Notes under the pieces: model-generated
What the model saw: the letters and a program-made list of their open reading frames with translations, nothing else
What the model was told of the DNA's origin: nothing
Databases searched by the model: none
Part shown: positions 1 through 64,000 of the stretch, in pieces
How positions within the stretch are numbered: the first letter of the stretch is position 1
Layout of the letters: every line of letters starts with the position of its first letter
Position numbers and translations under genes: made by a program
From: Candidatus Woesearchaeota archaeon CG_4_10_14_0_2_um_filter_33_13
GTDB taxonomy: Archaea; Nanobdellota; Nanobdellia; Woesearchaeales; GW2011-AR9
Reading direction: 5' to 3'
DNA length: 64,000 bases
Assembly (NCBI GenBank): GCA_002792115.1
Contig: PFNQ01000013.1
Location: 7,236 to 71,235, forward strand

Positions 1-106
1 AAACAACTGTGGATCAAACAAATAGCGTAATTCAGAAACTAGTTAAAGAGGATGGGTTGTTTAAACTTACACACTCAACAAATGAGTTTGTTCTCTTCAA
101 AGTAAT

Positions 107-1195
107 ATGAAAATAGTTTTATTTGGCTTAAATGGACGAGGGGGAATGCTTCATTATACCTCTCAATATGCTAACGCTTTGTCAAAGAAAGTAGATGTTT
201 ATGTAATATTACCATCTTATTCAGATACAAGTTTATTTGATTCTTCAGTAAAGTTAATCAAGATAAATGCTCCTTTATCTGTTGTCAGAACACTGTTTTC
301 TTCTATCAATATAATTCAACATTTACAGTTAATTAGAACAATAAATGAACTCAATCCTTCAATAGTTCAATTTATGGATAATCATCCTTGGTACCTGCCT
401 TATGTTTATATGTTAAAAAGATATAAGATTTTTGTTACTCAACATGATCCTCAACTTCACTCTGGTGAAGCAAGGGGAATAAGATCATTTTTGATTAGCA
501 TAACTAACAAAGTTCTTAGAAATAAAGCAGATCGAGTAATTGTGCATGGTGAAGGATTAAAGAAAGTCTTATTAAAATATGGGGTTTCAGATAGAAAAAT
601 TTTGGTTGTTCCACACGGAGATTATTCTTTTTTCACTAAATATAGTCTCCCTAATATTAGAACAGAACCCTATACTATTTTACAATTTGGTAGGATTGTT
701 AAGTATAAAGGCGTAGATACTTTACTTAAAGCAATACCCTTGGTTAAGAAAAAGATTCCCCTGATTAAAGTTATTATCGCCGGAGAAGGAGATTTTTCCC
801 CTTATCGACAGTATTTAACAAAAGACATTAAAGAAAATGTTAAAATAATCAATCGTTATGTTCCTGATGAAGAAGTTGCTGAACTATTTCAAAAATGTTC
901 TTTTGTTGTTCTTCCTTATGATGATGCGACTCAGTCTGGGCCACTTCATGTTGCTTATTCGTTTAAGAAACCGGTAATTGTAACTGATGTTGGATGTTTG
1001 CCTGAGGTTGTTGATGATGGTAAGACTGGATTAATCATTAAGCCAAAAGACCCAGAAATTCTAGCAGAAGCTATAATCTCGATGTTTCATAAAGATTTAA
1101 AAGCCATGGGTGAGAATGGGTATATAAAAATGAAAGAATTAATGAATTGGGATAAAATCGCAGATATAATCCTTGTCAGCTTAAAACGCCTTTAA
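107..1195 (+). CDS. Glycosyltransferase, GT4 family (GT-B fold)
   Basis: C-terminal Glycos_transf_1-like region (KGVDTLLKAIPLV...IIAGEG... PVIVTDVGCLPEVVDDGKTG); start of sugar-modification island. Confidence 0.65.
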   Translation: MKIVLFGLNGRGGMLHYTSQYANALSKKVDVYVILPSYSDTSLFDSSVKLIKINAPLSVVRTLFSSINIIQHLQLIRTINELNPSIVQFMDNHPWYLPYVYMLKRYKIFVTQHDPQLHSGEARGIRSFLISITNKVLRNKADRVIVHGEGLKKVLLKYGVSDRKILVVPHGDYSFFTKYSLPNIRTEPYTILQFGRIVKYKGVDTLLKAIPLVKKKIPLIKVIIAGEGDFSPYRQYLTKDIKENVKIINRYVPDEEVAELFQKCSFVVLPYDDATQSGPLHVAYSFKKPVIVTDVGCLPEVVDDGKTGLIIKPKDPEILAEAIISMFHKDLKAMGENGYIKMKELMNWDKIADIILVSLKRL

Positions 1196-1228
1196 GCAGA
1201 TATTGTTCAGAGGAGTTGAATTACAAAA

Positions 1229-2377
1229 ATGGTGAGAAAAGTGTTTATTCAAAATGTTTCAAGTCCTTATTTTGGAACCTTAGGGATGCGTAAAAAGGAG
1301 GATTGTGTAGCTTTGTCTGCGAATATTATGGCAGAGAATGGATATCAATCTATTATTGTCGCAATTGACGTTCTTAAACTTGGTAATCTTAAACACCCAA
1401 AAGAAAAAAACACTATTCCTGAAGTAAAAATTTATAATTTTAAGAGAGTCTTAAATTATTTTATGTTTGCAAGGAAATATAACTCCGCAACTTTTTTTGG
1501 AAATGCAAGGACTATAGTGGGTTTAACAACTTGTTTTTTTGGGGAGTACAGGATTTTTATGAGTCATACTTGTAATCTCCCTACTCATTGGTTGGAAAGA
1601 AAGATATTATCTTTTTTTTTAAAGCGATTTGATGCTATCAAAGTTGAAAGTTATGCTGAAAAGAGGTTGCTTGAGAAACTCGGAATTAACTCCCACCGAA
1701 TTTTTGTAATTCCCATTCCTATCGATTTTGATTATTTTTCTCAAAAACCGAATTCAAATTTGCTTAAGGAGTTAAAGAGTAAATATTTTATAGCTAAAGA
1801 TGAAGTGATACTGATTTTCCTTGCAGCATTGAGGGAGCAAAAACGTGCTGATACCGTGTTAAAGGCAATCAAAGTCTTGAAAGACAGGGGGATCAAAGTA
1901 AAATTATTACAAGTTGGACAAGATTTACTTAAAGAAAGATTAGGCAAAAGTTTTGTTGAATTAGCAACAGAGATTGGCGTAAAAGAAAACATAATCTGCG
2001 CCGGAAGAGTTAAAGATGAAGAATTAAGGGCTTTAATACATTTATCTCAAATTGGTATTCAAAGTTCAGAGGTTGAAGGACAATGTATTGTTGCATTTGA
2101 ATTTGCTGCAGCAGGGATTCCAGAGTGTCTTTCAAATATTCCTTCCTTCGAGGTGTTTGGAGGAAATGTTTTAAGACATAATCCCAGCGATTATCAGAAA
2201 CTTGCTTTTAATATTGAGTTTTACTTAAACAACCCAAATATTGCAAAAAAACATGTTAATGAAAACAAAAGATTAGTCCAAGAAAAGTATGATTATGAAA
2301 CAGTAAAGTTAGAAATGAAAAAATTGTTGATTAATAAGAAAGAATGTCTTAAACGGAAAAAAAGGTGGTTTAAATGA
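1229..2377 (+). CDS. Glycosyltransferase, GT4-like (GT-B fold)
   Basis: Two-domain GT-B layout; C-terminal EGQCIVAFEFAAAGIP motif resembling GT4 EX7E region; TGA stop overlaps next ATG (ATGA). Confidence 0.5.
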   Translation: MVRKVFIQNVSSPYFGTLGMRKKEDCVALSANIMAENGYQSIIVAIDVLKLGNLKHPKEKNTIPEVKIYNFKRVLNYFMFARKYNSATFFGNARTIVGLTTCFFGEYRIFMSHTCNLPTHWLERKILSFFLKRFDAIKVESYAEKRLLEKLGINSHRIFVIPIPIDFDYFSQKPNSNLLKELKSKYFIAKDEVILIFLAALREQKRADTVLKAIKVLKDRGIKVKLLQVGQDLLKERLGKSFVELATEIGVKENIICAGRVKDEELRALIHLSQIGIQSSEVEGQCIVAFEFAAAGIPECLSNIPSFEVFGGNVLRHNPSDYQKLAFNIEFYLNNPNIAKKHVNENKRLVQEKYDYETVKLEMKKLLINKKECLKRKKRWFK

Positions 2378-3141
2378 AATTTTCTGCTATGGTGCATCAA
2401 TTAAGAGTGTTGACTTATATTATCATAAAAATAAAAAATTGGCCTGAGTTTTTGTATGCCCATCTTAGAAAAAGTAAAAGATTAATGGTTGTAACCTTAA
2501 GGGGGGGATTAAAAGTTTTAGTTCGGCCTTATATGTCTGATGTTACTATGCTAATGGAAACGTGGGGTATGGAAGATTATACACCACCTGGCTTTAAGAT
2601 AAGATCGACTGACATTGTTTTTGATATTGGGGGACATATTGGTTCTTTTTCAATGTATGCTGCGATCAAGGCAACAAAAGGAAAGGTATATTCTTTTGAG
2701 CCATTACCTGAAAATTATCAGATTTTCAAAAGTAACATAGAACAAAACAAATTAAGTAATATTCATCTGGAACAAAAGGCTGTTTCTGATAAGGGGGGGG
2801 TTGGACAATTGTTTCTTTGCAAGGGAACTCATTCTGGAAGCAGCAGTTTGTTTTATCGTAATACAAAGGATACTGTTTCTATTAAAAGAATAACACTGAC
2901 AGATTTTTTTGAGAAATATAAAATTAGCAAGGTTGATTTTATGAAAATAGATTGTGAGGGGGCAGAGTATGATATTTTATTTAGCTTGCCTAAGAAACAA
3001 CTATCTAAAATCAAAAGAATATCTATGGAATATCATGATACTATAAATCATCACACTCATAGAGAATTAATCCATTTTTTTAAAAATAATGGGTTTAAGA
3101 CGAGGTTGAGTGGTGAAATGATTTATGCTATTCAAAAGTAA
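2374..3141 (+). CDS. FkbM-family SAM-dependent methyltransferase
   Basis: FDIGGHIGSFSMYAA...YSFEPLPENYQIF motif typical of Methyltransf_21/FkbM; translationally coupled to upstream GT. Confidence 0.6.
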   Translation: MKFSAMVHQLRVLTYIIIKIKNWPEFLYAHLRKSKRLMVVTLRGGLKVLVRPYMSDVTMLMETWGMEDYTPPGFKIRSTDIVFDIGGHIGSFSMYAAIKATKGKVYSFEPLPENYQIFKSNIEQNKLSNIHLEQKAVSDKGGVGQLFLCKGTHSGSSSLFYRNTKDTVSIKRITLTDFFEKYKISKVDFMKIDCEGAEYDILFSLPKKQLSKIKRISMEYHDTINHHTHRELIHFFKNNGFKTRLSGEMIYAIQK

Positions 3142-3246
3142 TAACCATCTAAATTAAAAGATTACACCCTTTCATTATTCCATAAACTGGTTAAATGTTT
3201 TTTTTAGAAAGATTATTCCACATTCTATGAATAAACAATCCTTTAA

Positions 3247-3855
3247 TTACAGTTGTTCTTTTTGTGGTTTATCCTCTTCAGTCATAACAGCAATAATTGC
3301 GTTTTTCACACAATGTGTGATAGCTAAGTGCAAATCCTCACAAATTTCCATGTTATTTATGTTTACATGAACCGATTTTGAAGCAATCTCTTTTATTTTC
3401 CCTCCTGAAAAACCACACAATGCGATAGTCAAAGCACCAACTTTATTGGCGTATATTAACGGTTTTACAATATTTGGAGAATTTCCACTACCAGAAATAC
3501 CAATGACCAAGTCATTTGGTTTTAAAAATACTTTCAAACTTTCAAGAAATATATCCTCGTAAGACAAGTCGTTTGCGATTGCCATCATCGCTGGAGAATT
3601 ATCATTAAGACAAATAGACTTGAATTTTCTATGCAATTGGCAAGACAATCCTTTTAAGATATCTCCACAAAAATGGGACGCATTCGCACCACTTCCTCCA
3701 TTACCAAAAATGTATATTGTGCCATCATTCTTATAAGTATTAATAATATCTTGCGCAAAAGAAACAATCTCTCCCTGATTTATTTTTCCTATCGCTTCTT
3801 GTAATTGAGTTAAATAGTTCTGTGTTTCTTCTTTAATTTTGTTCATGTTCATCAC
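3247..3855 (-). CDS. gmhA: D-sedoheptulose-7-phosphate isomerase (SIS domain, GmhA)
   Basis: FGNGGSGANASHFCGDI, NDxxYEDIF, IGISGSGNSPNIV and E..H....H motifs match GmhA. Confidence 0.75.
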   Translation of the reverse strand: MMNMNKIKEETQNYLTQLQEAIGKINQGEIVSFAQDIINTYKNDGTIYIFGNGGSGANASHFCGDILKGLSCQLHRKFKSICLNDNSPAMMAIANDLSYEDIFLESLKVFLKPNDLVIGISGSGNSPNIVKPLIYANKVGALTIALCGFSGGKIKEIASKSVHVNINNMEICEDLHLAITHCVKNAIIAVMTEEDKPQKEQL

Positions 3856-4828
3856 CCATGTAAATTATTCTAGATCCTTCATAATCAAATTTAAATTTCA
3901 TCTCCTTTAATTGGTGTAATGCCAATCTCAATTTTTCTCTATTTTCTTTTTCACAATAAAATAAAAGAAAACCCCCTCCCCCTGCACCTAAAAGTTTTCC
4001 TCCTACTGCTCCATTTTGTATCCCTTTTTCATACATTTCATTAATGAAAGGGGTTGTAATTTTTGATGCAAGCTTTTGTTTAAGTTGCCAATTTCGATGT
4101 AATATTTTTCCAAATTCTGTTAAATTGTTGTTACACAAAGCATCTTTTGCATCCCAAACCAACTCTACCATCTTTTTAAGAATCTCAACTTTTTCATCTT
4201 CTTTCATATTTTCATTCTGCTCTGACAAGATAGATGACGCTTCTCTTTGGTTTCCTAAATAAAACAAAATGAGATTATTTTGTAATCTCGTGTTGGTTTC
4301 TTCTGCAAGATTAATAGGTTCTACCTCTACTTTACCATTTGGATAGAATTTAATTATATTAAGTCCTCCAAATGAAGCAGCATATTGGTCTTGTTTGCCT
4401 ATTGGTTCTTTAAGAGTATCTATTTCTATCTCACATGCTTCTGATGCAAGTTGCTCTTTTGTAACATTTCTTCCAGAAAAAGTATGAAGATTATGTAACA
4501 TCCCAACAGTAAAAGACGATGATGAGCCCATTCCTGTACCAGAAGGGATATCAGCACCAGAACTGATTTCAATTGCTCCGTTCATATTAAATTTCTTTAA
4601 CACTTCTCTTGCTATTGGGTGCTGGATTTGATTTACAGAATCAACTGTTTCAGTTTTGGAGTATTTAATCCTAATTTTATTCTCATCAAAAAAACGATGA
4701 GAAGTGATATACATATATTTGTCAATACTTGTGCTGAGCACTGCACCTGGAGAATTCTGATAAAAACGTTTTAAATCTGAGCCCCCACCAACAAAACTAA
4801 TTCTGAACGGTGTTTTTGTGATTATCAT
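3833..4828 (-). CDS. GHMP-family sugar kinase, probable D-glycero-D-manno-heptose-7-phosphate kinase (HddA-like)
   Basis: GHMP ATP-binding motif ADIPSGTGMGSSSSF; located between gmhA and the hddC-gmhB fusion. Confidence 0.65.
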   Translation of the reverse strand: MIITKTPFRISFVGGGSDLKRFYQNSPGAVLSTSIDKYMYITSHRFFDENKIRIKYSKTETVDSVNQIQHPIAREVLKKFNMNGAIEISSGADIPSGTGMGSSSSFTVGMLHNLHTFSGRNVTKEQLASEACEIEIDTLKEPIGKQDQYAASFGGLNIIKFYPNGKVEVEPINLAEETNTRLQNNLILFYLGNQREASSILSEQNENMKEDEKVEILKKMVELVWDAKDALCNNNLTEFGKILHRNWQLKQKLASKITTPFINEMYEKGIQNGAVGGKLLGAGGGGFLLFYCEKENREKLRLALHQLKEMKFKFDYEGSRIIYMGDEHEQN

Positions 4829-4921
4829 GTTTATTTATTACCAAGATACTTCGTTAAATCACGCCAACATCCTTTATAAATTTTGTTAAGTGAAGTTCTC
4901 CTAAAGTAATCCAAAAGATAA

Positions 4922-6211
4922 TTAACTATTAGATATTTGGATTATAAAATTAACTGCCGCGTTTAAGTCTGGGAACAAATAATCTGGTTTTCCATTAATG
5001 CATCCCTCTCCAGTCTTAACACCAACTGTTTTAATCCCTGCGTTTTTCCCACAACTTATATCTCTAAGAGAGTCTCCTACAAAAAATGATTTTTTGAAAT
5101 CAATGTTAAAATATTCTTTTGCTTTAAGCAAAAGTCCAATATCTGGTTTTCGGCAGTTACATCTTACTTTATAAGTTATATTCTCTCCTTGATAACCTTT
5201 GTCTGGGTGGTGAGGGCAGTAATATATTGCATCGAACTTTGCTCCATTTTGTCCAAGCATGCTTTCCATCTTTTTGTGGATTTCTTCTAGTTCCTTAATT
5301 GAGCAAAGTCCTCTTGCAACAACCGGTTGGTTTGTAATTAAGATTGCAAGTAATTCAGTGTGGTTAATTTTTCTAATGGCTTCAGATACTCCAGGAATCA
5401 ACTCAAATTCATTTATATCATAAATGTGATCTTTTTTAACATTAATAGTTCCATCTCTATCTATAAATATCGCCCCTCTTTTATTTTGAGCATTTAACCT
5501 TTTTATCTTTCCATTTTCCAAATCTTTTTTAACTTCATCAAATCTTTCTTTTGTACCCATATCTTTTAAATATTCAGCAGTATTATACCCATACACCAGT
5601 AAACTTTGTGGTAGGCGGGGGAAAATATCTTTACCAAAATCTTCTTTTTTTCCTTTTTTAATATGTTTAAATATCTCTGTAGAAAATATATATATTCCGG
5701 CGTTAACTAGATTGTTATAATATGTTTTATTTTGATGTGGTTTAGGATGAAATGCAATAATTCTTCCTTCTTCATTAACTTCTAAAAGGTCACTATCATG
5801 GGGGTGGTCGTTTGGGTGAATAACTAGTGTGCATTTACTTGATTTCTGGTTATGAAACTGTATCAACTTATTTATGTTTATATCAAACATAATATCTCCA
5901 TATAATACTAAGAAGTCTTCAACTAATTTATTTTCAATTTCTTTCAATCCACCAGTTGTTCCAAGGGGAATTGTTTCTGTATAATATTCAATATTAACTC
6001 CAAATTCTTTTCCATCTTTGAAGTATTCTTCAATTACATTAGATAAATGCCCAGTAATTAGGATAATCTCCGAGATTCCATACCTTTTAAGGATGTTTAT
6101 TTGGTGTTCTAATATTGGTTTACTCCCTATTTGTATCATTGGTTTTGGAATTTCTTTTGATATATCTCCCATTCGAGTACCTTTCCCACCTGCAATTATT
6201 ACTGCTTTCAT
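4922..6211 (-). CDS. Bifunctional heptose-1-phosphate nucleotidyltransferase (HddC-like) / D,D-heptose-1,7-bisphosphate phosphatase (GmhB)
   Basis: N-term NTP_transferase (MKAVIIAGGKGTRMG...PKPMIQIG); C-term HAD GmhB signature FIDRDGTIN, YYCPHHP, CNCRKP, FVGDSLRD aligns closely with E. coli GmhB. Confidence 0.8.
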   Translation of the reverse strand: MKAVIIAGGKGTRMGDISKEIPKPMIQIGSKPILEHQINILKRYGISEIILITGHLSNVIEEYFKDGKEFGVNIEYYTETIPLGTTGGLKEIENKLVEDFLVLYGDIMFDININKLIQFHNQKSSKCTLVIHPNDHPHDSDLLEVNEEGRIIAFHPKPHQNKTYYNNLVNAGIYIFSTEIFKHIKKGKKEDFGKDIFPRLPQSLLVYGYNTAEYLKDMGTKERFDEVKKDLENGKIKRLNAQNKRGAIFIDRDGTINVKKDHIYDINEFELIPGVSEAIRKINHTELLAILITNQPVVARGLCSIKELEEIHKKMESMLGQNGAKFDAIYYCPHHPDKGYQGENITYKVRCNCRKPDIGLLLKAKEYFNIDFKKSFFVGDSLRDISCGKNAGIKTVGVKTGEGCINGKPDYLFPDLNAAVNFIIQISNS

Positions 6212-6244
6212 CTTCTCATAGTAAGAATTCTATTAAATACAATT

Positions 6245-7210
6245 TTATTTTTTCACAACCCATTGGTTTTCTTTGATCCATTTGATTGTTTTTTCTACAC
6301 ATTCCATTATGGAATATTTTGGAGCCCACCCCAAAGATTTTATTTTTAAAGTATCAAGATGAACAAAGGGGCTGTCTCCAATCCATCCTCTACTCCCACC
6401 AGTATATTGAAAAGAGACGTCTTTGAGAGATAGTACATCACAAATTTTTTTTGCAATTGTCTTTATTTCTACAAAATCATCATTCCCCAGGTTGTAAATG
6501 TTTATTTTTTCGTTTGATTTTTCAATGGATAAAAACATTGCATCTATTGCGTCAGTTACATACAAAAATGATTTCCTTTGTTTTCCATCTCCAAGAATTT
6601 CTAACTGGCGGGGGTTTTGTAATAGTTTTTTATAAAAATCAAATGCACACCCATGGCTGTACCTTTCTCCCATAAGCGAAACAAATCTGTATATATACAC
6701 ATTAAATCCATATCCATTAGCATAGGCTTCTAAGAGGCCCTCGCATGCAAATTTTGAAGCTCCATAAATAGATGTTTGAATTGGAGATGAAACATTTTCT
6801 GGTGTTGGAAACACGCTTGGTTCTCCATAGATGGCTCCTGATGAAGCAAAAGCAATGTTCTTCACTCCCCATCGTCTCATTGCTTCCAGAACATTGTTTG
6901 TTGCAATGGTATTTTGATTTAAACATTTTATTGGGTCTTTTAGATTATCTTTTATGTCCGCATTTGCCGCCATATGAAATACAAAATCAATGTTTTCCAT
7001 TGCTTTGTGTAATGCTTCTTTATCTAGAATATCTCCTTGAATGAGTTCTACTTTTTCTTTTAAATGATTCACAAATTCTTTTTTCCCAGTAGTAAGGTTA
7101 TCATAAATAATGACATTATTGTTTAGAGAAATTAAGCGTTCAACAATATGACTACCAATGAAACCAGCCCCACCTGTAACTAATACTCTTTTATTATTCA
7201 ACAAGATCAT
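6245..7210 (-). CDS. NAD-dependent sugar epimerase/dehydratase (extended SDR)
   Basis: Rossmann VLVTGGAGFIGSH and catalytic YGASK motif. Confidence 0.85.
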   Translation of the reverse strand: MILLNNKRVLVTGGAGFIGSHIVERLISLNNNVIIYDNLTTGKKEFVNHLKEKVELIQGDILDKEALHKAMENIDFVFHMAANADIKDNLKDPIKCLNQNTIATNNVLEAMRRWGVKNIAFASSGAIYGEPSVFPTPENVSSPIQTSIYGASKFACEGLLEAYANGYGFNVYIYRFVSLMGERYSHGCAFDFYKKLLQNPRQLEILGDGKQRKSFLYVTDAIDAMFLSIEKSNEKINIYNLGNDDFVEIKTIAKKICDVLSLKDVSFQYTGGSRGWIGDSPFVHLDTLKIKSLGWAPKYSIMECVEKTIKWIKENQWVVKK

Positions 7211-7398
7211 TTGCTACACTCCTCCCATTTTGCAAAAAACGTATTATGATTATGTTCTAATTATTAGTTATAAATTTTATGTAGTTAAAGATCAGACTAT
7301 CAACTCAGGGATATTAAATTGCCAGGGATTAAAGATAATTTCTGAGTAATGAACCAATAAGTGCCTAATAGTTCTCTGTATTTTTATTAATATTATTC

Positions 7399-8031
7399 TT
7401 AAATTTTCTCTAACTTCAAGATAGTTATTTCTCCCAATAGCCTACATCTTTTAATTGGCAAGTTAATATTAAGAATGGGTATGTGGGTTCTATTGTATAT
7501 TATGTTTATAATTTTAAACTTATCTTTAATCAACATCTTAATGGTGGCAGGGAATATTGGAGTGATATGGCCAGCACCAAGGTCTAAATAATCTTCTTTA
7601 TCAAAAAAATTTGCAAATTTCAGACTGAACAAGTACAATAATCGAGAGTACCAATTGGTAACATTTGGGGTTGTTAGTACAAGTTTTCCTCTTGGCTTTA
7701 AAACTCGATGAACTTCTCTAATGAACTGGTATGGGTTTTCTATGTGTTCAATTATTTCTATTGCAGTGACTAAATCAAAACTATTGTTCTCATATGGTAG
7801 AATGCCTTCATTTAGGTAAACTGAACAACAAGGTACATCTTTCAATTTAAATTTTTTACTAAATAATTCGCATGCTTTCCTTTCAAAATGCTCTTTATTT
7901 AAACTTGATAGAAATGCGCCAGATCCTGCAGCTATATCCAATATCTTCCCTCGCTCACCCTTTAATAATTCCCTAGCCGTTTCATGAACCCCTGGTGCTG
8001 CTCGAACCGGCAATTTAATTCTTTTTTCCAT
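7399..8031 (-). CDS. Class I SAM-dependent methyltransferase
   Basis: GKILDIAAGSGAF motif I; VLKPRGKLVLTTPN post-II region. Confidence 0.65.
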   Translation of the reverse strand: MEKRIKLPVRAAPGVHETARELLKGERGKILDIAAGSGAFLSSLNKEHFERKACELFSKKFKLKDVPCCSVYLNEGILPYENNSFDLVTAIEIIEHIENPYQFIREVHRVLKPRGKLVLTTPNVTNWYSRLLYLFSLKFANFFDKEDYLDLGAGHITPIFPATIKMLIKDKFKIINIIYNRTHIPILNINLPIKRCRLLGEITILKLEKI

Positions 8032-9061
8032 GTGTAATCCCCTTTTTTATTTGAGCATTCTTAATATTCAGTAGATGTTGTAAACAAACATTGTGTTCAC
8101 TATGTGTAGTGTGAACATATTGAGTACACTTTTTAATAAAACTTTCCCTAAATTTAACATTTTTAATTAACTTTAATGCCAGATTTGGAAGTTGAGAATT
8201 TTTTTTCTTAATTATTTCCCATTGGTCATTACAAACAACTGCAGTTCCACATGCCATCGCTTCTAATTCAACTAAACTTAAGACACCTTGCCAGAAGGAA
8301 CCTAGCACTAAGTCCGCAGAACGATACAACTTTGGAAGATCATTGCGTGGAAAGAAATTATGCCAGATGATATCGTCTTTATATGTTTCAAAGAAAGATT
8401 TATAACGGCCATATTGGCTAAACCTTTTTGGGTATTTAACCAAATGTAATTTAGCAGAAGGGCACTTTTCTTTTATTTTTGAAAATATCTTGAACCCGAA
8501 CTCTGGACTTTTGACTTTGTGCAAACGAGTTGGGAATAAGATAATTGGATTACCTTCTAATTGTATCTTTTCACCAGTTGGATTAAATATGTCCGTATTA
8601 ATTGGGTTTGGCAACCATTGCGCATCTTTTCTAATATATTTTAATGTTGGAAGAATACTAGGGATTGCAGCATAAACAATATCGTACTTTTTAACTGAAG
8701 AAATAATTTTATTCTCAACTATTCTATTTAATATTGTTCCAAAAAGATGACTAAAAAATTGACTATGTTTTAAAGAGTTCTTAGAATTAAGTCCAATTGA
8801 GAAACCATGCCAATGTGCAATCCCAACTTGCCTCTGGTTTGGTACCATATTAGTCATGTTTGACCACACATTACAATGTAAAATATCAAATCGAGACAAT
8901 TCGTCTTTTCTCATCTTTTTAAGATGAAGGTAATGGGTTATAAAGTCATAACGCCCACTCTTTGGTTGATAATAATAAAAATCCCATTCTTTCATATGTT
9001 TTTTAAAAGTGTCTAACAAAAAACCCGGACCAAATCCGTTCATAAAATATTTTCCCTTCAT
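8015..9061 (-). CDS. Glycosyltransferase, GT-B (GT4-like)
   Basis: C-terminal GSFWQGVLSLVELEAMACGTAVV resembling GT4 donor-binding EX7E/LEAMA.G.PV motif. Confidence 0.45.
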   Translation of the reverse strand: MKGKYFMNGFGPGFLLDTFKKHMKEWDFYYYQPKSGRYDFITHYLHLKKMRKDELSRFDILHCNVWSNMTNMVPNQRQVGIAHWHGFSIGLNSKNSLKHSQFFSHLFGTILNRIVENKIISSVKKYDIVYAAIPSILPTLKYIRKDAQWLPNPINTDIFNPTGEKIQLEGNPIILFPTRLHKVKSPEFGFKIFSKIKEKCPSAKLHLVKYPKRFSQYGRYKSFFETYKDDIIWHNFFPRNDLPKLYRSADLVLGSFWQGVLSLVELEAMACGTAVVCNDQWEIIKKKNSQLPNLALKLIKNVKFRESFIKKCTQYVHTTHSEHNVCLQHLLNIKNAQIKKGITHGKKN

Positions 9062-9197
9062 TTTTTAACTAATCTTGTAAACAGTTTATTTATTTTTCCA
9101 TATTCATTCTTCCTTTTAGGTATTCTTACTTATGAACTAGTAGTTTATACTCTAAACCACAGATAACCTTTTAAATCAGGAATAGTGGAGGAATTAA

Positions 9198-10358
9198 ATG
9201 ATTAGCATAGCTAAATATTTATCCGGGAAAGGTATAGACGTATCTAAGAAAAGCAGTCTTTCGGATGTTAAACATGTTTTCATCGTTCCCGATAATACCT
9301 ACAGAATAGTTGAAACAGAGTTAGATTTCATTTATAATGATGGTGTGATCAACCTTACTAAGTATTATCGCATATTATTAAAAGAATGGTTTTATGCGCT
9401 TAAAAAGGATGGAAAAATAATAATCAAGTTCATTGAATCAGATTGGTTTTCATCTGATTTTCTCAAAGAAGAAGTAGAACTCTTGTTTGGCGATAGCGTA
9501 TCGGTTATTTTTGAGAGAAAAGAGAATAAGAAAGATGGCGGGAGTTGTTTTTTGGTTCTTAATAAAAATATCTCTGGGCCGTATTATCCAGAAGGAATAA
9601 ATAATTGGTCTTTTGGAATAATTACCAATGGAAAGAAAATGGATGCCTTAGCTAAGATAATTGCATCTATTAGACACCAGAATATTCCTAATTATGAGAT
9701 TATTATTTGTGGAACTTATGGTGGTTTAATAGAAGAAGACACGAAATACATTCACTTTACAGAAAATGACCATCGGGGATGGATAACTAAAAAAAAAAAT
9801 TTGATTTGTGATAAAGCCAAATTTGAAAATTTGTTTGTTCTGCACGATAGGATTGTTCTTAATCCGGGATGGTTTGCAGGAATGAAAAAATACGGAAATA
9901 ACTTTGAAGTACTCTCTTGCAAAATAGATCATAAAACAATTAGGACTTATGATTGGATTACTTCTCGATACCCTTATAAAGATCCAAGAAGCCGACAATA
10001 TTTTGGTGGTTATTTAGAATATTCCGATTGGGACCAGTGGATTTACATTGATGGTGGGGCGATTATCCTAAAAAAAATAGTCTGGGAAAAAGTTAAATGG
10101 GATGAAAACCTATTTTGGAATGAAGCAGAAGATCTTAAGCTTAGTCATGATCAAACAGAGCACGGAATTTTAATTAGGTTCAATCCTTATTCAACGTGTG
10201 AATCATTAACCTGGAGACATCCATCAAGTAAACTTATTTTTAAAAAGAACAAAAAGAAACTTGGAAAACTAAGTGGTCCTTTTCATTATTTAATTGGAAA
10301 AAAGCTGCTTAATTATTCTGTCCTCGTGAAAAACAAGTTTAAAAATGAAAAATTATAA
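9198..10358 (+). CDS. Hypothetical two-domain protein (methyltransferase-like N-term, GT-A-like C-term?)
   Basis: ORF with weak similarity patterns only; embedded in glycosylation island. Confidence 0.3.
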   Translation: MISIAKYLSGKGIDVSKKSSLSDVKHVFIVPDNTYRIVETELDFIYNDGVINLTKYYRILLKEWFYALKKDGKIIIKFIESDWFSSDFLKEEVELLFGDSVSVIFERKENKKDGGSCFLVLNKNISGPYYPEGINNWSFGIITNGKKMDALAKIIASIRHQNIPNYEIIICGTYGGLIEEDTKYIHFTENDHRGWITKKKNLICDKAKFENLFVLHDRIVLNPGWFAGMKKYGNNFEVLSCKIDHKTIRTYDWITSRYPYKDPRSRQYFGGYLEYSDWDQWIYIDGGAIILKKIVWEKVKWDENLFWNEAEDLKLSHDQTEHGILIRFNPYSTCESLTWRHPSSKLIFKKNKKKLGKLSGPFHYLIGKKLLNYSVLVKNKFKNEKL

Positions 10359-11856
10359 TACTGATGTGGTGTTAATTAACCTCAATGGACCATTACATAT
10401 GACTTCTAATTATTTGCATGCTCTATTGAAACGTGAGGGAATTTTAGTTAAAACTATTCACTTTAGAGAATATGAGCCTCGGAGCGAACCTCCTACAAAT
10501 AATGAATTAGAAATACTCTCAAATTTGATTAAAGAGATTAATCCTAAAATAATTAACATTTCTGTAAATTCAATGAATTACTTTGATGCTAAGGATATTA
10601 CTGAAAAAATAAGAGGGGAACTTGGCATCCCTTTTATTTGGGGGGGCCCCCATACCCTTGTAATGCCTGAAGAAAGTATTAAAATCGCAGATTTCATTTG
10701 TCGTGGTGAGGGCGATGTTTATTTCCCAGAACTAATTAAGAAATTTATTGCAGGTGAGGATTGCAGTAAAGTTCCGAACATTTGGATTAAGAGGGGCCTA
10801 GAAGTAATAAAAAACGAATTTGGGCCTCTAGTTAAAGATTTGGACATGCTTCCATTTCCGGATTACTCTGATGTGGATAAATATTATCTGATTGATTCTC
10901 GGATAAGCACAAAGTATGAAATTCCTTCTAGAAAGTATGTTTATCAACTAATGACTTCTCGAGGGTGTCCTTTCAGGTGTAGTTATTGTATGAATTCTCT
11001 TATATTTAACTTATTCCATAACAAATTTCTTCGTAAACGGGGAGTTAATTCAGTAATAGAAGAGTTAGTCCAAGTAAAAAAGATGCATCCAAAATTAAAA
11101 ACAATTTATTTTTGGGATGACGTGTTTGTAATGGATCTTCCTTGGTTAAAAGAATTTGCCAAAGTATATAAAGAAAAGATTAATATCCCATTTTTTTGCT
11201 ATTGCCACCCAATGTTTGTAAAAGATGAAACAATTAAAATTCTTAAATGGATGGGTGTTAAGATGATCTTTATTGGGATTGAGAGTGGTTCTCCGCGGGT
11301 TAGAAGAGAAATTTACGATCGTCACGAAACTAACGACAAAATAATTGAAGCAGCAACAATTATTAACAAACATAAAATTAAGGTTCATTATGACATCATC
11401 ACTTCAAAATTTGACACTCTAAAGGACTTTGACGTTGCATTACATCTGTTACTAAACTTGCCTAAACCGTTTCATATAAATCATAATAATTTGGCATATT
11501 ATCCGGGATTTAAAATTACGAATTTGGCCCTCCAAGAAAAAATAATATCAAAGCAGGAAGTTGCGGGGTATTCAAGAAAGATTAGAACACAATATGCAAC
11601 AAAAAATGAATTTGAGAATAATCCTGAATTGGCATATTATTACCTCATTGGGAGAAAATTCATCCCCAACCAGTTTATTTTTTGGTTGTACTCACATGAA
11701 TCTCATCTCAAACATAAGAGTTTATTTGGCCATATCCCTTCTTTGTTTGAAAGCTTTGATAATAATTTACATGCTCTAAATTTGATGTTTAAGCTGTTGT
11801 CATATGGGGAATTTAAATTTGTATTTTTTGAACTTAAGAAACGATTCTTTAAGTGA
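10345..11856 (+). CDS. B12-binding-domain radical SAM protein (class B rSAM)
   Basis: CPFRCSYCMNS CxxxCxxC cluster after N-terminal B12-binding-like domain. Confidence 0.7.
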   Translation: MKNYNTDVVLINLNGPLHMTSNYLHALLKREGILVKTIHFREYEPRSEPPTNNELEILSNLIKEINPKIINISVNSMNYFDAKDITEKIRGELGIPFIWGGPHTLVMPEESIKIADFICRGEGDVYFPELIKKFIAGEDCSKVPNIWIKRGLEVIKNEFGPLVKDLDMLPFPDYSDVDKYYLIDSRISTKYEIPSRKYVYQLMTSRGCPFRCSYCMNSLIFNLFHNKFLRKRGVNSVIEELVQVKKMHPKLKTIYFWDDVFVMDLPWLKEFAKVYKEKINIPFFCYCHPMFVKDETIKILKWMGVKMIFIGIESGSPRVRREIYDRHETNDKIIEAATIINKHKIKVHYDIITSKFDTLKDFDVALHLLLNLPKPFHINHNNLAYYPGFKITNLALQEKIISKQEVAGYSRKIRTQYATKNEFENNPELAYYYLIGRKFIPNQFIFWLYSHESHLKHKSLFGHIPSLFESFDNNLHALNLMFKLLSYGEFKFVFFELKKRFFK

Positions 11857-11877
11857 GATACTTTAACATCTGTAAAA

Positions 11878-13500
11878 TTGTCAGAGATTCACAAACTTTA
11901 TATAAGCCCAGTTACACAGAATTTGTGGTGTACCCAAGTGATTCCTGATAACAAATATGTATTAGTTTTAAATTTAGGATTGAGGAGTATTAGAGCAATT
12001 GTTTTTGATCATACTGGTAAAAAGTTAACACATAGCTGGCTACCAGTAAGAACTTTTATTAAGGATGAGATGGTTGAACAAGATCCAAATGAGTGGTGGT
12101 CACTTGCCTTACGTGTAATTGACGAAGCTACTACTAGCCAAGAAATAAAAGATAATTTGGAATATATTACTGTTACAAGTTCATCTTGTAATCTGGTTCT
12201 TGTTGATGAAGATAAAAACTCGTTGGGTAATTCTTTAATGGTTTCTGACAAAAGGTCTTTAATACAGGCACAACAACTTTTTGAACATGAACCAATAAAA
12301 TATTTGTTTGATACACATAATATTCTTCCAGTTTCAAGTTTCTTAGCTCCAAAAATTCTTTGGATAAAAGATAAAGATCCAAATCGATTTTATCATACAA
12401 AACATTTTATTAGCTCTGATTCTTACCTTTTGATGAAACTAACTAATGGGATTATTGTTTCTGACCCTCTTAATGCTGAAAAAGCATTTTATTACATGCC
12501 TGAGAATAAATACCCTGCTCCATTATTAGAATATTTAGGTCTAACTGAAAAAAACTTTCCTCAAGTTAAGAATGTTGGAACAATTATTGGTAAAATTTCT
12601 CCTGAACTAAAAACTTTGTTTGCTTTTAACCAAAACGTTAGTGTGGTTCTTACAACTTATGATGCATTAGCTTCATTCTGGGGTTCGGGAGCACTAGAAG
12701 AAGGAGAAGCATGCATTGTTTGTGGAACGTGTTCTTCCATTAGAGTTTACTCTAAAGAAGGGCTAAAACAAAAAACTGCTGGATTATTATCTCAATATTT
12801 TGAAAATAAAAATGCTCATGTTGTTGGTGGATCAAATAATCTTGCAGGCGGTCTTTTAGAATGGGCTAAGGACGCATTTTATCAGGATGTTTATTCAGAT
12901 AATAATGACTATATCTTTGGTTTGATGGAGCAAGAAGCTAACACTAGTACTCTTGGAGCAAAAGGATTAATCTTTCTGCCATATCTTATTGGAGAAAGAA
13001 CCCCCTTCTTTGATTCTGAGGTTAGAGGTATGTTCTTTGGATTAGAAAGATCCCATAATAGAAAAGATATTATCAGATCAATCTACGAAGCCATTGGGTT
13101 TTTATCTTGGGATATTATCACATCTATGGAAAGAGGTGGGGTGTTAGTCAGAAATCTTCGCCTTTCTGGCGGCTTAGGAAAAAATGAGTTAATTTGTCAG
13201 ATTAAGGCTGATATTACTGGGAAAGAAGTTCATCTTTTGGATGAGGTTGAAACAACTGCTCTCGGATGTTTTATGCTTATTGCTTCTGCTTTAGGGGGTA
13301 ATGAAACACAGAAAGTTTTTCCCACAAATCTCTCTATCAGTAAAAGGTTCATTCCTAATTTAGATAACCATATCAAATATCAACAACTCTATCACCTTTT
13401 CAAAAAATTATACAAAGACAATAAAGAAAATTTTAAGTACAGAAATGAATTACTCAAAACAATTAATGAAAAGAGGAAATACGAAGTAAAAAACTTATAG
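11878..13500 (+). CDS. FGGY-family carbohydrate (pentulose/polyol) kinase
   Basis: FGGY N-terminal LVLNLGLRSIRAIVFD and C-terminal GGLGKNELICQIKADITG motifs. Confidence 0.6.
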   Translation: MSEIHKLYISPVTQNLWCTQVIPDNKYVLVLNLGLRSIRAIVFDHTGKKLTHSWLPVRTFIKDEMVEQDPNEWWSLALRVIDEATTSQEIKDNLEYITVTSSSCNLVLVDEDKNSLGNSLMVSDKRSLIQAQQLFEHEPIKYLFDTHNILPVSSFLAPKILWIKDKDPNRFYHTKHFISSDSYLLMKLTNGIIVSDPLNAEKAFYYMPENKYPAPLLEYLGLTEKNFPQVKNVGTIIGKISPELKTLFAFNQNVSVVLTTYDALASFWGSGALEEGEACIVCGTCSSIRVYSKEGLKQKTAGLLSQYFENKNAHVVGGSNNLAGGLLEWAKDAFYQDVYSDNNDYIFGLMEQEANTSTLGAKGLIFLPYLIGERTPFFDSEVRGMFFGLERSHNRKDIIRSIYEAIGFLSWDIITSMERGGVLVRNLRLSGGLGKNELICQIKADITGKEVHLLDEVETTALGCFMLIASALGGNETQKVFPTNLSISKRFIPNLDNHIKYQQLYHLFKKLYKDNKENFKYRNELLKTINEKRKYEVKNL

Positions 13501-13504
13501 AAAA

Positions 13505-14221
13505 ATGAAAGTATTAATCCCCCTCGCAGGACGTGGCTCACGCTTTATTGAAGCAGGTTATACCCTGCCAAAACCATTGGTTCTTATTATTAAAGAACCA
13601 ATGATTCGATGGGCAACTAAAAACCTTAACATTGAGGATAAAGATTTGATTTTTTTCATTCTCAAGATCCATATCGATAATTATCAATTAGATCAGAAAT
13701 TAAGAGAAATATTCTCCGCTAATATCAAAATTGTTGTTGTGGATAAAATTACCGAAGGGGCTCCAATAACTCTTCTTCAGGCAAAAGACATTATCGATAC
13801 CGAAGAAGAACTTTTAATATTTAATGGAGACCAGAACTTCAAAGAAAACATTATAGAAATGATTCGTAATCTTCCATTAAAGTATTCTGGGTTAATACCT
13901 GTGTTTCATTCAACACAAACAAAATTTAGTTACGCTCAAGTTGATAAGGGTATGGATGTTATAGAAGTGGCAGAAAAGATTCCAATTTCTAGTTATGCAA
14001 CTGCAGGAGTTTACTATTTCCGCCATGGAAAAGATTTTGTGTGGGCCACAGAACAAATGATATCTAAAGATATTAGAAGAGGGAATGAATTCTTTGTTTG
14101 TCCAGTATACAATGAATTGCTTGGACGCGGGGACAAAATAAAAGCCACCTTAATTGAAACTTTCTGGCCTTTAGGAACACCAGAAGATGTAGAACACTTT
14201 AAAAGGTATTATCATCCTTGA
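13505..14221 (+). CDS. Sugar-/alditol-phosphate nucleotidyltransferase (LicC/NTP_transferase-like), paralog 1
   Basis: MKVLIPLAGRGSRF...PKPLV N-term; paralog of 15478..16197 (shared ...CPVYNELL..G.KI...WPLGTPEDV...). Confidence 0.6.
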   Translation: MKVLIPLAGRGSRFIEAGYTLPKPLVLIIKEPMIRWATKNLNIEDKDLIFFILKIHIDNYQLDQKLREIFSANIKIVVVDKITEGAPITLLQAKDIIDTEEELLIFNGDQNFKENIIEMIRNLPLKYSGLIPVFHSTQTKFSYAQVDKGMDVIEVAEKIPISSYATAGVYYFRHGKDFVWATEQMISKDIRRGNEFFVCPVYNELLGRGDKIKATLIETFWPLGTPEDVEHFKRYYHP

Positions 14222-15047
14222 TGTGTTTATATAATTGTTTTAATTTATTGGGATAGTCAGTACAGATTCCATCAACATTCAATCTAATGAGGCGTTCCCA
14301 TACTTCTTCAAATCCTTCTTTTGATAGTGGGTGCTTAGGAATAGTATCTTTATGCAGTTCTGGTGAGATTGCGTAGACTAATTTGCCGTCATTATGGCAT
14401 TTATCAATAAACTCTTTGTTATATAATCCATGAACCCATTCATCTGCCCAGACAATTTCCCAACAATTCTCTTTAATGGCCTCTTGGTAGTTGTAGATTG
14501 TTGGATATCTTTTGTCCGGAAAGAGTATATTCTCTCCAATCGATAAAGATAGTTTAAGCTTAGGTTGGAGTTTTTGAAACTTTTTAGCAGAACTAATCAA
14601 AATGTCAAACACAAAAACACGTTTATAAATGTTAAAATCTGGAAAATCTTTTTCAAACTGGTCTAGTTCCTTAACTATCAATATTTCAATATCCTTTTCG
14701 GAACAATCTTTAACTTGAATTGCCAATTCAACCACAGGTAAGGATTTTGCTCTAAACAATTCTAATGTTTCTCTCAAGGAAGGAATTTTTCCAGTGTTAT
14801 TTACTCCAGTTGCTTTTATATAATTAATGCCAATTTTCTGAAGAGAATCAAAATTTATGTTAGTTATTTCTTTATCAATACTTGCTAGGCGTTTAAGATT
14901 AGAATCATGGATGACCACTAGTTTGCCATCTTTGGTACGGTGGATGTCAATCTCTAGACCAAACCCTTGTTCTAGGGCGTGTGTAAAAGATAAAATCGTA
15001 TTCTCTGGATAATTAAGCATTAATCCGCGATGAGCAAAAATTTTCAT
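14199..15047 (-). CDS. Glycerophosphodiester phosphodiesterase (GDPD family)
   Basis: FAHRG...ENT...E.D.H.TKDGKLVVIHD catalytic motif. Confidence 0.8.
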   Translation of the reverse strand: MKIFAHRGLMLNYPENTILSFTHALEQGFGLEIDIHRTKDGKLVVIHDSNLKRLASIDKEITNINFDSLQKIGINYIKATGVNNTGKIPSLRETLELFRAKSLPVVELAIQVKDCSEKDIEILIVKELDQFEKDFPDFNIYKRVFVFDILISSAKKFQKLQPKLKLSLSIGENILFPDKRYPTIYNYQEAIKENCWEIVWADEWVHGLYNKEFIDKCHNDGKLVYAISPELHKDTIPKHPLSKEGFEEVWERLIRLNVDGICTDYPNKLKQLYKHIKDDNTF

Positions 15048-15151
15048 ACTACTCTCCTTATAACTGTTTTTTATATTTTTTTCGCAAGAGATATAACTTT
15101 AGGTCGCTTTTTTTCATAATTATTATAAATAAAAAGCGTAACCTTTGTTCC

Positions 15152-15481
15152 ATGGAAAGGCAAGATTTTAAGGAAATGACTAAAGGGTGGTTTGTTGGAG
15201 ATTTTGAGCCAAGTGCATTAAAGACAGATAAAGCGGAAGTAGCGGTTAAAAGATATAAAAAGGATGATTTTGAAGAAAAACATCATCATAAAGTTGCTAC
15301 GGAAATAACTTTAATTATCTCTGGAAAAGTTGAGATGAATAATCAGTGTTATCAAACCAATGATATTATTATAATTCTTCCTGGAGAAAGTACTAACTTT
15401 AAAGTTCTTGAAGACACTATTACCGTGGTCGTAAAAGTTCCATGTGTGAAAGGAGATAAATATTTAGGTGATGCAAAATGA
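15152..15481 (+). CDS. Small cupin-fold protein
   Basis: 109 aa, beta-barrel-like pattern with HHH cluster; overlaps next start (ATGA). Confidence 0.35.
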   Translation: MERQDFKEMTKGWFVGDFEPSALKTDKAEVAVKRYKKDDFEEKHHHKVATEITLIISGKVEMNNQCYQTNDIIIILPGESTNFKVLEDTITVVVKVPCVKGDKYLGDAK

Positions 15482-16197
15482 AAATTGTTATGCCCATTGC
15501 GGGATTAGGTTCAAGATTTACTAAGGTGGGGATTGATACTCCAAAACCATTAATCAGTATTCTTAACAACCATATGGCAAAATGGTCTGCTAAATCCATT
15601 CCTTTTGCTAAACCGGAAGACTTTATTTTTATTCTCAGAAAAGAACATGTTAAATCTCATAATCTTGACAAGGAAATGCGGAAATTATTCCCCGAATGTA
15701 AAATCATTGAAATTGATTATGTTACTCAGGGAGCTGCATGTACTGTACTTTTAGCTAAAGAATTTATTAACAACGATGAACAACTAATAGTTACGGATTG
15801 TGACCATTTCTTTAGGAACACCCATTACAACTTTTTAGTAACTAGCAAGATTGATGACCTTAAAGGAATAATCCCTGTTTTTAAGGCTGATGGTGAGAAA
15901 TGGAGCTTTACAAAGTTTGATGAGAATAATGTAGTTTTACAAGTAGCAGAAAAGAAAAGGATTTCAGACTATGCTAATATTGGGGCGTACTATTTTCGAT
16001 ACGGGAAAGATTTCGTATGGGCTGCTGAAAAGATGATCAAAGAGAATAAACGGGTGAATAATGAATTTTATGTTGCTCCAGTTTATAATGAGTTGTTAGA
16101 AAGTGGCGCTAAGATTATGGCTGCCGTTTGTGACGAAGTATGGGGTTTGGGCACCCCAGAGGATGTTAAAATATTTGAAGAAAAGTTTATAAATTAA
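15478..16197 (+). CDS. Sugar-/alditol-phosphate nucleotidyltransferase, paralog 2
   Basis: MKIVMPIAGLGSRF...PKPLI; clear paralog of 13505..14221. Confidence 0.6.
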   Translation: MKIVMPIAGLGSRFTKVGIDTPKPLISILNNHMAKWSAKSIPFAKPEDFIFILRKEHVKSHNLDKEMRKLFPECKIIEIDYVTQGAACTVLLAKEFINNDEQLIVTDCDHFFRNTHYNFLVTSKIDDLKGIIPVFKADGEKWSFTKFDENNVVLQVAEKKRISDYANIGAYYFRYGKDFVWAAEKMIKENKRVNNEFYVAPVYNELLESGAKIMAAVCDEVWGLGTPEDVKIFEEKFIN

Positions 16198-16793
16198 ATA
16201 GTAACAATTTTGGAAGTATGGTCTTTCGGATTGATTAAAACAGCATAAACCTCTTCATTAGAAGGATTATAAGCTATTATTTCTGGTTCAGAACAGTTTT
16301 CAAAATACCTTTTTGTATTACGCATTACTCCCAAATGTGAAATCACTAAAATTACATCTTTTTTGTTTCCTTTGATTAACTTCTTCAAGAAATTAGCAAC
16401 GCGGGGATAAATAATGGCATAACTTTCTCCAGCTAATCCTTCATACTCTCCGGGATGAACAAAATTATATTTGTCCTTGTTTCTTGTTTGCCAAAGATTA
16501 TCTGCCTTTAACAAAGATTTTTTATGACCTTCCCATGAACCATAACACATCTCTTTCAAATTATTAATAATTGTAACTGGAATGTTGGATTCTTTTGCAA
16601 TGACTTTCGTCGTCTCTATACACCGAGTAGCAGGACTAGAGAAGATTTGGATTACATTTATGGTCTTAGCTAGTTTTGCTAGTTTTTTTGCTTGTTCTAT
16701 TCCTTTTTTTGTTAATGGAGAATCTGATATCCCTTGTAATCTACCTTCACAATTATATTCAGTTTCTCCATGCCGTGCAAAAACAATTAACAT
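16194..16793 (-). CDS. Histidine phosphatase family protein (PGM-like)
   Basis: N-terminal FARHGETEYN RHG motif. Confidence 0.8.
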   Translation of the reverse strand: MLIVFARHGETEYNCEGRLQGISDSPLTKKGIEQAKKLAKLAKTINVIQIFSSPATRCIETTKVIAKESNIPVTIINNLKEMCYGSWEGHKKSLLKADNLWQTRNKDKYNFVHPGEYEGLAGESYAIIYPRVANFLKKLIKGNKKDVILVISHLGVMRNTKRYFENCSEPEIIAYNPSNEEVYAVLINPKDHTSKIVTI

Positions 16794-16865
16794 GTTTATC
16801 TTTTGGAAGGGGTTATTTATAAATTAATTGATATATCTAAGTATTATTTTATACTACTAAATAAA

Positions 16866-18146
16866 TTAATTCTTTTTTTTAAGTGCGTAATAAAAGTAAA
16901 CTATCCCCAAACTAGTACTTAACAAAGTAGCCAATACTGCTCCGGTGATATAATATTTTGGTATCAGGATAACATTGAAGAGTATGTTACTTGCTGTTTG
17001 TAATATCATCCCATAAAAATAGTTCTTTGTTTTTCTTAAGCTTGTTGCAGTGAGTAATGACATATAAACCATGTTTATTGAAAGTAATGTTGATGCTAGG
17101 CAGAAGATGATCCATGAATTAATTAAAAAGGGGTAATCATATATTTTAACAACAATAATGTATGTGATTGGCAGGAGCACCATAAAAGCAAGAGGGGTAG
17201 AAAATAGCAATAGCTTGTTTATTTTCTTAAAAGCAGATCCTTTTTCTTTAAACTGGGTTATTGTTGGGAATAAAACATTAATGAACACACCCGTGATGGT
17301 TGCAATAATTATAGTTGAAGCTAAGAAATAAGCTTGATACATCCCCACACTTTCAGTTCCGTAAAAATAATTTAACATTATCTTGTCAACGTTGGCCAAA
17401 ACTATTCCAGAAACTGAAGCAAAAATAATAAATTGATTATATTGACTAATTTTATTAAATACTTTCTGATTAAAGGTGATCTTTATTTTAGGGATAATGT
17501 ATTTAGTAGTCAAAAAGAAACTAATGATATGTATACTAAATAATGGAAGCAAGATCAAATAAATGCCTCTCCCTGTGAAATATAAATACACAAATGTAAT
17601 AAACAATACACTATGTGATATTATTTGTATTGTAGACAACTCTTTGAACTTTAACAATGTTTTGAGAAAGTTATCAGAATAACTAGATAATGCGACTAGT
17701 AATGCGTAAAAAATACTCAAAATAATTGTACTTATTTCTACTTTAAAAACAATGCTTAACAAACCTTTTATCAAAAATAAAATTATTCCAGAGAAAATAA
17801 AAATTACAAAGTAGGAAATGGTTATTGTTGAGAGTAATTCTGTCTTTTTAACTTGGCTTTCTTCTTCTTGATAAAATTTAGTTAAGGCATTTCCCCCAGA
17901 AAAGATAATTATTGGTAGGCATAATATTGTTCCAATAGATATAATCAAGTTAACTTTACCATATATTGCTGGACCCAAAACTCTGCCACCAATTGTTTGG
18001 ACCATAAATAGTAATCCTTTGGCAAAAAGTGTTGCCAGTAAAACAAGGCCAACATTCTTAAGAAAAGCTTTCTCGCCAGAGCTAATCTCATTATTAAATA
18101 TTTTCTGGTGCAATTTATATATTAAGTTAAGTAATAATCTTTTCAT
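16866..18146 (-). CDS. Polysaccharide/oligosaccharide flippase (Wzx/MOP-like, multi-TM)
   Basis: 426 aa, roughly 12 hydrophobic helices, adjacent to GTs. Confidence 0.55.
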   Translation of the reverse strand: MKRLLLNLIYKLHQKIFNNEISSGEKAFLKNVGLVLLATLFAKGLLFMVQTIGGRVLGPAIYGKVNLIISIGTILCLPIIIFSGGNALTKFYQEEESQVKKTELLSTITISYFVIFIFSGIILFLIKGLLSIVFKVEISTIILSIFYALLVALSSYSDNFLKTLLKFKELSTIQIISHSVLFITFVYLYFTGRGIYLILLPLFSIHIISFFLTTKYIIPKIKITFNQKVFNKISQYNQFIIFASVSGIVLANVDKIMLNYFYGTESVGMYQAYFLASTIIIATITGVFINVLFPTITQFKEKGSAFKKINKLLLFSTPLAFMVLLPITYIIVVKIYDYPFLINSWIIFCLASTLLSINMVYMSLLTATSLRKTKNYFYGMILQTASNILFNVILIPKYYITGAVLATLLSTSLGIVYFYYALKKKN

Positions 18147-18147
18147 T

Positions 18148-19290
18148 TTAACTCAATCTTTTATAAAATTCTAACGTTCTTTTCCAGCTAAATCTATTTT
18201 TGATACGTTCTTTAATTATTTTTGATGATTTTCTGAACAAATAATTATCTTTAATAAATTGTTTAATTCTAATCTTTATCACTTCTGGTTGATTTGGAGT
18301 AATTAAGTTAATGGTGTTTCCTTCCCCAACAATTTCTTTAGTTCCCCCCACATTCGTAGCAATAATCGGCAGACCCATAGCAGCAGCTTCTAACACAGAA
18401 GTGGGCATCCCTTCAGAGTAAGAAGGGTTGACAAAAATGTCAGTTATTGAAAGCGATTCTATTACTCCTTTTTGATCTTTGTTACCAACAAAAAGCGCAT
18501 TGACTCTTTGTTCTTTAGCTAAGTTCTCTAATTCTTTGCGATAAGGACCATCTCCAACAATCAAAAGAGTTACACCAGAAATACCTTTACAAGCTAAAAT
18601 TAGATCCTGTACTCCTTTAGCATAAATTAATCGTCCAACAAAAGTAATTATTTTGTTTTCTTTTGGAATTCCTAATTTCTGTCTTAAATCTGTTTTAACT
18701 TTTTTGTATTTTGTAACATCAATAGAATTAGGGATGTAAACCACTTTTTTTGGATTTGCTCCCATTTTAATGGCAAAATCACAGCAAGGTTTACTTATGC
18801 CAATAACTTTCCACGCCGATTTAAAGATTAACCTTCCTAAACTTTGATCATAAATCCACGCAATTAATTGTATTAATTTGTTATCATGTTTTACAAAAAC
18901 ATTACCATGTTCCGTATGTATTAGTTTAATTTTATTTTTCTTAGCAAACCACCATCCTAACAGTGTGCTTAAAAAGAACCTTGTTTGTGTGTTAATATAA
19001 TCATATTTCTGATCACCTAATTCTTTTAACATTCTTTTTGTTTGCTTGTTCCATCTAGGAATAGAATAAGTCTTCCCTAAAACACTTTTTGATGGAATGC
19101 GGTATATGTTAATGCCTTGATAGTTCTCATAAGAAGGAAGCCTACCATAATTAAAAGTTAGGACATCGGCTTGTATGCCCCTTTTAATAAGACCCGTGCT
19201 TAGATTTAGGACATAATTTTCTAATCCTCCAGCATAAGGATAAAAATTAGTGGTAAAGAACAGTATCTTCATTTTTCTCTCTTTTCTCAC
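18148..19290 (-). CDS. Glycosyltransferase, GT4 family
   Basis: Canonical EGMPTSVLEAAAMGLPIIATNVGGTKEIV motif. Confidence 0.85.
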   Translation of the reverse strand: MRKERKMKILFFTTNFYPYAGGLENYVLNLSTGLIKRGIQADVLTFNYGRLPSYENYQGINIYRIPSKSVLGKTYSIPRWNKQTKRMLKELGDQKYDYINTQTRFFLSTLLGWWFAKKNKIKLIHTEHGNVFVKHDNKLIQLIAWIYDQSLGRLIFKSAWKVIGISKPCCDFAIKMGANPKKVVYIPNSIDVTKYKKVKTDLRQKLGIPKENKIITFVGRLIYAKGVQDLILACKGISGVTLLIVGDGPYRKELENLAKEQRVNALFVGNKDQKGVIESLSITDIFVNPSYSEGMPTSVLEAAAMGLPIIATNVGGTKEIVGEGNTINLITPNQPEVIKIRIKQFIKDNYLFRKSSKIIKERIKNRFSWKRTLEFYKRLS

Positions 19291-19613
19291 TTTTTCTCTA
19301 AAGCAATTTTTCTAACCATATCTTCCATCTTTAGTTGTAATCTTTTAATATTTGTATAATTATAAAAAGATAGGGCAATCAAGAAAAGTATTCCTAACAC
19401 CGTCAATAAATCAATCGGACGAGACAAAGACATTTTCCTGATGAAATAGTCCAATGTGTATGAGAATAGAGTTAAAAGCATAAAACTTATCCAAACCAAA
19501 AACCACCCGATCATTTCCTTAACAGTAAATTCGTTTTTTCTAAATTTTAAGTACGTAACGTAAAGCATAAAGACACCAAATAAAATTCCTACAATTTGAA
19601 TTGTCGATACCAT
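19287..19613 (-). CDS. Small 3-TM membrane protein (DUF2304-like, GT2-associated)
   Basis: 108 aa hydrophobic; overlaps GT4 stop and precedes GT2, typical DUF2304 arrangement. Confidence 0.4.
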   Translation of the reverse strand: MVSTIQIVGILFGVFMLYVTYLKFRKNEFTVKEMIGWFLVWISFMLLTLFSYTLDYFIRKMSLSRPIDLLTVLGILFLIALSFYNYTNIKRLQLKMEDMVRKIALEKK

Positions 19614-19614
19614 C

Positions 19615-20271
19615 TTATCTTCTTAACCTCCACACCAGCATATTAAAAGCAATTGTTATTCCATCTAAGAAGGTTGTACCTTTATAATTGTCATGGTATA
19701 TCGTTTGAATGGGGATTTGGGTATATTTCAACTTTGATCTACCAAGATTGGCAATCATTTCTGTTTCTACAGAATAATCACTGGATTGCCATCTGATTAA
19801 CTTATAAGTGTGATCAGTAAATGCCCTGTACCCAGATTGTGTGTCATCTAATTTAATTTTAAACAACAATCTTGTCCAGATATTAAGAAACCAGTTGCCA
19901 AATTTTAATATTAATGGCATGTTTTTTGATCTTTTTCTAACACCAAAAACAAGGTCATAAGTTTCTAAGAGTTTGACGAATGTAGGGATCTCTGCGGGGT
20001 CATGTTGCCCATCAGAGTCCATGACAATAATCTTTTTAGCCCCACACTTTATTGCATAATCACAGCCAGTTTTTAAAGCAGAACCTTTGCCTAAGTTAAT
20101 GATATGTTGTAAAGAATGGACATTTGGAATGGTTTTGATTAATCTGGAAGTATTATCTGTGCTTCCATCATCAATTACAATAATATTTTGGGCATATTTC
20201 TTTGTTTCTTCTAAAGTAAAAACTATCCTTCTTTCTTCATTATAAGCAGGAATAACAATCCATTCATTCAT
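19615..20271 (-). CDS. Dolichyl-phosphate hexose synthase-like glycosyltransferase, GT2
   Basis: IVIPAYNEERRI ... IIVIDDGSTDNT ... DSDGQH GT2 motifs; 218 aa soluble DPM/DPG-synthase type. Confidence 0.8.
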   Translation of the reverse strand: MNEWIVIPAYNEERRIVFTLEETKKYAQNIIVIDDGSTDNTSRLIKTIPNVHSLQHIINLGKGSALKTGCDYAIKCGAKKIIVMDSDGQHDPAEIPTFVKLLETYDLVFGVRKRSKNMPLILKFGNWFLNIWTRLLFKIKLDDTQSGYRAFTDHTYKLIRWQSSDYSVETEMIANLGRSKLKYTQIPIQTIYHDNYKGTTFLDGITIAFNMLVWRLRR

Positions 20272-20356
20272 AGATCATAACTCAAAATATTGCTTTATAA
20301 AGATTATGAACTATAAAACCTCTCTGAAGTAAGAAGATAATAAAAAATAACGTTTC

Positions 20357-23260
20357 CTAGCAGTTGTAATCAACGATCCACGTTGAAATTTTCCCGCCAG
20401 TAAACTGTTGTACTTCATCAAACTTTTCAAAGCACTTCGTTCCAAGACCATCAAAAAAGAATAACTTGGTAAAGGTGCTGTACGCCAGCGACGTGTCAGA
20501 TAACAACGCAGCATACCCATTACCATTTGGAATCAGAATTAAAGATGAACCGATAGTCTGACCATCAAATTTTTGTTCTTTTAACTCTTTTCCTTGTACA
20601 TAAACTAAAGATGCTGGGGAAACATTTTGTCCGTTATTAGTTCTAACTTTAGCAATGGCTTCATTTAAATTGATATCTAATGTAATGGATCCTTGCTGAG
20701 TATTGATCTGGCAGGTTACATTTGCTGAACTACTATTCTGACATTGATTTAACCCAGAATGATAGCTTGGCCATGAAGCAATCCATTGATCGGCATCTGT
20801 GGTTTGTATTTCATAACGAATCCTGTCTGCTTCATCTTCAGTTAAGGAGAAATTTTTAGTTAAATAATTAATTGCATCATCTTTTTTCATATTTTTTGTA
20901 TTTTGATACATAACTGCTTTATCAAAATCCCAGCTTCCAAAATGTCCCCAAACTCCTGCTTTACCCACCATATCTTCTGAGGTGATGTAATAATCGGTTG
21001 GTGCTTCGCAGTGTGTGTATTGAATAACGGAAGCCACTTGATTAGCATTTAATCCATAATCATTTAAGGTTTCAATCGCAGCTTCTTTCTTTTCTACGAT
21101 TATTTTGTTGATTATCTTAATCTCTTTTGGCGTGTCATTGAAAATATTATCTAACTCTATGAATGCACTGTTTTGCCCGCAATTTAACATTCTGATTATG
21201 CCTACTGTTGTTTTTTCATCGCTTGTCAAAAGTGATTTCCCGACCCAATGGGCATCCCATCCAACTTGCATACCTCCATCAAAGGTTGTTGGTCGCTCAG
21301 CTATCGCCATAAACCAGTATCCAAAATCCCACCACGAAGTTATCACTGCTTCAGCGGGAGCTTCGCTATTGATCTTAGTTAAAGTGTTATGCCAAGCATC
21401 ATTCATCGCTGGTACAGAATTGTATGCAGTTGAATATCCTGCCATGCTTGGTTGAATTAATAGCACTCCTAACAATAAAAATACAACCACCTTTGAAATA
21501 GTTAAATTAAGATTTAGTTCTTTATTAGTCCAATTACTAATATAACTCCAAGCTAATCCCAAGAATGCACCGAATAATATTGCCACTATCGGTGCAACCA
21601 TTAAAATAAACCTAACTCCCCTTGTTGTAGTATATAATGCTATAGCTAACCAAAAAGATAAAATTAATGCAATCATCAAATTATTGTTTGATTTATCTTT
21701 AACATTTCTTAACATCAATAAAATAATTCCTACTATCGCTAGAGTAAAAATTAGTTTTCCTCCTACTTGGCTGATTACTTGTGAGAATGGAGCAACATTA
21801 AGCTCTGCTACTGTAGTTAAGATATTTGGCCATAAGGAATCTATTGCTACTGCCTTTAAGTGGATTAATGAATTTATTGGTTCAAACAATCCGCTGTAAA
21901 AAGAGTTAAACGAACTAAATATAGAAACAAAAAGTCCTGAACTTATGAGGTAGGTTCCAAATAGGGACACATTTGAGAAAAAATCATCTTTCTTAATTAG
22001 AGTTTTAAGAGCCTTAGAATTTCTAATTAATTCATAAGCAAAGTATGAAAGCATAGATACTGCAAATATGGAAAAGAAATACCACCAAGCTCCCCACACA
22101 AAACTAAGTAATCCTGTTGCTAAACCAGCTAAGACAGTCCAACCTAATTTCTTCTTTAAATCCTTGCAAGTAATCGCTTCAATTAATAACCACAAAATCA
22201 GTATTGGAAAGAAGACAACGTAAACATCTGTGTCTGAACTTTCTCCGGTGGTTCTGGAAACAAAAAAAGCTGAGACTGCAATTAAAATAGCAACAAAAAA
22301 TCCACCAACATTATTTTTAGTGATTTTTTTACCGATAAAGAATGCAGGAATAACTGTTAATGCTGAGAAGATAGTTCCTATTAAAAAGAAACTAAACATC
22401 AATGGTACGTCTGAAAAAGAACTTAAAAATCGATGTAAAAATGCTCCAAACCAGGTGTGAAAATTTCCCCCTTCTGGTGAACCAGTTGGGTAGGCTCGAT
22501 AAGAATCATAATACTTTCCATCTTTTATTGAATTACCCGGATGACCATTTTCTAATCTATATTCTGTTTGTCTGTAAAAATAATAAGGGTCAATTCCTAA
22601 CAGATATAAAGTTCCCTGATCATCTCTAAACTGATCTTTATATTGTTGTGATACTTGCTTAATATCATTATTAACCTGGTCCTTGTTTTTCTCTTTTAAT
22701 TTTTGCAATTCATTCTGGACTAATGCATCTCTGTTTTGTTGTGGCAAGTTAGGATACTGTTGATTGATCTGGGCGGTAACTTGATTTTGATAAAAATTAT
22801 TAACTGTATTGTCGGCCCATTCATCGGTTATTGACATTCTTAATGGCATGGTTCGTAGATAAACAGAAGCAAACATAGCAATTAAAATAAATAATGCGGG
22901 GATGATCCATTTAGCATTAGTTTTAGCAAAAGTGGTAATTTTTGAAAAATCTACAGAAAGTTCGTCATCATTAACTTCTTTTTTGTGATGTTTATGTTCC
23001 GGATGGGAATGTTTATCTTTATCAGAAGAAGTTAAGCTTTTAAAAAATCGTTTAGCTTTATTTTTTATCTCAGAAAAATCTATTGATAAATCCTCATTAT
23101 CCTTATGAAACTCTTTTTTAACAACTTCTACTTTCCCAAGAGTGATCGTTTTTTTGTCACTATGATGTTGCAAAGTGTCTTCTGTTTTTGTTTCTTCCTG
23201 CTCCTCAGTATTAGAATCAATCTTAATATCTTTAGCCAATTTTCCACCCCAATAATCCAT
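20357..23260 (-). CDS. aglB: Archaeal oligosaccharyltransferase AglB (STT3 family)
   Basis: Polytopic N-terminal domain with EL1 motif GIDPYYFYRQTE and catalytic SWWDFGYW (WWDYG) motif plus large C-terminal globular domain. Confidence 0.85.
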   Translation of the reverse strand: MDYWGGKLAKDIKIDSNTEEQEETKTEDTLQHHSDKKTITLGKVEVVKKEFHKDNEDLSIDFSEIKNKAKRFFKSLTSSDKDKHSHPEHKHHKKEVNDDELSVDFSKITTFAKTNAKWIIPALFILIAMFASVYLRTMPLRMSITDEWADNTVNNFYQNQVTAQINQQYPNLPQQNRDALVQNELQKLKEKNKDQVNNDIKQVSQQYKDQFRDDQGTLYLLGIDPYYFYRQTEYRLENGHPGNSIKDGKYYDSYRAYPTGSPEGGNFHTWFGAFLHRFLSSFSDVPLMFSFFLIGTIFSALTVIPAFFIGKKITKNNVGGFFVAILIAVSAFFVSRTTGESSDTDVYVVFFPILILWLLIEAITCKDLKKKLGWTVLAGLATGLLSFVWGAWWYFFSIFAVSMLSYFAYELIRNSKALKTLIKKDDFFSNVSLFGTYLISSGLFVSIFSSFNSFYSGLFEPINSLIHLKAVAIDSLWPNILTTVAELNVAPFSQVISQVGGKLIFTLAIVGIILLMLRNVKDKSNNNLMIALILSFWLAIALYTTTRGVRFILMVAPIVAILFGAFLGLAWSYISNWTNKELNLNLTISKVVVFLLLGVLLIQPSMAGYSTAYNSVPAMNDAWHNTLTKINSEAPAEAVITSWWDFGYWFMAIAERPTTFDGGMQVGWDAHWVGKSLLTSDEKTTVGIIRMLNCGQNSAFIELDNIFNDTPKEIKIINKIIVEKKEAAIETLNDYGLNANQVASVIQYTHCEAPTDYYITSEDMVGKAGVWGHFGSWDFDKAVMYQNTKNMKKDDAINYLTKNFSLTEDEADRIRYEIQTTDADQWIASWPSYHSGLNQCQNSSSANVTCQINTQQGSITLDINLNEAIAKVRTNNGQNVSPASLVYVQGKELKEQKFDGQTIGSSLILIPNGNGYAALLSDTSLAYSTFTKLFFFDGLGTKCFEKFDEVQQFTGGKISTWIVDYNC

Positions 23261-23319
23261 AAGGGTAGCAAAACTGAGCTTTGTTTATAAAATTTATTAT
23301 CCTCAATAAGGTGCTACAT

Positions 23320-23339
23320 CCAATTTTTCTAGAAATTGG
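23320..23339. promoter_or_regulatory. Near-perfect 20-bp palindrome upstream of aglB TATA
   Basis: CCAATTTTTCTAGAAATTGG centred on TCTAGA, ~60-80 bp upstream of aglB ATG (23260); aglB TATA-like TTTTATAAA at ~23284-23292 (minus). Confidence 0.4.
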
Positions 23340-23363
23340 CACTGCACCATTATTGAGATCTTA

Positions 23364-23438
23364 AAAATGCGGTGTGTTGAAAATCGTTCTGTGATACTCT
23401 GTTCTTTGAGGCAGAATGGAACGATTTTACCGCATTTT
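23364..23438. repeat. Long interrupted inverted repeat in aglB-mbf1 divergent intergenic region
   Basis: AAAATGCGG..GAAAATCGTTC (23364-23389) and GAACGATTTTACCGCATTTT (23419-23438) can pair as ~19-bp two-part stem. Confidence 0.45.
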
Positions 23439-23477
23439 ATGATACTTGAAGCAGGTGTTCGCCGATAAGTTTTAATA

Positions 23478-23987
23478 TTGGTTAAATTTAAATCACTTAT
23501 GGCTGTTTGTGAAATGTGTGGAAAGGATGCGTATTTATCTAGTGTAAACGTTGAAGGGGTAGAACTAAAAGTTTGCCCTAATTGTAGTAAGTATGGTACC
23601 AAAAACCCTTCCCTTGAGCGTAGATTTAACTCGCGAGACCGATTTAAACAAGATAAGTCTTCAAATCGGCAAGAAGTTGAATGGAAGATCATTGAAAACT
23701 TCTCTATTTTACTTAAGAAAGCGAGAGATGAGAAACATTTTACTCAAGAACAATTTGCAAAGTTTATCAATGAACGGGAAAGCGTATTGCAAAAATGGGA
23801 GAATGGCGATCTTAAACCTAGAATTGATGTAGCAAGGAAACTAGAACAAATTTTAAATCTGAACTTAGTTGTTAAGGACAACAAAGACACTAGTGAAGGT
23901 GATGAAGACTTAACCTCAAATCAAAAGAATAAAAAGGCTGCAGAAGAGTTCACGTTAGGAGACTTTATCAAAATTCGTAAAAAGTAA
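23478..23987 (+). CDS. mbf1: Archaeal multiprotein bridging factor 1 (zinc ribbon + HTH_XRE)
   Basis: CEMCG...C.NCSKYG zinc ribbon then HTH (FTQEQFAKFINERESVLQKWENG); true start may be second ATG at 23499. Confidence 0.75.
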   Translation: MVKFKSLMAVCEMCGKDAYLSSVNVEGVELKVCPNCSKYGTKNPSLERRFNSRDRFKQDKSSNRQEVEWKIIENFSILLKKARDEKHFTQEQFAKFINERESVLQKWENGDLKPRIDVARKLEQILNLNLVVKDNKDTSEGDEDLTSNQKNKKAAEEFTLGDFIKIRKK

Positions 23988-24022
23988 TTTTCTGAATAAT
24001 TAGTTGAGAATTATTCGTTTCT

Positions 24023-24880
24023 TCATAAATATATGATTGATAAGGTTAATCCCACCCATATTGCCATCCCTATAACTAAAGGCTTATTTTTAAATACCCT
24101 TTCCGGATGTCTAGCAACATCAGAACCATTATTTATTAAGTTCAAGAATCCAAAGATTAAATAGATCCCTAAAGGGACAGTATAGATGAGAGTTGGGTGT
24201 TCACTAAGAAAGGAGTATAAACAATACGAAACAATTAATAATATCGTAGAGAAGTTCACTAATTGGTTCGTCAGCTGTTTGTTGTAATGTTCTAATATTG
24301 CTCTTGTTCTCTTACCATCGGTTTTCATTAAGCTTAAATCTGCCTGCCTTTTTCCTACAACCAAAAACAATGCTAAGAAAAAAGGGCACAAAATCAACCA
24401 CGGAGAAACCCAAACATCAACTGCTAAAGCTCCAGATAACGCTCGTAAGGCAAACAAACTAGCAATAGTCAGGATGTCTGCGAACAAAACATTCTTTAAG
24501 TAAAGAGTATAAATCTGCGTTAGTACAAATAACAAGATTACAATTAATAAAAATGTTAAGTTAATTGATTTTGCTATCAACAAACCGATTATTAGTAAAA
24601 GCAATAATGCCAAAATTGCTTTATTTAAGCCAATCTTTCCAGAAGCAAGAGGACGGTTTTTCTTCTCTGGGTGCAGGGCATCTTTTTTTCTGTCAACTAA
24701 ATCATTAATAATATATCCTGCCGAAGAAACAAAAGATAGTGAGAAGAAGGCTAAAATGGAAATTAAGAATAGTTCTCCATCAAAAAGTTTCTCAGAAAAG
24801 ATAATCGCCAGGAATACAACTAGGTTTTTGTACCATTGTCTGATTCGCATCAGGTTCAAATAATCTTTGATTTTAGTCAT
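24023..24880 (-). CDS. UbiA-family prenyltransferase (DPPR-synthase-like / DGGGP-synthase-like)
   Basis: YIINDLVDRKKDALHPEKKNRPLASG matches ND..D...D..HP.K..RP.A.G of polyprenyl-phosphate phosphoribosyltransferases; 8 TM. Confidence 0.6.
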   Translation of the reverse strand: MTKIKDYLNLMRIRQWYKNLVVFLAIIFSEKLFDGELFLISILAFFSLSFVSSAGYIINDLVDRKKDALHPEKKNRPLASGKIGLNKAILALLLLLIIGLLIAKSINLTFLLIVILLFVLTQIYTLYLKNVLFADILTIASLFALRALSGALAVDVWVSPWLILCPFFLALFLVVGKRQADLSLMKTDGKRTRAILEHYNKQLTNQLVNFSTILLIVSYCLYSFLSEHPTLIYTVPLGIYLIFGFLNLINNGSDVARHPERVFKNKPLVIGMAIWVGLTLSIIYL

Positions 24881-26309
24881 TTTCTAGAGGAAGATAAATC
24901 TTATAATTGCACGTTTTAATGGTTTTATTAAAGATTTCTTTGTTCTCAATCTCAATTTGGGCCAATAATTCTGCCTTTTCAGATACACATTCGTTATCCT
25001 TAGGCTTACAAATTAGATCACAATCATTGATAAAAATAAGTTGGTATGGTTCTTCTAATTTCCCGTAGATTTTTGCTGCAAATTCCATGCCGTCTAAAGT
25101 GATAATCTTATTATCTAAAAAAGAAACAAAAGATGGGTCTGACGAGACAATTGTTCCAGTAATATTTTTTTCGGTAATAATCTGTTGAATCTCTGTCCTG
25201 AAGGCCGGAGCACTTTCAAAACTAAGGTTAGCTGGCATTGGTACTAGTAATAGCAATAATACAACAAGCAAAAATGCTTTTGGTTTAATAAATGGCTTTT
25301 GCTGTTGTTTTAAATTCTCATAAATCATTAGAATTACTTTTACAGCAAAGAATGCTAAGAAGGGTATAATTATCACCAAGTATCGTGGCTCCTTTCTTGG
25401 AACAATAAAAATAAAATAAACTAGAGTGAGGATCGTTATTGTTAGCGTGATTATACTATGACCTGTTACATCTATTTTCCTCCTAAAGAAAAGATATCCA
25501 TAATAAATTGAGAATAGGAATATTGGGTTACTTAAAAAGAAATGTAAGAAGTAGTAACTCCAACCTTGGCCATATAACCAGGTTGCTGTTCCTACAATCA
25601 TTGATCCAGACAAGAATGGTTCCAAAATGTTTCCGTACTTATACTGATTTAAGATTAAGTATGGGATTAATGGTAATAAAAAACCAACGCCCAAAAAGAA
25701 GATATTTTTAGTCTTCCCCCATAACGTTTCTTTGTTGAATAAAAGAACAATTGCTACTCCTGCAATGTACGTCCAAAGCGTAAATTTAGTTAAGAAAGCC
25801 AAACTTAATAATACTCCAGCGAGAAATATCTTTGTTTTATGTTGATGACCTAATAACAAATAAAGGCCAAGTAACCCAAAAGTCATCGCCAATGGTTCAG
25901 TAAGAATCATTCCGGTATGCATCAGGAATATAGGAGTTACACTAAAGATTAATGATGAGAAGAATGCGGTTTTCTTGTCAGAGACCTGTTTAACAATCTT
26001 GTAAAAAGCAGCAATTGCGATTAGAGAAAATAATAGGTCCAAAATTTTTCCAAAAGCAATTGGGTTTAACCCTAGTTTCCAAATTAAACCGATTAAGAAT
26101 GGATGGATCAACGGACGAAATGATTCCCAAATTCCAATTTCTCCTCCAGTGAAGATATATTTGCCCATACCAATATACACGTGGGCGTCCCACCACAATG
26201 GCCAATTAATTGATAAGTAAAAGATTCTGATCAGAAAACTAAATACTAGAACAAAAAAAAAAGGCTTTTGTTTAATTAGGTTAAACATTCTTTGCAAGTA
26301 TTGTTTCAT
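24873..26309 (-). CDS. GT-C fold membrane glycosyltransferase (PMT_2/ArnT-like)
   Basis: Polytopic, N-terminal loop WPLWWDAHVYIGMGKYI; overlaps UbiA gene by 8 bp. Confidence 0.5.
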   Translation of the reverse strand: MKQYLQRMFNLIKQKPFFFVLVFSFLIRIFYLSINWPLWWDAHVYIGMGKYIFTGGEIGIWESFRPLIHPFLIGLIWKLGLNPIAFGKILDLLFSLIAIAAFYKIVKQVSDKKTAFFSSLIFSVTPIFLMHTGMILTEPLAMTFGLLGLYLLLGHQHKTKIFLAGVLLSLAFLTKFTLWTYIAGVAIVLLFNKETLWGKTKNIFFLGVGFLLPLIPYLILNQYKYGNILEPFLSGSMIVGTATWLYGQGWSYYFLHFFLSNPIFLFSIYYGYLFFRRKIDVTGHSIITLTITILTLVYFIFIVPRKEPRYLVIIIPFLAFFAVKVILMIYENLKQQQKPFIKPKAFLLVVLLLLLVPMPANLSFESAPAFRTEIQQIITEKNITGTIVSSDPSFVSFLDNKIITLDGMEFAAKIYGKLEEPYQLIFINDCDLICKPKDNECVSEKAELLAQIEIENKEIFNKTIKTCNYKIYLPLEND

Positions 26310-26312
26310 TAT

Positions 26313-27050
26313 TTAATTTTCTTCTGTTAGACAGATCTCAGAGTTTTCTAGTGAGTTACAGATCTGTTCTTGTAACTGTTCTTTACTTACAACACCTTCA
26401 AACTTTCTGTTATCAATGATTAGGGTGGGATATTTCTTAACAGTAAATTGTTCCATTACAATATCTACCATTGGTTCACTGTTCTTTAAATCAACATTAA
26501 TTGGAAAGACTAATACTTGTTCCCCAAATTTTTTCTTGAAGTATGTAAGTATGGTTCCTTGGTTTGGACAAGAAGGACAGTCAGCGGAGTAGAAGTAAAT
26601 AATTGGTACAATATCTAAATTACATTTTTTCTTACTTTCTAAGGCTAATAACCAGTAACGGAGGTTGTCGATGGCATAACGCCGCATGATAATGGTTTTT
26701 CTGGCATCAGAAACTTTTTGTTCTTCTTCATAAGCAACAACCTCACTAAGTGATTCAGAAAGGTCGACAACGGCCTCCTTAAGAGTTGTAGATAAGATTG
26801 GACAATTATCGGCATTATTAAATGCGTTGAGATAAAGATATTGCATCTGTAAACTTAAGTATTTAGTTTCTTGTGCTAAATTAACGTCTTCTATTAAGTT
26901 ATATCTATAATCATCTAAAACAAACCCTAATGTTATTCCTAATGAGAATATTAACAAAGTTATCACTCCTGCGATAATATACTTATCCTTACTTATTCTT
27001 CTAAAATTATTTTGATCATTAGTTTTGTCTTGTTTTTTTTCACTTACCAT
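26313..27050 (-). CDS. Membrane-anchored thioredoxin-fold protein
   Basis: N-terminal TM then CPSCP (CxxC) thioredoxin-like motif. Confidence 0.45.
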   Translation of the reverse strand: MVSEKKQDKTNDQNNFRRISKDKYIIAGVITLLIFSLGITLGFVLDDYRYNLIEDVNLAQETKYLSLQMQYLYLNAFNNADNCPILSTTLKEAVVDLSESLSEVVAYEEEQKVSDARKTIIMRRYAIDNLRYWLLALESKKKCNLDIVPIIYFYSADCPSCPNQGTILTYFKKKFGEQVLVFPINVDLKNSEPMVDIVMEQFTVKKYPTLIIDNRKFEGVVSKEQLQEQICNSLENSEICLTEEN

Positions 27051-28333
27051 TTTAGTTTTTTACCTCTAGCAAATTCAAATAGTGATAATAGTAATATCAC
27101 TCCTTTAAGCAAATAATAAAAAAAGAAATAGGGGATTAAAGGAATAAATCCAAACTTAGTCATTCTTTCATTAGCATTTTTATGGGCTAAATAAAAAAAA
27201 GATGCACCAACGACAAAAATAAAGATAATTAAAAAACTGCGCCTAAAATCCATCTGCAAGAAATTAATCAAGTTAAATTTGAAACTTAATGTTTTAAGAT
27301 AAGGTATTATGTTAAATTTTATTGCAATCAAATTCTTTACTCGATTAATCATTGGCAAGAAGATTAAATAAACCGCAATAGTTATCCCTGTTATTGCCAA
27401 TATGTATCCCGCAACATTCTTAATCATCTGCATCATGCCGAAATCACCGTACTTTTTATTGGCGATTAATTCCTTGTATTGGTTAACACAAATTATACTC
27501 CCCAAATACCATCTCCTTCTTTGTCGGTAAAAGGGTTTAACTTCTTTTGGTGCAGTAGTATGAACATAACCATCAAAACATTGCTTTATTTTGTAATGAT
27601 GTTTTTGTAGTCTATAAGCAATCTCCTGATCTTCAGTTATGCTTTTAACATCAAATCCTCCTAATTCTCGGATGATCTTTGTTCTGTATAATGAGAATGG
27701 GCCTGGTGCCACATATAAAGAATCTAATCTGCTAGAAAGTCTTGCAATCAAGATAATTACTAAGTACTCTAACCACTGCACACGTTGTAGTAAATTCTTT
27801 GGTTTGTCAACTTTCATTGCGGGGGTAACAATAGCTAATTTGGGATCATTTTCTTGATCATAGATATTTAACATTTTTCTTAATGTCTGTGGATCTACAA
27901 AAGAATCGGCGTCCAGACAAGCAAAAAAATCTCCCTTCGTTAATTCTAAGGCCTTGTTCATAGATGCAGCCTTTCCTATGTTTTTGTGAGAGATTAACTG
28001 AAAATGTTTTTTATTTTGAATGTATTCCGCGATTATTTTTTTTGTATCGTCCTTAGAACCATCATCAATAACAATAACCTCTAATTTATCTTTTGGGTAT
28101 TCTATTTCATTGATTGATTGTAGTGTTCTCAGTATTGTTTTCTCTTCATTGTACGCAGGGACAAGAATAGAGACAAATGGAAATTTGTTTATTTGAGTGG
28201 AAGATTTTTCTTTTTTGAAAAATTCTCGATTATCCAGATAAACCAATAATAAGAATATTGAAAAGTACAATGATATAGCATACACAATCCATAATAGCAT
28301 ATTTACAAATATATTCATCAGTTTGTACTCCAA
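27044..28333 (-). CDS. Processive GT2 glycosyltransferase (CESA/chitin-synthase-like), membrane integrated
   Basis: ILVPAYNEE, VIDDGSKDDT, DADS and QRRRW (QxxRW) motifs plus flanking TM helices. Confidence 0.75.
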   Translation of the reverse strand: MEYKLMNIFVNMLLWIVYAISLYFSIFLLLVYLDNREFFKKEKSSTQINKFPFVSILVPAYNEEKTILRTLQSINEIEYPKDKLEVIVIDDGSKDDTKKIIAEYIQNKKHFQLISHKNIGKAASMNKALELTKGDFFACLDADSFVDPQTLRKMLNIYDQENDPKLAIVTPAMKVDKPKNLLQRVQWLEYLVIILIARLSSRLDSLYVAPGPFSLYRTKIIRELGGFDVKSITEDQEIAYRLQKHHYKIKQCFDGYVHTTAPKEVKPFYRQRRRWYLGSIICVNQYKELIANKKYGDFGMMQMIKNVAGYILAITGITIAVYLIFLPMINRVKNLIAIKFNIIPYLKTLSFKFNLINFLQMDFRRSFLIIFIFVVGASFFYLAHKNANERMTKFGFIPLIPYFFFYYLLKGVILLLSLFEFARGKKLKW

Positions 28334-28344
28334 AAGTTTTAAGC

Positions 28345-29751
28345 TTAGTCAGCTTTCCCAAACACCCACACCTCAGAATCTTCGTTGGAATGGACTAATT
28401 TAAATCTTTCGTTTTTAAGTAAGAAAAGCAGACCTTGTTCTTTGGGCAAGATTTCTTTCATATATTTGTTAACATATATAATAGAAATGTTGTGTTCTTC
28501 AAGTATTGGAAAAAGTTCGGTAATATACAATGATGCTAATGCTTTATACGTTAGATCTAAGGAAGAAGAATCTTTTTGTTTAAACAACGTTTCCCTTCCA
28601 GAAAAATAATTGATAATAAATGTATTCTCCGGCAAAGATAAGACCTTGCCTTCTTGAGGTATGTTTTGCTGAACCCAATACAAAGATTCTATGTCTCCAG
28701 CAGTTGGTCCATTTTCTTTGACTCTATCTAAATATGTTATTGTGGAGAAAAGCAGACCTAACACTAATAACAAAAACGTGAACTTTTTAAGAGAAATTAA
28801 GTTCCAATCTCGTTGAAATAGTTTTATAATTCCTGTGGCTGCAAAGAAAGAAGTTAACAGGCTTAAATGAAAAATTGCTTGGCTGTTTAACAAATATGCT
28901 CCCAAGGCGAGAGGTAAGAAAAGGTAGAAAATGTAAAAATTTTTCTTCTTCCAAGTTGTGGTTAAACCAATTAACGCTAAGGCTAAGGTAAATATTTTTA
29001 TGCCACTAACACTACCAAAGTCAGATATTAAACTGGCAATCTTCATCTGAAAGTTGAAAGGACCTAGAATGAATGGAATCTTTAAAACCAAATAATTAAA
29101 TAAAGCAATTATTGTAATTGAAGAGATAATCACATAGCCCTGCAAACTAAAATCTTTTTTTATCAAATATAAGTAGCAAGCTAAAATCAGAATCATAAAT
29201 ATGCTACTATATAGGTCAAAAAAAGTTGCCAAAAGAAAAGGAATTATTGATAAATGGTGTTGCCAATTTTCCTTTTGGTAAAAGTAAAATCCTAATAATA
29301 CAAGAGTAATGTAAAAGGAATATGCTGATAATGTACTAAATGTGTAAATAAATGTTGGAGATAGTGATACCATTAACAAAAAGAAGAAAATAACTTTATC
29401 TGAGATAGTTGTTTTTTCAGTTATTTTGAAGAAAAGCCATAATGAAACGATGGCTAGTCCTAATGGCAGTAATATTAACAAGCTCGTGGAAAATAATTCT
29501 GTCGCCAACTGTAACGGCAGATAATAAAATGTGTTAATGTCCCAAGATTGTGCCTTTAAGAGATGGTAATAACTTTCTTCTCCCATCAATATTGGTTTGC
29601 CCAATGAATGATTATACAGTGAAGGAAGTAACAAGACTACTAAAAATAAACATATGAAAAATGTTCTTTGGTTTTTTAGAAAAAAATTGAATATTTTATT
29701 GTTACTGCTAATAATGGTTTGTTCAATTTTAGTATCTTCGGTTTGACTCAT
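28345..29751 (-). CDS. STT3/AglB-like GT-C membrane protein with degenerate catalytic motif (paralog A)
   Basis: EL1-like EESYYHLL; C-terminal region VLSLPENTFIINYFSGRET aligns to the WWDYG region but lacks WWD. Confidence 0.45.
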   Translation of the reverse strand: MSQTEDTKIEQTIISSNNKIFNFFLKNQRTFFICLFLVVLLLPSLYNHSLGKPILMGEESYYHLLKAQSWDINTFYYLPLQLATELFSTSLLILLPLGLAIVSLWLFFKITEKTTISDKVIFFFLLMVSLSPTFIYTFSTLSAYSFYITLVLLGFYFYQKENWQHHLSIIPFLLATFFDLYSSIFMILILACYLYLIKKDFSLQGYVIISSITIIALFNYLVLKIPFILGPFNFQMKIASLISDFGSVSGIKIFTLALALIGLTTTWKKKNFYIFYLFLPLALGAYLLNSQAIFHLSLLTSFFAATGIIKLFQRDWNLISLKKFTFLLLVLGLLFSTITYLDRVKENGPTAGDIESLYWVQQNIPQEGKVLSLPENTFIINYFSGRETLFKQKDSSSLDLTYKALASLYITELFPILEEHNISIIYVNKYMKEILPKEQGLLFLLKNERFKLVHSNEDSEVWVFGKAD

Positions 29752-29752
29752 T

Positions 29753-31243
29753 TTATTTTCCGATCAATTTACATTTTATTAAATAAATTTTTGTTTCTTG
29801 ATTATAAATCAATTCAAAACAATTCTTATCTAAGTAAGGTAATTCTTCAATTCCATACCTCTGTTTTGATTTTGAGGTTATTACAATATAATTAATTCCA
29901 TACGCATCGTAAATGCTTAGGGCCTGTGTTTGGAATTTAGCAGTAAACAGAGCGTTCAAATTATCAAATCTTTGATTTACTTTTTTTATTAAATTAAACT
30001 GGTCATCCATCAAATTTTTTCTGTTTCCATAATAGCTTACCAAGCTGCCCTCTCTAAGATTAGATGCCACCACGCTTTTTTCAGGAGTATTTTGCTTTAA
30101 CCAGACAAAACTATTTACTTGTTCTGTTGTTGGAGTATCTTGATCAAGAGAAAAACTTAATGCTGGGGGAACAATTGTCAAAAGTAATATGATTGTTAAA
30201 ATTAAAGTTATCTTTTTAGTGTAATTGTAGAATTTTGTTTTTTTAATATAATCTGTAAGGTCAACATAAAATACTGAAAACAATATTGCTAAGATTATGG
30301 CAAAAAAACTTAATGATAATTTGAATTCTATTAGCTTTAACCATGATAATATCGTTGTTGAAATGACAAAACTAATCAATAAAAATGCCTTTTGATTTTT
30401 AAGATTAAACAAAGAATTATAGACCACATATATTCCTGTAACAAAGGGAATTATACCAACTAAAACTATTGCCTGTGCTAATGATAATTGTGGATAGTAT
30501 TGAGCTAGAATCTGTTGTGGGATGTTTTGCCAAATAAAGTTTATCCCTTCTGTCAATAATGTCTGTTTGTAAAATAGAAATTGCGTCCAAAGGTAAAGGA
30601 AAAAAGAGAAGATAATGACTTCTGTTTCAGCCCGGTTTATTCTTTTCTTTTCAATTGCTAACAAAACCAAATAGATTAGGTATCCTCCTAAAATTAAGAT
30701 TGTCCCAGAGCTGGTTAAGGAAAGGCAAAACATGGAAAAGATGTACAAATACAAGTAAAATTCTTCTTTAATATTTAAGAAGGCATAGATTGAAAGAAAC
30801 AGAAGCGGCAAAAATAGTGTTTGTGGCGTAAATGAATCTGTTGAGTATAATATTGGTAGGAATCCAGCTATTACGGCCGATAATATTGATGCTTGCTGGT
30901 TATCTGTTAATTTCTTGCTTATCAAATATACTAATGGAACAATTAAAGCGATTAACAAATTTGGTAAAATTTTGGCAACTAGTTCTAAAGGAAGGATTAG
31001 AGCAAAAAATGCTGCAAGATAGTGAAATAATGGTAGAAATACATTAGTTCTTCCTCCATAAGATAGAGGGTCATTGTATAAAGGCAATCCTGTTGAAGAA
31101 ATATGTTCCACCTGTCTAAGATGAAAGTAAGAATCGTATGTTAAGTTTGGCATAAAAAAAGCAAGGACTAATCTTATCGTTAAAGTTAGCATAAATATTG
31201 CCAATAACCAGTATTTGGTATTTTTACCCATAAACATTAACAA
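29753..31243 (-). CDS. STT3/AglB-like GT-C membrane protein with degenerate catalytic motif (paralog B)
   Basis: EL1-like TYDSYFHLRQVEH; VVASNLREGSLVSYYGNRKNLMDD aligns to V.SWWDFGYW....R.T..D of the canonical AglB. Confidence 0.45.
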   Translation of the reverse strand: MLMFMGKNTKYWLLAIFMLTLTIRLVLAFFMPNLTYDSYFHLRQVEHISSTGLPLYNDPLSYGGRTNVFLPLFHYLAAFFALILPLELVAKILPNLLIALIVPLVYLISKKLTDNQQASILSAVIAGFLPILYSTDSFTPQTLFLPLLFLSIYAFLNIKEEFYLYLYIFSMFCLSLTSSGTILILGGYLIYLVLLAIEKKRINRAETEVIIFSFFLYLWTQFLFYKQTLLTEGINFIWQNIPQQILAQYYPQLSLAQAIVLVGIIPFVTGIYVVYNSLFNLKNQKAFLLISFVISTTILSWLKLIEFKLSLSFFAIILAILFSVFYVDLTDYIKKTKFYNYTKKITLILTIILLLTIVPPALSFSLDQDTPTTEQVNSFVWLKQNTPEKSVVASNLREGSLVSYYGNRKNLMDDQFNLIKKVNQRFDNLNALFTAKFQTQALSIYDAYGINYIVITSKSKQRYGIEELPYLDKNCFELIYNQETKIYLIKCKLIGK

Positions 31244-31317
31244 AAAGACACTTTTTTTTATAAATGTGTATGTTCAAGCTCAGATATATTTATATCTTTT
31301 AAAATACTATTAATTTT

Positions 31318-31992
31318 ATGGAAAAACTATCCACCGGGGCATTATTCTTAGATCAACTCCTTAATGGGGGGTATGACCAAGATATTGTTACTACCATATA
31401 TGGTCCTTCCGGTTCTGGTAAAACTAATTTTTGTTTAATGGCTGCTGTTAAAGTAGCTGAAAATGGCAAAAAAGTTATTTTTGTTGATACTGAAGGGGGA
31501 ATTGCTGTTGAAAGAATAAAACAAATTTCTACCTCTTATAAAGATGCTTTAATTAATATGTTATTTTTTAACCCATTTAATTTTATTGAGCAAAATGAGA
31601 TAATGGACAAATTGAAAGAATTGATTAATGAAGATATTGGTTTGATTGTAGTTGATTCTATTTCTATGCTCTATCGTTTAGAATTGGGAAAAAGAGAGGA
31701 TGTTTATGATGTGAACATATCTTTAGGTAGACAAATCGCCACATTGGTGGAGATTACCAGAAAAAGAAAAATTCCTGTCTTGATTACAAATCAAGTTTAT
31801 TCTGATTTTGATGATCGTAATGAGGTTAAGATGGTGGGCGGAGATTTATTGAGGTATGGTTCAAAATGTTTAATTGAACTAAAGAGAAATAATAACTCTA
31901 GAGAGTTCATTTTACGAAAACATCGCTCCTTACCAGAAGGATTAGGCACTACCTTCAAAATTGTGCAATCGGGCTTAGAATCAATAAATTAA
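31318..31992 (+). CDS. radB: DNA repair/recombination protein RadB
   Basis: Short RecA-fold (224 aa) with Walker A GPSGSGKTNF and no N-terminal HhH domain. Confidence 0.8.
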   Translation: MEKLSTGALFLDQLLNGGYDQDIVTTIYGPSGSGKTNFCLMAAVKVAENGKKVIFVDTEGGIAVERIKQISTSYKDALINMLFFNPFNFIEQNEIMDKLKELINEDIGLIVVDSISMLYRLELGKREDVYDVNISLGRQIATLVEITRKRKIPVLITNQVYSDFDDRNEVKMVGGDLLRYGSKCLIELKRNNNSREFILRKHRSLPEGLGTTFKIVQSGLESIN

Positions 31993-32036
31993 AGCAAATC
32001 TTTATAAATAAGTCCACAAAACTTGTTTCTATAGCC

Positions 32037-32170
32037 GACGCTTATCTGTTATAGGATAAAGCATAACTGCGTGAGGCAAAAAAAATCGCAGTCAGTTAAT
32101 TCTGACTTCCATTTTTAGGCTTTACTACGCAAAGCAAAAAAAATCGCAGATAAGACTTATTCTTATCTGA
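32037..32170 (+). repeat. Tandem ~25-nt repeat units each followed by a perfect hairpin, upstream of rps2
   Basis: CTGCGTGAGGCAAAAAAAATCGCAG (32067-32091) + hairpin GTCAGttaattCTGAC; CTACGCAAAGCAAAAAAAATCGCAG (32125-32149) + hairpin CAGATAAGacttattCTTATCTG (32147-32169); extra CTTATCTG at 32041. Confidence 0.6.
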
Positions 32171-32188
32171 TTAATATGAGGCAATAAA

Positions 32189-32794
32189 ATGAGCGAAGAA
32201 CAAGAGAACTTGTTGATTGATTCCAAGGAATACCTTAAGTCTGGAATTCATATCGGAACTAAGTTTAAAACGAAGTATATGGCCAATTTTATCTATAAAA
32301 CCAGGCCAGACGGATTATCCGTATTGAACCTTAAAAAGATTGATGAAAGAGTAAAGTTAGCCGCAAATTTTTTATCAAACTATTCCCCTGAAGAAATATT
32401 AATTGTTTGTAGAAGAGAGAATGGTTGGAAGGCATTAAAGGTTTTAAGTAAAATAACTGGGATGAAAGTAATTGCTGGTAGATATCCTCCAGGAATATTA
32501 ACAAACCCAAATTTAGCAACATTTATCGAACCAAGAGTAATTATGGTTTGTGATCCTTGGCCAGACAAAAATGCAGTTGATGATGCCCGTCGTGTTGGTG
32601 TTCCAATAATTGCATTGTGTGATACTAATAATCAATCCAACAATGTTGATTTAGTTGTACCTTGTAACAATAAAGGTAAGAAATCTGTTGGTTTAGTATT
32701 TTATTTAATTGCAAGGGAATATCTTCATACAAAAGGAGATTTAAAGAGCAACGAAGAATTATCTGTTCCTATTGACGATTTTGTTGAGGAATAA
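32189..32794 (+). CDS. rps2: 30S ribosomal protein S2 (uS2)
   Basis: Full-length similarity pattern to archaeal uS2 (LLIDSKEYLKSGIHIGT...VIMVCDP...PIIALCDTN). Confidence 0.9.
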   Translation: MSEEQENLLIDSKEYLKSGIHIGTKFKTKYMANFIYKTRPDGLSVLNLKKIDERVKLAANFLSNYSPEEILIVCRRENGWKALKVLSKITGMKVIAGRYPPGILTNPNLATFIEPRVIMVCDPWPDKNAVDDARRVGVPIIALCDTNNQSNNVDLVVPCNNKGKKSVGLVFYLIAREYLHTKGDLKSNEELSVPIDDFVEE

Positions 32795-32913
32795 ACATAA
32801 GGTTCTCTGATTAAATTTTTATTTTTCTTAATTCTTTATTTTTTTAATTCTAACTTTCTTCACTAATCTATCTGCTTATTCCATAACCTTTAAAAACGAA
32901 ATTTTTCTTTACT

Positions 32914-33897
32914 TTGATTATGCGTAAAGTAGTTACTTTAGGTGGCGGAACTGGCAATTTTACTGTTCTAAGAGGACTTAAGAAATATGATCTTGATCTC
33001 TCTGCGATTGTTTCTATGGCTGACGATGGTGGTAGTACAGGGATATTGCGAGATGAATTAGGAGTCTTGCCTCCAGGAGATGTTCGTCAATGTTTAGTGG
33101 CGTTATCTGATTCTAGTAGGTTAATGCGTAGCTTGATGAACTATCGTTTTGAAAATGGTTGTTTGCAGGGCCATAGCTTTGGTAATTTATTATTATCTGC
33201 TTTAGAGAAGGTTACTGGTAGTTTTGAAAAGGCGGTGGAAGAAGCAGGAAAAATTCTTTCCATTAAAGGAAAAGTTATTCCCGTAACTACTAATCCCGTA
33301 AGGTTACAAATGCTTTTACCCAATGGTAAGATCTTAAGGGGAGAAAGTGAAATATTGATGTCGAAAAAATCCCTTGTTGGTTTTCAAAGTTTATATTTAG
33401 AACCATTTCCTAAAGCCAATCCTCATGCTATTGATGAAATACTTAACGCCGATTTAGTTGTTTTTGGTCCGGGTGGTTTGTATACTAGTTTAATTCCTTT
33501 ACTTTTAGTTGAAGGTGTGGGGAAGGCCCTGAGGGAAACTAAAGCCAAGAAAGTCTTTGTACTTAACCTGATGAATAAAAAAGCCCAGACTCCAAATTTT
33601 AAAGCAAACAGTTATTTGCAAGAAATTAAAAAATTTATGGGCAAAGATGTTTTTGATTACATTCTGATAAATAATGCTAGGCCAGATCAAGAGTTAATTT
33701 TCAAGTATTCAGAAGAGAGCGAATTTATTGATAATGATCTAGTTAAAGATTCTCGAGTCCTTGAAACAGATTTGATTGATAAAGAATCTGCGGAATATAG
33801 TTCTAGTGATGCCTTGGCAAAAACTAGAGCATTAATTCGTCATGATCCTAAAAAGCTTGCAATAGTGTTAATGAATATAATGGATGAGAAATGTTAA
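32914..33897 (+). CDS. YvcK/CofD-family (UPF0052) protein
   Basis: TLGGGTGNF ... SMADDGGSTGILRDELGVLPPGDVRQCLVAL matches YvcK/CofD signature. Confidence 0.75.
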   Translation: MIMRKVVTLGGGTGNFTVLRGLKKYDLDLSAIVSMADDGGSTGILRDELGVLPPGDVRQCLVALSDSSRLMRSLMNYRFENGCLQGHSFGNLLLSALEKVTGSFEKAVEEAGKILSIKGKVIPVTTNPVRLQMLLPNGKILRGESEILMSKKSLVGFQSLYLEPFPKANPHAIDEILNADLVVFGPGGLYTSLIPLLLVEGVGKALRETKAKKVFVLNLMNKKAQTPNFKANSYLQEIKKFMGKDVFDYILINNARPDQELIFKYSEESEFIDNDLVKDSRVLETDLIDKESAEYSSSDALAKTRALIRHDPKKLAIVLMNIMDEKC

Positions 33898-34585
33898 AAT
33901 GCTGATTATCTTAGACTTAGATGATACTTTGATTGATACTTCTGGGTATTATCTGCCTTTAAAACTGCGTCAGGCTTTAGATGCAATGATTAATTCTGGG
34001 TTGGAGACGGGGGATAAAAAAGAAGAGCAATTGTTTCAAGCATTGTTACAAATTGACACTAGTTCTCCTAATGGTAGAGAGACTATAAAGTCTTTCTTAA
34101 CTCAATATTCTGCAGGAAATAATTCTCGTCTTTTTGAGGTTGGAGAAGAAGCATATTATGGTCCATGTGCTGATGAGTTTAAAATTCCTTTGTTAGATCA
34201 TACCAACGAAGTCATTTCTTATTTAAAACAAAATGGTCACATTCTTGTTCTAGTAACTTATGGGATGAAATCTGAGCAGCATAAAAAGATCCTAACATCA
34301 GGCATTAGGAAAGAATTATTTGATCAGATCATAATTGTTGATTTTACCGAAGGATATGATAAAGGGCACGTTTATAAAAAACTATTAATGGAATATGGTC
34401 TCTCTGAGAAAGAGATCGTTGTTTGTGGGGATAAATACAGTAGTGATATCTTACCGGCAAAAAAATTAGGACTTAAGACTGTGCATTTTAGACATGGCCG
34501 TGGAAAAAATCACCGTTATAATCCCAACGAAGTTGATTATTCAATTGAGAATATTATTAAACTTAAAGAAATTGTTGAAAATTAA
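33884..34585 (+). CDS. HAD-superfamily hydrolase
   Basis: ILDLDDTLIDT motif I and later VCGDKYSSDI motif; overlaps upstream gene by 14 bp. Confidence 0.65.
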   Translation: MRNVKMLIILDLDDTLIDTSGYYLPLKLRQALDAMINSGLETGDKKEEQLFQALLQIDTSSPNGRETIKSFLTQYSAGNNSRLFEVGEEAYYGPCADEFKIPLLDHTNEVISYLKQNGHILVLVTYGMKSEQHKKILTSGIRKELFDQIIIVDFTEGYDKGHVYKKLLMEYGLSEKEIVVCGDKYSSDILPAKKLGLKTVHFRHGRGKNHRYNPNEVDYSIENIIKLKEIVEN

Positions 34586-34612
34586 TTAAAACTTAGCGAA
34601 AAAATTATTAAA

Positions 34613-35311
34613 ATGAAAGTTGTTATTTTAGCAGCAGGGAAAGGGACTAGAATGTTACCCTTAACAGAAACATTTCCCAAGGTATTGGTGCCGATAAATG
34701 GCAAACCATTTTTGTATTATCTGATGAGAAATCTGCAGAAAGCAGGTTATTCTGAGTTTTCTTTGGTGGTTGGTTACAAAAAAGATAAAATTCAGAGTTT
34801 TCTGAAGGAGTATGGTTTTGAAGCAGAATTGATAGAACAAAAAGAACAACTTGGAACAGGCCATGCCGTTTTACAAGCCAAAAATTTTGTTAATAATGAA
34901 GAGTTTATTGTTTTGGGTGGAGACAATCTGTGGGGTGTTGATGATTTAAAAGGTATTAATCAAAAGGACGAATTTAATTATATCAGTGGTTTGGAAGTAG
35001 AAAATCCAGAAAAGTATGGCGTTTTAGTTGAAGAAAAAGGTTTATTAAAAGACATTAAAGAAAAACCAAAACAGTTTGTTGGTTATCTGATTAATACTGG
35101 GCTATATAAGTTTAAGTCTGAAGTGTTTACATATTTAGAGAATGTTATTCCTTCTGTAAGGGGAGAGATAGAACTAACTAGTGCGATTGCTAAGATGGCA
35201 GAAAAGAATAAAGTTAAGGTTTTAAGGGTTTTAACTTATTGGAAGGATCTTGGTTGTATCAAAGATGTAGAACCATTAGAACATTTCTTGAAAGAAGTAT
35301 GGTCAGAATAA
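34613..35311 (+). CDS. Sugar-1-phosphate nucleotidyltransferase
   Basis: MKVVILAAGKGTRMLPLT...PKVLVPI, GTGHAV, GGDNL motifs. Confidence 0.75.
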   Translation: MKVVILAAGKGTRMLPLTETFPKVLVPINGKPFLYYLMRNLQKAGYSEFSLVVGYKKDKIQSFLKEYGFEAELIEQKEQLGTGHAVLQAKNFVNNEEFIVLGGDNLWGVDDLKGINQKDEFNYISGLEVENPEKYGVLVEEKGLLKDIKEKPKQFVGYLINTGLYKFKSEVFTYLENVIPSVRGEIELTSAIAKMAEKNKVKVLRVLTYWKDLGCIKDVEPLEHFLKEVWSE

Positions 35312-35377
35312 AAATAATAATAAAGTAACTTTTATAAATTCTGGGTTCTTAATTATGATTTAAAAGAGGTTGATAGA

Positions 35378-36856
35378 ATGAAATTTAAAGTAAAAGATAT
35401 GGATATCGCTACTGGCGGGATTCTTATAGTTATTCTTAATCACAATGATGCCACAAAACTAGATCTTCATTCTGGAGACCGGATTTTAGTAAAAGCAAAA
35501 AAAAGTTCTATTACCTGTATTTTAGATATTTCTGAAAGTGACGTGGCTGTTCCTGAGGGAAAGATTGGTCTTTTTGAAGAAGTTTTAGATCGTTTAGGGA
35601 TACATGAAGGCAATTTAGTTGAAGTTAGTTTTACTGGTAAGCCAGAGTCCGTAAAACATATTAGAGAAAAATTACACGGTAAAAGATTATCTTACAAACA
35701 ATTGTATCATATAATTGATGACATCACCCATGATCGATTAACAGATATTGAAAAAACTTACTTTGTTGCTGCAGGGTTTAGTAATGGTTGGAACATTGAA
35801 GAAATTGTCGATATGACTCAGGCAATGGTAGAAACCGGCACAAAGATGAAGTTTAAAGGGATAGTTTTAGATAAACATTGTATTGGTGGCGTGCCTGGAA
35901 ATAGGACTACGATGGTGGTTATTCCAATAATTGCGGCTGCAGGATTTGTTATTCCTAAAACCAGTTCTCGAGCTATAACTTCTCCAGCTGGAACGGCCGA
36001 TACTATGGAATGTTTAGCAAAGGTAGAATTGCCACAAGAAAAAATTAAAGAAATTGTTAAGAAAACCGGGGCGTGTATAGTTCATGGCGGATCAATGAAT
36101 CTTGCTCCAGCAGATGATAAGATTATTGATGTAGAAAATCCATTGTCAATAGATGCGGAAGGACAACTTTTAGCTTCTGTAATGGCCAAAAAGTATTCTG
36201 TTGGTGCCAACCATGTTTTAATAGATATTCCCATGGGTAAGAGCACTAAAGCTAACACCTGGGACAAGGCAAAAAGATTGCGAAAGTTGTTTGAAAAGAT
36301 TGGTAAACGTTTGGATATGAATGTTAAAGTCATAATTACCGACGGTACGCATCCAATTGGAAACGGTGTTGGACCGGTATTGGAGGCCGAGGATGTGATG
36401 GCCGTCCTGAGAAACGAAATTCTTGCTCCTTCCGATTTAAGGAAAAAAGCTCTTTATATGGCAGGAATACTTTTTGAGATGACTGGCAAGTGTAAGAAAG
36501 GGAAGGGTTACCAAATGGCCACAGAAATCCTTGACAACGGCAGAGCGTATAAAAAGATGTTAGATATCATTAAAGAGCAAGGTAAACAACCCATGCCAAA
36601 GTTGGGTGAGGAAAAGTACTATGTCAAAGCCAAGAAGTTTGGCCACGTAACCGAAATAAATAATGAGATTATTGCTAAAGTTGCTAGGATTGCTGGTGCT
36701 CCCACAGACAAGGGTGCGGGTTTGTACCTTAACAAGAAACCACATGATGTAGTAAAAAAAGGTGAGTTGTTGTATACTATTTATGCCGAGAGTAAATTTA
36801 AATTAGATTTAGCAGTTAATTTCATTAAAAAGAATAGTGGGTTTGTGATTAAGTAA
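35378..36856 (+). CDS. AMP phosphorylase (archaeal thymidine-phosphorylase-family enzyme with N-terminal extension)
   Basis: ~490 aa, N-terminal extension domain plus pyrimidine-nucleoside-phosphorylase core (GGVPGNRTTM..., TSSRAITSPAGTADT). Confidence 0.75.
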   Translation: MKFKVKDMDIATGGILIVILNHNDATKLDLHSGDRILVKAKKSSITCILDISESDVAVPEGKIGLFEEVLDRLGIHEGNLVEVSFTGKPESVKHIREKLHGKRLSYKQLYHIIDDITHDRLTDIEKTYFVAAGFSNGWNIEEIVDMTQAMVETGTKMKFKGIVLDKHCIGGVPGNRTTMVVIPIIAAAGFVIPKTSSRAITSPAGTADTMECLAKVELPQEKIKEIVKKTGACIVHGGSMNLAPADDKIIDVENPLSIDAEGQLLASVMAKKYSVGANHVLIDIPMGKSTKANTWDKAKRLRKLFEKIGKRLDMNVKVIITDGTHPIGNGVGPVLEAEDVMAVLRNEILAPSDLRKKALYMAGILFEMTGKCKKGKGYQMATEILDNGRAYKKMLDIIKEQGKQPMPKLGEEKYYVKAKKFGHVTEINNEIIAKVARIAGAPTDKGAGLYLNKKPHDVVKKGELLYTIYAESKFKLDLAVNFIKKNSGFVIK

Positions 36857-36876
36857 TCAATCCAATAATCAATCCA

Positions 36877-37392
36877 ATGAAACAAAAAGTAAAGAAGGTT
36901 TCAGTTGTATCTATGATTAACACAGATAGGCCTAAAGGAACTTCTTCAGAGATTTTGAATATTTTTACAAAAGAAATTAAGAAGGTTGAACAATCCTTAA
37001 AGAGAATTGAGGAGATTTACACTAAAGATTTGAGATGGTTTGAAAGATTATCAGATAAGATTGCAGAAGTTGGTGGAAGTTGGAAATTTATTGTTAGTTT
37101 CTTATTGTTTATCCTTGTATGGATGATTATAAACATTTTTGTTCTTGCCACTAAACCTTTTGATCCTTATCCGTTTATACTTCTCAATTTGTGTTTATCT
37201 TGTTTAGCAGCGATACAGGCCCCAGTAATATTAATGAGTCAAAGTAGGGCAGCAAAAAGAGATCAAGCAAGAGCAGAAATGGATCTTGAAAAAGATTTGA
37301 GAGACCTTAAAATTGACCAGAGTTCCCATAGAATATTATTGGACTTGCAGAAGGACATCGCAGAAATTAAACTTGAATTAAAGTTAAAGTAG
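36877..37392 (+). CDS. DUF1003-family membrane protein
   Basis: Two TM helices and conserved QSRAAKRDQARAE region. Confidence 0.5.
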   Translation: MKQKVKKVSVVSMINTDRPKGTSSEILNIFTKEIKKVEQSLKRIEEIYTKDLRWFERLSDKIAEVGGSWKFIVSFLLFILVWMIINIFVLATKPFDPYPFILLNLCLSCLAAIQAPVILMSQSRAAKRDQARAEMDLEKDLRDLKIDQSSHRILLDLQKDIAEIKLELKLK

Positions 37393-37413
37393 TTTTTAAT
37401 TGTTATTAAAAAA

Positions 37414-37851
37414 TCATCTTAACCCCGTGCTGCCAAAACCGCCCCTATCAGAATTTTCTATTTCTTCAATCTCATTCCACATATCTCGTTCATACTTTAC
37501 TAAAAATGCGTTAGCAATCCTATCTCCGCGATTGATAGTTATGTTTTTATCAGTCATATTATACAGAGAGATTTTGATCTCATCTTTTGGTCCTCGATAA
37601 TCAGAATCAATCAATCCTATCCCATTAGCTAATATTAAACCGGGATAATTTTTTGCTAAACTGCTTCTCGCACTTATAATTAATCCTTGTCCGTGCGGAA
37701 TTTCCATAATTATATTACTTGGAGCTAAAGCCCAACCTTTTGCAGGTATGACTATTTCTTCTCTGCTATAAAGATCAAATGCCGCAGATCCGGAGGTTTT
37801 GTATTCTGGTAAGGGTAAAGTTTGATCAATCCTTTTAATCTTGATTGGCAT
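37414..37851 (-). CDS. dut: dUTP diphosphatase (trimeric dUTPase)
   Basis: Motifs AAFDLYS, GLIDSDYRG, RGGFGSTG. Confidence 0.9.
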   Translation of the reverse strand: MPIKIKRIDQTLPLPEYKTSGSAAFDLYSREEIVIPAKGWALAPSNIIMEIPHGQGLIISARSSLAKNYPGLILANGIGLIDSDYRGPKDEIKISLYNMTDKNITINRGDRIANAFLVKYERDMWNEIEEIENSDRGGFGSTGLR

Positions 37852-37866
37852 TTTATTGTTTCCGAT

Positions 37867-38661
37867 TCAAAATCTGCGACAGAATATTAAAAATCCCGTG
37901 TGGCCCAACATTTGGAATTCCGGACGCATAATCTTATCTTCAATTTTCCATTCTCTCTCTAAGATTTCTATAATTTGTAGAACTTTGATCCTGGTTTTAT
38001 TTGTTGAGTCAATAAAGGTTTTAACTTGTGTTAGGTTTGGAAGATATACTACTAAATGACCGCCTGTTTTTAATGATTTTTCCGCATGTTCTATAACTTG
38101 CCATGGTTCTGGTAGGTCTAAAGTCAATAAGTCAATATTTTTCTCTTTAATCCCTTTGTAAATATCCTCTTGTTTAAGTTTTAAATTTTTAACTCCAAAC
38201 ATCTCTATGTTTTTTCTAATAACATCAAGGTGTTCAGGATTAATTTCATAGACTATTATTTCTTTACATATATTTGCTAAAGAGAGACATAATGAACCAG
38301 AACCTCCACCGGCATCTACTACAAAAGTGGTTTTATTTATCCCAGTTTTAGCTATAATCAAACCAATGTCTTTTTGAATCATAACTTGCGGGCCCCGCTG
38401 TAATGATTCCCATAAGTCTGCAAAATTTGGTTCTAGTAACAAAAATCTCTTTCCTTTATTAGATATGATCACTTCTTTATCCGAGCGTAAATCCTCACTG
38501 GATATTACTCCAGAAGAGGTATGAAAATTATCTTCTAGCTCTTTAACAAAATATTTTTTGTAAGTTCTTTCTTCAATTAATATCTTTTTTATGTTACGCA
38601 TTTTATTCTCCGAAAAGTCTAAACTATTTAAACCAATTAAACTAATATCAATTAAAAACAA
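37867..38661 (-). CDS. trmI: tRNA (adenine-N1)-methyltransferase TrmI
   Basis: VVDAGGGSGSL, DLPEPW, VVYLPNLTQV motifs of GCD14/TrmI. Confidence 0.8.
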   Translation of the reverse strand: MFLIDISLIGLNSLDFSENKMRNIKKILIEERTYKKYFVKELEDNFHTSSGVISSEDLRSDKEVIISNKGKRFLLLEPNFADLWESLQRGPQVMIQKDIGLIIAKTGINKTTFVVDAGGGSGSLCLSLANICKEIIVYEINPEHLDVIRKNIEMFGVKNLKLKQEDIYKGIKEKNIDLLTLDLPEPWQVIEHAEKSLKTGGHLVVYLPNLTQVKTFIDSTNKTRIKVLQIIEILEREWKIEDKIMRPEFQMLGHTGFLIFCRRF

Positions 38662-38774
38662 AATAGTACTTTATATTATTTTTGCTCTTTTTCTAATCAT
38701 CGTCCATTAGTTTAAAAAGAAATAACAAATAAGAAAAGATAAGAAAAAACAAGAAAAGAAATGAGAATCTCCCG

Positions 38775-41700
38775 TTAACGTCTTTTTCTTTTTAAGGAAA
38801 CAATCAGGCCCATCAACACAGCAATAAATACTAATGCTACCATTATTGTTAATAATGATGTGTATGCAGTAGTATCCCTAAAAGAAGCTATTGTTTTCTG
38901 GCTTTGCACCTTCCTTACATCTAACTCATTTTGCAACTGCAAAGCTAACTGATCTTTGTTAACATATTGGTTAACCGCTTGTGTGGTTGAACTTTGTGCG
39001 TAACAATCTGTTAACTCTAATGTTACATCAGTACTATCTTCCAATATGTCATTATCCCTGTAAACCTTTACTGTAAGTGGATATGATCCCGCTTTAGCAT
39101 CTTCCAAATTAAGATTGAACGTGGCTTTGTAATCGTTGTCGCCACTGGAGTACTTTTCCAAGTCTATAGCAGTTTTACTCAAACTTAAGTCTAAAGCAGA
39201 GTTTTCTACAACAATCTTAACATCATCTTCATTACTCTTTCCAATATTCTCAACCATTACTTGCATAGTGGTTTGTCTTAAACATTGTAAAGTGCTAGAG
39301 GACAAGGAAGCAGAGTTGATGATAACTTGGTGTGTCTCTAAATCTACATCTACAGTTTTAATTTCTGTTGTAGTATGTGTAGACCCATCATCTGCTTCTC
39401 CTTCTATAGTTAGTTCTAATGTGTAAGTATCTTCATCAATGGTTTCTCCTTTAAGGTCAAAATCAACTGTAAAGGTTTCACTGTCTCCATCTCTAATATC
39501 ATTTTCATCAGATTCTTCTTCAAGGTCTTCTCCGTCAACATCTAGAATCTTAACCATCACAAACACATTATTAATGTCTTCACTATACTCATTGTTAACT
39601 TTAATTTCTATCTCATTTAGGTCTTGCAATGAAAGTTTTCCAGAGGATTTGCCATTAATCTTGATGTTATCAACTGTTAAGTAACTTTTTGGACTTAAGT
39701 AAATATCTTGCTCACTTGAATCCTCGTTGCTAGTAACATTTATTCTTCCAATCTGATGTTGTCCAGAATCTTCTCCTTCAGGAACGTAAAAGTTAAAGGT
39801 TAAGGAAAATTGTTGTCCTGCACTCAAACTTACTGGAACGCTTCCAGAAAAATTTGCTTTGTACTTGCTATTAATATCAAGTAGTTCTACTGATAATCCT
39901 GTTAATGATTGGTAAGTTCCAGTATTCTTAATAGTAACTTGAACACTTCCACTTTTTCCTTTATCAACGTTGCTTATAACGATCGGCGATATATCTATTG
40001 TAGCAGGTTGGTCTTCTACAACAAGATATGTAGAAAAACCTGTTACTGTAAAGATTATTTGTCCATTACTGTTATTGGTTATAACACAAATGGATTCTGG
40101 ACAAGTACTAAATTCGCTAGCATCATTATCAAACCCTTCTGCACGAAGAATCCTCGGGTTAGTAAATGATTTTTTTATAGTAATTGTTGCTGGAACATTT
40201 AATTCTGGTGCAGCATTATCACTAGTGTCGACTGAAACTTTATTAACATTAACCACAATAACTTCATCTATATTCAAGATTCCCGTCAAATCTAGATTGC
40301 CGTCAAAAACAATCTTTGCAAAGTTATTCTCAATTGTGAACTCATCTACACTTGCAGGATCTCTTATCTTACCATCAAAACTACCATTCCAATAACCTTC
40401 TGGAATTAATCCAGATTCTGAAACCGGTTCATCAGTGACGATATAAGTCCAAACTTGGGTATACTCTCCATTTATTTCCGCGTAAACCTCAAATTCACCA
40501 ACTTGATCAAATGGCAAGGGGTAATTTACTCCTTGGTAAACAGCTTCATCATTTACATACCACATTACTCTTTGATCAAAACCATCCTCTGCTAAAGTGA
40601 CACTTAATTCATCATCTGGTTGTCCTAACCCTATAATCCAGGTGTCTTCTTCTGGAGCATATGATAATAAACAATTATTTCTTTTTACTGTTGTTGACAA
40701 CACATTACTATATGTGGAATCGTCTCTGTACAACCCTTTAACATAAATAGTGTTATCTCCTTCACTTAAATCTTCAGTTTTTATCCATATTTTTATTAGT
40801 GCAGCAGTTGCTGAATCTATGGCTGGAACTTCTTTAACAATCTCTAAATCTCCTGATTGAATCAGCAATTTAAGATCGTCCTCTGTGTTTTTGCCAAGAT
40901 TGGTATACTCAATATTTAACCAAGCCCCTCCCCGACAAGTTAATTCTGATTGTCCTAAAGTTACGGCATTAATGATAATATCTGCGGCATCTTTGCTAAC
41001 TTCTAAATTAAAATTAAATAAATCCTTTCTCAGAATGGATGGATTTTGATAATCCTTACCAGTTATGATCAAATCAACGTTAAACACCTGCTCTACTGCT
41101 ACTAATGGTACATCAAAATCGATTGAAATAGTTTTTGTTTCTCCTGGATTTAAATTTGTGTTAAATTCATTTTCAACAACTGCACCATTTACATCCAATT
41201 TGTAAGCCAGTCCAGTTAACTTATAATTTAGGTGATTATTAACTTCAACACTAAGAGTTACATGGTCCAGTGGTTTTAACTCTTGGGCTAAATCTCCTGA
41301 ATTGACAGTTTCTCCATTTACTTTAAGAGATTTGATCTCCAGTGCGGGGGTAACAGATATATTAACTGTTTTTTGTACAACACCACCATAACTATCATCA
41401 ACAGAGATGGTGCAGCTTGCGTCCTTTTTCCAGTTTACACCTAACTTTAATTGTAATTGTTCATTTGTAATAACCTTACACAAAACTCCGCCCTTTTGGG
41501 AAATTTTTGTATAAATCAAATCGTCTCCGTCAGCATCAGAGAATAAGTCAGTAAGTTCTAGGATTATTAATTCATTATTTACTTCTGCTAAGTTCTGGGA
41601 TAGAATTGATCCAACAGGTTTTCTATTATTTGCAGAATTTTTTGTCGCTTCATTAGATATAATCCATTCTATATTGCCGTCATGGATACGAGAAATAAGT

Positions 41701-42119
41701 TCGTCTGTTAATAGAGTATCTGTGTGTGTTGCAATGGCTGCATGAGTGTAATCTCCGTAAGTAAGGGCGTCAATGAAACCAGACGGAGAATTCTTAAGAA
41801 CAATTTTGTCCCCAGAATCAGTTAGTTTATTATTTAATTCTAAAATTAGGTGACTATGTCCATTAATTTTTCCAGTAATGACGGTATCTCCTAAGTTGGT
41901 TCTAATAAATCCAGTACCTAAGGCATCATAATCAACAGAATCTACTCCGGTATTGTATAACTCGATCCATTCATTTCCTGTGCTTGGGTCAACCATTATT
42001 TCGTTAATGACCACGTCAGTATCCATACCTAATGCTGCTTTGGTTGTTAATATCAAAGCAACAATTACAAAAAGAATTGTTAGAATTTTAGTTTGTTTCA
42101 TTTTGTTTTTATACCTCAA
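38775..42119 (-). CDS. Large secreted surface (S-layer-like) protein with N-terminal lamin-tail domain and C-terminal TM anchor
   Basis: Signal peptide; LTD signature VVINEIMVDPSTGNEWIELYNTG; many N-x-S/T sequons; C-term hydrophobic helix + KRKRR. Confidence 0.6.
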   Translation of the reverse strand: MRYKNKMKQTKILTILFVIVALILTTKAALGMDTDVVINEIMVDPSTGNEWIELYNTGVDSVDYDALGTGFIRTNLGDTVITGKINGHSHLILELNNKLTDSGDKIVLKNSPSGFIDALTYGDYTHAAIATHTDTLLTDELISRIHDGNIEWIISNEATKNSANNRKPVGSILSQNLAEVNNELIILELTDLFSDADGDDLIYTKISQKGGVLCKVITNEQLQLKLGVNWKKDASCTISVDDSYGGVVQKTVNISVTPALEIKSLKVNGETVNSGDLAQELKPLDHVTLSVEVNNHLNYKLTGLAYKLDVNGAVVENEFNTNLNPGETKTISIDFDVPLVAVEQVFNVDLIITGKDYQNPSILRKDLFNFNLEVSKDAADIIINAVTLGQSELTCRGGAWLNIEYTNLGKNTEDDLKLLIQSGDLEIVKEVPAIDSATAALIKIWIKTEDLSEGDNTIYVKGLYRDDSTYSNVLSTTVKRNNCLLSYAPEEDTWIIGLGQPDDELSVTLAEDGFDQRVMWYVNDEAVYQGVNYPLPFDQVGEFEVYAEINGEYTQVWTYIVTDEPVSESGLIPEGYWNGSFDGKIRDPASVDEFTIENNFAKIVFDGNLDLTGILNIDEVIVVNVNKVSVDTSDNAAPELNVPATITIKKSFTNPRILRAEGFDNDASEFSTCPESICVITNNSNGQIIFTVTGFSTYLVVEDQPATIDISPIVISNVDKGKSGSVQVTIKNTGTYQSLTGLSVELLDINSKYKANFSGSVPVSLSAGQQFSLTFNFYVPEGEDSGQHQIGRINVTSNEDSSEQDIYLSPKSYLTVDNIKINGKSSGKLSLQDLNEIEIKVNNEYSEDINNVFVMVKILDVDGEDLEEESDENDIRDGDSETFTVDFDLKGETIDEDTYTLELTIEGEADDGSTHTTTEIKTVDVDLETHQVIINSASLSSSTLQCLRQTTMQVMVENIGKSNEDDVKIVVENSALDLSLSKTAIDLEKYSSGDNDYKATFNLNLEDAKAGSYPLTVKVYRDNDILEDSTDVTLELTDCYAQSSTTQAVNQYVNKDQLALQLQNELDVRKVQSQKTIASFRDTTAYTSLLTIMVALVFIAVLMGLIVSLKRKRR

Positions 42120-42202
42120 GTTTGATGATTACACAAATCTCATGTTTAAACATCAATCACACAGAACAATCAAATAAAAAATAAAAAAGATTAACTTAAT
42201 AC

Positions 42203-43585
42203 TTATTTGAGTAACACCACCAAAAAGACAATAATCAATGCTACTACTAAAATAATTGCAATGATTATTGCTCCCACAAGGAAATCATTTGCGGAGTAAG
42301 AGTGTTCTGTGGTGGAAACAACAGTAGTTGAAGACGTTGGTTGATTACTCGTTGGGGTGTTTGTGTTACTTGCAGTAGTTTGATTCAACACTGTAACGAT
42401 AACTTCAGAGTCATCTGCAGTAGTTGGTGTGGTGGGGTTTATTGTTACTTGACATTTTCCAACATTTAAAGAAACTCTTTCATAATCAGCATTTTCATCT
42501 AAGTCAATGTAAGCGTTTATATCAAAATCGTATTTCCCCTCTTTAACTCCCACTAACGGAATGGTAACTGTTTTCTTCCAAGTGTTAACTTTATCACTAA
42601 ACTCGTTAATGACCAAGTTCTTAATGTTTTCATTAATTTTTAAAGCTTGGTTGTAAATAGCAACAGCAGCAGCTTTTTGATCATCAGTGCCATAGTTTGT
42701 TACTTCTACAGTTAAGAAAACTTCTTCATCACAAGTTGTAACTGTTTCAGGTTGAAATTCAGCTTTGACTATTCTTAAATCGTCTCTAACTCGATCGACT
42801 TCAATAGTTAAAGTCTTTTCAATCTTGTATTCTACATTTTTTTCATCTATTGCAACCAAAGTAATGTCTAATTCATACTTCCCTTCATCAACATCTTCAT
42901 CAGGTGTGAAAGAGATTTCAAATGAATCATCTGTATCTGCGTCTAAAGCATCTAAATCCCAAGAATCATCAATGTCCTGGCTCAGGTCATCATTATCATC
43001 AATAGTTAAAGTAATATCATCAAACGTTCCATATTTATATTTGTCATTAAATGAATTTGCGTATTTAAATGTGAATGTAATTTCTTCCCCAGCAAGAACT
43101 GTTTGATCTAAGTCCCAAGAACTTTCTTCATCATTACCATCAAACTTATCTGTTTCACTTCCATCTTCACTTTTGTAATCTACTTCTAATCTATCAAAGT
43201 CTAGCATCATGGCAGTGTTTTGTTCTAAACTAGCACTATCTGTATTGGCAGCATTACCTTTTTCTTCAACTTTTAAAGTCCCGATATTTTCAGTTCCTGC
43301 GTCTTTATCATGAGGAACCTTTATGGTATAAGAAACAGCCTGGGTGGAGTTGGCCGCAATAACAACTTCTTTTGTGTCTGCAACATATTTTGTGCTAGGT
43401 AAACCACTTGCTGAAACTACAATCGTTAAATTGCTTGCATCCGGATTGTTGACAGTAAAACTTGCTTGTCCTAAAACATAATCTTTATAATCACCATCAT
43501 CAAAATCCTGATAATCCACACTTAGATTAACTTTGTCTTCAACAATGTTCAAAGCAGAAACAACATTAACAACTAGTAAAAGCAT
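42203..43585 (-). CDS. Secreted acidic surface protein with Thr/Ser-rich stalk and C-terminal TM anchor
   Basis: N-terminal hydrophobic signal, Asp-rich repeats, TTPTTADDS...TSNQPTSSTTVVSTT linker then AIIIAIILVVALIIVFLVVLLK. Confidence 0.5.
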   Translation of the reverse strand: MLLLVVNVVSALNIVEDKVNLSVDYQDFDDGDYKDYVLGQASFTVNNPDASNLTIVVSASGLPSTKYVADTKEVVIAANSTQAVSYTIKVPHDKDAGTENIGTLKVEEKGNAANTDSASLEQNTAMMLDFDRLEVDYKSEDGSETDKFDGNDEESSWDLDQTVLAGEEITFTFKYANSFNDKYKYGTFDDITLTIDDNDDLSQDIDDSWDLDALDADTDDSFEISFTPDEDVDEGKYELDITLVAIDEKNVEYKIEKTLTIEVDRVRDDLRIVKAEFQPETVTTCDEEVFLTVEVTNYGTDDQKAAAVAIYNQALKINENIKNLVINEFSDKVNTWKKTVTIPLVGVKEGKYDFDINAYIDLDENADYERVSLNVGKCQVTINPTTPTTADDSEVIVTVLNQTTASNTNTPTSNQPTSSTTVVSTTEHSYSANDFLVGAIIIAIILVVALIIVFLVVLLK

Positions 43586-43762
43586 TAATATTCCTAATAA
43601 TATTTTAGTTTTAATTTTAACCCACCCCAGATAGTTTTTATTATTGAGTAGTCAATTTGTTTTTTAAAGATTTATATACTACAGAATATAGTTTAAAGTT
43701 TATCTGGGTTTTCGTCAATAAATAGTGACTAAAACTATAAAAAAGAAAAAAGGGGGAGTGAT

Positions 43763-44278
43763 TTATTTATGTCCCATGTAAAAGAACTTTTCTATTGACA
43801 CATCAGAATCTACATAATTCCCTGATCTTGGGTGGGAACCATCTTGTTTTTGGGCTGCTCCTTGAGTTACCTGAGATTGTGCAGGCTGGGATTGTGTTTT
43901 AAGTTCTCCAGTGTTAATATCTCTGGCTGGGCCGGTAGCATATGGTCTATTCTTAAGATTAGTAATGTCTTTTTCTAAAGATTCAATTTTATCTTGAAAT
44001 TCCTTAAATTTTTTAATCACAAAAGCAGTATTTTTCTCTAGAATATCTTTGATTTGGTCTTGTGATAAATTATTCATGCCGGCCGGGTGGGGATTATCTA
44101 TAGTAGGAACTTCTTCCATTCTTTGTCTAATTTGTGCATAATCGTCTACATCTCTATTTCGAAAAATTGTTTCTGCTTTAGCAACGGCTTCTTCTCTGTC
44201 AGCGGCTAAACCTTGTCGCATTAAGTCTAGAGCAAGATTATTTACTTTTTGAATTCTTTCTACATCCATATTAATCAA
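43763..44278 (-). CDS. Hypothetical protein (helical N-term, Gln-rich linker)
   Basis: ORF with slightly higher GC; no recognisable motif. Confidence 0.3.
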   Translation of the reverse strand: MINMDVERIQKVNNLALDLMRQGLAADREEAVAKAETIFRNRDVDDYAQIRQRMEEVPTIDNPHPAGMNNLSQDQIKDILEKNTAFVIKKFKEFQDKIESLEKDITNLKNRPYATGPARDINTGELKTQSQPAQSQVTQGAAQKQDGSHPRSGNYVDSDVSIEKFFYMGHK

Positions 44279-44390
44279 CCTCTCTTTTGATGGTCAAACT
44301 TAACAAGAAGTTAGTTATAACGTTTTCTATTCTAGTAGATATAGTTAGTACTACTTAGACAAAATAAAAGTTAAAAGAATTAGTTTAATT

Positions 44391-44534
44391 TTATCCACAT
44401 ACAGCAGGTATCTTAAATGGAATAATGCCTTTTGTTCCCAAAAACACTAAAACAAAAGCAATAATTATACCAATAAGCAGACCAACTATAAAATATTTGA
44501 GTTCAATAATCCCTAATTGTCCTCTTTTTTGCAT
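44391..44534 (-). CDS. Small (47 aa) single-TM protein with class-III (prepilin-like) signal features
   Basis: MQKRG|QLGIIELKYFIVGLLIGIIIAFVLVF; TATA-like ATTTATATA about 25-30 nt upstream (44558-44566); not in ORF track (below size cutoff). Confidence 0.35.
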   Translation of the reverse strand: MQKRGQLGIIELKYFIVGLLIGIIIAFVLVFLGTKGIIPFKIPAVCG

Positions 44535-44619
44535 AGTCTAAAAGCATTCCTTTTGAGTATATAAATGTTTCCTTTGCTTGTCTTAAAGCAAAACATTTAT
44601 AAACTATGAGCTTGGTTAG

Positions 44620-44627
44620 TATTTAAA
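44620..44627 (+). promoter_or_regulatory. TATA box for tfb; GGAGG Shine-Dalgarno at 44659-44663
   Basis: TATTTAAA 45 nt upstream of ATG, GGAGG 8 nt upstream of ATG. Confidence 0.45.
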
Positions 44628-44671
44628 CTTAACTATTAGGTAGTGGTTCTTATGGTTAGGAGGTTTTCAAG

Positions 44672-45592
44672 ATGATAAGAAAAACCTTAAAGGAATGTCC
44701 GGAATGTGCAAGCAAGAATATTTATCGTGATCAAGATAAAGGGGAAACCATTTGTCGGGATTGTGGATTAGTTATTGAAGATAGGATGGTTGACTTTTCT
44801 CAAGAATGGAGAGAATTTGACGATGATGGTGCCAGTAAAAGAAGGACTGGTGCACCGACCTCCGAAACGTCTTTTGATCGTGGTTTAGGCACCGAGGTGG
44901 GAAGTACTTCTGATTTTTATAAGTTAGGTTCTGAAAGAGAAAGAGATAGATTCTTTAGATTAAGAAAATGGAACATTAGAATTAGTACCGCTATTGAAAG
45001 AAACTTGAAAGTTGCCTTGGCTGAGCTCAAAAGAGTGAGTTCGTTTTTAAAATTACCTAAATCAGTTGAAGAAGAAGCAGCAAGAATTTATCGCTTGGCT
45101 GTACAGAAAGGATTAGTTCGTGGAAGAAGTATGGAATCTGTTGTGGCTGGAGCGTTGTATGCTGCTTGCAGAAGACACGAAGTTCCTAGAACTTTAGATG
45201 AGATGGGTGAAGCTTCAGGTATTGAAAAGAAGGAAATTGGTAGAACCTATCGTTTTGTTACTAGAGAACTTGAGATTAGTATCAAACCAAGTAATCCTGC
45301 TGATTATATTCCAAGATTTGCTTCTGCTTTGAAATTAAGTCCAGAAACTCAATCAAAGTCTGTCGAGATTCTTGAACAAGCAAGAGATATTGAGCTGACT
45401 TCAGGAAGAGGACCAACTGGAATTGCTGCTGCTGCTCTTTACGTAGCTTCTTTAATCCATGGTGAGAAAAGAACTCAAAGAGAAGTTGCTGACGTAGCTG
45501 GAGTAACGGAAGTTACTATCAGAAATCGTTACAAGGAACTGATTAAGAAACTTAAACTTGGCAAGGACGTTGAGAAAAGCAAGAAGAAATAA
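44672..45592 (+). CDS. tfb: Transcription initiation factor IIB (TFB)
   Basis: N-terminal Zn ribbon CPECAS...CRDCG, two cyclin-fold repeats, C-terminal HTH. Confidence 0.9.
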   Translation: MIRKTLKECPECASKNIYRDQDKGETICRDCGLVIEDRMVDFSQEWREFDDDGASKRRTGAPTSETSFDRGLGTEVGSTSDFYKLGSERERDRFFRLRKWNIRISTAIERNLKVALAELKRVSSFLKLPKSVEEEAARIYRLAVQKGLVRGRSMESVVAGALYAACRRHEVPRTLDEMGEASGIEKKEIGRTYRFVTRELEISIKPSNPADYIPRFASALKLSPETQSKSVEILEQARDIELTSGRGPTGIAAAALYVASLIHGEKRTQREVADVAGVTEVTIRNRYKELIKKLKLGKDVEKSKKK

Positions 45593-45619
45593 ATTTTATT
45601 TTTTAAGTTCTGGTTTTGA

Positions 45620-46192
45620 TTGGTGTTTATAGGAAAGACCGTTTGTAATATGAGACTAGAAGATTTATTGTCAGAAAAAGAATTAATGCTAAATGAATTT
45701 ATGGATAGATTTGGCAATGCCGTTGCGGGTTTGGTTTCCCACACAGAATTCTTACTGGTCGCGACAGGTAATGGAGAAGTCATTGTCCCCTCTTATAGAC
45801 TGCCTGATTACGCAAATTATGCCCCCTGGTTTAAAGTAGAAAAAATAACGGATTTATTAACAGAATATGCTGTACTTAAAGGTATTGTTGACTACCAATA
45901 TAAAGAAAAAAACCAACATAGCAAACATTTTCAATGGGTTAAGAGTTTGGTTGATCAAATCTCAGAACCATTAGTATCCTTAAGACAATGCTCTGAGATT
46001 ACTCCAGAAACAGCAGCAGTCTTAAGACTAAATGAATTGGGGGCAGAAGTAAAGCAATTGTATGGCTTACTATTAGAAGTGAACCGAGCCATAGAATTAT
46101 ATTACACAGTAGTTTCTCAGGATGTTGGAAGAGCTCATTTTTTAGATAAACATCCAGATGTTGCTGTAAGATATGGAAAACGAAAAGTATAA
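45620..46192 (+). CDS. Hypothetical protein
   Basis: ORF only; likely start at 45650 (MRLEDLL). Confidence 0.3.
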   Translation: MVFIGKTVCNMRLEDLLSEKELMLNEFMDRFGNAVAGLVSHTEFLLVATGNGEVIVPSYRLPDYANYAPWFKVEKITDLLTEYAVLKGIVDYQYKEKNQHSKHFQWVKSLVDQISEPLVSLRQCSEITPETAAVLRLNELGAEVKQLYGLLLEVNRAIELYYTVVSQDVGRAHFLDKHPDVAVRYGKRKV

Positions 46193-46218
46193 ATTTTACT
46201 ACAAAACTTAAAGTAAAA

Positions 46219-47322
46219 ATGCAATTAACCCCAGAAATAAAGCAACAGTTAGCTGAACAAAAGAAGCAATGTGTTTTTTGTAAATTAATTTCTGGTGAGA
46301 TGCAGGCCAAAACAGTTTTTGAAGATAATAAAACGATGGCTTTATTGGATATTTATCCTGCTATTAAAGGGCATACTTTGTTTATGACTAAAGAGCATTA
46401 TCCGATTATGCCTTATCTTCCACCGGATGAGTTTCAACAACTATTTGGTTTAGTACCACAATTATGTAATGCAGTAAAGAAAGCTAGGGTTGCAACAGGA
46501 GTTAATCTATTCATTGCTAATGGCGGTGTTGCCGGACAACAAGCCCCACATTTTTTGATACATTTATTTCCTAGAGAAACTGGAGATGGATTCTTTAATT
46601 TTTTATTTAAAGAGAAACAAACTTTAGAAGAAGAGAAAGTCCAGATCCTTTTGCATAACTTCCCTTTAATGATGCAAAACCATTTTGCCAGAACTCCAGG
46701 TTCTTGGCATAGTGGAAATGGAGAAAGATCAATTTTTTTGCAGAGTAAAGTTGCTGCTGGCCAAGTCATTTATGAAGACGAAAAAGTGCTTTGTCTTTTA
46801 TCAAATAAAGGAGTGGTTAAAGGCCACATTAAGATTTACAGTAAAGTTGAAGCAAAAGATATTGAAAAATTATCTAGTGAAGATTCTGCACATTTATTTT
46901 ATGTTGCTTCTTATGCTGCAACATTATTATTTGAAGGATTAAAAGTTCAAGGAACAAATATTATTCTGAAATCTGGAGTTTCTGACGATAATCTTGACGG
47001 AGAGTTATGTTTACATGTTCTACCAAGAATGCCCGAAGACGGATTAAATAAAACATTGTTGTGGGAACCTAAACAGCCCAGTTATAATCTTGACGATATT
47101 TTGGGGAAGTTAAAAGATAAAACATGGAGTATTAAATATAAAGAAATTAAAAAGGATATAGACACAAAAACAAAGAAAGAACCATTTTTTGTAAAATCAG
47201 AAGTTGTTAGGTTGTCTAATTCTCAGCAAGGAGATGAAGATGTTGATAAACAGTATGGTGATTCTCAAGAAGAATCTTCTGAAGAAGAAATAAAGAAAGC
47301 TATAGAAAAAGTAAAAAATTAG
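46219..47322 (+). CDS. Tandem HIT-like domain protein with acidic C-terminal tail
   Basis: Hint-like N-term (QCVFCKLISGE...PHFLIHLFP, degenerate HxHxH) and second HIT-like half (ELCLHVLPR). Confidence 0.5.
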   Translation: MQLTPEIKQQLAEQKKQCVFCKLISGEMQAKTVFEDNKTMALLDIYPAIKGHTLFMTKEHYPIMPYLPPDEFQQLFGLVPQLCNAVKKARVATGVNLFIANGGVAGQQAPHFLIHLFPRETGDGFFNFLFKEKQTLEEEKVQILLHNFPLMMQNHFARTPGSWHSGNGERSIFLQSKVAAGQVIYEDEKVLCLLSNKGVVKGHIKIYSKVEAKDIEKLSSEDSAHLFYVASYAATLLFEGLKVQGTNIILKSGVSDDNLDGELCLHVLPRMPEDGLNKTLLWEPKQPSYNLDDILGKLKDKTWSIKYKEIKKDIDTKTKKEPFFVKSEVVRLSNSQQGDEDVDKQYGDSQEESSEEEIKKAIEKVKN

Positions 47323-47324
47323 AA

Positions 47325-47846
47325 TTATTCTCCTTTAAACTCAACTAAAGTGAAGATATCATAACCTTGCAACTTTTCTTTTCCTTTTAATTCATGGAGG
47401 CCTATTACAAATGCTACACTAACAACTTTTCCACCTAACTTTTCCACTAATTTACAGGCAGCACAAATAGTTCCGCCGGTGGCAATCAAATCATCAATAA
47501 CCAGAACATTATCTCCTTCATTAATGGCATTCTTATGGATTTCTATTTGATCTGTTCCGTATTCTAACTCATATTTTTGAGAAATTGTTTCTCCAGGTAA
47601 TTTTCCTTTCTTACGAATTAACACTAATGGTAACTTTAATTCACGAGCCAAAGCAGCACCAAAAATAAATCCTCTAGATTCAATAGCCGCAATTTTTGTA
47701 ATTTCCTTATTTTGGTATTGTTCTTTAAATATTTCAATACACTGATTGAATGCTTCTGGATTCTCTATTAATGAAGTAATGTCTCTAAACATTATTCCTG
47801 GCTTAGGCCAATTTGGAATTGTTCTAATTGATTCTTTAAGATTCAT
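47325..47846 (-). CDS. apt: Adenine phosphoribosyltransferase
   Basis: PRTase motif VLVIDDLIATGGT; start trimmed to MNLKESIRTIPNWPKPGIMFRDIT. Confidence 0.85.
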   Translation of the reverse strand: MNLKESIRTIPNWPKPGIMFRDITSLIENPEAFNQCIEIFKEQYQNKEITKIAAIESRGFIFGAALARELKLPLVLIRKKGKLPGETISQKYELEYGTDQIEIHKNAINEGDNVLVIDDLIATGGTICAACKLVEKLGGKVVSVAFVIGLHELKGKEKLQGYDIFTLVEFKGE

Positions 47847-47847
47847 T

Positions 47848-48609
47848 TTAATTCTCTTTAATTCTTGGTATCGTATTAACCAAAAGGTTAACCACCTTAC
47901 CAACATTTTCTTTAAAAACTTTCAAAACTTCTTCCCAAGTAACTGGGACAACATCATTAAATAAACAATCATAATCTGTACTCATTGCTATCGTGGCGTA
48001 AGGAATATCAATTTCATTGGCGAGGATACATTCTGGTGCAATGGACATGTTAATAACATTTGCCCCCCATAATGAGAACATTCTTGATTCCGCTTTTGTG
48101 CTGAAACGTGGACCTTCAATAGTTATTACCGTCCCTTTTGGATGATGTTTTAAATTTAATTCTTGACAAGTGTTGATCAAAAGGTTCCTTAACTCATTGT
48201 TAAATGGTGTAGCCATTGAGGTATGTATCATCTTTCCTGGTTCAAACGAATCATAAAAACTCAATTTTCTTAATCTAGTGAAGTCAATAAACTGATCCAA
48301 GATTACTAAATCACCACGTTCAATTTCTTTTTTTAAAGAACCACAAGCAGTTGTAGATAAAATGTGTGTGCAACCAATATCTTTAAGTGCTTGGATATTA
48401 GCTTGATTATTAACCTGTGTTGGCGGGAGATTATGGTCTCTTCCGTGTCTTGCTAGTAAAACAACATCTACCCCTTTTATCTTTCCACATTTTAATTGAG
48501 AAGAAGGTTTGCCAAATTTTGTTTCAACATCAACATCTTTTGCTTCTTGTAATATCTCTGGGTTATCTAATCCTGAGCCGCCAATAATTCCAATTTTAAT
48601 CATGTGCAA
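47848..48609 (-). CDS. mtnP: 5'-methylthioadenosine/purine nucleoside phosphorylase
   Basis: IGIIGGSGL, LLARHGRDHNLPPTQVNNQANIQALK motifs. Confidence 0.85.
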   Translation of the reverse strand: MHMIKIGIIGGSGLDNPEILQEAKDVDVETKFGKPSSQLKCGKIKGVDVVLLARHGRDHNLPPTQVNNQANIQALKDIGCTHILSTTACGSLKKEIERGDLVILDQFIDFTRLRKLSFYDSFEPGKMIHTSMATPFNNELRNLLINTCQELNLKHHPKGTVITIEGPRFSTKAESRMFSLWGANVINMSIAPECILANEIDIPYATIAMSTDYDCLFNDVVPVTWEEVLKVFKENVGKVVNLLVNTIPRIKEN

Positions 48610-49606
48610 TCTCCCTTTTTAATTCTTGACCATTAATATTTTTTAAATCAACCCCTTTTTGTGCAACAACCTTTGAAGCAAGCAAAGAACCCAATCTTCC
48701 TGCTTTTTCTAAATGCCAATTGTTGCAGTAACCATAAAGAAATCCAGCTGCGTAACTATCTCCTGCTCCCGTGGTGTCAATACATTGTGCTGGGAAGCAC
48801 GGGATTTTTGTAATAACTTCATTATAATAAATTAGTGATCCTTCTTTACCTATTTTCACGATTGCAATTTTACAATGTTTGCCTAATTCTTTAGCTGCTT
48901 CTGCTTCTTCCAAACCAGTAAACTCTTTTGCTTCTTTTTCATTAACAAAAACTATGTCTGCATGTTTCATTACTAATTCTTTGAGGAATTCTTTGTTTCT
49001 TCTAATTAATCCGGGATCTGCTAAATCAATAGAAACTAAAGTGTTATGCTTTTTTGCTAAAGCAATTGCGTGAAGAAGAGTTTCTCTAGTTGGTCCTTCT
49101 ATTTGATATCCTTCTAAGTGTAATACTTTACTTTTTTGAATATCTTCCTCTAAAACATCTTCTTTTTTTAATTGGATTGCTGCTCCCAAATGTACTGAAA
49201 AAGTTCTTTCAGAATCTGGAGTGATAAAAGTTAGTGCATGGCCTGTTATTGAAGAGTGTTTATTGATTCTTGCAATAACTCCATGTTTTTCAATCTCTTG
49301 CACATAGATCTCTCCATGTTTATCGTTTCCAACTTTTCCACAAAGTAAAGCGTTTCCACCTAATAAAGCAATTCCTTTCAATGTATTTGCAGAACTGCCT
49401 CCAGGTATGGCCTCTATCTTTAGTTGTTGTTGATTGATTTTTTCTAGAATAAGTTTAGCCTTTTCTTCTTCTACTAAATGCATCTCTCCCTTCTTTAAAT
49501 CAAATTCTAACAATTTATTATCTTCTACTTCAATCAAGAGATCCATCAAAGCATTTCCTAAACCAATTACATCGTTTGTTTTTATGGCTGTATTTTCTTC
49601 CATCAT
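48596..49606 (-). CDS. PfkB-family kinase (adenosine/ribo-kinase-like)
   Basis: DTTGAGDSYAAGFLYG motif; context between MTAP and SAHH. Confidence 0.7.
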   Translation of the reverse strand: MMEENTAIKTNDVIGLGNALMDLLIEVEDNKLLEFDLKKGEMHLVEEEKAKLILEKINQQQLKIEAIPGGSSANTLKGIALLGGNALLCGKVGNDKHGEIYVQEIEKHGVIARINKHSSITGHALTFITPDSERTFSVHLGAAIQLKKEDVLEEDIQKSKVLHLEGYQIEGPTRETLLHAIALAKKHNTLVSIDLADPGLIRRNKEFLKELVMKHADIVFVNEKEAKEFTGLEEAEAAKELGKHCKIAIVKIGKEGSLIYYNEVITKIPCFPAQCIDTTGAGDSYAAGFLYGYCNNWHLEKAGRLGSLLASKVVAQKGVDLKNINGQELKREIAHD

Positions 49607-49607
49607 T

Positions 49608-51068
49608 TTAATATCTGTAATGGTCCGCTTTGTACGGGCCTTCTTTTTTAATTCCCAAATAAGCAGCTTGTTTATCAGTTAACTCATCCATCTGTACTCC
49701 CAATTTCTTTAGATGTAACCTGGCAACTTCTTCATCTAACGCTTTTGGTAACATATGAACTCCAAGTGCGTATTTCTTATTCCACAATTCTAACTGTGCT
49801 AAAACTTGATTAGTAAAGCTTGCCGACATCACAAAACTAGGATGTCCAGTAGCACAACCTAAATTAACTAATCTTCCTTCTGCAAGAACATAAAGCTCTT
49901 TTCCGTTCGGGAAAACATATTTATCATATTGTGGCTTAATCTGTTCTTTCTTTGCACCAGACTTTTTGTTCAACCAGCCCATATCAATCTCATTGTCAAA
50001 ATGACCAATATTACAAACAATAGCCTGATCTTTCATAGCCAAGAAATGCTTTTCTACGATTATATCGGTGTTTCCGGTGGTAGTCACAAAAATGTCTCCC
50101 TCTTTAATTGCATCATCCATTCTCTTTACTTCGTAACCTTCCATCGTAGCCTGAAGAGCATTGATTGGGTCTATTTCTGTAATTAAAACTCTGCATCCAT
50201 ATCCTTTTAAAGATTGGGCACAACCTTTTCCAACATCACCGTAGCCAGCAACGACTGCAATTTTTCCTGCCAACATTACATCGGTTGCTCTTTTGATGCC
50301 ATCTACTAAAGATTCTCTACAACCATAGAGATTATCAAATTTTGATTTCGTAACGGAATCATTAACATTAATTGCTGGAAACAACAATTTTTTCTCTGTA
50401 GCCATTTGATACAAACGATGTACTCCCGTAGTTGTTTCTTCAGAAACTCCTTTGACCTCTTTAGCCACTCTGGTCCAAATATTTTGATTTTTTGCATAAA
50501 GTTCTTTGAGGATGTTCATTAACTCCTGAAAATCTTCTCCTTCTTGGGAATAATCTTTTTCTAGAACCGAAGAATTTTCTTCAATTTCAACACCTTTATG
50601 AATCATTAACGTAGCGTCTCCACCATCATCAACAATTATTTGTGGCCCTTGCCAGTCTCCAAAATCTAGTGCTTTCATTGTGCACCACCAATATTCCTTA
50701 AGCGATTCACCCTTCCAAGCAAAGACCGGAATGCCAGCAGCAGCTATTGCGGCAGCTGCATGATCTTGAGTGGAGAATATATTACAACTGCACCACCTTA
50801 CATCTGCACCCAGTTCTTTTAATGTTTCAATTAACACTGCCGTTTGAATGGTCATATGTAAAGAACCGGTAATTCTTGCTCCTTGTAACGGTTTTTGATC
50901 TTTAAACTTTTCTCTTAAAGCCATTAATCCTGGCATTTCTTTCTCTGCAATCTGAATTTCTTTTCTGCCCCATTCAGCTAAAAAAATATCTTTAACTTTG
51001 TAATCATTATTTTTTGTTTGTTCCATTAAAAACACCCCATCGTTTAAGTTAATATTTTCACGAAACAT
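49608..51068 (-). CDS. ahcY: S-adenosyl-L-homocysteine hydrolase (long form)
   Basis: NAD-binding [10 protein letters not shown], overall SAHH pattern; 486 aa. Confidence 0.9.
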
Positions 51069-51079
51069 AATATATATAA

Positions 51080-52399
51080 ATGTTTAGAAATTATAGTCCT
51101 ACTATGGTTAAAGTTGGAGACAAGATTAAAGTATTAACAGAAAGTGGAGAAGAGCAAGGTATAATGATGCCTAGTCCTGATCTTGATGTAGTTATCATCA
51201 AATTATCTAATGGTTACAACATTGGTTTTGATAAAAAAAATATTAAAAAAACAACGTTAATTGAAGAGTTAAAACCTATTTCTAAGGAAAAAAAAGAAAT
51301 AGTCTCTCCAAAAGACGGGTTAAAAACAATTTCAATTTTACATTGCGGTGGAACAATTGCTAGCAAGGTTGATTATCAAACCGGGGCAGTTAAAGCACAG
51401 TTTTCTCCTGAAGAATTATTGGAAATGTTTCCAGAATTAAGTACAATTGTTAATTTACGTAGCAAACTGATTTCTAATATGCTATCGGAAAATATGGTTT
51501 TTGCTCATTACAATCTTATCGCTAAAGAAATTGAAAAAGAAATCAAGGCCGGGTCGCAAGGAATTATTTTGACTCATGGCACAGATACACTTCACTATAC
51601 TGCTGCAGCACTATCCTTTATTTTAGAAGGATTAAATGTTCCTGTATTGTTGGTTGGAGCACAAAGAAGTTCTGATCGTGGTAGTAGTGATGCATTTATG
51701 AACCTTAGATGTGCAGCCCATTTTATTGCACAAACTAATTTTGCTGAAGTGGCTATTTGTATGCATGCATCGGCAGGAGATGAGCAATGTGCGATTATTT
51801 CCGGTACACGGGCTAGAAAATTACATTCTTCTCGTCGAGACGCGTTTAAATCAATCAATTCTGATCCTTTTGCATTTATTGATAACAACGGCAAAGTGGA
51901 GTGGCAAAGAAAAGATTTTGCAGTAACAGCAAAAAGAGATCTTAAATTAAAGTTGATGCATGAAAAAATTAGGGTTGGCATCTTACGTTCACATCCACAA
52001 ATGTATCATGAAGAGATAGAGTTTTATGAAAAGTTTGATGGATTAATCTTGGAAGGAACAGGCCTAGGTCATTTTCCGGTAGAGAAATACGATCCATTTA
52101 CTGGTGAAAATGAAGTTATTTATCACGCACTTGGTAAATTAGCAAAAAAAATGCCTGTTGTAATGACTTTACAGACTATTTTTGGTGGGGTTAATATGAA
52201 TGTGTATACTCCTGGAAGAATGTTACAATCTGTTGGTATTTTAGGTAATGGTTTTGATATTACTGTTGAAACGGCTTTCATTAAGTTGGCTTGGTTACTA
52301 AGTAACTATGAAAGGAAAGACATAAAAGACCTATGGTCAAAAAATTTCCGAGGAGAGTTTTCAAAAACTGTTGGTTACCAACCAAACTTTTTAAAATAA
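51080..52399 (+). CDS. gatD: Glu-tRNA(Gln) amidotransferase subunit D (asparaginase-like)
   Basis: GatD N-terminal domain then asparaginase motifs [20 protein letters not shown]. Confidence 0.85.
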
Positions 52400-52452
52400 T
52401 ATTACTCATTTAAATTTAAATACTTAATTGACAAAGAAAAGAGGGAAATAAA

Positions 52453-52716
52453 ATGAAAAAAGTAATTGGTGTGATGTTTGTCTTATTAACTTTTTTAATA
52501 GTTGGTTGTTCTAGTGTTGATGAAGAATTAGTTTGTACTAAAGATGTTGATTGTGTCCCTAATCAATGTTGTCATGCTGACGGGGCATTAAATAAAGAGT
52601 TTGGACCAAATTGTTTAGGGCAACTTTGTACAATGGAATGCGTTCCCGGAACGATTGACTGTGGCCAAGGTGAGATTAAATGTTTAAATGAGCAGTGCCA
52701 AGTTGTGTTTAAATAA
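52453..52716 (+). CDS. Small secreted Cys-rich (lipo)protein
   Basis: Signal peptide ending LIVGC (lipobox-like) and 13 Cys in ~65 aa mature region. Confidence 0.45.
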   Translation: MKKVIGVMFVLLTFLIVGCSSVDEELVCTKDVDCVPNQCCHADGALNKEFGPNCLGQLCTMECVPGTIDCGQGEIKCLNEQCQVVFK

Positions 52717-52795
52717 ACCAATTTTTTGTCAAGTGTTTCATTTTTCTTATTTTTGTGTCAAAGGATATATATCTCCCTTTTAGTTACTAATTATT

Positions 52796-53050
52796 ATGGC
52801 ATTATTAGACTTGGATTTACCTGATCTGGAAGTTCCTTTAGAGATTATCATTGATCAAGAAAGGAGAAGGAGGGAACGTCCTTCTGAAGGTGTACCTTTA
52901 TATCTTCCAGTTCCAGATTATTTTCCTATCCCTAAAGATCAAAGAGATGATCATCCATCATCGCGGGGAGTGTTGATTATTGATCCAGAAGATTCAGATC
53001 GAGGATCTGGTGTGGTAATAGAAATGTCTGGTCAAAAATATTTCTCTTAA
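52796..53050 (+). CDS. Hypothetical acidic protein
   Basis: ORF only. Confidence 0.2.
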   Translation: MALLDLDLPDLEVPLEIIIDQERRRRERPSEGVPLYLPVPDYFPIPKDQRDDHPSSRGVLIIDPEDSDRGSGVVIEMSGQKYFS

Positions 53051-53060
53051 TTTTCTTAAC

Positions 53061-53714
53061 TTATTTTAATTCTTGTTCTATTCTTAATTCTTCCCTTCTA
53101 AGCTCTACAAAACCAAGACCTATTCTTTTTAACTCTTTTAGATCTGTTGTTTCCTGTTCAAAGATTTGATGATATATCGCAGATACAATACAATAATGAA
53201 CCATCGCGTCCATCCAAAATGTAAAAGCATTGCGTTGTAATGGTTCAGAGCTAGTTTCATGCCAATTTTTAAATGTTTTATATTCTAACAAGAAATCATT
53301 TGGATCAGAATACATTTGTGGTAAATAATCAGAGATTATCTGTGTCACTGCTGGTTCCGCTAGGGTAATTACTGCACCCAAATTTTCTCCTACCCTAAAT
53401 TTGTGATATCTTGCTAATTCAAATGCAATCGCTGCATAGGTCATCGGAAATTCATTTTTAGTAAACTCCTTTGAATCAGAAACATAAAAATCTGAGATAA
53501 TTTCTTCTTCATCAAGAGGATCGAATAATGTTTGTTTAGTTTGTAGGATAGTTTTTTCAAGTTTACTTCCTTTGATTGCAGAACCATCTCTAATTGCGTT
53601 GTATAAAACATCAACTGTGGCGCGTATTCCTTCTAAATGTTCATGCAATTGTAATGTGTATTCTTCTAGTGCAGTAACCATAATTACCTGTTTTTTGTAT
53701 TTTATTATAAACAT
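53061..53714 (-). CDS. Hypothetical protein
   Basis: ORF only. Confidence 0.3.
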   Translation of the reverse strand: MFIIKYKKQVIMVTALEEYTLQLHEHLEGIRATVDVLYNAIRDGSAIKGSKLEKTILQTKQTLFDPLDEEEIISDFYVSDSKEFTKNEFPMTYAAIAFELARYHKFRVGENLGAVITLAEPAVTQIISDYLPQMYSDPNDFLLEYKTFKNWHETSSEPLQRNAFTFWMDAMVHYCIVSAIYHQIFEQETTDLKELKRIGLGFVELRREELRIEQELK

Positions 53715-53866
53715 TTGTTGACTGAGAAAACTATCTTTGACTAGTCATTTAATTATTAAGACTTAATGATCTCAACAAATTGAATGTTTAGTTGTAATTT
53801 TAAACTAAAGGTTTATTTATCAGTTTTTGTTATGGCCATTCTATTAATAAAAAAGGTGTATTAAAG

Positions 53867-54499
53867 ATGGAATACTTAGAATTAATCTTACGTTTTATAC
53901 TTACATTTGTTGCTGCTCTTTTATTTGGTTTAGAAAGACAACGGTCACACAAACCAATTGGTTTTGGTACATTTATTTTTGTATCTATTGGTGCATGTGC
54001 ATTATCAATTGTTGCTGTTATTATTGTTCCGGAAAATCCTCTGCCATTACTTGGTGCGATTGTAACCGGAATTGGTTTCTTAGGAGCTGGCGCGTTAATT
54101 AAAACAACAGATAAAATTTTTGGGTTTACCACTGCAGCAGCTATTTGGTCTTTCGCCATTTTAGGTTTGATTATTGGAGTTGGCCAATATTTTATTGCTG
54201 GATTAGTCTATTTTTTTATCTGGATAATAATTATAGTAGACAATATTCTAAAAAAAAAGGGCATTGGTTCTTATCAACGTAGAATGATTCTCACTACTAA
54301 CAAGATTATCAACAATAACCATATTAAGGAAGTTTTTGATAAAAATTTTGTTACTTACAAAGTAATTGAATACTTCATTGATCGCACAGCTAAGACTCTT
54401 TCTTTTACTTTATTGGTAGAAGGGAGGAAAGAAAATATTAATCATCTGCCACAAGACTTATTGAAAGAAGAATGGCTTAATACTTGTAGGATTGAATAA
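53867..54499 (+). CDS. MgtC/SapB-family membrane protein
   Basis: AALLFGLERQRSHKPIGFGTFIFVSIGACAL matches MgtC domain. Confidence 0.7.
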   Translation: MEYLELILRFILTFVAALLFGLERQRSHKPIGFGTFIFVSIGACALSIVAVIIVPENPLPLLGAIVTGIGFLGAGALIKTTDKIFGFTTAAAIWSFAILGLIIGVGQYFIAGLVYFFIWIIIIVDNILKKKGIGSYQRRMILTTNKIINNNHIKEVFDKNFVTYKVIEYFIDRTAKTLSFTLLVEGRKENINHLPQDLLKEEWLNTCRIE

Positions 54500-54504
54500 T
54501 TCAT

Positions 54505-55224
54505 CTATTTGTCTTCATTAACTTCATAATAAAGACGATCTAATTCTACTTTAACATTACTCATTGCTCGACCAAGCCCTTTCAACCTTAATGTACATTC
54601 CTCTTTGAATGCAGCCCCATATTTTGATAAGACAAATAGTCCTAGCCCTCCAACTAAAGATATCCCTATATTCGTTAATGCTGGAGCCAATTCCCATTCG
54701 GTACAACAGCTATAAGTTGTATATCCTCCAGCATAAGCGACAGATAATTTTGCAGAAAGGCCGAAAAATGTTTCCGTTGCTTTTGCTCCCCACTTCATGT
54801 TGTCAAGTTCAGTCTCTTGTTGTTTCATTGCCCTTAATCTTTCTTCCAACTGATCTATTCTGTCCATCCTTTTTTGATTTGGTTTATAATCTCTTGTAGA
54901 AGGGCCTTTTGCAGTAGTTTTGGAGCGATTAGCGCGTTGTTCCCAGAATGCGTTGTCTCTAGCCTCAAACTCTTCAACTGACATCCGTATAATCTCTAAT
55001 AAAGATAATGGTTGATATTCACGGGAAAGATCATATACTGTTTTTTTCCTGTCGTCTCCTAATACCTCATATGCTTCATTGAGTTCTATTAGTATTGCTT
55101 CAGATTGAGGATTATTTGGATCTCTATCCGGATGATATTGTAAGGCTAATCTTCGATAAGCTGATTTAATCTCTGCATGTGTTGCTGATGGATCAACTTC
55201 AAGAGTAGTGTAATAATCTTTCAT
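54505..55224 (-). CDS. J-domain (DnaJ-like) protein with C-terminal membrane segment
   Basis: N-terminal J domain with HPD (YYTTLEV...YRRLALQYHPDR); hydrophobic segment LTNIGISLVGGLGLFVLS. Confidence 0.75.
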   Translation of the reverse strand: MKDYYTTLEVDPSATHAEIKSAYRRLALQYHPDRDPNNPQSEAILIELNEAYEVLGDDRKKTVYDLSREYQPLSLLEIIRMSVEEFEARDNAFWEQRANRSKTTAKGPSTRDYKPNQKRMDRIDQLEERLRAMKQQETELDNMKWGAKATETFFGLSAKLSVAYAGGYTTYSCCTEWELAPALTNIGISLVGGLGLFVLSKYGAAFKEECTLRLKGLGRAMSNVKVELDRLYYEVNEDK

Positions 55225-55312
55225 TTTGGGATTCTCGGGGGGGAGTTTATAAATTTTTTGACAAGGAACTATTGCAGGGGAGTAACATAATGGTTAAATC
55301 AGGTAGTTAATT

Positions 55313-55320
55313 TTTTAAAT
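55313..55320 (+). promoter_or_regulatory. TATA box of tRNA-Leu promoter
   Basis: TTTTAAAT centred ~28 nt upstream of tRNA 5' end. Confidence 0.5.
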
Positions 55321-55343
55321 CACCCTCTTATCCCAACTTTCAT

Positions 55344-55441
55344 GCGAGGGTTGGAGAGCGGTCAAATCCGCTACCTTGAGGTTATTAAAGCAAAAGGGTA
55401 GTCCCTTAGTGGGTACGCGTGTTCAAATCACGTCCCTCGCA
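55344..55441 (+). tRNA. tRNA-Leu (anticodon probably GAG) with ~14-nt intron 3' of position 37
   Basis: Acceptor GCGAGGG/CCCTCGC, T-arm GCGTG-TTCAAAT-CACGT, 3-bp D-stem with long D-loop, variable arm CCC/GGG, anticodon stem CTACC/GGTAG interrupted by TTATTAAAGCAAAA; no encoded CCA; followed by T6. Confidence 0.7.
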
Positions 55442-55448
55442 TTTTTTC
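55442..55448 (+). terminator. Oligo-T archaeal terminator after tRNA
   Basis: TTTTTT directly after discriminator base. Confidence 0.4.
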
Positions 55449-55681
55449 ATGTACTTTTCAAGAAAGATTTTTATATTCCAACAAATTAATTAATTTTAAT
55501 GAAACAAATTCAATTCAACGCTTTTGGTTTTAGCTTTTTCTAGACTTAAATTTCAATCAAGATAAATTCTCTTTTTGCTTGGATCCGAAAAATCTTTTGC
55601 GTCGGGGATGAAACTTGATTGCATGGCAAACAACAACCCAACATCTTTATTCTTATTTTAATCAAGGTAATGGAGGATAAA

Positions 55682-55942
55682 ATGAAAATTATAGTTCAAA
55701 TCTTAAATTTATTATTCTTGCCTAACTGTCCAAAGGAAGAAGCGGAAAGACCTGACTACTTCAAACAATGGGTTCGAACAAAATACGGAGTTTATCGAAA
55801 AGTAGAAGAACAACTTTTGTTAAATCCCGGTGACCTTGTTCTTTGCAGAAGCTATGCAAAACTTGAAGCTCAGATCAGAAATCGTTTCCCTAATGAATTA
55901 AGGGACAAGAATCTTGAAGAAGTTGTTATAAACTACCTTTAA
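55682..55942 (+). CDS. Hypothetical small protein
   Basis: ORF with GGAGG SD 7 nt upstream of ATG at 55682 (track start 55619 probably too long). Confidence 0.35.
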   Translation: MKIIVQILNLLFLPNCPKEEAERPDYFKQWVRTKYGVYRKVEEQLLLNPGDLVLCRSYAKLEAQIRNRFPNELRDKNLEEVVINYL

Positions 55943-56008
55943 TTCTTATTTTTTTATTTCTTTTCCCTCACCCAAACATATTTAAACAACTAAATTCTTT
56001 GCTTCTCC

Positions 56009-56815
56009 ATGGAATCCACTTGGCAAATAACTCAAGAAACAAAAGTTTTACCGAAATTAAACAAACCCATTTTTATTGAAGGTTTACCTGGAATTGGAAA
56101 TGTTGGTAAGATTGCAGTTGATTATCTTGTTGAAGGGTTAAAAGCAAAGAGAATATATTCTTTTTTTTCTTACAAATTTCCCCATTCTGTTTTTGTTTCA
56201 GAAAAAAATTTAATAGAAATGCCCCGGATTGAAATTTTTTACAAAAAATCTACCGGCAAGGGAAGAGACTTTTTATTTTTAGTCGGGGACATTCAACCAA
56301 TTGATGAAGACAGTTGTTACTCTTTTTGTAATGAAATTTTAACTATCATAAAACAGTACAATTGTTCGGAGGTAATAACTACCGGCGGGATTGGTTTACA
56401 AACTATTCCAGATACCCCCAAAATATATTGTACTAGTAACGATGCTGAACTCTTAAAACAATATCACCAAAAAAGCAAGATTCTAGAAAAAGAAATATTT
56501 GGTGTAGTTGGTCCAATTGTTGGTGTTTCCGGAGTATTGTTGGGATTTGGTCAAAGGCAAGGAGTTAAAGGTGTTGCTTTACTAGCAGAGACTTATGGTC
56601 ATCCATTATATTTGGGAATAAAAGGGGCTAAAGAAATATTAAAAATCATTGATAAAAGATTTTCTTTAAAGATTAATCTGCAAAAAGTTGATAAAGATAT
56701 TCTTAGTTTGGAAAAAGAATTGTTAAAGAAGACTGCTGAGCTTTCCTCTGAGATATTGCATTCAACATCAGCTGGTGCAAAAGCAAGAGATAAAGATGTT
56801 AATTATATTGGTTAA
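56009..56815 (+). CDS. PAC2-family proteasome assembly chaperone homologue (PbaA/PbaB-like)
   Basis: IFIEGLPGIGNVGKIAVDYL N-terminal signature of archaeal PAC2 proteins. Confidence 0.7.
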   Translation: MESTWQITQETKVLPKLNKPIFIEGLPGIGNVGKIAVDYLVEGLKAKRIYSFFSYKFPHSVFVSEKNLIEMPRIEIFYKKSTGKGRDFLFLVGDIQPIDEDSCYSFCNEILTIIKQYNCSEVITTGGIGLQTIPDTPKIYCTSNDAELLKQYHQKSKILEKEIFGVVGPIVGVSGVLLGFGQRQGVKGVALLAETYGHPLYLGIKGAKEILKIIDKRFSLKINLQKVDKDILSLEKELLKKTAELSSEILHSTSAGAKARDKDVNYIG

Positions 56816-56954
56816 ATGCAATCCTACATTTTTTTAATTAAAACTCACACTTCTCAATTTAGCAAACTTAATGTATTTATTTGTTTTTTTAAGACGACAT
56901 TCTTCAAGTTAAGGTAACACAAGCTTTATAAATAAATATAATATACTTTAATCA

Positions 56955-58955
56955 ATGCCAAAAAAGAGGTTGGGATGTGGTTTATTTAGTTTTCTTCCTA
57001 TTAGCTCAGGCTCTGGGCGAAGCTCTAAAAGAGGGCAAATCACTGTTTTTATTATTCTGGGCATTTTAATGTTGTTGGCATTGGTTTTAGTTATCGCTTT
57101 AAAATCAGAAATTTTTGCTTTTAAAACGGATGAAATCGCTCCTACAGAAAAAGGCAAAGTTGAAAATTATATTGTTGCGTGTATGGATAGACTTGGAGAA
57201 GAAGCTTTATTTAAAATTGGTCTTCAAAGCGGATACATTGAAGTACCTACCCAAATTGCTAAAGATAATCAACAAAGTTTGAGACTTTCTCCTATGAATG
57301 TAGTTCCCTATTGGGCGGTTGGGCCAAATATCTTTGTTCCCTCATTACAAGAGATAAAAGAACGGATTGATCTTTACATGGAAGAAAATATGCGCGATTG
57401 TCTTTTCTCTACTCAAGCTTTTACAGAACAATACGACCTAATCGAGAAAAGTGAAATTACTGCAGATACAAATATTGCTGAGAATCAAGTTATCTTTAAT
57501 ATTCATTGGGACATTGAAGTTAATAATAAAGCAGGAGAAGTTGTTAGTGAAGTTATCAACCATATTACTGAGTCTCCTGTGAAATTAAAGAAAGTTTATA
57601 CTATGGCAGTAAAGATTCTTGAGAATGAGATGCAATCATTAAAGGTGGAAGATATTACTCAAGACCTTATTGCTTTAGAACATCCTAAAGTGCCGGTAGC
57701 TGGAATTGAATTAAGATGTAGTAAAAAAACATGGGATGTTAAAGAAGCGGAGAGTACTTTGCTAAAGATGTTACGTATCAACATCCGAGAATTAAAAATT
57801 AAAGGGACCGATTTTTTAGAGTTTCCTGAAGAATTACCTTACTATGATAATCATTATGTTTGGGACATTGGAGAAGATATTTCTGAAAGAAAAGTTAGTG
57901 TAATGTTTAACTTTGATGAGACTTATCCACATGTTTTTGCAGTTACTCCTTTATCCGGCACAAAAATGGCTAGTTCTCAATTAGGTGGTACTGATCAAAT
58001 TTCTTTCTTATGTATTCAAACGTGGAAATTTACTTACGATTTGGTTTACCCGGTACTGGTAAGAGTGAGGGATGAAACAACCAATTATGAATTTAATATG
58101 GCCTTTACAGTTCATTTAATTCAGAACACTCCTAACAAAGGCGATCCTGTCGCTAGAGCTTCGTTGCAATTTCCTACAATAAATGCTGATGGGTATTGTA
58201 CTTCTGCTAATGTTCCAATGAGTATAAAAACTTATGAACTAGTAGAAAATGGTGAGGGAGTAAGTTATAACGAAGATTTGGGAGATGTTAACCTCAGCTT
58301 TACTTGTTTAAGATACAAATGTGACTTGGGCCAAAGTAAATACGACTACGCAGGTTTGGGTTTCTCTGGAATAAGTTTGAATGTGCCGTATTGTGTTGGA
58401 GGAATTTTAAGGGGAACTAAACCAGGATATAAAGAATCTTGGCAGAGAGTAGTTACAACGGCCGGCAAGGAAGCCGAGTTAAGCTTGACTCCAGTTATTA
58501 ATATTCCTCTCAATAAAATTAAGGTGGTTAAACATGATTTTACTGAAGTTAATGGAGTTAAAAATATTGGTCCTGCTCAAGAAGGTGCAGTTGAGGAGAC
58601 TACATTAATCAAACTTAAGTTTATTAAATCAAATCTTACCGAAACAAATTTAGAACATGAGGCTACTGTTGCAGTATCAAAACAGATGGACAAAAAAATA
58701 TTTGAAGAAGAGAAATTAGAATTGTTGGCTAAAGCCGATTTTACCTATTATTTGGAAGTGATGGTTTTCAGAGAAGAAGAGTTTATTGGAGGATATAAAG
58801 GTGAAGTAACCTTACCTTGGAGCCAATTAAAAGATGCTAGTCAATTAATCTTCCACATTTTATCCAGTAAAACAACTAATGAGGAAGAAATGTTTGCATT
58901 TATGACAAACATTGAAGAGCTGAGCAAAGAAATACCTGCTTTAGAAATAAAATAA
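56955..58955 (+). CDS. Membrane-anchored (signal-anchor) 666-aa protein of unknown function
   Basis: Basic N-term then TM (ITVFIILGILMLLALVLVIAL), large extracytoplasmic domain; TATA-like 25 nt upstream; 31 bp before giant ORF. Confidence 0.5.
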   Translation: MPKKRLGCGLFSFLPISSGSGRSSKRGQITVFIILGILMLLALVLVIALKSEIFAFKTDEIAPTEKGKVENYIVACMDRLGEEALFKIGLQSGYIEVPTQIAKDNQQSLRLSPMNVVPYWAVGPNIFVPSLQEIKERIDLYMEENMRDCLFSTQAFTEQYDLIEKSEITADTNIAENQVIFNIHWDIEVNNKAGEVVSEVINHITESPVKLKKVYTMAVKILENEMQSLKVEDITQDLIALEHPKVPVAGIELRCSKKTWDVKEAESTLLKMLRINIRELKIKGTDFLEFPEELPYYDNHYVWDIGEDISERKVSVMFNFDETYPHVFAVTPLSGTKMASSQLGGTDQISFLCIQTWKFTYDLVYPVLVRVRDETTNYEFNMAFTVHLIQNTPNKGDPVARASLQFPTINADGYCTSANVPMSIKTYELVENGEGVSYNEDLGDVNLSFTCLRYKCDLGQSKYDYAGLGFSGISLNVPYCVGGILRGTKPGYKESWQRVVTTAGKEAELSLTPVINIPLNKIKVVKHDFTEVNGVKNIGPAQEGAVEETTLIKLKFIKSNLTETNLEHEATVAVSKQMDKKIFEEEKLELLAKADFTYYLEVMVFREEEFIGGYKGEVTLPWSQLKDASQLIFHILSSKTTNEEEMFAFMTNIEELSKEIPALEIK

Positions 58956-58986
58956 TTTCAGTTTAAGAAATGATGTATCATTAAAC

Positions 58987-64000: not shown

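What the first reader, a model, noticed from the sequence alone, without database searches (positions are those of the whole stretch)
38775..43585. Pair of large secreted proteins with C-terminal TM anchors; one carries a lamin-tail domain
The 1,114-aa protein has a signal peptide, an N-terminal LTD signature (VVINEIMVDPSTGNEWIELYN), dense N-glycosylation sequons and a C-terminal helix followed by KRKRR.

The 460-aa neighbour is very acidic, with Asp-rich repeats, a Thr/Ser stalk and a C-terminal anchor.

These are candidate S-layer/cell-surface proteins and the likely substrates of the adjacent glycosylation machinery. PGF-CTERM is absent, so anchoring is by TM helix rather than archaeosortase.
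Basis: seen in the sequence. Interest (0 to 1): 0.5.

Follow-up and report, generated by a model that had tools for sequence, protein, structure and literature searches.

The report
Conserved archaeal surface-protein pair, Nup98-like domain
Two neighbouring genes of an uncultured Woesearchaeota archaeon encode a conserved pair of membrane-anchored cell-coat proteins, and the larger one contains a clear relative of the self-cutting domain of the eukaryotic nuclear-pore protein Nup98, which has apparently not been described in prokaryotes.

Summary
Both ORFs are real and intact, and both encode exported type-I membrane proteins. The source is a Woesearchaeota MAG.

A signal peptide, an LTD, a C-terminal helix plus KRKRR, a very acidic neighbour and a Thr/Ser stalk are all present.

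Two claims fail:
- N-glycosylation sequons are not dense. They are depleted: 5 observed against 13.5 expected, and about 0.46 of expectation across the family.
- No Asp-rich repeats are detectable.

What the tools add:
- The two proteins are paralogues over a three-β-sandwich module.
- The small-then-large gene order is conserved in 48 of 50 testable loci from Woesearchaeota/Nanoarchaeota genomes. All named relatives are "hypothetical protein".
- The nearest curated family is NCBIfam NF033506, "putative S-layer protein". Both proteins score below its cutoff.
- The LTD is a variable add-on, found in about 11 of 54 orthologues.
- A Nup98-type S59 autoproteolytic domain links the variable distal part to the conserved base. 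Its F-S-x-Y cleavage motif is nearly invariant.

My reading is a two-subunit, TM-anchored envelope coat, possibly with self-cleavage of the large subunit. Lattice formation, cleavage and the anchoring chemistry are all untested. It is a new variant of a known kind, of moderate to high interest.

The parts
43647..43680 (-). Conserved promoter-like block AGTATATAAATCTTTAAAAAACAAATTGACTACT, with an archaeal TATA-like element, upstream of the small-subunit gene.
   Evidence: The block is nearly identical in the orthologous loci L002 and L003, although the flanking coding sequences are only 56-71% identical at protein level. Promoter function is inferred, not tested.
43621..43628 (-). Shine-Dalgarno-like GGGGTGGG preceding the proposed ATT start of the small-subunit gene.
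   Evidence: Conserved in L002 and L003. It lies 5 nt upstream of ATT 43615.
42203..43615 (-). Gene B, the small subunit. It is 470 codons from the proposed ATT start at 43615, or 460 from ATG 43585. Layout: signal peptide, three beta-sandwich domains, Thr/Ser-rich stalk, TM helix, terminal Lys.
   Evidence: - ORF.
- ATT start.
- Family of 444-492-aa orthologues at 31-71% identity, all 'hypothetical protein'.
- AF2 model, pLDDT 81.9.
43553..43615 (-). Signal peptide of B, (M/I)KTKILLGILMLLLVVNVVSA.
   Evidence: Translation. Orthologues carry equivalent K-rich n-regions and h-regions.
42458..43552 (-). Three tandem beta-sandwich domains of B (residues about 12-124, 128-264 and 270-376 of the 460-aa form). 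They are paralogous to the membrane-proximal module of A.
   Evidence: - AF2, pLDDT mostly above 90.
- BLASTP of A763-1039 against B74-378, E=5e-8.
- NF033506 at 31.6 bits.
- Invariant Cys285/Cys378 pair.
42296..42442 (-). Thr/Ser/Pro/Asn-rich disordered stalk of B. It ends in the conserved E-x-x-Y-[ST]-x-x-D-F juxtamembrane motif.
   Evidence: pLDDT 28-40. Sequence. Motif conservation.
42209..42292 (-). C-terminal TM helix of B. The protein ends ...VVLLK.
   Evidence: Hydropathy. AF2 helix 432-459. The ending LLK is conserved in 9/10 aligned orthologues.
38775..42101 (-). Gene A, the large subunit. It is 1108 codons from ATG 42101. The maximal ORF from TTG 42119 is 1114 codons.
   Evidence: - ORF.
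- Start.
- 228 representative clusters at E<1e-30, all aligned through their C-termini.
- AF2 model, pLDDT 83.5.
42027..42101 (-). Signal peptide of A, MKQTKILTILFVIVALILTTKAALG.
   Evidence: Hydropathy. Conserved ...TAKAALG/A in homologues. Coordinates checked.
41652..42017 (-). Lamin-tail domain (LTD), part of the variable outward N-terminal extension.
   Evidence: - Pfam PF00932 at 36.2 bits against cutoff 34.3.
- AF2 beta-sandwich, pLDDT 66-82.
- An LTD-like motif is present in only about 11/54 orthologues.
- Only 32% identical to the closest relative.
41352..41600 (-). Cadherin-like / Big_9-like domain, variable and modelled with low confidence.
   Evidence: Pfam Big_9 E=7.8e-4 and Cadherin_5 E=0.036, both below cutoff. 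AF2 pLDDT 60-70.
40434..41342 (-). Three beta-sandwich (CARDB/Ig-like) domains of the distal arm, residues 254-556.
   Evidence: AF2 pLDDT above 90. Alignment occupancy about 0.8 among 49 homologues.
40014..40370 (-). Nup98-type autoproteolytic domain (peptidase S59-like), residues 578-696.
   Evidence: - Pfam PF04096 at 31.5 bits in the whole protein and 37.1 bits for the isolated segment, against cutoff 28.4.
- 27/30 homologous segments hit PF04096.
- A family profile hits only Nup98/Nup116/Nup145 in the PDB, best E=3e-7.
40032..40037 (-). Phe689-Ser690 (1108-aa numbering). This is the dipeptide aligned with the scissile Phe-Ser of the Nup98 HFS site, and the predicted self-cleavage point.
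   Evidence: - Profile alignment places FtVeGFStYkVvE on FKVSHFSKYGLQD.
- Conservation: F 41/43, S 41/43, T 37/43, Y 39/43.
- Coordinates checked.
- Cleavage itself is inferred.
39009..39998 (-). Conserved membrane-proximal module of three beta-sandwich domains (residues 702-1031). This is the universally conserved core of the family.
   Evidence: - Alignment occupancy 0.96-0.98.
- AF2 pLDDT 90-97.
- NF033506 match over 623-1045.
- Paralogous to B.
- Nearly invariant Cys940/Cys1033.
38910..38957 (-). Gln-rich alpha-helix, KDQLALQLQNELDVRK. Family consensus is LAxQLQQQLxA. It is a possible coiled-coil stalk.
   Evidence: AF2 helix 1049-1064. Consensus.
38862..38885 (-). Invariant juxtamembrane motif SFRDTTAY. 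Family pattern is S-F-R-[DE]-[ST]-x-x-Y.
   Evidence: Column counts: S 37/47, F 43/47, R 47/47, D/E 42/47, S/T 45/47, Y 47/47. Present in 47/54 orthologues from reference genomes.
38778..38861 (-). TM helix TSLLTIMVALVFIAVLMGLIVSL and cytoplasmic basic tail KRKRR.
   Evidence: Hydropathy. AF2 helix 1078-1104. Coordinates checked.
43763..44278 (-). Conserved 171-aa gene of unknown function, always found between the TFB gene and the B-A pair. It has no signal peptide, and whether it belongs to the system is uncertain.
   Evidence: No Pfam hit. Orthologues sit at the same position in L002, L003 and L004, with the conserved C-terminus HPRSGNY..DVSIEKFFYMG.K.

Best explanation
The two genes form a conserved operon-like unit, small subunit B followed by large subunit A. 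It encodes the two paralogous subunits of the proteinaceous cell coat of a Woesearchaeota (Nanoarchaeota, Woesearchaeales-type) archaeon. The coat is an S-layer or an S-layer-like canopy.

SHOWN
- Both proteins have a Sec-type signal peptide, chains of beta-sandwich domains, a very acidic ectodomain and a single C-terminal TM helix with a short basic cytoplasmic end.
- They share a homologous three-domain module placed next to the membrane.
- The gene pair, its order and its tight spacing are conserved across dozens of species-level genomes.
- The large subunit is modular: [signal peptide]-[lineage-variable distal arm]-[Nup98-type S59 domain]-[conserved three-domain base]-[Gln-rich helix]-[SFR(D/E)xxxY]-[TM]-[basic tail]. 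In this genome the distal arm is LTD + cadherin-like + three Ig-like domains.

INFERRED
- The conserved three-domain modules of A and B pack side by side to form the coat. They are held a fixed distance above the membrane by their stalks, a helical one in A and a disordered Thr/Ser-rich one in B.
- The fast-evolving distal arm of A points outward and mediates contacts with the environment or a host cell.
- The S59 domain probably cuts its own chain between Phe689 and Ser690 by an N-O acyl shift, as Nup98 does. That would leave a 73-kDa distal fragment held non-covalently on a 46-kDa anchored stub. The stub has the same size and architecture as subunit B and as the naturally short A-type proteins of other lineages.
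- The proteins stay membrane-anchored by their TM helices unless an unrecognised sortase acts on the conserved juxtamembrane motif.
For: ANATOMY
- ORFs, hydropathy and pI.
- AF2 models with pLDDT 81.9 and 83.5 show 3 and 9 beta-rich domains, a stalk and a TM helix.

PARALOGY
- A763-1039 aligns to B74-378 at E=5e-8.
- Both proteins match NF033506 'putative S-layer protein'.
- A Cys pair is conserved in the last domain of both.

CONSERVATION OF THE PAIR
- The same order occurs in L001-L005.
- In a scan of species-representative genomes, 54 A-type genes were found. Of these, 48 have a B-type gene directly upstream on the same strand, with gaps of -17 to 120 nt and ten 4-nt overlaps.
- Four of the six exceptions start at a contig edge.
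- Usually there is one pair per genome.
- Flanking housekeeping synteny (TFB, HIT, tRNA methyltransferase, dUTPase) is conserved.
- A promoter-like block is conserved.

MODULARITY
- 228 representative clusters at E<1e-30 all align through their C-termini, with total lengths of 270-2300 aa.
- Alignment occupancy is 0.97 for residues 700-1108, 0.8 for 240-700 and 0.3-0.4 for the N-terminal 240.
- A-type lengths run from 422 to 1884 aa. The S59 domain is present in 36/54 and an LTD-like motif in 11/54.

OUTWARD-FACING, FAST-EVOLVING ARM
Identity to the closest relative:
- dUTPase 86%
- tRNA methyltransferase 74%
- B 71%
- A core 48%
- A LTD 32%

S59 DOMAIN
- Pfam score above cutoff.
- The PDB profile search returns nucleoporins only, with F-S aligned on the scissile F-S.
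- The F-S-T-Y motif is the most conserved stretch outside the core.
- HFS is the conserved autocleavage site, Ser-to-Ala blocks cleavage, and an HFS-less orthologue is uncleaved: PMC4483485.

PRECEDENTS
- SlaA/SlaB are adjacent, bicistronic genes. SlaB is built of beta-sandwiches, a coiled coil and a C-terminal TM helix: PMC5744192.
- Microbial GAIN ('MAIN') domains self-cleave and release surface proteins: bioRxiv 10.64898/2026.05.12.724683.
Against: - No direct evidence of abundance, lattice formation or location. No organism of this group is cultured.
- The fold searches return only generic tandem Ig-like hits. Haloferax csg is rank 34 and SbsB rank 25, both with TM-scores below 0.2.
- Both proteins score below the NF033506 cutoff: 93.9 and 31.6 against 110.
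- A survey preprint assigns Nanoarchaeota S-layers to an MSTP-like beta-sandwich class (10.1101/2024.05.28.596244).
  - Neither protein hits the Pfam S-layer/DUF1608 model at E<=1.
  - So the true lattice protein could be encoded elsewhere.
- The His of the Nup98 HFS triplet is Gly here and in 34/43 homologues. The conserved G-F-S-T-Y could be a purely structural tight turn.
- 18/54 A-type proteins lack the S59 domain altogether, so cleavage cannot be essential to the coat.
- Archaeal S-layer proteins are typically heavily N-glycosylated, whereas these are sequon-poor.
Confidence: 0.6

Rival explanations
1. The pair are host-attachment adhesins, or a cell-contact apparatus of an episymbiotic DPANN archaeon, rather than a cell-wide coat. 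The membrane-anchored base would display a variable adhesive arm (LTD, cadherin-like, He_PIG, Ig-like domains) used to bind host cells. The actual S-layer, if any, would be another protein.
For: - The distal arm is built from domains typical of adhesins and varies greatly in length and content between species. A-type proteins run from 422 to 1884 aa, and He_PIG, Big_9 and cadherin-like hits occur.
- The arm evolves much faster than its neighbours.
- A preprint predicts MSTP-like S-layer proteins for Nanoarchaeota. Neither protein hits the Pfam DUF1608/S-layer model.
Against: - The conserved part is the base, not the arm.
- Short A-type forms of 422-443 aa have no arm at all yet keep the pairing with B. 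This fits a structural coat better than an adhesin.
- The pair is single-copy and sits in conserved housekeeping synteny, not in a variable island.
- The closest curated family is named a putative S-layer protein.
- The two readings are not exclusive. An S-layer subunit can carry an adhesive arm.
Confidence: 0.25
2. The Nup98-like domain is a non-catalytic structural beta-sandwich. The large subunit stays a single polypeptide, and the conserved G-F-S-T-Y is only a tight-turn and hydrophobic-packing motif.
For: - The His of the HFS triplet is replaced by Gly in the window protein and in 34/43 homologues.
- Eukaryotic orthologues without a recognisable HFS are uncleaved (PMC4483485).
- Phe and Tyr are plausible core-packing residues, and Gly is typical of turns.
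- 18/54 family members do without the domain.
Against: - Ser690 is kept in 41/43 and Thr691 in 37/43 sequences that are otherwise 30-50% identical. This is unusual for a solvent-exposed turn.
- The scissile pair aligns exactly with that of Nup98.
- Two homologues even carry H-F-S and H-F-T.
- The domain always sits exactly at the junction between the variable arm and the conserved base. The predicted stub equals the size of the natural short forms.
- Other self-cleaving modules work with Gly before the nucleophile. From my own knowledge, not tested here: the SEA domain cleaves at G|SVVV.
Confidence: 0.5
3. The conserved C-terminal signature S-F-R-[DE]-[ST]-x-x-Y + TM helix + basic tail is a sorting signal. 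An as yet unrecognised archaeosortase/exosortase-like enzyme would remove the helix and attach the protein to a lipid or to another envelope component. The mature proteins would then not be TM-anchored.
For: - The layout is tripartite and identical in logic to PGF-CTERM, PEP-CTERM and LPXTG signals.
- Arg and Tyr are invariant in 47/47 sequences, although the rest of the tail varies.
- B-type proteins carry their own conserved motif, E-x-x-Y-[ST]-x-x-D-F, before the helix.
- In Haloferax the TM-anchored S-layer precursor is processed in this way (PMC5744192).
Against: - No known CTERM model matches at E<=10.
- No archaeosortase/exosortase-like gene is among the window ORFs scanned.
- The motif contains no Pro/Gly turn like the known signals.
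- The TM helix itself is well conserved in B (…ALIIVFxVVLLK). That suggests it is retained and functional.
- A conserved juxtamembrane motif can equally be a subunit contact.
Confidence: 0.15

Closest known systems
Sulfolobales SlaA/SlaB two-component S-layer
   Same: - Two adjacent, co-oriented genes encode a large outer subunit and a smaller subunit of about 45-50 kDa.
[quoted passage not shown]
- That is the architecture predicted for the base of A and, with a disordered stalk instead, for B.
   Different: - No detectable sequence relationship: no Pfam hit and no PDB sequence hit at E<=1.
- Here both subunits are TM-anchored and are paralogues of each other.
- The gene order is small then large.
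- The large subunit carries a Nup98-type domain.
- Sequons are depleted, whereas SlaA/SlaB are described as highly glycosylated (PMC5744192).
NCBIfam NF033506 'PACE-CTERM-PROT, putative S-layer protein'
   Same: It shares the homologous multi-beta-sandwich module. A residues 623-1045 match model positions 26-478, and B residues 40-405 match 127-495. It also shares the C-terminal single-helix anchor and occurs in the same group of uncultured archaea.
   Different: - Scores of 93.9 and 31.6 bits are below the curated cutoff of 110. No A- or B-type protein tested reaches it.
- A true member, L060:6097-8028 at 177.5 bits, has a different C-terminal tail (...LLWILGDIILVLVALYFLRMLFKK). It has no SFR(D/E)xxxY motif.
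- The function of NF033506 itself is only 'putative'.
Nup98/Nup145N autoproteolytic domain (peptidase family S59, Pfam PF04096)
   Same: - Sequence profile above the Pfam cutoff.
- Reciprocal profile hits to Nup98/Nup116/Nup145 only.
- Predicted fold superposes at 2.4-2.8 A with 21-22% identity.
- The Phe-Ser-x-Tyr of the cleavage site aligns residue for residue.
- The domain lies between two functionally distinct parts of one polypeptide, as in Nup98-Nup96.
   Different: - It is extracellular, in an archaeal type-I membrane protein, not a nucleoporin.
- The His of the HFS triplet is Gly.
- It has a conserved C-x4-C pair absent from the nucleoporin alignment.
- Cleavage has not been demonstrated.
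- No paper in the searchable library describes a prokaryotic member.
Microbial GAIN ('MAIN') domain surface proteins (Brogan & Rudner, bioRxiv 2026)
   Same: The concept is the same. A self-cleaving beta-rich domain, next to a cell-envelope anchor and fused to variable adhesion domains, cuts in a beta-turn. The two products stay associated non-covalently, which allows release of the distal part.
   Different: It is a different fold and family: GAIN, not S59. No GAIN hit was found here. Autoproteolysis was demonstrated for MAIN but is only predicted here.
Haloferax volcanii S-layer glycoprotein (PGF-CTERM / archaeosortase ArtA substrate)
   Same: It is an acidic, multi-Ig-like-domain archaeal surface protein with a Thr/Ser-rich membrane-proximal stalk and a C-terminal hydrophobic helix (PMC5744192). 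It shows weak generic fold similarity: 7ptp_A is rank 34.
   Different: - It has no PGF motif and no match to the PGF-CTERM model.
- The system here has two subunits instead of one.
- These proteins are sequon-poor.

Membership tests
Lamin-tail domain (Pfam PF00932) | Profile score at or above the Pfam gathering cutoff | tested here: met
   36.2 bits against a cutoff of 34.3, residues 34-122 of the 1114-aa ORF, profile positions 6-108 of 109. The margin is narrow.
Lamin-tail domain (Pfam PF00932) | Ig-like beta-sandwich fold | tested here: inconclusive
   AF2 predicts beta strands over residues 29-150, but with only moderate confidence (pLDDT 66-82). No LTD structure appeared among the listed fold hits.
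Peptidase S59 / Nup98 autoproteolytic domain (Pfam PF04096) | Profile score at or above the Pfam gathering cutoff | tested here: met
   - 31.5 bits in the whole protein and 37.1 bits for the isolated segment, against a cutoff of 28.4.
- 27 of 30 homologous segments match, best E=8.3e-11, with no competing family.
Peptidase S59 / Nup98 autoproteolytic domain (Pfam PF04096) | Same fold as solved Nup98/Nup145N domains | tested here: met
The family profile hits only nucleoporin APDs in PDB sequences, best E=3e-7.
Peptidase S59 / Nup98 autoproteolytic domain (Pfam PF04096) | His-Phe-Ser cleavage triplet with Ser as nucleophile (PMC4483485) | tested here: not met
   Phe-Ser is present and aligned with the scissile pair (F 41/43, S 41/43). 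The His is Gly in the window protein and in 34/43 homologues, and His in only 2/43. The full triplet is therefore not met, although the nucleophile and P1 residue are.
Peptidase S59 / Nup98 autoproteolytic domain (Pfam PF04096) | Actual self-cleavage of the polypeptide | not testable with these tools
   This needs recombinant protein or proteomics.
NCBIfam NF033506 (PACE-CTERM-PROT, putative S-layer protein) | Whole-protein score at or above the curated cutoff of 110 bits | tested here: not met
   - A scores 93.9 bits and B 31.6 bits.
- Other family members score 25-83 bits.
- A genuine member found in passing scores 177.5 bits.
The pair is related to this family but not a member.
PGF-CTERM / archaeosortase substrates (and other known CTERM sorting signals) | Recognisable sorting motif (e.g. 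Pro-Gly-Phe) immediately before a C-terminal TM helix and basic tail, matching the curated model | tested here: not met
   Neither isolated C-terminal tail nor any full-length family member hits a CTERM model at E<=10. Neither tail contains PGF. A different conserved motif, SFR[DE]xxxY, occupies that position.
PGF-CTERM / archaeosortase substrates (and other known CTERM sorting signals) | Cognate archaeosortase/exosortase encoded in the genome | tested here: inconclusive
   None was found among the window ORFs scanned with Pfam. Only 64 kb of the genome is available.
Archaeal S-layer protein (generic functional class) | Exported, acidic, multi-domain protein with a membrane-anchoring device | tested here: met
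   Signal peptides, pI 4.05-4.27, 3 and 9 beta-rich domains, and C-terminal TM helices.
Archaeal S-layer protein (generic functional class) | Forms a regular two-dimensional lattice covering the cell; among the most abundant proteins | not testable with these tools
   There is no culture, proteome or tomogram. Structure-prediction jobs were exhausted before any multimer test. The only literature hint is that genes annotated as S-layer proteins are among the top-expressed Woesearchaeota genes in one lake study. Their identity with this family could not be checked (PMC11606122).
SlaA/SlaB-type two-component S-layer | Adjacent, co-transcribed genes for the two subunits | tested here: met
   A B-type gene lies directly upstream of the A-type gene in 48 of 50 testable loci, with gaps of -17 to 120 nt and ten 4-nt overlaps. 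Co-transcription itself is inferred.
SlaA/SlaB-type two-component S-layer | Sequence homology to SlaA or SlaB | tested here: not met
   No Pfam or NCBIfam hit to Sla families. No PDB sequence hit at E<=1. No Sla structure appeared among the listed fold hits.
MSTP-like (Methanosarcinales S-layer tile protein, DUF1608) S-layer proteins, proposed for Nanoarchaeota | Match to the DUF1608 / S-layer Pfam model or to the MA0829 structure | tested here: not met

The most novel reading that the evidence does not exclude
The large subunit contains a catalytically active prokaryotic member of the Nup98 (S59) autoproteolytic domain family. It would cut itself between Phe689 and Ser690, so that a variable 73-kDa outer arm rides non-covalently on a 46-kDa membrane-anchored stub and can be shed or exchanged.

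This would be a new, widespread class of self-cleaving archaeal surface proteins, parallel to GAIN/MAIN and SEA modules. It would also give a prokaryotic, extracellular origin for a signature domain of the eukaryotic nuclear pore. Strikingly, that domain sits in the same polypeptide as a lamin-tail domain.
Probability: 0.35. Interest if true: 0.8.

Novelty: new variant of a known kind. Interest (0 to 1): 0.58.

Why it matters
- Cell envelope of an uncultured group. Woesearchaeota and their relatives are among the most widespread uncultured archaea, and nothing is known experimentally about their envelope. This analysis nominates a specific, conserved and so far unannotated gene pair as its main protein component. 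It also gives exact domain boundaries, motifs and predicted fragments that metaproteomics, cryo-ET or recombinant work can test directly.
- Nuclear-pore evolution. If the Nup98-like domain is active, it adds a third family of self-cleaving modules to microbial surface biology. It also supplies an archaeal relative for a nuclear-pore domain whose origin is unexplained.
- Two smaller observations are testable oddities: family-wide purging of N-glycosylation sequons in an organism that encodes AglB, and a conserved AUU start codon on the small-subunit gene.

Tried and rejected
- Foldseek of both AF2 models against the PDB gave only generic tandem Ig-like hits: ciliary central-pair proteins, integrins, alpha-2-macroglobulins. 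TM-scores were below 0.35 and rmsd values large. These hits are uninformative about function.
- The afdb50 fold library was unavailable.
- phmmer of the whole large protein against PDB sequences found nothing at E<=1. Only the domain profile was informative.
- The word-indexed homology search badly under-reported the large-protein family, with 4 and 22 hits. The exhaustive search found 2290.
- A literature search for 'PACE-CTERM' found nothing. Searches for prokaryotic S59/PF04096/Nucleoporin2 found only eukaryotic papers. Rosenblum & Blobel 1999 is not held.
- The supplements of the Woesearchaeota expression paper are not held. Its 'S-layer protein genes' therefore could not be matched to this family.
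- Tandem Repeats Finder found no repeats in either gene, so 'Asp-rich repeats' was rejected.
- The sigma-70 promoter/terminator scan is not applicable to archaea and showed no enrichment over shuffles. It was ignored.
- The idea that the LTD defines the family was considered and rejected. It is present in only about 11/54 orthologues and is the least conserved part.
- Membership in NF033506 was considered and rejected because the scores are below the cutoff.
- Degraded or frameshifted genes were considered and rejected. Both are full-length relative to homologues.

Full report
**Numbering.** Residue numbers for the large protein refer to the 1108-aa form that starts at ATG 42101. Add 6 for the 1114-codon ORF.

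**1. The observation**

The window is AT-rich (about 32% GC) and archaeal. It carries TFB, AglB/STT3 and AMP phosphorylase-type genes. The small protein is identical to a GenBank entry from [quoted passage not shown].

Both ORFs exist as stated, at 38775..42119 and 42203..43585 on the minus strand. The following features are all present:
- a signal peptide, the LTD signature and a C-terminal helix plus KRKRR in the large protein;
- a very acidic small protein (pI 4.05, 12.4% Asp);
- a disordered Thr/Ser/Pro-rich stalk and a C-terminal helix in the small protein.

Two statements fail.

- "Dense N-glycosylation sequons" is wrong.
  - There are 5 N-X-S/T sites in 1108 residues. That is the background density of the window, against 13.5 expected from composition.
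  - Over 54 large-type and 48 small-type orthologues, observed/expected is 0.45 and 0.48. For 44 other window ORFs it is 0.78.
  - The sites are not positionally conserved.
- "Asp-rich repeats" are not detectable as repeats.

The start codons need correction.

- The large gene most likely starts at ATG 42101, giving 1108 aa. The TTG at 42119 overlaps its GAGGT ribosome-binding site.
- The small gene most likely starts at ATT 43615.
  - The ten in-frame codons upstream of the annotated ATG read IKTKILLGIL, which completes a normal signal peptide.
  - The string GGGGTGGGT(T/C)AAA-ATT-AAA is conserved in two orthologous loci. One of them has no canonical start at all before the signal peptide.
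  - Of 45 orthologues, 14 lack any ATG/GTG/TTG within 14 codons upstream of the hydrophobic core.

**2. What it is**

*The two proteins are paralogues.* Residues 763-1039 of the large protein align with 74-378 of the small one (E=5e-8). Both match the same NCBIfam model, NF033506 "putative S-layer protein", at 93.9 and 31.6 bits. Both scores are below the curated cutoff of 110.

*Predicted structures.* The AlphaFold2 models are confident (pLDDT 81.9 and 83.5).
- The small protein has three beta-sandwich domains, a 49-residue disordered stalk and a TM helix.
- The large protein has, in order:
  - signal peptide;
  - LTD (29-150);
  - a weakly modelled cadherin/Big_9-like domain (168-250);
  - three beta-sandwiches (254-556);
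  - a distinct domain at 578-696;
  - three more beta-sandwiches (702-1031);
  - a Gln-rich helix (1049-1064);
  - a TM helix (1078-1104).

*The pair is conserved.*
- The small protein has a compact family of 444-492-aa orthologues. In every contig examined, one of these is followed on the same strand by a large protein of the second family.
- A scan of species-representative genomes returned 69 loci. Nearly all are labelled Woesearchaeota, Nanoarchaeota or Nanoarchaeia.
  - Many carry the record title "uncultured Methanosarcinales".
  - I take those titles to be mislabelled because they share the same locus. I did not check this.
- Of 54 large-type genes, 48 have a small-type gene immediately upstream. 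Gaps are -17 to 120 nt and ten are 4-nt overlaps. Four of the six exceptions begin at a contig edge.
- The surrounding genes are conserved too: TFB, HIT, a 171-aa unknown, tRNA methyltransferase and dUTPase. So is a TATA-containing block upstream of the small gene.
- Every named relative is a "hypothetical protein".

*The large protein is modular.*
- An exhaustive search found 2290 relatives, 228 of them at E<1e-30. All align through their C-termini, and total lengths range from 270 to 2300 aa.
- Alignment occupancy is about 0.97 for residues 700-1108, 0.8 for 240-700 and 0.3-0.4 for the first 240.
- In reference genomes, large-type proteins range from 422 to 1884 aa. An LTD-like motif occurs in only 11 of 54.
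- Identity to the closest relative falls in this order: dUTPase 86%, tRNA methyltransferase 74%, small subunit 71%, large-subunit core 48%, LTD 32%.
- The LTD is therefore a lineage-specific ornament on a fast-evolving outer arm, not the defining feature.

*The Nup98-like domain.* Residues 578-696 match Pfam PF04096, "Nup98-96 autopeptidase S59", above its cutoff (31.5 bits in context and 37.1 alone, against 28.4). Further support:
- 27 of 30 homologous segments match the same model, and no other family competes.
- A profile of the archaeal segments hits only Nup98, Nup116 and Nup145 in the PDB (best E=3e-7). It aligns FtVeGFStYkVvE on FKVSHFSKYGLQD, so the archaeal Phe-Ser falls on the scissile Phe-Ser.
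- The motif F-T-V-x-G-F-S-T-Y is the most conserved stretch outside the core (F689 41/43, S690 41/43, T691 37/43, Y692 39/43). The Nup98 His is Gly in 34/43 and His in 2/43.
- In nucleoporins, HFS is the conserved autocleavage site. Ser-to-Ala blocks cleavage, and an orthologue lacking HFS is uncleaved (PMC4483485).
- The domain is present in 36 of 54 large-type proteins and absent from the short forms. In the window protein it sits at the junction between the variable arm and the conserved base.
- Predicted cleavage would give a 72.9-kDa distal fragment and a 46.3-kDa anchored stub. The stub is about the size of the mature small subunit (49.7 kDa) and of the natural 422-443-aa short forms.

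*C-terminal signatures.*
- Large-type proteins carry S-F-R-[DE]-[ST]-x-x-Y (R and Y 47/47), followed by the helix and a basic tail.
- Small-type proteins carry E-x-x-Y-[ST]-x-x-D-F before a well-conserved helix that ends …LLK.
- No known CTERM sorting model matches.
- A genuine NF033506 member found in passing (177.5 bits) has yet another tail.

*Genomic context.* Window positions 1-31 kb hold a large glycosylation cluster: GT4 and GT2 enzymes, a flippase, sugar-nucleotide enzymes, AglB and GT-C proteins. It is separated from the pair by 7.5 kb of housekeeping genes. No archaeosortase-like gene was seen among the window ORFs scanned.

**3. How it most likely works**

- *Shown:* two exported, acidic, TM-tailed paralogues encoded by a conserved gene pair, and a modular large subunit with a Nup98-type domain at the arm/base junction.
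- *Inferred:*
  - The homologous three-domain modules of the two subunits assemble into the cell coat above the membrane.
  - The arm of the large subunit projects outward and diversifies.
  - The S59 domain may cut the chain at Phe689|Ser690, leaving the arm held by strand complementation as in Nup98-Nup96. I put this at about 0.4-0.5.
  - Anchoring is by the TM helices unless the conserved juxtamembrane motifs are unrecognised sorting signals. I put processing at about 0.15.
- *Rivals:* an adhesin or host-contact role instead of a cell-wide coat; a non-catalytic S59 domain; sortase-type processing.
- *Main counter-evidence to the coat model:*
  - There are no abundance or lattice data.
  - Fold hits are only generic.
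  - A preprint assigns Nanoarchaeota S-layers to an MSTP-like class, which these proteins do not visibly match.

**4. Comparison with known systems**

- Functionally it is closest to the Sulfolobales SlaA/SlaB two-gene S-layer. SlaB is built of beta-sandwiches, a coiled coil and a C-terminal TM helix, and the genes are adjacent and bicistronic (PMC5744192). There is no sequence homology, both subunits here are anchored, and they are paralogous.
- By sequence it is closest to NF033506, but below the cutoff, so it is a sister family and not a member.
- The internal domain is a structural and sequence member of the S59 fold family with an incomplete catalytic triplet.
- The concept of a self-cleaving module releasing a surface arm has a recent precedent in microbial GAIN/MAIN domains.
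- I found no paper describing a prokaryotic S59 domain. The library is incomplete, so this is not proof of novelty. The Pfam hit is already present in precomputed annotations.

**5. Verdict**

This is a real, intact, conserved and unannotated surface-protein pair. Its glycosylation argument is wrong and its anchoring conclusion is premature.

The finding is a new variant of a known kind, a two-subunit TM-anchored archaeal coat. It contains one surprising element, the Nup98-type domain with a preserved cleavage dipeptide. That element makes a specific and inexpensive experiment worthwhile.

Noticed in passing
window 43613-43615 (minus strand); also L002:1625-1660 and L003:7905-8003: The small-subunit gene appears to start at a non-canonical ATT (AUU) codon, 5 nt after a conserved GGGGTGGG Shine-Dalgarno-like element. 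In L003 the whole signal peptide lies upstream of the first canonical start. 14 of 45 orthologues have no ATG/GTG/TTG within 14 codons upstream of the signal-peptide core, and the in-frame string G-W-V-K-I-K recurs in many. Gene callers therefore truncate these proteins.
   Followed up: yes
window 38775-43615 and orthologues in L001-L054: N-X-S/T sequons are depleted to about 0.45-0.48 of the composition-based expectation in both protein families. The ratio is 0.78 for other ORFs of the window. This holds even though the window encodes AglB and a large glycosylation cluster. The cause is unexplained; one possibility is selection against glycans at packing interfaces.
   Followed up: partly
window 43763-44278 (minus strand): A 171-aa protein with no Pfam match is conserved directly upstream of the pair in L002, L003 and L004, always between the TFB gene and the pair. 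It has an N-terminal MDVERIQKVNNLALDL... and an invariant C-terminal HPRSGNY..DVSIEKFFYMG.K. It has no signal peptide. Its function, and any link to the pair, are unknown.
   Followed up: partly
window 1-31243: A glycosylation cluster of about 31 kb. It contains several GT4 and GT2 glycosyltransferases, an FkbM methyltransferase, sugar-nucleotide enzymes, a B12-radical SAM enzyme, an FGGY kinase, a Wzx-like flippase, AglB/STT3 (20357-23260), a UbiA prenyltransferase, two PMT_2/GT-C proteins and a thioredoxin-like protein.
   Followed up: partly
window 42120-42202 (intergenic, minus strand): The 83-nt spacer between the two genes begins with a T-rich tract (TCTTTTTTATTTTTTATTT) right after the stop of the small gene and contains a TTTAAACA element. 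In other lineages the two genes overlap by 4 nt. This could mean partial termination or an internal promoter that sets the subunit ratio in this lineage. It was not tested.
   Followed up: no
L060:6097-8028; also L065, L068: These are genuine or near members of NCBIfam NF033506. L060 scores 177.5 bits. They carry a different conserved C-terminal tail (…[IL]FWI[LI]xD[IL]ILL…LFxK), presumably the 'PACE-CTERM' the model is named after. This shows a wider superfamily of TM-tailed surface proteins in these archaea, with lineage-specific tails.
   Followed up: partly
L049 (Candidatus Gottesmanbacteria MAG LCFP01000021.1), L058 (Alphaproteobacteria MAG) and many loci titled 'uncultured Methanosarcinales archaeon': The same archaeal gene pair occurs on contigs filed under bacterial MAGs or under Methanosarcinales. 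L049 is nearly identical to the Woesearchaeota locus L047. This most likely reflects binning contamination or placeholder taxonomy in the public records.
   Followed up: no
window 40085-40102 (Cys667 and Cys672 of the large protein): The archaeal Nup98-like domains carry an invariant C-x4-C pair, the only invariant columns of the domain alignment. The eight cysteines of the large protein fall in four same-domain pairs (208/230, 389/477, 667/672, 940/1033), which suggests extracellular disulfides.
   Followed up: no

What the first reader, a model, noticed from the sequence alone, without database searches (positions are those of the whole stretch)
56955..64000. Two-gene module: signal-anchored 666-aa protein plus giant Cys-rich membrane/surface protein missing from the ORF track
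A continuous frame-1 ORF runs from 58987 to the window end (>1,670 aa). It begins only 31 bp after a 666-aa TM-anchored protein with no recognisable domain, so the two are probably co-transcribed.

Features seen directly in the translation:
- An N-terminal FN3-like domain.
- Internal hydrophobic helices.
- A Cys-rich region (CSGTPDCVSGNSGQCINNKC, GCDCIH, a GGGGG run).

In a small-genome, probably host-associated archaeon, such giant surface proteins are prime candidates for host attachment or a fusogen/adhesin role. This is the most likely undescribed system in the window.
Basis: seen in the sequence. Interest (0 to 1): 0.8.

Follow-up and report, generated by a model that had tools for sequence, protein, structure and literature searches.

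The report
Pilin-anchored giant surface protein module
Two adjacent genes of a small groundwater DPANN archaeon encode a pilin-like anchor protein and a secreted, disulfide-rich 2,118-residue protein; the pair is conserved across its whole class, matches no described family, and in this lineage sits next to bacterial cell-wall-degrading enzymes, so it may be how these archaea contact bacteria.

Summary
Both ORFs are real. The second runs past the window and is complete at 2,118 aa in the genome contig. Independent groundwater assemblies show no stop or indel.

The 666-aa protein has a conserved prepilin-type (class III) N-terminus. The giant has a conserved, cleavable Sec signal, no anchor of its own, and 36 cysteines invariant in 120 homologues.

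Neither protein matches Pfam, NCBIfam, PHROGs or PDB sequences. Confident AlphaFold models find only generic beta-sandwich domains.

- The anchor gene was found in 286 of 301 genomes sampled across the class.
- It lies directly upstream of a giant ORF in every locus examined.
- A diverged paralogous pair exists in the same genome.

In this lineage a small Glu+5 pilin-like gene follows the giant, then a secreted hydrolase. In 19 of 30 sampled relatives that hydrolase carries peptidoglycan-acting domains of differing types. The giant here ends in an SH3b domain, which a near-identical strain replaces with another tail.

Best reading (about 0.4): a pilin-anchored surface complex for contact with bacterial cell walls. 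Main rival (about 0.27): an S-layer-like two-component envelope.

I found no support for a membrane-embedded protein or a fusogen.

The parts
56829..56835 (+). T7 run 14 nt after the stop of the upstream PAC2 gene. It looks like an oligo-T terminator and would separate PAC2 from the module.
   Evidence: Read directly from the sequence. The terminator function is inferred.
56925..56932 (+). TATA-box-like element (TTTATAAA), about 25 nt upstream of the ATG of the 666-aa gene. This spacing would fit a leaderless transcript.
   Evidence: Read directly from the sequence. The promoter function is inferred from the archaeal TATA consensus (general knowledge) and was not tested.
56955..58955 (+). Gene 1: a 666-aa pilin-like anchor protein (P0001).
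   Evidence: ORF. No Pfam, NCBIfam or PHROGs family. 239 homologues, all named 'hypothetical'. Found in 286 of 301 genomes sampled across the class. AlphaFold model pLDDT 82.6.
56955..57104 (+). Prepilin-type (class III) N-terminus of gene 1: a 27-residue basic leader ending Lys-Arg-Gly, predicted cleavage G27|Q28, then a hydrophobic helix to about aa 50.
   Evidence: In 70 homologues: Gly/Ala at -1 in 69, Gln at +1 in 69, Thr at +3 in 69, Phe at +5 in 66, Gly at +9 in 69. Distant orthologues carry the same motif after a leader of only 4-9 residues. Kyte-Doolittle peak 3.43. The genome encodes an A24 prepilin peptidase.
57147..58952 (+). Ectodomain of gene 1: an alpha/beta domain (aa ~65-400) followed by beta-sandwich domains. 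The domain at aa ~416-515 is transthyretin/CnaB-like.
58956..58986 (+). 31-bp spacer between gene 1 and gene 2, with no oligo-T run.
   Evidence: Sequence. Co-transcription is inferred from the spacing and from strict synteny.
58987..64000 (+). Gene 2: the giant secreted protein. The window holds aa 1-1671; the full ORF is 2,118 aa and ends at window-equivalent 65343 (L002:6223-12579).
   Evidence: At least 156 homologues at 36-69% identity over the core. 634 cluster representatives among 1.84 billion proteins. Encoded in 135 species genomes.
58987..59076 (+). Sec-type signal peptide of the giant (aa 1-30), with predicted cleavage after Ser-Ala, before Leu-Glu.
   Evidence: The hydrophobic core plus the small-x-small site is conserved across about 110 homologues. 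It is the only segment above the Kyte-Doolittle transmembrane threshold. Cleavage is inferred.
59086..59334 (+). FN3-like domain (aa 34-116).
   Evidence: PF16656 E 2.3e-6 at 28.5 bits (cut-off 30); fn3 15.9 bits. Most homologues carry a precomputed PF16656 hit.
59479..59781 (+). Acidic, lineage-specific insert rich in N-glycosylation sequons (aa 165-265).
   Evidence: Conservation 0.05-0.14. It is missing from most homologues. The region aa 1-520 has 2.31 sequons per 100 aa, against 0.83 for the proteome, and no Cys.
59779..60546 (+). Ig-like stalk domains (aa 265-520).
   Evidence: Weak Glucodextran_B hit. Homologues carry Big_6 or Big-like hits. This region was not modelled here.
60544..63999 (+). 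Conserved Cys-rich core (aa 520-1700; the window holds it to aa 1671). It is depleted in sequons.
60559..61062 (+). Cadherin/Ig-like beta-sandwich (aa 525-692).
61087..61275 (+). 63-residue helix (aa 701-763).
   Evidence: DSSP on the model gives helix 182-244. The stretch is below the Kyte-Doolittle transmembrane threshold.
62137..62286 (+).
   Evidence: Mean conservation 0.08. Its four Cys are conserved in only 6-25% of homologues.
62416..63051 (+). Hallmark helical module (aa ~1144-1355) with invariant Cys 1208, 1229, 1244, 1253 and 1267, and a Gly-rich low-confidence loop (aa ~1257-1292).
   Evidence: It is the most conserved block (0.6-0.7). It is the only part still detected in other orders of the class (profile positions ~620-960 or 639-779). 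The same four Cys align in the paralogue on contig C15.
63064..63999 (+). C-terminal beta-sandwich region of the core (aa 1360 onward), with the conserved GCDC motif (aa 1422-1425) and the Gly run (aa 1534-1538).
   Evidence: Model strands 841-1178. These Cys are 98-99% conserved.

Best explanation
The two ORFs are the first genes of a run of exported-protein genes that builds a surface complex.

Gene 1 (666 aa) is a type-IV-pilin-like protein. Its basic leader would be removed at G27|Q28 by the genome's A24 prepilin peptidase. The remaining N-terminal hydrophobic helix would hold it in the membrane, or at the base or tip of a pilus-like fibre. Its ectodomain would then carry the product of gene 2.

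Gene 2 (2,118 aa) is exported through Sec and loses its signal peptide. It has no anchor of its own, so it would depend on gene 1 to stay on the cell; in this lineage it might also depend on the small Glu+5 pilin-like protein encoded just downstream.

The giant has a glycosylated FN3/Ig stalk, a disulfide-stapled core bare of glycosylation sites, and an exchangeable C-terminal cassette. Here that cassette is an SH3b domain, a fold known to bind peptidoglycan.

Together with the secreted wall hydrolase encoded directly after it, the complex most likely lets the archaeon bind the cell wall of a bacterium (host or prey) and open it locally.

Shown:
- The genes, their conservation, their synteny and their signal motifs.
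- The presence of the pilus machinery in the genome.
- The genetic link to hydrolases.
- The absence of any known family or fold match.

Inferred:
- Cleavage of the leader.
- Physical association of the proteins.
- Surface display.
- Wall binding.
- What the conserved core does.
For: Pilin-like anchor:
- Gly/Ala at -1, Gln at +1, Thr at +3 and Gly at +9 are each conserved in 69 of 70 homologues.
- Distant orthologues have the canonical short leader.
- The genome encodes an A24 peptidase, a T2SSE ATPase and two T2SSF genes.
- Several other ORFs in the genome share the same basic-Gly/Ala-Gln start.

Small downstream protein: Gly/Ala at -1 in 60 of 65 homologues, and Glu or Gln at +5 in 60 of 65.

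Giant: conserved Sec signal, no other transmembrane segment and no C-terminal anchor.

Partnership between the two proteins:
- The order anchor, giant, small pilin holds in every locus where the contig allows it.
- The anchor lies directly upstream of a giant ORF in 5 of 5 distant loci.
- A co-duplicated paralogous pair sits at G000:C15:8717-14494. Its 1,141-aa Sec protein keeps the four invariant Cys of the hallmark module.

Link to bacterial cell walls:
- A plus-strand ORF of at least 150 aa starts within 1.2 kb after the small pilin gene in 57 of 59 loci.
- In 30 sampled loci, 19 carry SLT, M23, M15, Amidase_2, Hydrolase_2, phage-tail lysozyme or polysaccharide-deacetylase domains, of differing types.
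- In 3 of 5 related genomes this is the only SLT gene in the genome.
- The giant's own C-terminus is an SH3b domain (PF08239, 27.8 bits, cut-off 27).

Exchangeable ends: a near-identical strain replaces the SH3b tail with another cassette, and three recurrent tail types were recognised among homologues, with half left unclassified.

Extracellular signature: the stalk is rich in sequons and free of Cys, while the core is rich in Cys and poor in sequons. AglB is encoded in the window.
Against: - No direct evidence exists that the proteins bind each other, are cleaved, or sit on the surface.
- The anchor has Phe, not Glu, at +5, and its leader here is long (27 residues). No curated pilin model matches it.
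- The anchor is nearly universal in the class (286 of 301) and lies among housekeeping genes. That fits a core envelope component at least as well as an attachment device.
- The hydrolase and the small pilin are missing from the distant loci examined, so wall attack cannot be the ancestral role of the pair.
- The SH3b hit only just passes its cut-off and is lineage-specific.
- The function of the 1,400-residue conserved core is unexplained.
Confidence: 0.4

Rival explanations
1. S-layer-like two-component envelope. The giant would be the outer canopy, analogous to SlaA, and the 666-aa protein its membrane-anchored stalk, analogous to SlaB. The wall hydrolases would be neighbours for a separate scavenging role.
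For: - The anchor is near-universal in the class (286 of 301).
- The giant's full-length form is found in 35 of 36 genomes of the window's own family.
- The location among housekeeping genes is conserved.
- The pair consists of a more conserved, smaller anchored protein and a faster-evolving large secreted one.
- The giant's N-terminal third is rich in glycosylation sequons.
- No known S-layer Pfam family was found in this genome, so the S-layer protein is unassigned.
Against: - 36 invariant cysteines and long invariant motifs are unusual for S-layer proteins, which are typically Cys-poor and fast-evolving (general knowledge).
- The core is strongly depleted in glycosylation sites (0.17 against 0.83 per 100 aa).
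- A prepilin-type signal on the anchor is not a feature of SlaB.
- The SlaB similarity is one generic beta-sandwich, with TM 0.12-0.17 overall.
- Strain-level swapping of the C-terminal cassette and a second paralogous pair fit adhesin-like modules better.
Confidence: 0.27
2. Cellulosome-like or free exoprotein scaffold. The giant would be secreted and, with or without the anchor, would organise wall hydrolases to scavenge peptidoglycan fragments, without specific cell-cell attachment.
For: - Sec signal and no anchor on the giant.
- Variable hydrolase genes immediately downstream.
- SH3b tail.
- The literature already proposes peptidoglycan degradation by Woesearchaeota from their murein transglycosylases (PMC9723730).
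Against: - No recognisable docking repeats were found.
- The pair persists in lineages without adjacent hydrolases.
- The strict pairing with a membrane- or pilus-anchored partner argues for retention on the cell.
Confidence: 0.12
3. Membrane-fusion or pore-forming device. The long helices and the Gly-rich loop of the hallmark module would insert into a partner cell's membrane to open a cytoplasmic bridge.
For: - A 63-residue helix and helical hairpins, with a conserved Gly-rich, low-confidence loop at aa ~1257-1292.
- The core is free of glycosylation sites.
- How DPANN cells recognise and connect to their hosts is unresolved (PMC11329633).
Against: - No match to any fusogen, pore-forming toxin or viral fusion protein in PDB or BFVD.
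- No C-terminal membrane anchor.
- The loop is only moderately hydrophobic and carries several acidic residues.
- 19 putative disulfides would hinder large refolding.
Confidence: 0.08
4. Not a functional cellular system: an assembly artefact, a pseudogene, or cargo of a virus or mobile element.
For: The genome is a 57-contig metagenome bin. Giant ORFs are often mis-assembled.
Against: - The ORF is intact in independent runs.
- There are hundreds of full-length homologues with conserved synteny next to PAC2, GatD and AdoHcyase.
- No PHROGs or viral fold matches.
- GC content is not deviant.
Confidence: 0.02

Closest known systems
Type IV pilus minor-pilin / PilY1 (PilC) tip-adhesin clusters of bacteria
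   Same: A large Sec-exported adhesin-type protein without its own anchor is encoded between or beside pilin-like proteins. The pilin-like proteins carry prepilin signals (Gly/Ala at -1; Glu+5 in the small one). The ATPase, platform protein and A24 peptidase are encoded elsewhere in the genome.
   Different: There is no sequence or fold similarity to PilY1 and no beta-propeller or Neisseria_PilC Pfam hit. The anchor is 666 aa with Phe at +5. The giant is about twice the size of PilY1 and rich in disulfides. The system is archaeal.
SlaA/SlaB two-component S-layer of Sulfolobales (PDB 8qox)
   Different: The anchor helix is N-terminal and prepilin-like, not C-terminal. The proteins here are Cys-rich and the core is poor in sequons. 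Overall TM is 0.12-0.17. There is no sequence similarity.
Class III signal-peptide surface proteins of archaea (pilins, archaellins, Sulfolobus bindosome binding proteins; EppA-type substrates with Gln at +1)
   Same: A basic leader, Gly/Ala at -1, Gln at +1 and a hydrophobic helix. A large non-pilin ectodomain can be carried on such a signal (general knowledge).
   Different: No match to the curated models. Here the leader is 27 residues, although it is 4-9 in distant orthologues. The ectodomain is of unknown fold.
SPEARE giant proteins of Nanohaloarchaeota (PMC6642349)
   Same: Giant predicted surface proteins of DPANN archaea, proposed to mediate host interaction.
   Different: SPEARE proteins are defined by protease, adhesion and restriction-endonuclease domains, as described in the paper's text. 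None of these domains is detected here, and the lineage is different.
Large lytic murein transglycosylases noted in Woesearchaeota and Pacearchaeota genomes (PMC9723730; PMC11537232; PMC12352652)
   Same: The gene directly downstream of the module in relatives is this kind of large SLT/GH23 enzyme.
   Different: The passages I read in those papers describe the enzyme but do not mention the conserved pilin-like and giant genes in front of it. I searched by term and did not read the papers in full.

Membership tests
Type IV pilin-like / archaeal class III signal-peptide proteins (the 666-aa protein) | N-terminal basic residues, Gly/Ala at -1, then a hydrophobic helix of about 20 residues | tested here: met
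   Gly/Ala in 69 of 70; Lys/Arg at -1 and -2; hydrophobic to +22. Kyte-Doolittle peak 3.43. Distant orthologues have leaders of 4-9 residues.
Type IV pilin-like / archaeal class III signal-peptide proteins (the 666-aa protein) | Glu at +5 (bacterial-type pilins) | tested here: not met
   Phe at +5 in 66 of 70. Many archaeal pilins also lack Glu+5 (general knowledge), so this lowers the claim of membership in the bacterial type only.
Type IV pilin-like / archaeal class III signal-peptide proteins (the 666-aa protein) | Prepilin peptidase and assembly ATPase/platform genes present in the genome | tested here: met
   PF01478 at C28 (55 bits), PF00437 at C20 (118 bits), and two PF00482 hits beside it.
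Type IV pilin-like / archaeal class III signal-peptide proteins (the 666-aa protein) | Match to curated pilin N-terminal models (Pfam, NCBIfam) | tested here: not met
   No such hit at E<=1 in Pfam or E<=0.1 in NCBIfam.
Type IV pilin-like / archaeal class III signal-peptide proteins (the 666-aa protein) | Leader actually cleaved; subunit incorporated in a filament | not testable with these tools
   This needs mass spectrometry or N-terminal sequencing, plus imaging.
Type IV pilin-like (the 202-aa protein downstream, L002:12578-13186, outside the window) | Gly/Ala at -1 and Glu at +5 | tested here: met
   Gly/Ala in 60 of 65; Glu in 50 and Gln in 10 of 65 at +5.
Archaeal S-layer proteins (SlaA/SlaB-type or the Pfam S-layer families) | Sequence or fold similarity to a known S-layer protein | tested here: inconclusive
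Archaeal S-layer proteins (SlaA/SlaB-type or the Pfam S-layer families) | Forms a 2D lattice and is among the most abundant proteins | not testable with these tools
   No RNA run is listed for this DNA and no imaging is available.
Fusexin / HAP2 class II fusogens | Three-domain beta-rich ectodomain fold with a fusion loop | tested here: inconclusive
Fusexin / HAP2 class II fusogens | C-terminal transmembrane anchor | tested here: not met
   No hydrophobic segment above the Kyte-Doolittle threshold other than the N-terminal signal. The C-terminus is an SH3b domain.
Teneurin / Tc / RHS-type shells | YD/RHS repeats | tested here: not met
   No RHS/YD Pfam hit at E<=0.1. The only teneurin match is a transthyretin-like domain of the anchor.
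Phage tail or receptor-binding proteins | Match to phage protein families or folds, in a phage gene context | tested here: not met
   No PHROGs hit for the three core proteins. No BFVD hit at E<=1e-3. The neighbours are housekeeping genes conserved in relatives.
PilY1 / PilC tip adhesins | C-terminal beta-propeller (Neisseria_PilC domain) | tested here: not met
   No such Pfam hit and no propeller among the fold matches. Residues 1700-2050 were not modelled.
Bacterial SH3 (SH3b) domain (giant aa 2060-2107, outside the window) | Pfam PF08239 above the gathering score | tested here: met
   27.8 bits against a cut-off of 27, E 3e-6. The pass is marginal. Peptidoglycan binding was not tested.
Fibronectin type III (giant aa 34-116) | Pfam fn3 or PF16656 above the gathering score | tested here: inconclusive
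   28.5 bits (cut-off 30) and 15.9 bits (cut-off 25). Most homologues carry a precomputed PF16656 hit.

The most novel reading that the evidence does not exclude
The pair would be the conserved core of a previously unrecognised cell-contact machine of Woesearchaeales, Pacearchaeales and their class. A prepilin-processed anchor would present a disulfide-stapled giant whose hallmark helical module engages or penetrates a partner cell's envelope, with exchangeable end cassettes and, in some lineages, plug-in wall hydrolases. On this reading it would be the long-sought host-interaction apparatus of the largest uncultured DPANN group, and it would imply bacterial partners.
Probability: 0.2. Interest if true: 0.85.

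Novelty: new variant of a known kind. Interest (0 to 1): 0.62.

Why it matters
Woesearchaeales and their relatives are among the most widespread uncultured archaea. Their hosts, and how they make contact with them, are unknown.

This module is a concrete, class-wide candidate for their surface apparatus:
- Two unannotated protein families, with hundreds of homologues each in the searches run here.
- The two genes are always adjacent.
- Signals tie them to the type IV pilus processing machinery.
- In one large lineage they are hard-wired to swappable peptidoglycan hydrolases and an SH3b tail.

That last link gives the proposal that some DPANN archaea live on bacteria a specific set of proteins to test. 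The same genes are also the best current candidates for the unassigned S-layer of this group. Either outcome would fill a gap in archaeal cell biology.

Tried and rejected
- Complex prediction of the anchor ectodomain (aa 58-666) with the small pilin-like protein (aa 36-202): score 0.00, no verdict, controls not run. This is not evidence either way.
- RNA evidence: no RNA holder was listed for this DNA; all 13 listed runs are groundwater or aquifer DNA.
- ESM Atlas: no usable hit for the giant core. For the anchor it returned only its own family of 'hypothetical proteins'.
- PDB sequence searches with profiles of all three proteins: nothing below E 0.2.
- NCBIfam and PHROGs: no hits for the three core proteins.
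- Known S-layer Pfam families PF07752 and PF05123: not found in the genome, which is 92% complete.
- Internal transmembrane helices in the giant: none by Kyte-Doolittle with a 19-residue window and threshold 1.6. No dedicated topology predictor was available.
- The small pilin-like protein was not found beside the giant in five distant loci. A different protein of about 250 aa with an N-terminal hydrophobic segment follows there instead.
- Profile-profile comparison of the two pilin-like proteins aligns only their N-terminal signal regions (probability 21%), so they are not demonstrably paralogues.
- Literature searches and term searches within the papers I opened found no description of this pair.
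- I considered a mobile-element or viral origin and rejected it on context and distribution.
Full report
**1. The observation**

In a sequence of 33% G+C, 1,671 stop-free codons have a chance probability of about 1e-57.

The window is G000:C19:7236-71235 of a 1.33-Mb, 57-contig, 92%-complete genome. On that contig the second ORF ends at 72578, giving 2,118 aa (L002:6223-12579).

Contigs from an independent groundwater run (X2) cover the whole stretch. They carry a handful of substitutions and no indel.

**2. The organism and its surroundings**

Homologues are labelled Woesearchaeota, Nanoarchaeota or Nanoarchaeia MAGs. All runs holding this DNA are groundwater or aquifer metagenomes.

Upstream lie HIT, PNP, PfkB, AdoHcyase, GatD, MgtC, DnaJ and PAC2 genes. 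The same housekeeping order precedes the module in relatives at 39% and 64% identity. This argues against a mobile or viral origin.

- A T7 run follows the PAC2 stop.
- A TATA-like element lies about 25 nt before the ATG of gene 1, which would suit a leaderless transcript (inferred).

Downstream, on the same strand and with gaps of -10 to +1 nt, come four more genes:
- a 202-aa protein;
- an 879-aa secreted enzyme (an SGNH-looking N-terminus, which I read by eye from the sequence with no Pfam hit, a weak glucosaminidase-like stretch, and a metallophosphoesterase domain);
- a 207-aa protein with a C-terminal hydrophobic segment;
- a DUF218 protein.

**3. Gene 1, the 666-aa protein**

It has no Pfam, NCBIfam, PHROGs or PDB-sequence match. 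All 239 homologues found are named 'hypothetical'.

Its N-terminus is far too conserved for a plain anchor. In 70 homologues:
- Gly/Ala at -1 occurs in 69;
- Gln at +1 in 69;
- Thr at +3 in 69;
- Phe at +5 in 66;
- Gly at +9 in 69;
- Lys/Arg precede the site and a hydrophobic helix follows it.

In orthologues from other orders the same motif sits 4-9 residues from the start, which is the canonical class III (prepilin) layout.

The genome encodes an A24 prepilin peptidase, a T2SSE-type ATPase and two T2SSF platform genes. Several other ORFs share the basic-Gly/Ala-Gln start.

The AlphaFold model (pLDDT 82.6) shows an N-terminal helix, a second helix packed on an alpha/beta domain, and then beta-sandwich domains. 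Fold searches find only generic matches:
- tandem Ig-like adhesins;

**4. Gene 2, the giant**

Every homologue starts with a basic stretch, a hydrophobic core and a small-x-small cleavage site, which is a Sec signal. No other segment reaches a transmembrane hydrophobicity score. The protein is therefore predicted to be secreted, not membrane-embedded.

Its architecture runs as follows:
- an FN3-like domain;
- an acidic lineage-specific insert;
- Ig-like domains;
- a core, modelled over aa 520-1700, whose homology continues to about aa 1915;
- variable tails.

In an alignment of 120 homologues at 36-69% identity, 36 cysteines are at least 97% conserved.

The two halves differ sharply:

| Region | Cys | Sequons per 100 aa |
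|---|---|---|
| aa 1-520 | none | 2.31 |
| Core | 3.4% | 0.17 |
| Proteome | 1.15% | 0.83 |

The core model is confident (pLDDT 81.6, pTM 0.73). It contains a cadherin-like sandwich, a 63-residue helix, helical hairpins around a Gly-rich loop, and beta-sandwich domains.

The C-terminus here is a Thr/Ala-rich linker plus an SH3b domain, which just passes the Pfam cut-off.

**5. Distribution and synteny**

For the giant core profile:
- It finds 634 cluster representatives among 1.84 billion proteins.
- It finds 135 species genomes.
- It finds 35 of 36 genomes of the window's own family at full length.
- In other families of the order, and in other orders of the class, only a central module is still detectable (profile positions ~620-960, or just 639-779). 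That module always sits inside an ORF of 1,500-3,200 aa.

The anchor is better conserved. It is found in 286 of 301 high-quality genomes sampled across the class.

In 79 loci the order anchor, giant, 202-aa protein holds wherever the contig allows. In five distant loci the anchor orthologue (E 1e-74 to 1e-114) lies directly upstream of a giant ORF.

The genome also holds a diverged second pair at C15:8717-14494:
- a 774-aa anchor paralogue with the same N-terminal motif (25% identity over 422 aa);
- 27 bp later, a 1,141-aa Sec-signal protein.

The best similarity of that 1,141-aa protein to the giant is the hallmark module, with all four invariant cysteines aligned. Co-conservation and co-duplication are the strongest available evidence that the two proteins work together.

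**6. The lineage-specific additions**

The 202-aa protein has Gly/Ala at -1 in 60 of 65 homologues and Glu or Gln at +5 in 60 of 65. This is the classic type IV prepilin signature.

A plus-strand ORF of at least 150 aa starts within 1.2 kb after it in 57 of 59 loci. Across 58 of these proteins Pfam finds SLT (15), GDSL/SGNH (16), DUF2272 (10), M23, phage-tail lysozyme, SleB-type hydrolase, M15, Amidase_2, glucosaminidase and polysaccharide deacetylase.

In 30 that I examined one by one:
- 19 carry an unambiguous peptidoglycan-acting domain;
- 7 more carry DUF2272, SGNH, FGE-sulfatase-like or metallophosphoesterase types;
- 4 are unrelated or have no hit.

In three of five related genomes this is the only SLT gene in the genome.

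So the position is conserved while the catalytic domain is exchanged, in the manner of a cargo or effector slot. Earlier papers noted the large murein transglycosylases of Woesearchaeota. In the passages I read they did not mention the genes in front of them.

A near-identical strain replaces the giant's SH3b tail with a different Cys-containing cassette. A regex survey of homologue tails recognised three recurrent types and left about half unclassified.

**7. Interpretation**

What is shown:
- The pair consists of a prepilin-signal protein and a Sec-secreted, disulfide-rich giant.
- It is conserved across the class.
- It belongs to no described family or fold.
- In this lineage it is hard-wired to a Glu+5 pilin-like protein and to exchangeable wall hydrolases.

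What is inferred is that they form a surface complex. The pilin-like protein would retain the giant on the cell or on a pilus-like fibre. The giant's variable ends would bind a partner's envelope, and the hydrolase would act locally. I put this at about 0.4.

The main rival, at about 0.27, is a SlaA/SlaB-like two-component envelope.
- In its favour: near-universality, the housekeeping context, and the lack of any assigned S-layer protein.
- Against it: the cysteine content, the sequon-free core, the prepilin signal, the tail swapping and the paralogous pair.

A fusogen or pore reading remains possible only because the core is unexplained. No test supports it.

**8. Limits**

- No expression, cleavage, localisation or binding data exist.
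- The one complex prediction allowed gave no verdict.
- Residues 1-520 and 1700-2118 of the giant, and the 202-aa protein, were not modelled.
- Single-domain fold matches may have been missed in the large models.
- Genome handles are anonymous, so the orders that carry the pair could not be named.

Noticed in passing
G000:C15:8717-14494 (L094:2718-8492): A second, diverged copy of the pair: a 774-aa protein with the same prepilin-like N-terminus, followed 27 bp later by a 1,141-aa Sec-signal protein. That protein keeps the four invariant cysteines of the giant's hallmark helical module.
   Followed up: partly
L002:12260-12494 (window-equivalent ~65024-65258): In an independent groundwater run the giant's C-terminal linker plus SH3b segment is replaced by 497 nt encoding a different Cys-containing tail. 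The same variant is stored as the 2,088-aa protein P0003. This is a strain-level cassette swap.
   Followed up: partly
G000 whole genome: Nine ORFs longer than 1,700 aa in a 1.33-Mb genome (4,296, 4,203, 2,744, 2,701, 2,138, 2,118, 2,101, 1,805 and 1,797 aa). Two of them (C35:1584-9689 and C40:11078-17494) also begin with Lys/Arg-Gly followed by a hydrophobic stretch.
   Followed up: no
G000:C57:34051-54874: A cluster of about eight ORFs with prepilin-like N-termini. One is a 1,047-aa protein whose start resembles that of the 666-aa anchor (weak profile hit, E 3.5e-7, N-terminus only).
   Followed up: no
G000:C20:33532-38501 and C28:35268-35618: A type IV pilus-like locus: an ATPase, two platform genes and a 131-aa candidate major pilin with Gln at +1 and Glu at +5. 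The A24 prepilin peptidase lies on another contig.
   Followed up: partly
window 38775-42119 (-): A 1,114-aa ORF combining a lamin-tail domain, a Nup98-type autopeptidase S59 domain and a CARDB domain. This is an unusual combination for an archaeon.
   Followed up: no
window 20357-23260 (-): A 967-aa AglB/STT3 oligosaccharyltransferase. It is relevant to the sequon-rich stalk of the giant.
   Followed up: no
L002:15820-16443: The 207-aa gene after the hydrolase contains a short masked run (seven X in translation), bacterial TSP3-like acidic repeats (weak) and a C-terminal hydrophobic segment. It overlaps its neighbours on both sides.
   Followed up: no
C-termini of giant homologues (e.g. P0007-P0012; giant aa 2004-2014): 30 of 113 homologues end in, or contain, a Cys-Pro-Gly...Cys-Cys-Pro-Pro motif. 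Its meaning is unknown.
   Followed up: no
P0010, P0016, P0017, P0024, P0026 (giant homologues): Some homologues carry a transglutaminase-core (PF01841) domain. BLAST shows about 200-260 extra residues in their N-terminal stalk, where the window's protein has its acidic insert. I inferred, and did not confirm, that the domain sits in that insertion.
   Followed up: no

What the first reader, a model, noticed from the sequence alone, without database searches (positions are those of the whole stretch)
56955..64000. Two-gene module: signal-anchored 666-aa protein plus giant Cys-rich membrane/surface protein missing from the ORF track
A continuous frame-1 ORF runs from 58987 to the window end (>1,670 aa). 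It begins only 31 bp after a 666-aa TM-anchored protein with no recognisable domain, so the two are probably co-transcribed.

Features seen directly in the translation:
- An N-terminal FN3-like domain.
- Internal hydrophobic helices.
- A Cys-rich region (CSGTPDCVSGNSGQCINNKC, GCDCIH, a GGGGG run).

In a small-genome, probably host-associated archaeon, such giant surface proteins are prime candidates for host attachment or a fusogen/adhesin role. This is the most likely undescribed system in the window.
Basis: seen in the sequence. Interest (0 to 1): 0.8.

Follow-up and report, generated by a model that had tools for sequence, protein, structure and literature searches.

The report
Pilin-anchored giant surface protein operon
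This groundwater Woesearchaeota-type (DPANN) archaeon carries a conserved operon in which a pilin-like anchored protein is followed by a 2,118-residue secreted, cysteine-rich protein of unknown fold; it is probably a cell-surface contact device, but its function has never been tested.

Summary
Gene A (56955-58955, 666 aa) is followed after 31 nt by gene B (58987 onward). B is complete in the contig: 2,118 aa, ending at window-equivalent 65343. Contigs of four other groundwater runs show no indels.

A is more than a signal anchor. It has an archaeal class III (prepilin-type) signal (KRG|QITVF), an alpha/beta head and transthyretin/CnaB-like beta-sandwiches. B has a Sec signal and no convincing transmembrane helix. 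Its order of parts is FN3-like, an acidic sequon-rich linker, Ig-like domains, then a roughly 1,400-aa core with 37 conserved Cys. That core matches no Pfam, NCBIfam, PHROG or PDB sequence and no fold. A lineage-specific SH3b domain ends the protein.

The A-B pair was adjacent at all nine loci inspected, including two genomes of other orders of the class. B was found in 35 of 36 genomes of the window's own family. In that family the operon continues with a second prepilin-type gene (KG|xxxxE) and secreted SGNH, SLT, 3D, deacetylase and phosphoesterase enzymes, while the genome shows no murein synthesis genes.

Best reading (about 0.45): a pilin-anchored complex for attaching to and breaching a partner's cell wall. 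Main rival (about 0.25): an SlaA/SlaB-like two-component envelope. Fusogen, teneurin and phage-tail readings have no support.

The parts
56924..56934 (+). TATA-box-like element (TTTATAAATA) 21 nt upstream of the ATG of gene A. Oligo-T runs lie between it and the stop of the upstream PAC2 gene.
   Evidence: Read directly. Taking it as an archaeal promoter of a near-leaderless transcript, and so treating PAC2 as a separate transcription unit, is inference.
56955..58955 (+). Gene A, 666 aa: a class III (prepilin-type) signal protein with a large extracellular body.
   Evidence: The family has 3,137 cluster representatives at E<=1e-3. It has no Pfam or NCBIfam family. The AF2 model has mean pLDDT 90.4.
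56955..57035 (+). A residues 1-27: charged leader ending in K-R-G, the predicted prepilin-peptidase cleavage site before Q28.
   Evidence: The family consensus is MxxxKRGQITxFII, with Q28 and F32 in 90% or more of sequences. An A24 prepilin peptidase is present in the genome.
57036..57113 (+). A residues 28-53: hydrophobic N-terminal alpha-helix (pilin alpha-1N type). It would serve as a membrane anchor or as a filament core.
   Evidence: Kyte-Doolittle mean of 3.43. Modelled as helix 26-53.
58203..58499 (+). A residues 417-515: transthyretin/CnaB/carboxypeptidase-regulatory-like beta-sandwich. Further beta-sandwiches follow up to residue 666.
58987..64000 (+). Gene B, first 1,671 of 2,118 codons. 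It continues to window-equivalent 65343.
   Evidence: Homologues. No indels in four other runs.
58987..59076 (+). B residues 1-30: Sec-type signal peptide (basic n-region, hydrophobic core, ISA|LE).
   Evidence: Kyte-Doolittle mean of 2.71 at residues 13-31. The motif NLP...A is conserved in the family. Cleavage is inferred.
59086..59334 (+). B residues 34-116: FN3-like domain.
   Evidence: Pur_ac_phosph_N E 2e-6 to 2e-5 and fn3 E about 0.02, both below their cut-offs. PF16656 is precomputed on most homologues.
59467..59778 (+). B residues 161-264: acidic, Asn/Thr-rich, poorly conserved linker holding 7 of the 14 N-X-S/T sequons.
   Evidence: Alignment occupancy 0.2-0.6 and identity 0.07-0.19. 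Sequon counts.
59779..60546 (+). B residues 265-520: conserved, Cys-free, presumably Ig-like region.
   Evidence: Weak Glucodextran_B match at 351-385. Big_6 and Glucodextran_B are precomputed on homologues. Conservation 0.4-0.6. This region was not modelled.
60547..64000 (+). B residues 521-1671 (the core runs to about 1920): a Cys-rich conserved core with no known family or fold.
61087..61275 (+). B residues 701-763: predicted single 63-residue helix. It contains the only internal hydrophobic stretch (728-746).
   Evidence: Helix 187-249 of the model, pLDDT about 77-84. Kyte-Doolittle mean of 1.45.
62188..62247 (+). It is a lineage-specific insertion.
   Evidence: Its four Cys are present in only about 20% of homologues.
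62539..63066 (+). B residues 1185-1360: helical, Cys-stapled centre and the most widely conserved part of the family. It includes a conserved Gly-rich loop (1280-1301) that is modelled with low confidence.
   Evidence: Profile positions 640-990 match across the order, and positions 660-800 match in other orders of the class. Motif positions.
63250..63267 (+). B residues 1422-1427: GCDCIH. C1423 and C1425 are invariant within a C-x4-C-x-C knot.

Best explanation
Window 56955-64000 holds the first two genes of a conserved surface-protein operon of a Woesearchaeota-type DPANN archaeon.

Gene A is made with a class III (prepilin-type) signal. The genome's A24 peptidase probably cuts it after KRG. 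Its hydrophobic N-terminal helix then holds it in the membrane, or in a short type-IV-pilus-like stem. Outside the cell it presents an alpha/beta head and a row of beta-sandwiches.

Gene B is exported by Sec and is entirely extracellular. It has a glycosylatable FN3 / linker / Ig-like arm, a disulfide-rich core of about 1,400 aa with a fold not seen before, and, in this lineage, a C-terminal SH3b domain. SH3b domains bind peptidoglycan in bacterial wall hydrolases.

In the window's family the operon continues beyond the window, with stop-A-ATG junctions. Next comes a second, small prepilin-type protein (C, KG|xxxxE), then secreted SGNH / lysozyme-like / metallophosphoesterase enzymes.

I propose that A (with C) anchors and presents B at the cell surface as the cell's main contact device. 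B binds the envelope of a partner cell, here probably a peptidoglycan-walled bacterium. The co-expressed hydrolases then open the wall locally.

Shown: the anatomy, the conservation, the signals and the gene context. Inferred: signal cleavage, formation of a complex, the target, and every mechanistic step.
For: Anatomy
- The A family consensus is MxxxKRGQITxFII. A hydrophobic helix follows at 26-53.
- The C family mostly begins M-N-K-K-G|K-V-A-I-E, with G at -1 and E at +5.
- The genome holds an A24 prepilin peptidase and three T2SSE-type ATPases.
- B has a Sec signal and no transmembrane-grade segment. Its SH3_3 match scores 27.8 bits against a cut-off of 27.

Operon
- The A-B gap is 31 nt with no oligo-T run.
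- The B/C and C/D junctions are both stop-A-ATG.
- Genes overlap by 4 nt in relatives.

Conservation
- A sits directly before B at all nine loci inspected: the window's own, three relatives with B at 39-64% identity, three further families of the order, and two genomes of other orders of the class.
- B was found in 35 of 36 genomes of its own family and in 134 of 301 sampled genomes of the phylum.

Wall-directed context
- In the window's clade, gene D carries SGNH plus SLT, 3D, Polysacc_deac_1, DUF2272 or Metallophos domains. In one relative a later gene carries Peptidase_M15_4 and DUF218.
- No PBP transpeptidase or SEDS protein was found in the 92%-complete genome, so any murein attacked would be foreign.
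- Large murein-transglycosylase proteins of Woese- and Pacearchaeota were already read as a sign of bacterial hosts (PMC8204110).

Recurring theme
- Two more loci in the same genome pair an A-like class III protein with giant Cys-rich secreted proteins.
Against: - No experiment or expression data exists for any member of these families.
- No pilus ATPase or platform gene lies next to the operon in this or three other genomes. Filament assembly is therefore not shown, and the class III signal may be only a membrane anchor.
- The link to peptidoglycan enzymes and to pilin-like C holds only in the window's clade. In five more distant genomes the gene after B is a polytopic membrane protein of about 250-300 aa, and no hydrolase follows.
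- SH3b is confined to the window's near lineage: about 5% of aligned homologues have residues there.
- The window's own gene D has only a weak lysozyme-like signal (Glucosaminidase E 0.064).
- The B core gives no clue to activity.
Confidence: 0.45

Rival explanations
1. A and B form a two-component cell envelope (S-layer-type), in the manner of SlaB/SlaA of Sulfolobales. A would be the membrane-anchored stalk and B the outer canopy. The module would then be housekeeping architecture rather than a host-contact device.
For: - The module is near-universal in the window's family (35 of 36 genomes), and one copy was found in the window's genome.
- The anchor and the giant partner are adjacent genes, as slaA and slaB are.
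- No known S-layer family was found in the genome (PF05123, PF07752), so the envelope protein of this organism is unassigned.
- B is acidic (pI 4.75) and has a sequon-rich arm.
Against: - 56 Cys, 37 of them conserved, is unusual for S-layer proteins (my own knowledge).
- The anchor uses a class III signal, and the operon is translationally coupled to a second pilin-like gene and to wall hydrolases. An envelope protein would not be needed in similar amounts to these.
- The genome holds other pairings of an A-like protein with a giant protein.
- The SlaB resemblance is a generic beta-sandwich match.
Confidence: 0.25
2. The operon is an extracellular scavenging complex of a free-living or loosely associated cell. 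B would act as a scaffold or substrate-binding platform, cellulosome-like, that holds cell-wall debris (murein, teichoic acids) for the co-encoded esterases, glycosidases and phosphoesterases.
For: - Gene D and the following genes carry SGNH, SLT, 3D, deacetylase, M15 peptidase and Metallophos domains.
- B carries SH3b, and some homologues carry a transglutaminase-like core (PF01841).
- The source is groundwater.
Against: - The enzymes are missing from the operon in more distant lineages that keep A-B.
- No cohesin- or dockerin-like modules were found.
- B's conserved core has no carbohydrate-binding or catalytic signature.
Confidence: 0.12
3. B is a membrane-active device, a fusogen or pore-former. 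Its disulfide-stapled helical centre, with the 63-residue helix and the conserved Gly-rich loop, would refold to insert into a partner's membrane and open a cytoplasmic bridge.
For: - The 63-residue helix has a hydrophobic middle.
- The conserved Gly/Phe/Ala-rich stretch 1280-1301 is modelled at pLDDT 26-46 although its sequence is conserved.
- This helical centre is the part conserved across the class.
- Cytoplasmic bridges are known in other DPANN-host pairs (my own knowledge).
Against: - No fold match to class I, II or III fusogens or to pore-forming toxins in PDB or BFVD.
- No C-terminal transmembrane anchor.
- The hydrophobic stretch is below transmembrane grade and is modelled as buried in a helical bundle.
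Confidence: 0.08
4. The module is of viral or mobile-element origin (tail fibre or receptor-binding proteins), or B is an assembly artefact or pseudogene.
For: Only that giant Ig-domain proteins are common in phage tails.
Against: - No PHROG match for A, B or C, and no BFVD fold match.
- The chromosomal neighbourhood is stable across genomes.
- The module is present in 35 of 36 genomes of the family.
- The frame is intact in four other runs.
Confidence: 0.02

Closest known systems
Type IVa pilus tip complexes: minor pilins plus the large non-pilin adhesin PilY1/PilC (for example Pseudomonas fimU-pilVWXY1E and the three minor-pilin/PilY1 clusters of Myxococcus)
   Same: - One operon combines prepilin-signal proteins (A, C) with a large Sec-exported non-pilin protein (B).
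- Several paralogous sets occur per genome.
- The presumed role is surface contact.
   Different: - B has no PilY1 beta-propeller (no Pfam match) and is twice the size.
- There are only one or two pilin-like genes, and one of them is 666 aa.
- No assembly genes lie nearby.
- The organism is an archaeon.
- Incorporation into a filament has not been tested.
SlaA/SlaB two-component S-layer of Sulfolobales (PDB 8qox)
   Same: - Adjacent genes encode a membrane-anchored protein rich in beta-sandwiches and a very large secreted partner.
- A's domains superpose on SlaB domains.
   Different: - SlaB is anchored at its C-terminus, whereas A is anchored by an N-terminal class III helix.
- B is Cys-rich with a helical centre.
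- The operon continues with pilin-like and hydrolase genes.
- There is no sequence relationship.
Giant 'Archaeovorin'-type proteins of Omnitrophota, with neighbouring class III signal-peptide genes and T2SS/T4P-like genes (bioRxiv 10.1101/2023.11.21.568195)
   Same: - A giant extracellular protein sits next to small class III signal genes.
- It is associated with wall-degrading (SLT-like) functions.
- The organisms are ultra-small, host-dependent cells from groundwater-type habitats.
   Different: - Those proteins are bacterial, have more than 10,000 aa, and carry the enzyme domains inside the giant protein itself.
- Here the giant has no recognisable enzyme domain, and the enzymes are separate genes.
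- No homology has been shown.
Large murein lytic-transglycosylase proteins of Woese-/Pacearchaeota (fam00969, 'Module 98' of lineage-specific families; PMC8204110)
   Same: - Same taxa.
- Gene D of this operon in relatives carries SLT, 3D or DUF2272 domains.
- Same proposed meaning: contact with bacterial cell walls.
   Different: - That work describes the enzyme family, not A or B.
- A and B have no annotation there that I could find.
- The window's own D has SGNH and Metallophos domains, with only a weak lysozyme-like signal.

Membership tests
Type IV pilin-like (class III signal peptide) proteins: gene A and gene C | Short basic leader ending in [KR]-G, cleaved just before a hydrophobic stretch (archaeal type with Q at +1; bacterial type with E at +5) | tested here: met
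   A: KRG|QITVF. The family consensus is MxxxKRGQITxFII, with Q28 and F32 in 90% or more of sequences. C: KG|AIAIE. Most of the 34 homologues read KG|KxxxE.
Type IV pilin-like (class III signal peptide) proteins: gene A and gene C | An N-terminal hydrophobic alpha-helix of about 20-25 residues directly after the cleavage site | tested here: met
   A has a Kyte-Doolittle mean of 3.43 at residues 31-49 and a modelled helix at 26-53. In C the hydrophobic run is visible in the alignment.
Type IV pilin-like (class III signal peptide) proteins: gene A and gene C | A prepilin peptidase (A24) and an assembly ATPase encoded in the genome | tested here: met
   PF01478 at C28 (E 1e-14). PF00437 at C20, C39 and C41. 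None of these lies next to the operon.
Type IV pilin-like (class III signal peptide) proteins: gene A and gene C | Processing by the peptidase and incorporation into a filament | not testable with these tools
   This needs biochemistry or cryo-EM. No ATPase or platform gene is adjacent in four genomes.
Fusexin / HAP2 / class II fusogens | A three-domain beta-rich class II fold | tested here: inconclusive
Fusexin / HAP2 / class II fusogens | A C-terminal transmembrane anchor | tested here: not met
   B has no segment with a Kyte-Doolittle mean above 1.45 after the signal peptide, and none in the C-terminal 1,300 residues.
Teneurin / Tc-toxin / RHS (YD-shell) proteins | YD/RHS repeats forming a shell | tested here: not met
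   The full 2,118-aa protein has no RHS or YD Pfam match at E<=0.1. The only teneurin structural hit concerned A's transthyretin-like domain (8fia).
Archaeal S-layer proteins | Membership of a known S-layer sequence family | tested here: not met
   A and B have no S-layer Pfam or NCBIfam match. PF05123 and PF07752 were not found in the genome either. S-layer proteins are heterogeneous, so this does not exclude the role.
Archaeal S-layer proteins | Self-assembly into a 2-D lattice that covers the cell, and very high abundance | not testable with these tools
   No RNA run is listed, and no proteome or imaging data are available.
PilY1/PilC pilus-tip adhesins | A C-terminal PilY1-type beta-propeller | tested here: not met
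   No such Pfam match, and no propeller in the model's secondary structure or fold hits. Residues 1661-2118 were not modelled.
Bacterial SH3 (SH3b, PF08239) wall-binding domain: C-terminus of B | A match to the family profile above the curated cut-off | tested here: met
   SH3_3 scores 27.8 bits against a cut-off of 27 (E 3e-6) at residues 2060-2107, outside the window. The score is borderline and the domain is lineage-specific. Binding was not tested.
Fibronectin type III: N-terminus of B | A match to an FN3-type profile above the curated cut-off | tested here: inconclusive
   Pur_ac_phosph_N scores 25.6-28.5 bits against 30, and fn3 15.4-15.9 bits against 25. Homologues carry PF16656 in precomputed tables, and sources name some of them FN3 proteins.
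Phage tail or receptor-binding proteins | A match to a PHROG family or to a viral structure | tested here: not met
   No PHROG match for A, B, C or B'. BFVD has no match at E<=1e-3.

The most novel reading that the evidence does not exclude
The A-B pair is the universal host-contact organelle of Woesearchaeales and Pacearchaeales. B's core would be a new class of disulfide-stapled, spring-loaded membrane-insertion or fusion domain. Displayed on a pilin-type stem, it would open the envelope of the partner cell. That would make it the long-sought protein basis of DPANN cytoplasmic bridging or feeding.
Probability: 0.1. Interest if true: 0.9.

Novelty: new variant of a known kind. Interest (0 to 1): 0.62.

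Why it matters
Woesearchaeales and Pacearchaeales are among the most widespread uncultured archaea. How they touch, hold or feed on partners is unknown, and so is whether those partners are bacteria.

This analysis defines a concrete, conserved and testable gene set:
- a prepilin-type anchor;
- a 230-kDa Cys-rich protein of unknown fold;
- in one large family, a second pilin-like protein and wall-directed enzymes.

The set was found in nearly every sampled genome of that family. Matches to the most conserved part of B also turn up in other orders of the class, and in the two such genomes inspected the A-B pair is adjacent. It gives antibody, proteomic and cryo-ET targets for locating the contact site.

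If B instead proves to be the envelope protein, that would identify the unknown cell wall of these archaea. Either answer fills a real gap.

Tried and rejected
- Complex prediction on A(60-666) plus C(40-202) returned 'no answer' (score 0.00). This is not evidence for or against binding.
- No RNA holder was listed among the public runs, so nothing can be said about expression.
- ESM Atlas feature searches gave nothing for the B core (530-1750 and 1150-1640). For A they returned only its own unnamed archaeal clusters. The Atlas shape search gave nothing for B and only A's own family plus generic CarboxypepD_reg proteins for A.
- Profile searches of PDB sequences with the B and A alignments gave nothing below E 0.028.
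- Homology between B and B', the 1,141-aa partner of the paralogous A' on contig C15, is not shown. BLASTP gave E 0.004 over 58 residues with four aligned Cys, but hhalign gave probability 3%.
- The polytopic membrane protein that follows B in distant genomes was not found in the window's genome with a weak five-sequence profile. This shows nothing either way.
- One Mur_ligase_M hit in the genome was not pursued. The same family also matches in archaeal control genomes, so it is no sign of murein synthesis.
- The type IV ATPases of three other genomes are not adjacent to A-B.
- PAC2 upstream is conserved in four loci. I take it to be a separate transcription unit, because oligo-T runs and a TATA-like box lie between it and A.
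- Literature searches found no description of the A or B family.
Full report
OBSERVATION

Gene A runs 56955-58955 (666 aa). Gene B starts at 58987 and is open to the window's end (1,671 aa). The gap is 31 nt.

The window is G000:C19:7236-71235 in a 1.33-Mb, 92%-complete assembly. Reading on in the contig, B ends at window-equivalent 65343. It is 2,118 aa, 233 kDa, pI 4.75.

The quoted motifs are present:
- CSGTPDCVSGNSGQCINNKC at residues 1068-1087
- GCDCIH at residues 1422-1427
- GGGGG at residues 1534-1538

B has 56 Cys, all after residue 521. Contigs from four other groundwater metagenome runs cover 56900-64000 with a handful of substitutions and no indels. One contig bridges the A/B junction.

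GENE A

A has no Pfam, NCBIfam or PHROG family. Its family is nevertheless very large. An exhaustive HMMER search found 3,137 cluster representatives at E<=1e-3 and 1,143 at E<=1e-10. Where they are named at all they are 'hypothetical', and where taxa are recorded they are almost all archaeal (Nanobdellota, Woesearchaeota).

The alignment of 81 members begins MxxxKRGQITxFII, with Q28 and F32 nearly invariant. That is an archaeal class III (prepilin-type) signal. In the window's protein the leader is 27 residues long (KRG|Q). A hydrophobic helix follows (Kyte-Doolittle mean 3.43; modelled as helix 26-53).

A TATA-like TTTATAAATA lies 21 nt before the ATG, and oligo-T runs follow the upstream PAC2 gene. 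I therefore take A as the first gene of the transcription unit. This is inference.

GENE B

B has a Sec-type signal (residues 1-30). The only other hydrophobic segment is 728-746, with a Kyte-Doolittle mean of 1.45, below transmembrane grade. The label 'membrane protein' is therefore not supported.

From a 55-sequence alignment and Pfam, the architecture is:
- FN3-like domain, residues 34-116 (below cut-off)
- acidic, poorly conserved linker, 161-264
- conserved Cys-free, presumably Ig-like region, 265-520. With the linker it holds 12 of the 14 N-X-S/T sequons.
- conserved core, 521 to about 1920, with 37 Cys present in 85% or more of homologues
- variable C-terminus. In this lineage it ends in an SH3b domain (PF08239, 27.8 bits against a cut-off of 27, residues 2060-2107).

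An AF2 model of residues 515-1660, built from a 53-sequence alignment, has pLDDT 73.5 and pTM 0.62. In order it shows:
- a cadherin/Ig-like sandwich
- a single 63-residue helix (701-763) that contains the hydrophobic stretch
- mixed and beta regions
- a helical centre (about 1209-1355) that includes a conserved Gly-rich stretch (1280-1301) modelled at very low confidence
- further beta domains

Nothing known matches this core:
- The profile search of PDB sequences found nothing.
- Foldseek against PDB and BFVD found nothing at E<=1e-3.
- The ESM Atlas shape search gave TM scores (normalised by the query) of 0.19 or less.

These searches used one large multi-domain model. They show 'no match found', not 'new fold proven'.

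DISTRIBUTION

More than 212 homologues of 1,400-2,400 aa align over the whole core at 38-68% identity. Sources name them hypothetical or FN3-domain proteins of Woesearchaeota or Nanoarchaeota.

In whole genomes:
- The single sequence finds B in 109 of 201 sampled genomes of the order, nearly always in frames of 1,000 aa or more where the contig allows.
- The profile finds it in 35 of 36 genomes of the window's family.
- The profile also finds it in many other families of the order, through the helical centre.
- It gives weak matches (E 1e-6 to 1e-12, profile positions 660-800) in 1,400-3,200-aa frames in other orders of the class.

OPERON AND CONTEXT

In the window's contig the genes run A, B, C, D, E, F on one strand. 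The B/C and C/D junctions are both stop-A-ATG.

- C (201 aa) is a second prepilin-type protein. It reads KG|AIAIE, and most of its 34 homologues read M-N-K-K-G|K-V-A-I-E, the classic G(-1)/E(+5) signature.
- D (879 aa) has an SGNH-type domain shared with the D genes of relatives (E 1e-24). It also has a weak lysozyme-like signal and a metallophosphoesterase domain.
- F has DUF218.

In three relatives (B at 64, 40 and 39% identity) the order PAC2-A-B-C-D is kept, often with 4-nt overlaps. There D carries Polysacc_deac_1 + 3D + Metallophos, DUF2272 or SLT. In one relative a later gene carries GDSL, DUF218 and Peptidase_M15_4.

The genome has an A24 prepilin peptidase and three T2SSE ATPases, on other contigs. 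No PBP transpeptidase or SEDS protein was found, so murein-directed enzymes would act on foreign walls.

Castelle et al. (PMC8204110) had already noted large murein-transglycosylase proteins in these two lineages, and a module of 51 lineage-specific families that are mostly of unknown function. They read the transglycosylases as a hint of bacterial hosts.

LIMITS OF THE CELL-WALL LINK

I fetched the loci of five more distant genomes: three other families of the order and two genomes of other orders. The best A homologue again lies directly before B in all five. The next gene, however, is a polytopic membrane protein of 246-297 aa with no Pfam match, and no hydrolase follows.

The ancestral, class-wide unit is therefore A-B plus a small membrane protein. 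The pilin-like C, the wall enzymes and SH3b are additions of the window's clade.

No pilus ATPase is adjacent to A-B in any genome checked. Assembly into a filament is thus not shown, and the class III helix may simply be an anchor.

A RECURRING THEME IN THIS GENOME

- A has a clear paralogue on contig C15 (774 aa, E 2e-72), followed by a 1,141-aa Sec-exported, Ig-containing, Cys-bearing protein.
- Contig C57 has a third A-like class III protein (1,047 aa) between giants of 1,805 and 2,101 aa with 63 and 80 Cys.
- Frames of 1,000 aa or more take up about 9% of the genome.
- The partners are not demonstrably homologous to B (hhalign probability 3%).

MOST LIKELY FUNCTION

I commit to a pilin-anchored surface contact complex. 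A (with C in this clade) holds and presents B. B's variable ends, the glycosylated arm and SH3b, bind the partner's envelope. In this clade the co-translated hydrolases open a peptidoglycan wall.

Shown: the signals, the domain layout, the conservation and the gene order. Inferred: cleavage, complex formation, target and action. Confidence is about 0.45.

The main rival (about 0.25) is an SlaA/SlaB-like two-component envelope.
- For it: near-universality, the pairing of an anchor with a giant partner, and the absence of any recognised S-layer gene.
- Against it: the high Cys content, the class III anchor, the coupling to enzymes and the paralogous modules.

Smaller rivals are a scavenging scaffold (0.12) and a membrane-active fusogen or pore-former (0.08). 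The second is the most novel reading and is not excluded. A viral origin or an artefact is contradicted.

COMPARISON WITH KNOWN SYSTEMS

It works most like minor-pilin/PilY1 tip complexes of bacterial type IV pili. At the level of gene pairing it also resembles SlaA/SlaB. In its ecological logic it echoes the giant proteins of Omnitrophota that sit beside class III signal genes.

It is not a member of any of these. There is no PilY1 propeller, no S-layer family, no YD shell, no class II fusogen anchor and no PHROG match. A and C do meet the sequence-level criteria of class III signal proteins.

VERDICT

The feature is real and conserved, and its proteins are uncharacterised. Interest is 0.62. 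I rate it a new variant of a known kind of system, built around a protein core whose fold and activity remain unknown.

Noticed in passing
G000:C15:8717-14494 (L006:718-6492), outside the window: A paralogous two-gene module. A' is 774 aa with a class III signal (...KKG|QVTVFIIVG) and matches the A profile at E 2e-72. It is followed after 27 nt by a 1,141-aa Sec-exported protein with a Big_3_3-like domain and 21 Cys. That protein's family (about 1,050-1,170 aa, Woesearchaeota) is also unannotated.
   Followed up: partly
G000:C57:28506-44400 (L007), outside the window: A third locus of the same style. An 1,805-aa Sec protein (63 Cys) is followed by a 1,047-aa A-like class III protein (36 Cys) and then a 2,101-aa Sec protein (80 Cys).
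   Followed up: partly
whole genome G000: Twenty-four frames of 1,000 aa or more (up to about 4,300 aa), roughly half of them starting with Sec- or class III-like signals. Frames of this size make up about 9% of a 1.33-Mb genome.
   Followed up: no
L008-L012 (genomes G119, G018, G098, G261, G288), the gene directly after B: In more distant Woesearchaeales and in two other orders of the class, the gene after B is a weakly conserved polytopic membrane protein of 246-297 aa with no Pfam match (motifs FQG.NW and YF.F..Y), not the pilin-like C. It may be the ancestral third component. It was not found in the window's genome with a five-sequence profile.
   Followed up: partly
window-equivalent 65345-69207 and beyond (L002:10581-15152): Downstream operon genes:
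- C: 201 aa, G(-1)/E(+5) prepilin signal.
- D: 879 aa, SGNH + weak lysozyme-like signal + metallophosphoesterase.
- E: 207 aa, a TSP3-like acidic repeat and a C-terminal hydrophobic helix. Its translation contains a run of X, so the contig has unresolved bases there.
- F: at least 240 aa, DUF218, cut by the contig end.
   Followed up: partly
window 56009-56815 (+): A PAC2-family (proteasome assembly chaperone-like) gene lies directly upstream of A in all four loci of the window's clade. I take it to be a separate transcription unit, because oligo-T runs and a TATA-like box lie in the 139-nt spacer.
   Followed up: partly
B residues 161-520 versus 521-2118 (window 59467-60546 versus 60547 onward): There is a sharp compositional split. 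The N-terminal arm has 12 of the 14 N-X-S/T sequons and no Cys. The core has all 56 Cys and only 2 sequons. I have no explanation for this.
   Followed up: no
G098:C1:643514 and G288:C1:359108: In two distant genomes a T2SSE-type ATPase in an unusually long frame (about 770-780 aa) lies 18-19 kb upstream of A. The window's genome has a similar 769-aa frame on another contig (C39). This may be conserved loose synteny or coincidence.
   Followed up: no
window 59319-59813 (-) and 62279-62533 (+): ORFs of 164 aa and 84 aa lie inside gene B, on the opposite strand and in another frame respectively. I take them to be shadow ORFs of the long gene.
   Followed up: no

What the first reader, a model, noticed from the sequence alone, without database searches (positions are those of the whole stretch)
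56955..64000. Two-gene module: signal-anchored 666-aa protein plus giant Cys-rich membrane/surface protein missing from the ORF track
A continuous frame-1 ORF runs from 58987 to the window end (>1,670 aa). It begins only 31 bp after a 666-aa TM-anchored protein with no recognisable domain, so the two are probably co-transcribed.

Features seen directly in the translation:
- An N-terminal FN3-like domain.
- Internal hydrophobic helices.
- A Cys-rich region (CSGTPDCVSGNSGQCINNKC, GCDCIH, a GGGGG run).

In a small-genome, probably host-associated archaeon, such giant surface proteins are prime candidates for host attachment or a fusogen/adhesin role. This is the most likely undescribed system in the window.
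Basis: seen in the sequence. Interest (0 to 1): 0.8.

Follow-up and report, generated by a model that had tools for sequence, protein, structure and literature searches.

The report
Conserved pilin-anchored giant surface protein module
Two genes found side by side in many genomes of small symbiotic archaea (the DPANN group) make an outer-surface module: a membrane protein that begins like a pilus subunit and a 2,118-amino-acid secreted protein held together by many disulfide bonds (cross-links between cysteines). It is a strong candidate for the machinery these archaea use to grip their hosts, but that role has not been shown.

Summary
The ORF that starts at 58987 does not stop at the window edge. 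It is a complete 2,118-aa gene (P2) ending at window-equivalent 65343 on the same contig. It begins 31 bp after a 666-aa protein (P1). Immediately after P2 comes a ~200-aa type IV pilin-like gene (P3). The genome is a DPANN archaeon (archaeal 16S rRNA; 1.33 Mb; 33% GC). Its close relatives are Woesearchaeota/Nanoarchaeota proteins. The P1–P2 pair keeps its order in nearly every relative: P1 occurs in 362 of 401 genomes of the phylum, P2 in 249, and P1 sits directly upstream of P2 wherever both are listed. P1 has no Pfam family. It carries a class III (prepilin-peptidase-type) signal peptide, with the cleavage junction (K/R)(K/R)(G/A)|QxT(I/V)F strictly conserved. P1's extracellular part holds 8 invariant cysteines. 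P2 is a Sec-secreted protein with N-terminal Ig/FN3-like domains and a conserved disulfide-rich core (33 cysteines ≥90% conserved). It ends in a conserved 'CPGxxLCCPP' motif and, in this strain, a variable SH3b tail. P3 has a textbook G|xxxxE class III leader. Structure searches show only generic β-sandwich folds; the fusexin/HAP2 idea is not supported. Best reading: a pilin-anchored giant surface adhesin module, probably used for host contact. Function not shown.

The parts
56955..58955 (+). P1: 666-aa class-III-leader surface protein (no Pfam family), first gene of the module
   Evidence: ORF; homologues in Woesearchaeota/Nanoarchaeota; in 362/401 phylum genomes; no Pfam hit even as a 61-member profile
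56955..57035 (+). P1 class III (prepilin-peptidase-type) leader, residues 1-27; predicted cleavage after G27 (G/A in all 60 homologues) before invariant Q28
   Evidence: column counts; same junction in distant families; prepilin peptidase PibD-like gene present in genome
57036..57131 (+). P1 hydrophobic N-terminal helix (res 28-59), pilin alpha1-like, start of the mature protein
   Evidence: hydropathy; AlphaFold helix 26-59
58956..58986 (+). 31-bp P1-P2 spacer (tight spacing conserved in relatives)
58987..64000 (+). P2 giant secreted protein (2,118 aa). The gene runs past the window end to a TAA at window-equivalent 65341-65343 (L001:4223-10579). Beyond the window it carries the conserved C-terminal GCPGxxLCCPP motif (res ~2002-2012), an S/T linker and a variable SH3b domain (res 2060-2107). 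P3, the pilin-like third gene (201 aa, leader KKKG|AIAIE), follows at window-equivalent 65345-65950 (L001:10581-11186).
   Evidence: homologues 1,400-2,400 aa; in 249/401 phylum genomes, adjacent to P1; P3 in 35/36 same-family genomes
58987..59094 (+). P2 Sec-type signal peptide (res 1-36), conserved 'LP(I/L)(V/S)(S/F)A|L' site
   Evidence: hydropathy; comparison across loci
59086..59334 (+). P2 N-terminal FN3/Ig-like domain (res 34-116; Pur_ac_phosph_N/fn3)
   Evidence: Pfam (1.8e-5 / 0.022, sub-threshold); Big_6/Big_13/Glucodextran_B in homologues
61087..61275 (+).
   Evidence: AlphaFold model of res 650-1849; hydropathy
60934..64000 (+). P2 conserved disulfide-rich core (res 650 onward; 33 Cys >=90% conserved), continuing past the window
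   Evidence: alignment A1; Cys conservation; C-terminal motif
62188..62247 (+).
   Evidence: Cys conservation 14-18%

Best explanation
P1, P2 and P3 form a cell-surface attachment module of these DPANN archaea. P1's class III leader is cut after G27 by the prepilin-type peptidase (PibD). The pilin-like hydrophobic N-terminal helix that remains anchors P1 in the membrane, or puts it into a type-IV-pilus-like filament. P1's disulfide-bonded extracellular domain then sits outside the cell. P2 is exported by Sec, its signal peptide is cut, and it stays at the surface by binding P1 and/or the small pilin P3. That would make it a giant, stiff, disulfide-bonded adhesin. Its conserved core would be the scaffold, and its variable C-terminal tail (SH3b here, something else in other strains) would be the part that binds a partner, most likely the host cell surface. 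This would be a functional analogue of bacterial minor-pilin + PilY1 tip-adhesin modules. Shown: the genes, their leaders, their extracellular disulfide-rich nature, and their conserved linkage. Inferred: processing by PibD, the complex, and the adhesion role.
For: Gene order is conserved across the phylum: P1 is directly upstream of P2 on the same strand in dozens of genomes from different families, with 31-bp spacing here. Locus tags in NCBI records are consecutive, e.g. Q8R47_01395/01400 and GOV03_05165/05160. P1's junction (K/R)(K/R)(G/A)|Q-V-T-(I/V)-F-I-I-(L/I)-G is invariant while the n-region varies from 4 to ~40 aa, the signature of a cleaved class III leader rather than a signal anchor. 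P3 has a G|xxxxE leader; only 2 of 1,319 ORFs in the genome have such a leader. The genome encodes a PibD-like prepilin peptidase and a PilB/PilC-like assembly pair. P1 carries 8 invariant Cys and P2 33 conserved Cys, which points to extracellular, disulfide-bonded domains. P2 has bacterial Ig/FN3-type domains typical of adhesins. Models: P1 pLDDT 82.6 with the N-terminal helix starting at the cleavage site; P2 is built from β-sandwich domains. P2's C-terminal tail differs between strains of one species past a fixed CCPPP boundary and varies across the family, as expected for a binding module under diversifying selection.
Against: No direct evidence of surface location, processing, complex formation or adhesion. 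The Pfam class III models do not detect P1 or P3: Class_IIIsignal PF04021 and N_methyl PF07963 find nothing, so the leader call rests on motif reasoning. No PilB/PilC/PilT genes lie in the module; the assembly machinery is elsewhere (C20). P3 is family-specific, so most P1-P2 loci lack it. Whether P2 is retained at all is unknown: it has no C-terminal anchor and could be released. Structure matches are generic.
Confidence: 0.45

Rival explanations
1. P1 + P2 form a two-component S-layer-like envelope: P2 is the main canopy protein (like Sulfolobus SlaA) and P1 is its membrane anchor (like SlaB), anchored by the processed class III helix instead of a C-terminal TM. The role is structural, not adhesive.
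For: Both are large, β-sandwich-rich, disulfide-bonded extracellular proteins. P1's β-sandwich domain matched Sulfolobus S-layer SlaB (8qox_B) among top VIA hits (Z 9.0; Foldseek rank 14). The pair is near-universal in the order, as an S-layer would be. P2 is single-copy per genome.
Against: P1 has paralogues and occurs without P2 in some lineages (vs 65), which is unusual for a single S-layer system. The family-specific pilin P3 points to a pilus link. No sequence relationship to known S-layer families.
Confidence: 0.25
2. P1 is a class-III-leader substrate-binding or receptor protein, like the Sulfolobus bindosome sugar-binding proteins. It is anchored via its pilin-like helix and works in uptake or sensing; P2 is a secreted partner that binds a substrate.
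For: Class III leaders with membrane-retained helices are used by archaeal substrate-binding proteins (established knowledge of the Sulfolobus bindosome, also mentioned in PMC13705601). The enzymes encoded next to the module are secreted hydrolases that vary between loci.
Against: No transporter genes in the module. No binding-protein fold signal in fold searches. P2's size and Cys content fit an adhesin or structure better.
Confidence: 0.12
3. The module mainly delivers or organises secreted hydrolytic enzymes that break down the host envelope (P2 as a scaffold for the downstream enzymes).
For: The gene right after P3 is always a secreted enzyme: a metallophosphoesterase here; in other loci PDA+3D+metallophosphoesterase, an FGE-sulfatase or a GDSL esterase. 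Some P2 homologues carry a transglutaminase-like domain with putative catalytic Cys/His.
Against: The enzyme type varies, while P1/P2 are constant. Our P2 lacks the transglutaminase domain.
Confidence: 0.1
4. P2 is a fusexin-like fusogen or cell-cell fusion protein.
For: One P2 β-sandwich domain (model res 889-1147) has HAP2 domain III (5ow3_C, Z 9.1) as its top VIA match, and archaeal Fsx1 appears at Z 7.5.
Against: Those Z-scores are tied with many glycosidase and dextranase Ig-like domains (Z 8.6-9.0). No domain II fusion-loop architecture was found. P2 has no C-terminal TM, and P1's TM is N-terminal, the opposite topology to fusexins.
Confidence: 0.03

Closest known systems
Bacterial type IV pilus minor pilins + PilY1 tip adhesin (e.g. 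Pseudomonas aeruginosa fimU-pilV-pilW-pilX-pilY1-pilE cluster)
   Same: A large Sec-secreted adhesin encoded next to small proteins with class III (prepilin-type) leaders. In bacteria these sit at the pilus tip and are assembled using the main pilus machinery encoded elsewhere (established knowledge).
   Different: P2 has no PilY1 C-terminal β-propeller (PF05567 not found; no PilY1 in fold searches) and is far larger and Cys-rich. P1 is a ~640-aa class III protein, much larger than bacterial minor pilins. This is archaeal, and P3 lacks the N_methyl model hit.
Archaeal T4F-associated adhesin-like proteins (e.g. subsystem 4A/B PilY-like adhesin arCOG03511; Ig-fold adhesins in system 2/4 loci; PMC13705601)
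   Same: Large Ig-fold extracellular proteins linked to archaeal class III signal peptide systems, proposed to act in adhesion.
   Different: That paper reports DPANN (Nanobdellati) as mostly lacking classic T4F loci. This module has no ATPase or platform gene in the locus, and no arCOG link was tested here.
Sulfolobus S-layer SlaA/SlaB
   Same: A two-protein archaeal surface system: a large secreted β-sandwich canopy protein plus a membrane-anchored β-sandwich partner. P1's domain matched SlaB among top structural hits.
   Different: SlaB is anchored by a C-terminal TM, P1 by an N-terminal class-III-processed helix. No sequence homology. P2 carries Cys-rich and Ig/FN3 domains not typical of SlaA.
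Sulfolobus bindosome (class III signal peptide sugar-binding proteins)
   Same: Large extracellular archaeal proteins with class III leaders, anchored by the retained N-terminal helix after PibD processing (established knowledge).
   Different: No substrate-binding-protein fold detected, no transporter genes, and a giant partner protein is present.
HAP2/fusexin (incl. archaeal Fsx1)
   Same: One P2 Ig-like domain resembles HAP2 domain III.
   Different: Only at generic β-sandwich level (tied Z-scores). No fusion-loop domain II, no C-terminal TM.
Nanohaloarchaeal T4P loci with coiled-coil 'CCP' proteins (PMC11291902)
   Same: Proposed DPANN host-interaction module with surface proteins.
   Different: Those loci contain CpaF/TadC assembly genes and coiled-coil sigma-1-like proteins; this module does not.

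Membership tests
Class III signal peptide (prepilin-peptidase substrate) proteins | Positively charged short leader ending in G (or A) at -1, followed immediately by a ~20-residue hydrophobic stretch retained in the mature protein | tested here: met
   P1: (K/R)(K/R)(G/A)|Q-x-T-hydrophobic in all 61 homologues, leader length variable. P3: KKKG|AIAIE..., in 28/34 homologues G, others A/S.
Class III signal peptide (prepilin-peptidase substrate) proteins | Detection by curated HMMs (Pfam Class_IIIsignal PF04021, N_methyl PF07963) | tested here: not met
   Neither model detects P1 or P3 in the genome. These short models are lineage-biased, so this lowers but does not remove the assignment.
Class III signal peptide (prepilin-peptidase substrate) proteins | In vivo cleavage by PibD/prepilin peptidase | not testable with these tools
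   A PibD-like gene is present; cleavage not testable here.
Type IV pilin / minor pilin | E at +5 of the mature protein plus N-terminal alpha1 helix followed by a C-terminal globular domain | tested here: met
   P3: E+5, hydrophobic alpha1 then ~170-aa soluble domain. P1: alpha1-like helix from the cleavage site but no E+5.
PilY1 family tip adhesin | C-terminal PilY1/Neisseria_PilC β-propeller domain (PF05567) | tested here: not met
   Pfam scans of P2 and homologues show no PF05567.
PilY1 family tip adhesin | Sec-secreted large protein encoded in a minor-pilin cluster | tested here: met
   P2 Sec signal peptide and adjacency to class-III-leader genes P1/P3.
Fusexin / HAP2 (class II fusion proteins) | Three-domain ectodomain with fusion loop(s) in domain II, then a C-terminal TM anchor | tested here: not met
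   No C-terminal TM in P2; only an Ig-like domain-III-like match, tied with unrelated Ig domains.
S-layer SlaA/SlaB type | Sequence homology to known S-layer families or a C-terminal membrane anchor on the anchoring subunit | tested here: not met
   No Pfam/NCBIfam S-layer hits; P1 anchor is N-terminal.
S-layer SlaA/SlaB type | Formation of a regular 2D lattice covering the cell | not testable with these tools
   Would need cryo-ET or proteomic abundance.
Archaeal T4F locus (system 1-4) | Assembly ATPase and platform protein encoded in the same locus as the pilins | tested here: not met
   No ATPase or platform in the P1-P2-P3 locus; PilB/PilC-like genes lie on contig C20.

The most novel reading that the evidence does not exclude
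P1-P2 is the general host-attachment organelle of Woesearchaeota/Nanoarchaeota-type DPANN episymbionts, and is near-universal across this phylum. P1 is a giant pilin-like anchor, processed by the class III peptidase and probably put onto a type-IV-like filament. P2 is a disulfide-stiffened adhesin whose swappable C-terminal tail (SH3b or other) sets which host it binds.
Probability: 0.3. Interest if true: 0.75.

Novelty: new variant of a known kind. Interest (0 to 1): 0.55.

Why it matters
How DPANN archaea recognise and hold on to their host cells is a major open question: nearly all are uncultured and their attachment proteins are unknown. This module is a strong, concrete candidate. It is conserved across most of the phylum, extracellular, and linked to the class III leader system used by pili. 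It has a variable C-terminal tail that could set host range. It can be tested by proteomics, N-terminal sequencing of P1, localisation in cultured DPANN–host co-cultures, and binding assays. P1 has no Pfam family at all, so the module also names an uncharacterised protein family for annotation.

Tried and rejected
Fusexin/HAP2: the top VIA match of one P2 Ig-like domain was HAP2 DIII (Z 9.1), but it was tied with glycosidase Ig domains. There is no C-terminal TM and no DII-like fusion-loop domain was seen. Rejected as membership; 'works like' kept at low probability. Teneurin: P1's Foldseek hits to teneurin and SdrD are generic β-sandwich matches with TMq 0.10-0.13. Internal TM helices in P2: none reach TM hydropathy. 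Sequence-level matches to solved structures: none for the P1 profile, P3, or the P2 core profile, except a meaningless intersectin hit at E 0.69. ESM Atlas feature search of the P2 core: no usable hit. P1 search only found its own DPANN clusters. Atlas structure searches: P1 matched only DPANN clusters (TM 0.48-0.50); P2 had no informative match. PHROGs: no hits for P1, P2 or P3, so no phage origin signal. NCBIfam: no family for P1, P2 or P3. Pfam Class_IIIsignal and N_methyl HMMs: do not detect P1/P3; reported as a failed defining-feature test. Sigma-70 promoter/terminator scan: no excess over shuffles; not informative for an archaeon. Composition: module GC (34-37%) matches the genome, so no sign of recent transfer. 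Complex prediction (P1 with P3 or P2) was considered but not run. Pilin α1 packing would tend to pass from resemblance to solved structures, and a negative result would not count against binding.

Full report
Origin and coordinates. The window is contig C19:7236-71235 (+) of a 1.33-Mb, 57-contig, 33%-GC genome. It is an archaeon: archaeal SSU rRNA scores 1399 bits against 1050 for the bacterial model. Homologues of the genes studied here are labelled Woesearchaeota/Nanoarchaeota (DPANN) in NCBI. Genome sizes of relatives are 0.5-1.9 Mb.

Checking the observation. The + strand ORF at 58987 is open to the window end. In the genome it continues to a TAA at window-equivalent 65341-65343, encoding a 2,118-aa protein, P2 (L001:4223-10579). 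It starts 31 bp after the 666-aa ORF P1 (56955-58955). P1 has one N-terminal hydrophobic segment, residues 25-58, flanked by basic residues. P2 has only its N-terminal signal peptide (9-36). The 'internal hydrophobic helices' are amphipathic (best 19-residue KD 1.45); one forms a 63-residue helix in the model (res 701-763). Pfam gives P2 a weak N-terminal Pur_ac_phosph_N/fn3 Ig-like domain, a weak Glucodextran_B Ig domain at 351-385, and a C-terminal bacterial SH3 (SH3_3, 3e-6, res 2060-2107). P1 has no Pfam or NCBIfam family, even when all 61 homologues are scanned. The Cys-rich region is real: 56 Cys in the last 1,600 aa. Across 57 homologues 33 Cys are ≥90% conserved.

A conserved three-gene module. 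Close homologues of both proteins are numerous in Woesearchaeota/Nanoarchaeota metagenome bins. NCBI locus tags are consecutive (Q8R47_01395/01400; GOV03_05165/05160). In genome searches across the phylum P1 is found in 362/401 genomes and P2 in 249/401. In essentially every genome listed with both, P1 lies immediately upstream of P2 on the same strand, including families with only 28-37% identity. Directly after P2 (1 nt gap here) is P3, a ~200-aa protein (L001:10581-11186, window-equivalent 65345-65950). P3 is present in 35/36 genomes of the same family, always downstream of P2, but hardly outside that family. In this family the locus continues with a tightly packed secreted enzyme, whose type varies: a metallophosphoesterase here; a polysaccharide deacetylase + 3D + metallophosphoesterase, or an FGE-sulfatase, in other loci; a GDSL esterase in others. 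The conserved upstream neighbour is the PAC2 proteasome-assembly chaperone.

Signal peptides. P1's N-terminus is the key new finding. Across 61 homologues the junction reads (K/R)(K/R)(G/A)|Q-(V/I)-T-(I/V)-F-I-I-(L/I)-G. G or A is at -1 in all, Q+1, T+3, F+5 and G+9 are invariant, and the n-region varies from ~4 to ~40 aa. Distant homologues start simply MKKG|QIT.... This pattern is the signature of a class III (prepilin-peptidase-type) signal peptide, not an uncleaved signal anchor. In the AlphaFold model (pLDDT 82.6) the hydrophobic helix begins exactly at the predicted cleavage site, as the pilin α1 helix does. P3 carries the canonical pilin leader KKKG|AIAIE with E+5, conserved across its family. 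Only 2 of 1,319 ORFs ≥100 aa in the genome have such a leader. The genome encodes a prepilin peptidase (PF01478) and PilB/PilC-like assembly genes with small pilins on contig C20. The short Pfam class III HMMs do not detect P1 or P3, so the assignment rests on the motif and its conservation. P2 has a conserved Sec-type signal peptide ending 'LP(I/L)(V/S)(S/F)A|L'. It has no C-terminal anchor. Most homologues end just after a conserved 'GCPGxxLCCPP' Cys motif. Ours adds an S/T linker and an SH3b domain. A same-species variant (P0001, 99.75% identical over residues 1-2011) has a different tail beginning precisely after CCPPP, which points to a swappable C-terminal module. Some homologues carry an inserted transglutaminase-like domain with a putative Cys/His catalytic site.

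Structure. The P1 model shows an N-terminal helix, an α/β region, then several β-sandwich domains. Foldseek and VIA give only generic β-sandwich matches: SdrD, SpaA pilins, teneurin, S-layer SlaB, transthyretin-like and CnaB (Z ≤10.1). The model of P2 residues 650-1849 (pLDDT 76.5) contains a long helix, a helical domain and β-sandwich domains. Its best PDB matches are MSCRAMM, integrin, arrestin and Ig-like domains with TMq ≤0.08, and the atlas gives nothing informative. In VIA the top match was HAP2 domain III (Z 9.1), tied with glycoside-hydrolase Ig domains. No solved structure shares sequence similarity with P1, P2 or P3.

Interpretation. The simplest reading is a DPANN surface module. 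P1 is a large class-III-leader (pilin-like) protein anchored by its processed N-terminal helix, with a disulfide-bonded extracellular domain. P2 is a giant Sec-secreted, disulfide-stiffened Ig/FN3 protein, with a variable C-terminal tail that may bind a partner. In this family P3, a small pilin, joins them. By analogy with bacterial minor-pilin + PilY1 tip complexes and archaeal T4F-associated Ig-fold adhesins (PMC13705601), the likely role is cell-surface attachment, plausibly to the host archaeon these episymbionts depend on. The literature searched does not describe this family; related DPANN attachment loci in Nanohaloarchaea are different CpaF/TadC/coiled-coil systems (PMC11291902). A structural S-layer-like role (P2 canopy + P1 anchor) is the main rival. 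Fusexin-type fusion is not supported. Shown here: the genes, their completeness, leader motifs, extracellular Cys conservation, and conserved linkage across the phylum. Inferred: PibD processing, complex formation, surface retention of P2, and adhesion.

Noticed in passing
window 56009-56815 (+): PAC2-family proteasome assembly chaperone gene (Pfam PAC2 1.4e-38) is a conserved upstream neighbour of P1 here and in relative L004.
   Followed up: partly
L001:11188-13827 (+) (beyond window): A secreted 879-aa metallophosphoesterase follows P3 with 1-nt spacing. The equivalent gene varies between loci (PDA+3D+metallophosphoesterase, FGE-sulfatase, GDSL esterase), so these are possibly host-envelope-modifying enzymes co-transcribed with the adhesin module.
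   Followed up: partly
L001:13820-14443 (+); contig C19:76053-76073: A 207-aa protein with N-terminal signal and C-terminal TM, conserved downstream in L004. Its reading frame contains a 21-base run of N (withheld or unresolved bases) in the assembly.
   Followed up: no
P2 homologues P0006, P0013, P0018 (res ~215-330): An inserted transglutaminase-like core domain (PF01841, up to 1.6e-10) with an apparent Cys/His catalytic motif, absent from our P2 (which has an acidic/S-T linker there).
   Followed up: partly
P2 C-terminus, beyond window (L001 ~10270-10579): The P2 C-terminal tail after the conserved CCPPP motif differs between two near-identical strains (SH3b here vs another Cys-containing tail in P0001). 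This suggests a recombining, swappable binding module.
   Followed up: partly
genome contig C15 (L016 1471-3795): A 775-aa paralogue of P1 with the same 'SKKG|QVTVFII' class III junction, not followed by a P2 homologue.
   Followed up: partly
window 59319-59813 (-): 164-aa antisense ORF inside P2; no support, likely spurious.
   Followed up: no
genome contig C20 (L007) and C28 (L006): PilB-like ATPase + PilC-like platform with small class-III pilins on C20, and a PibD-like prepilin peptidase with a class III leader protein on C28. This is the likely processing/assembly machinery for P1/P3.
   Followed up: partly
genome contig C22, ORF starting at 12986 (+): The only other ORF in the genome with a pilin-type G|xxxxE leader (133 aa).
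   Followed up: no
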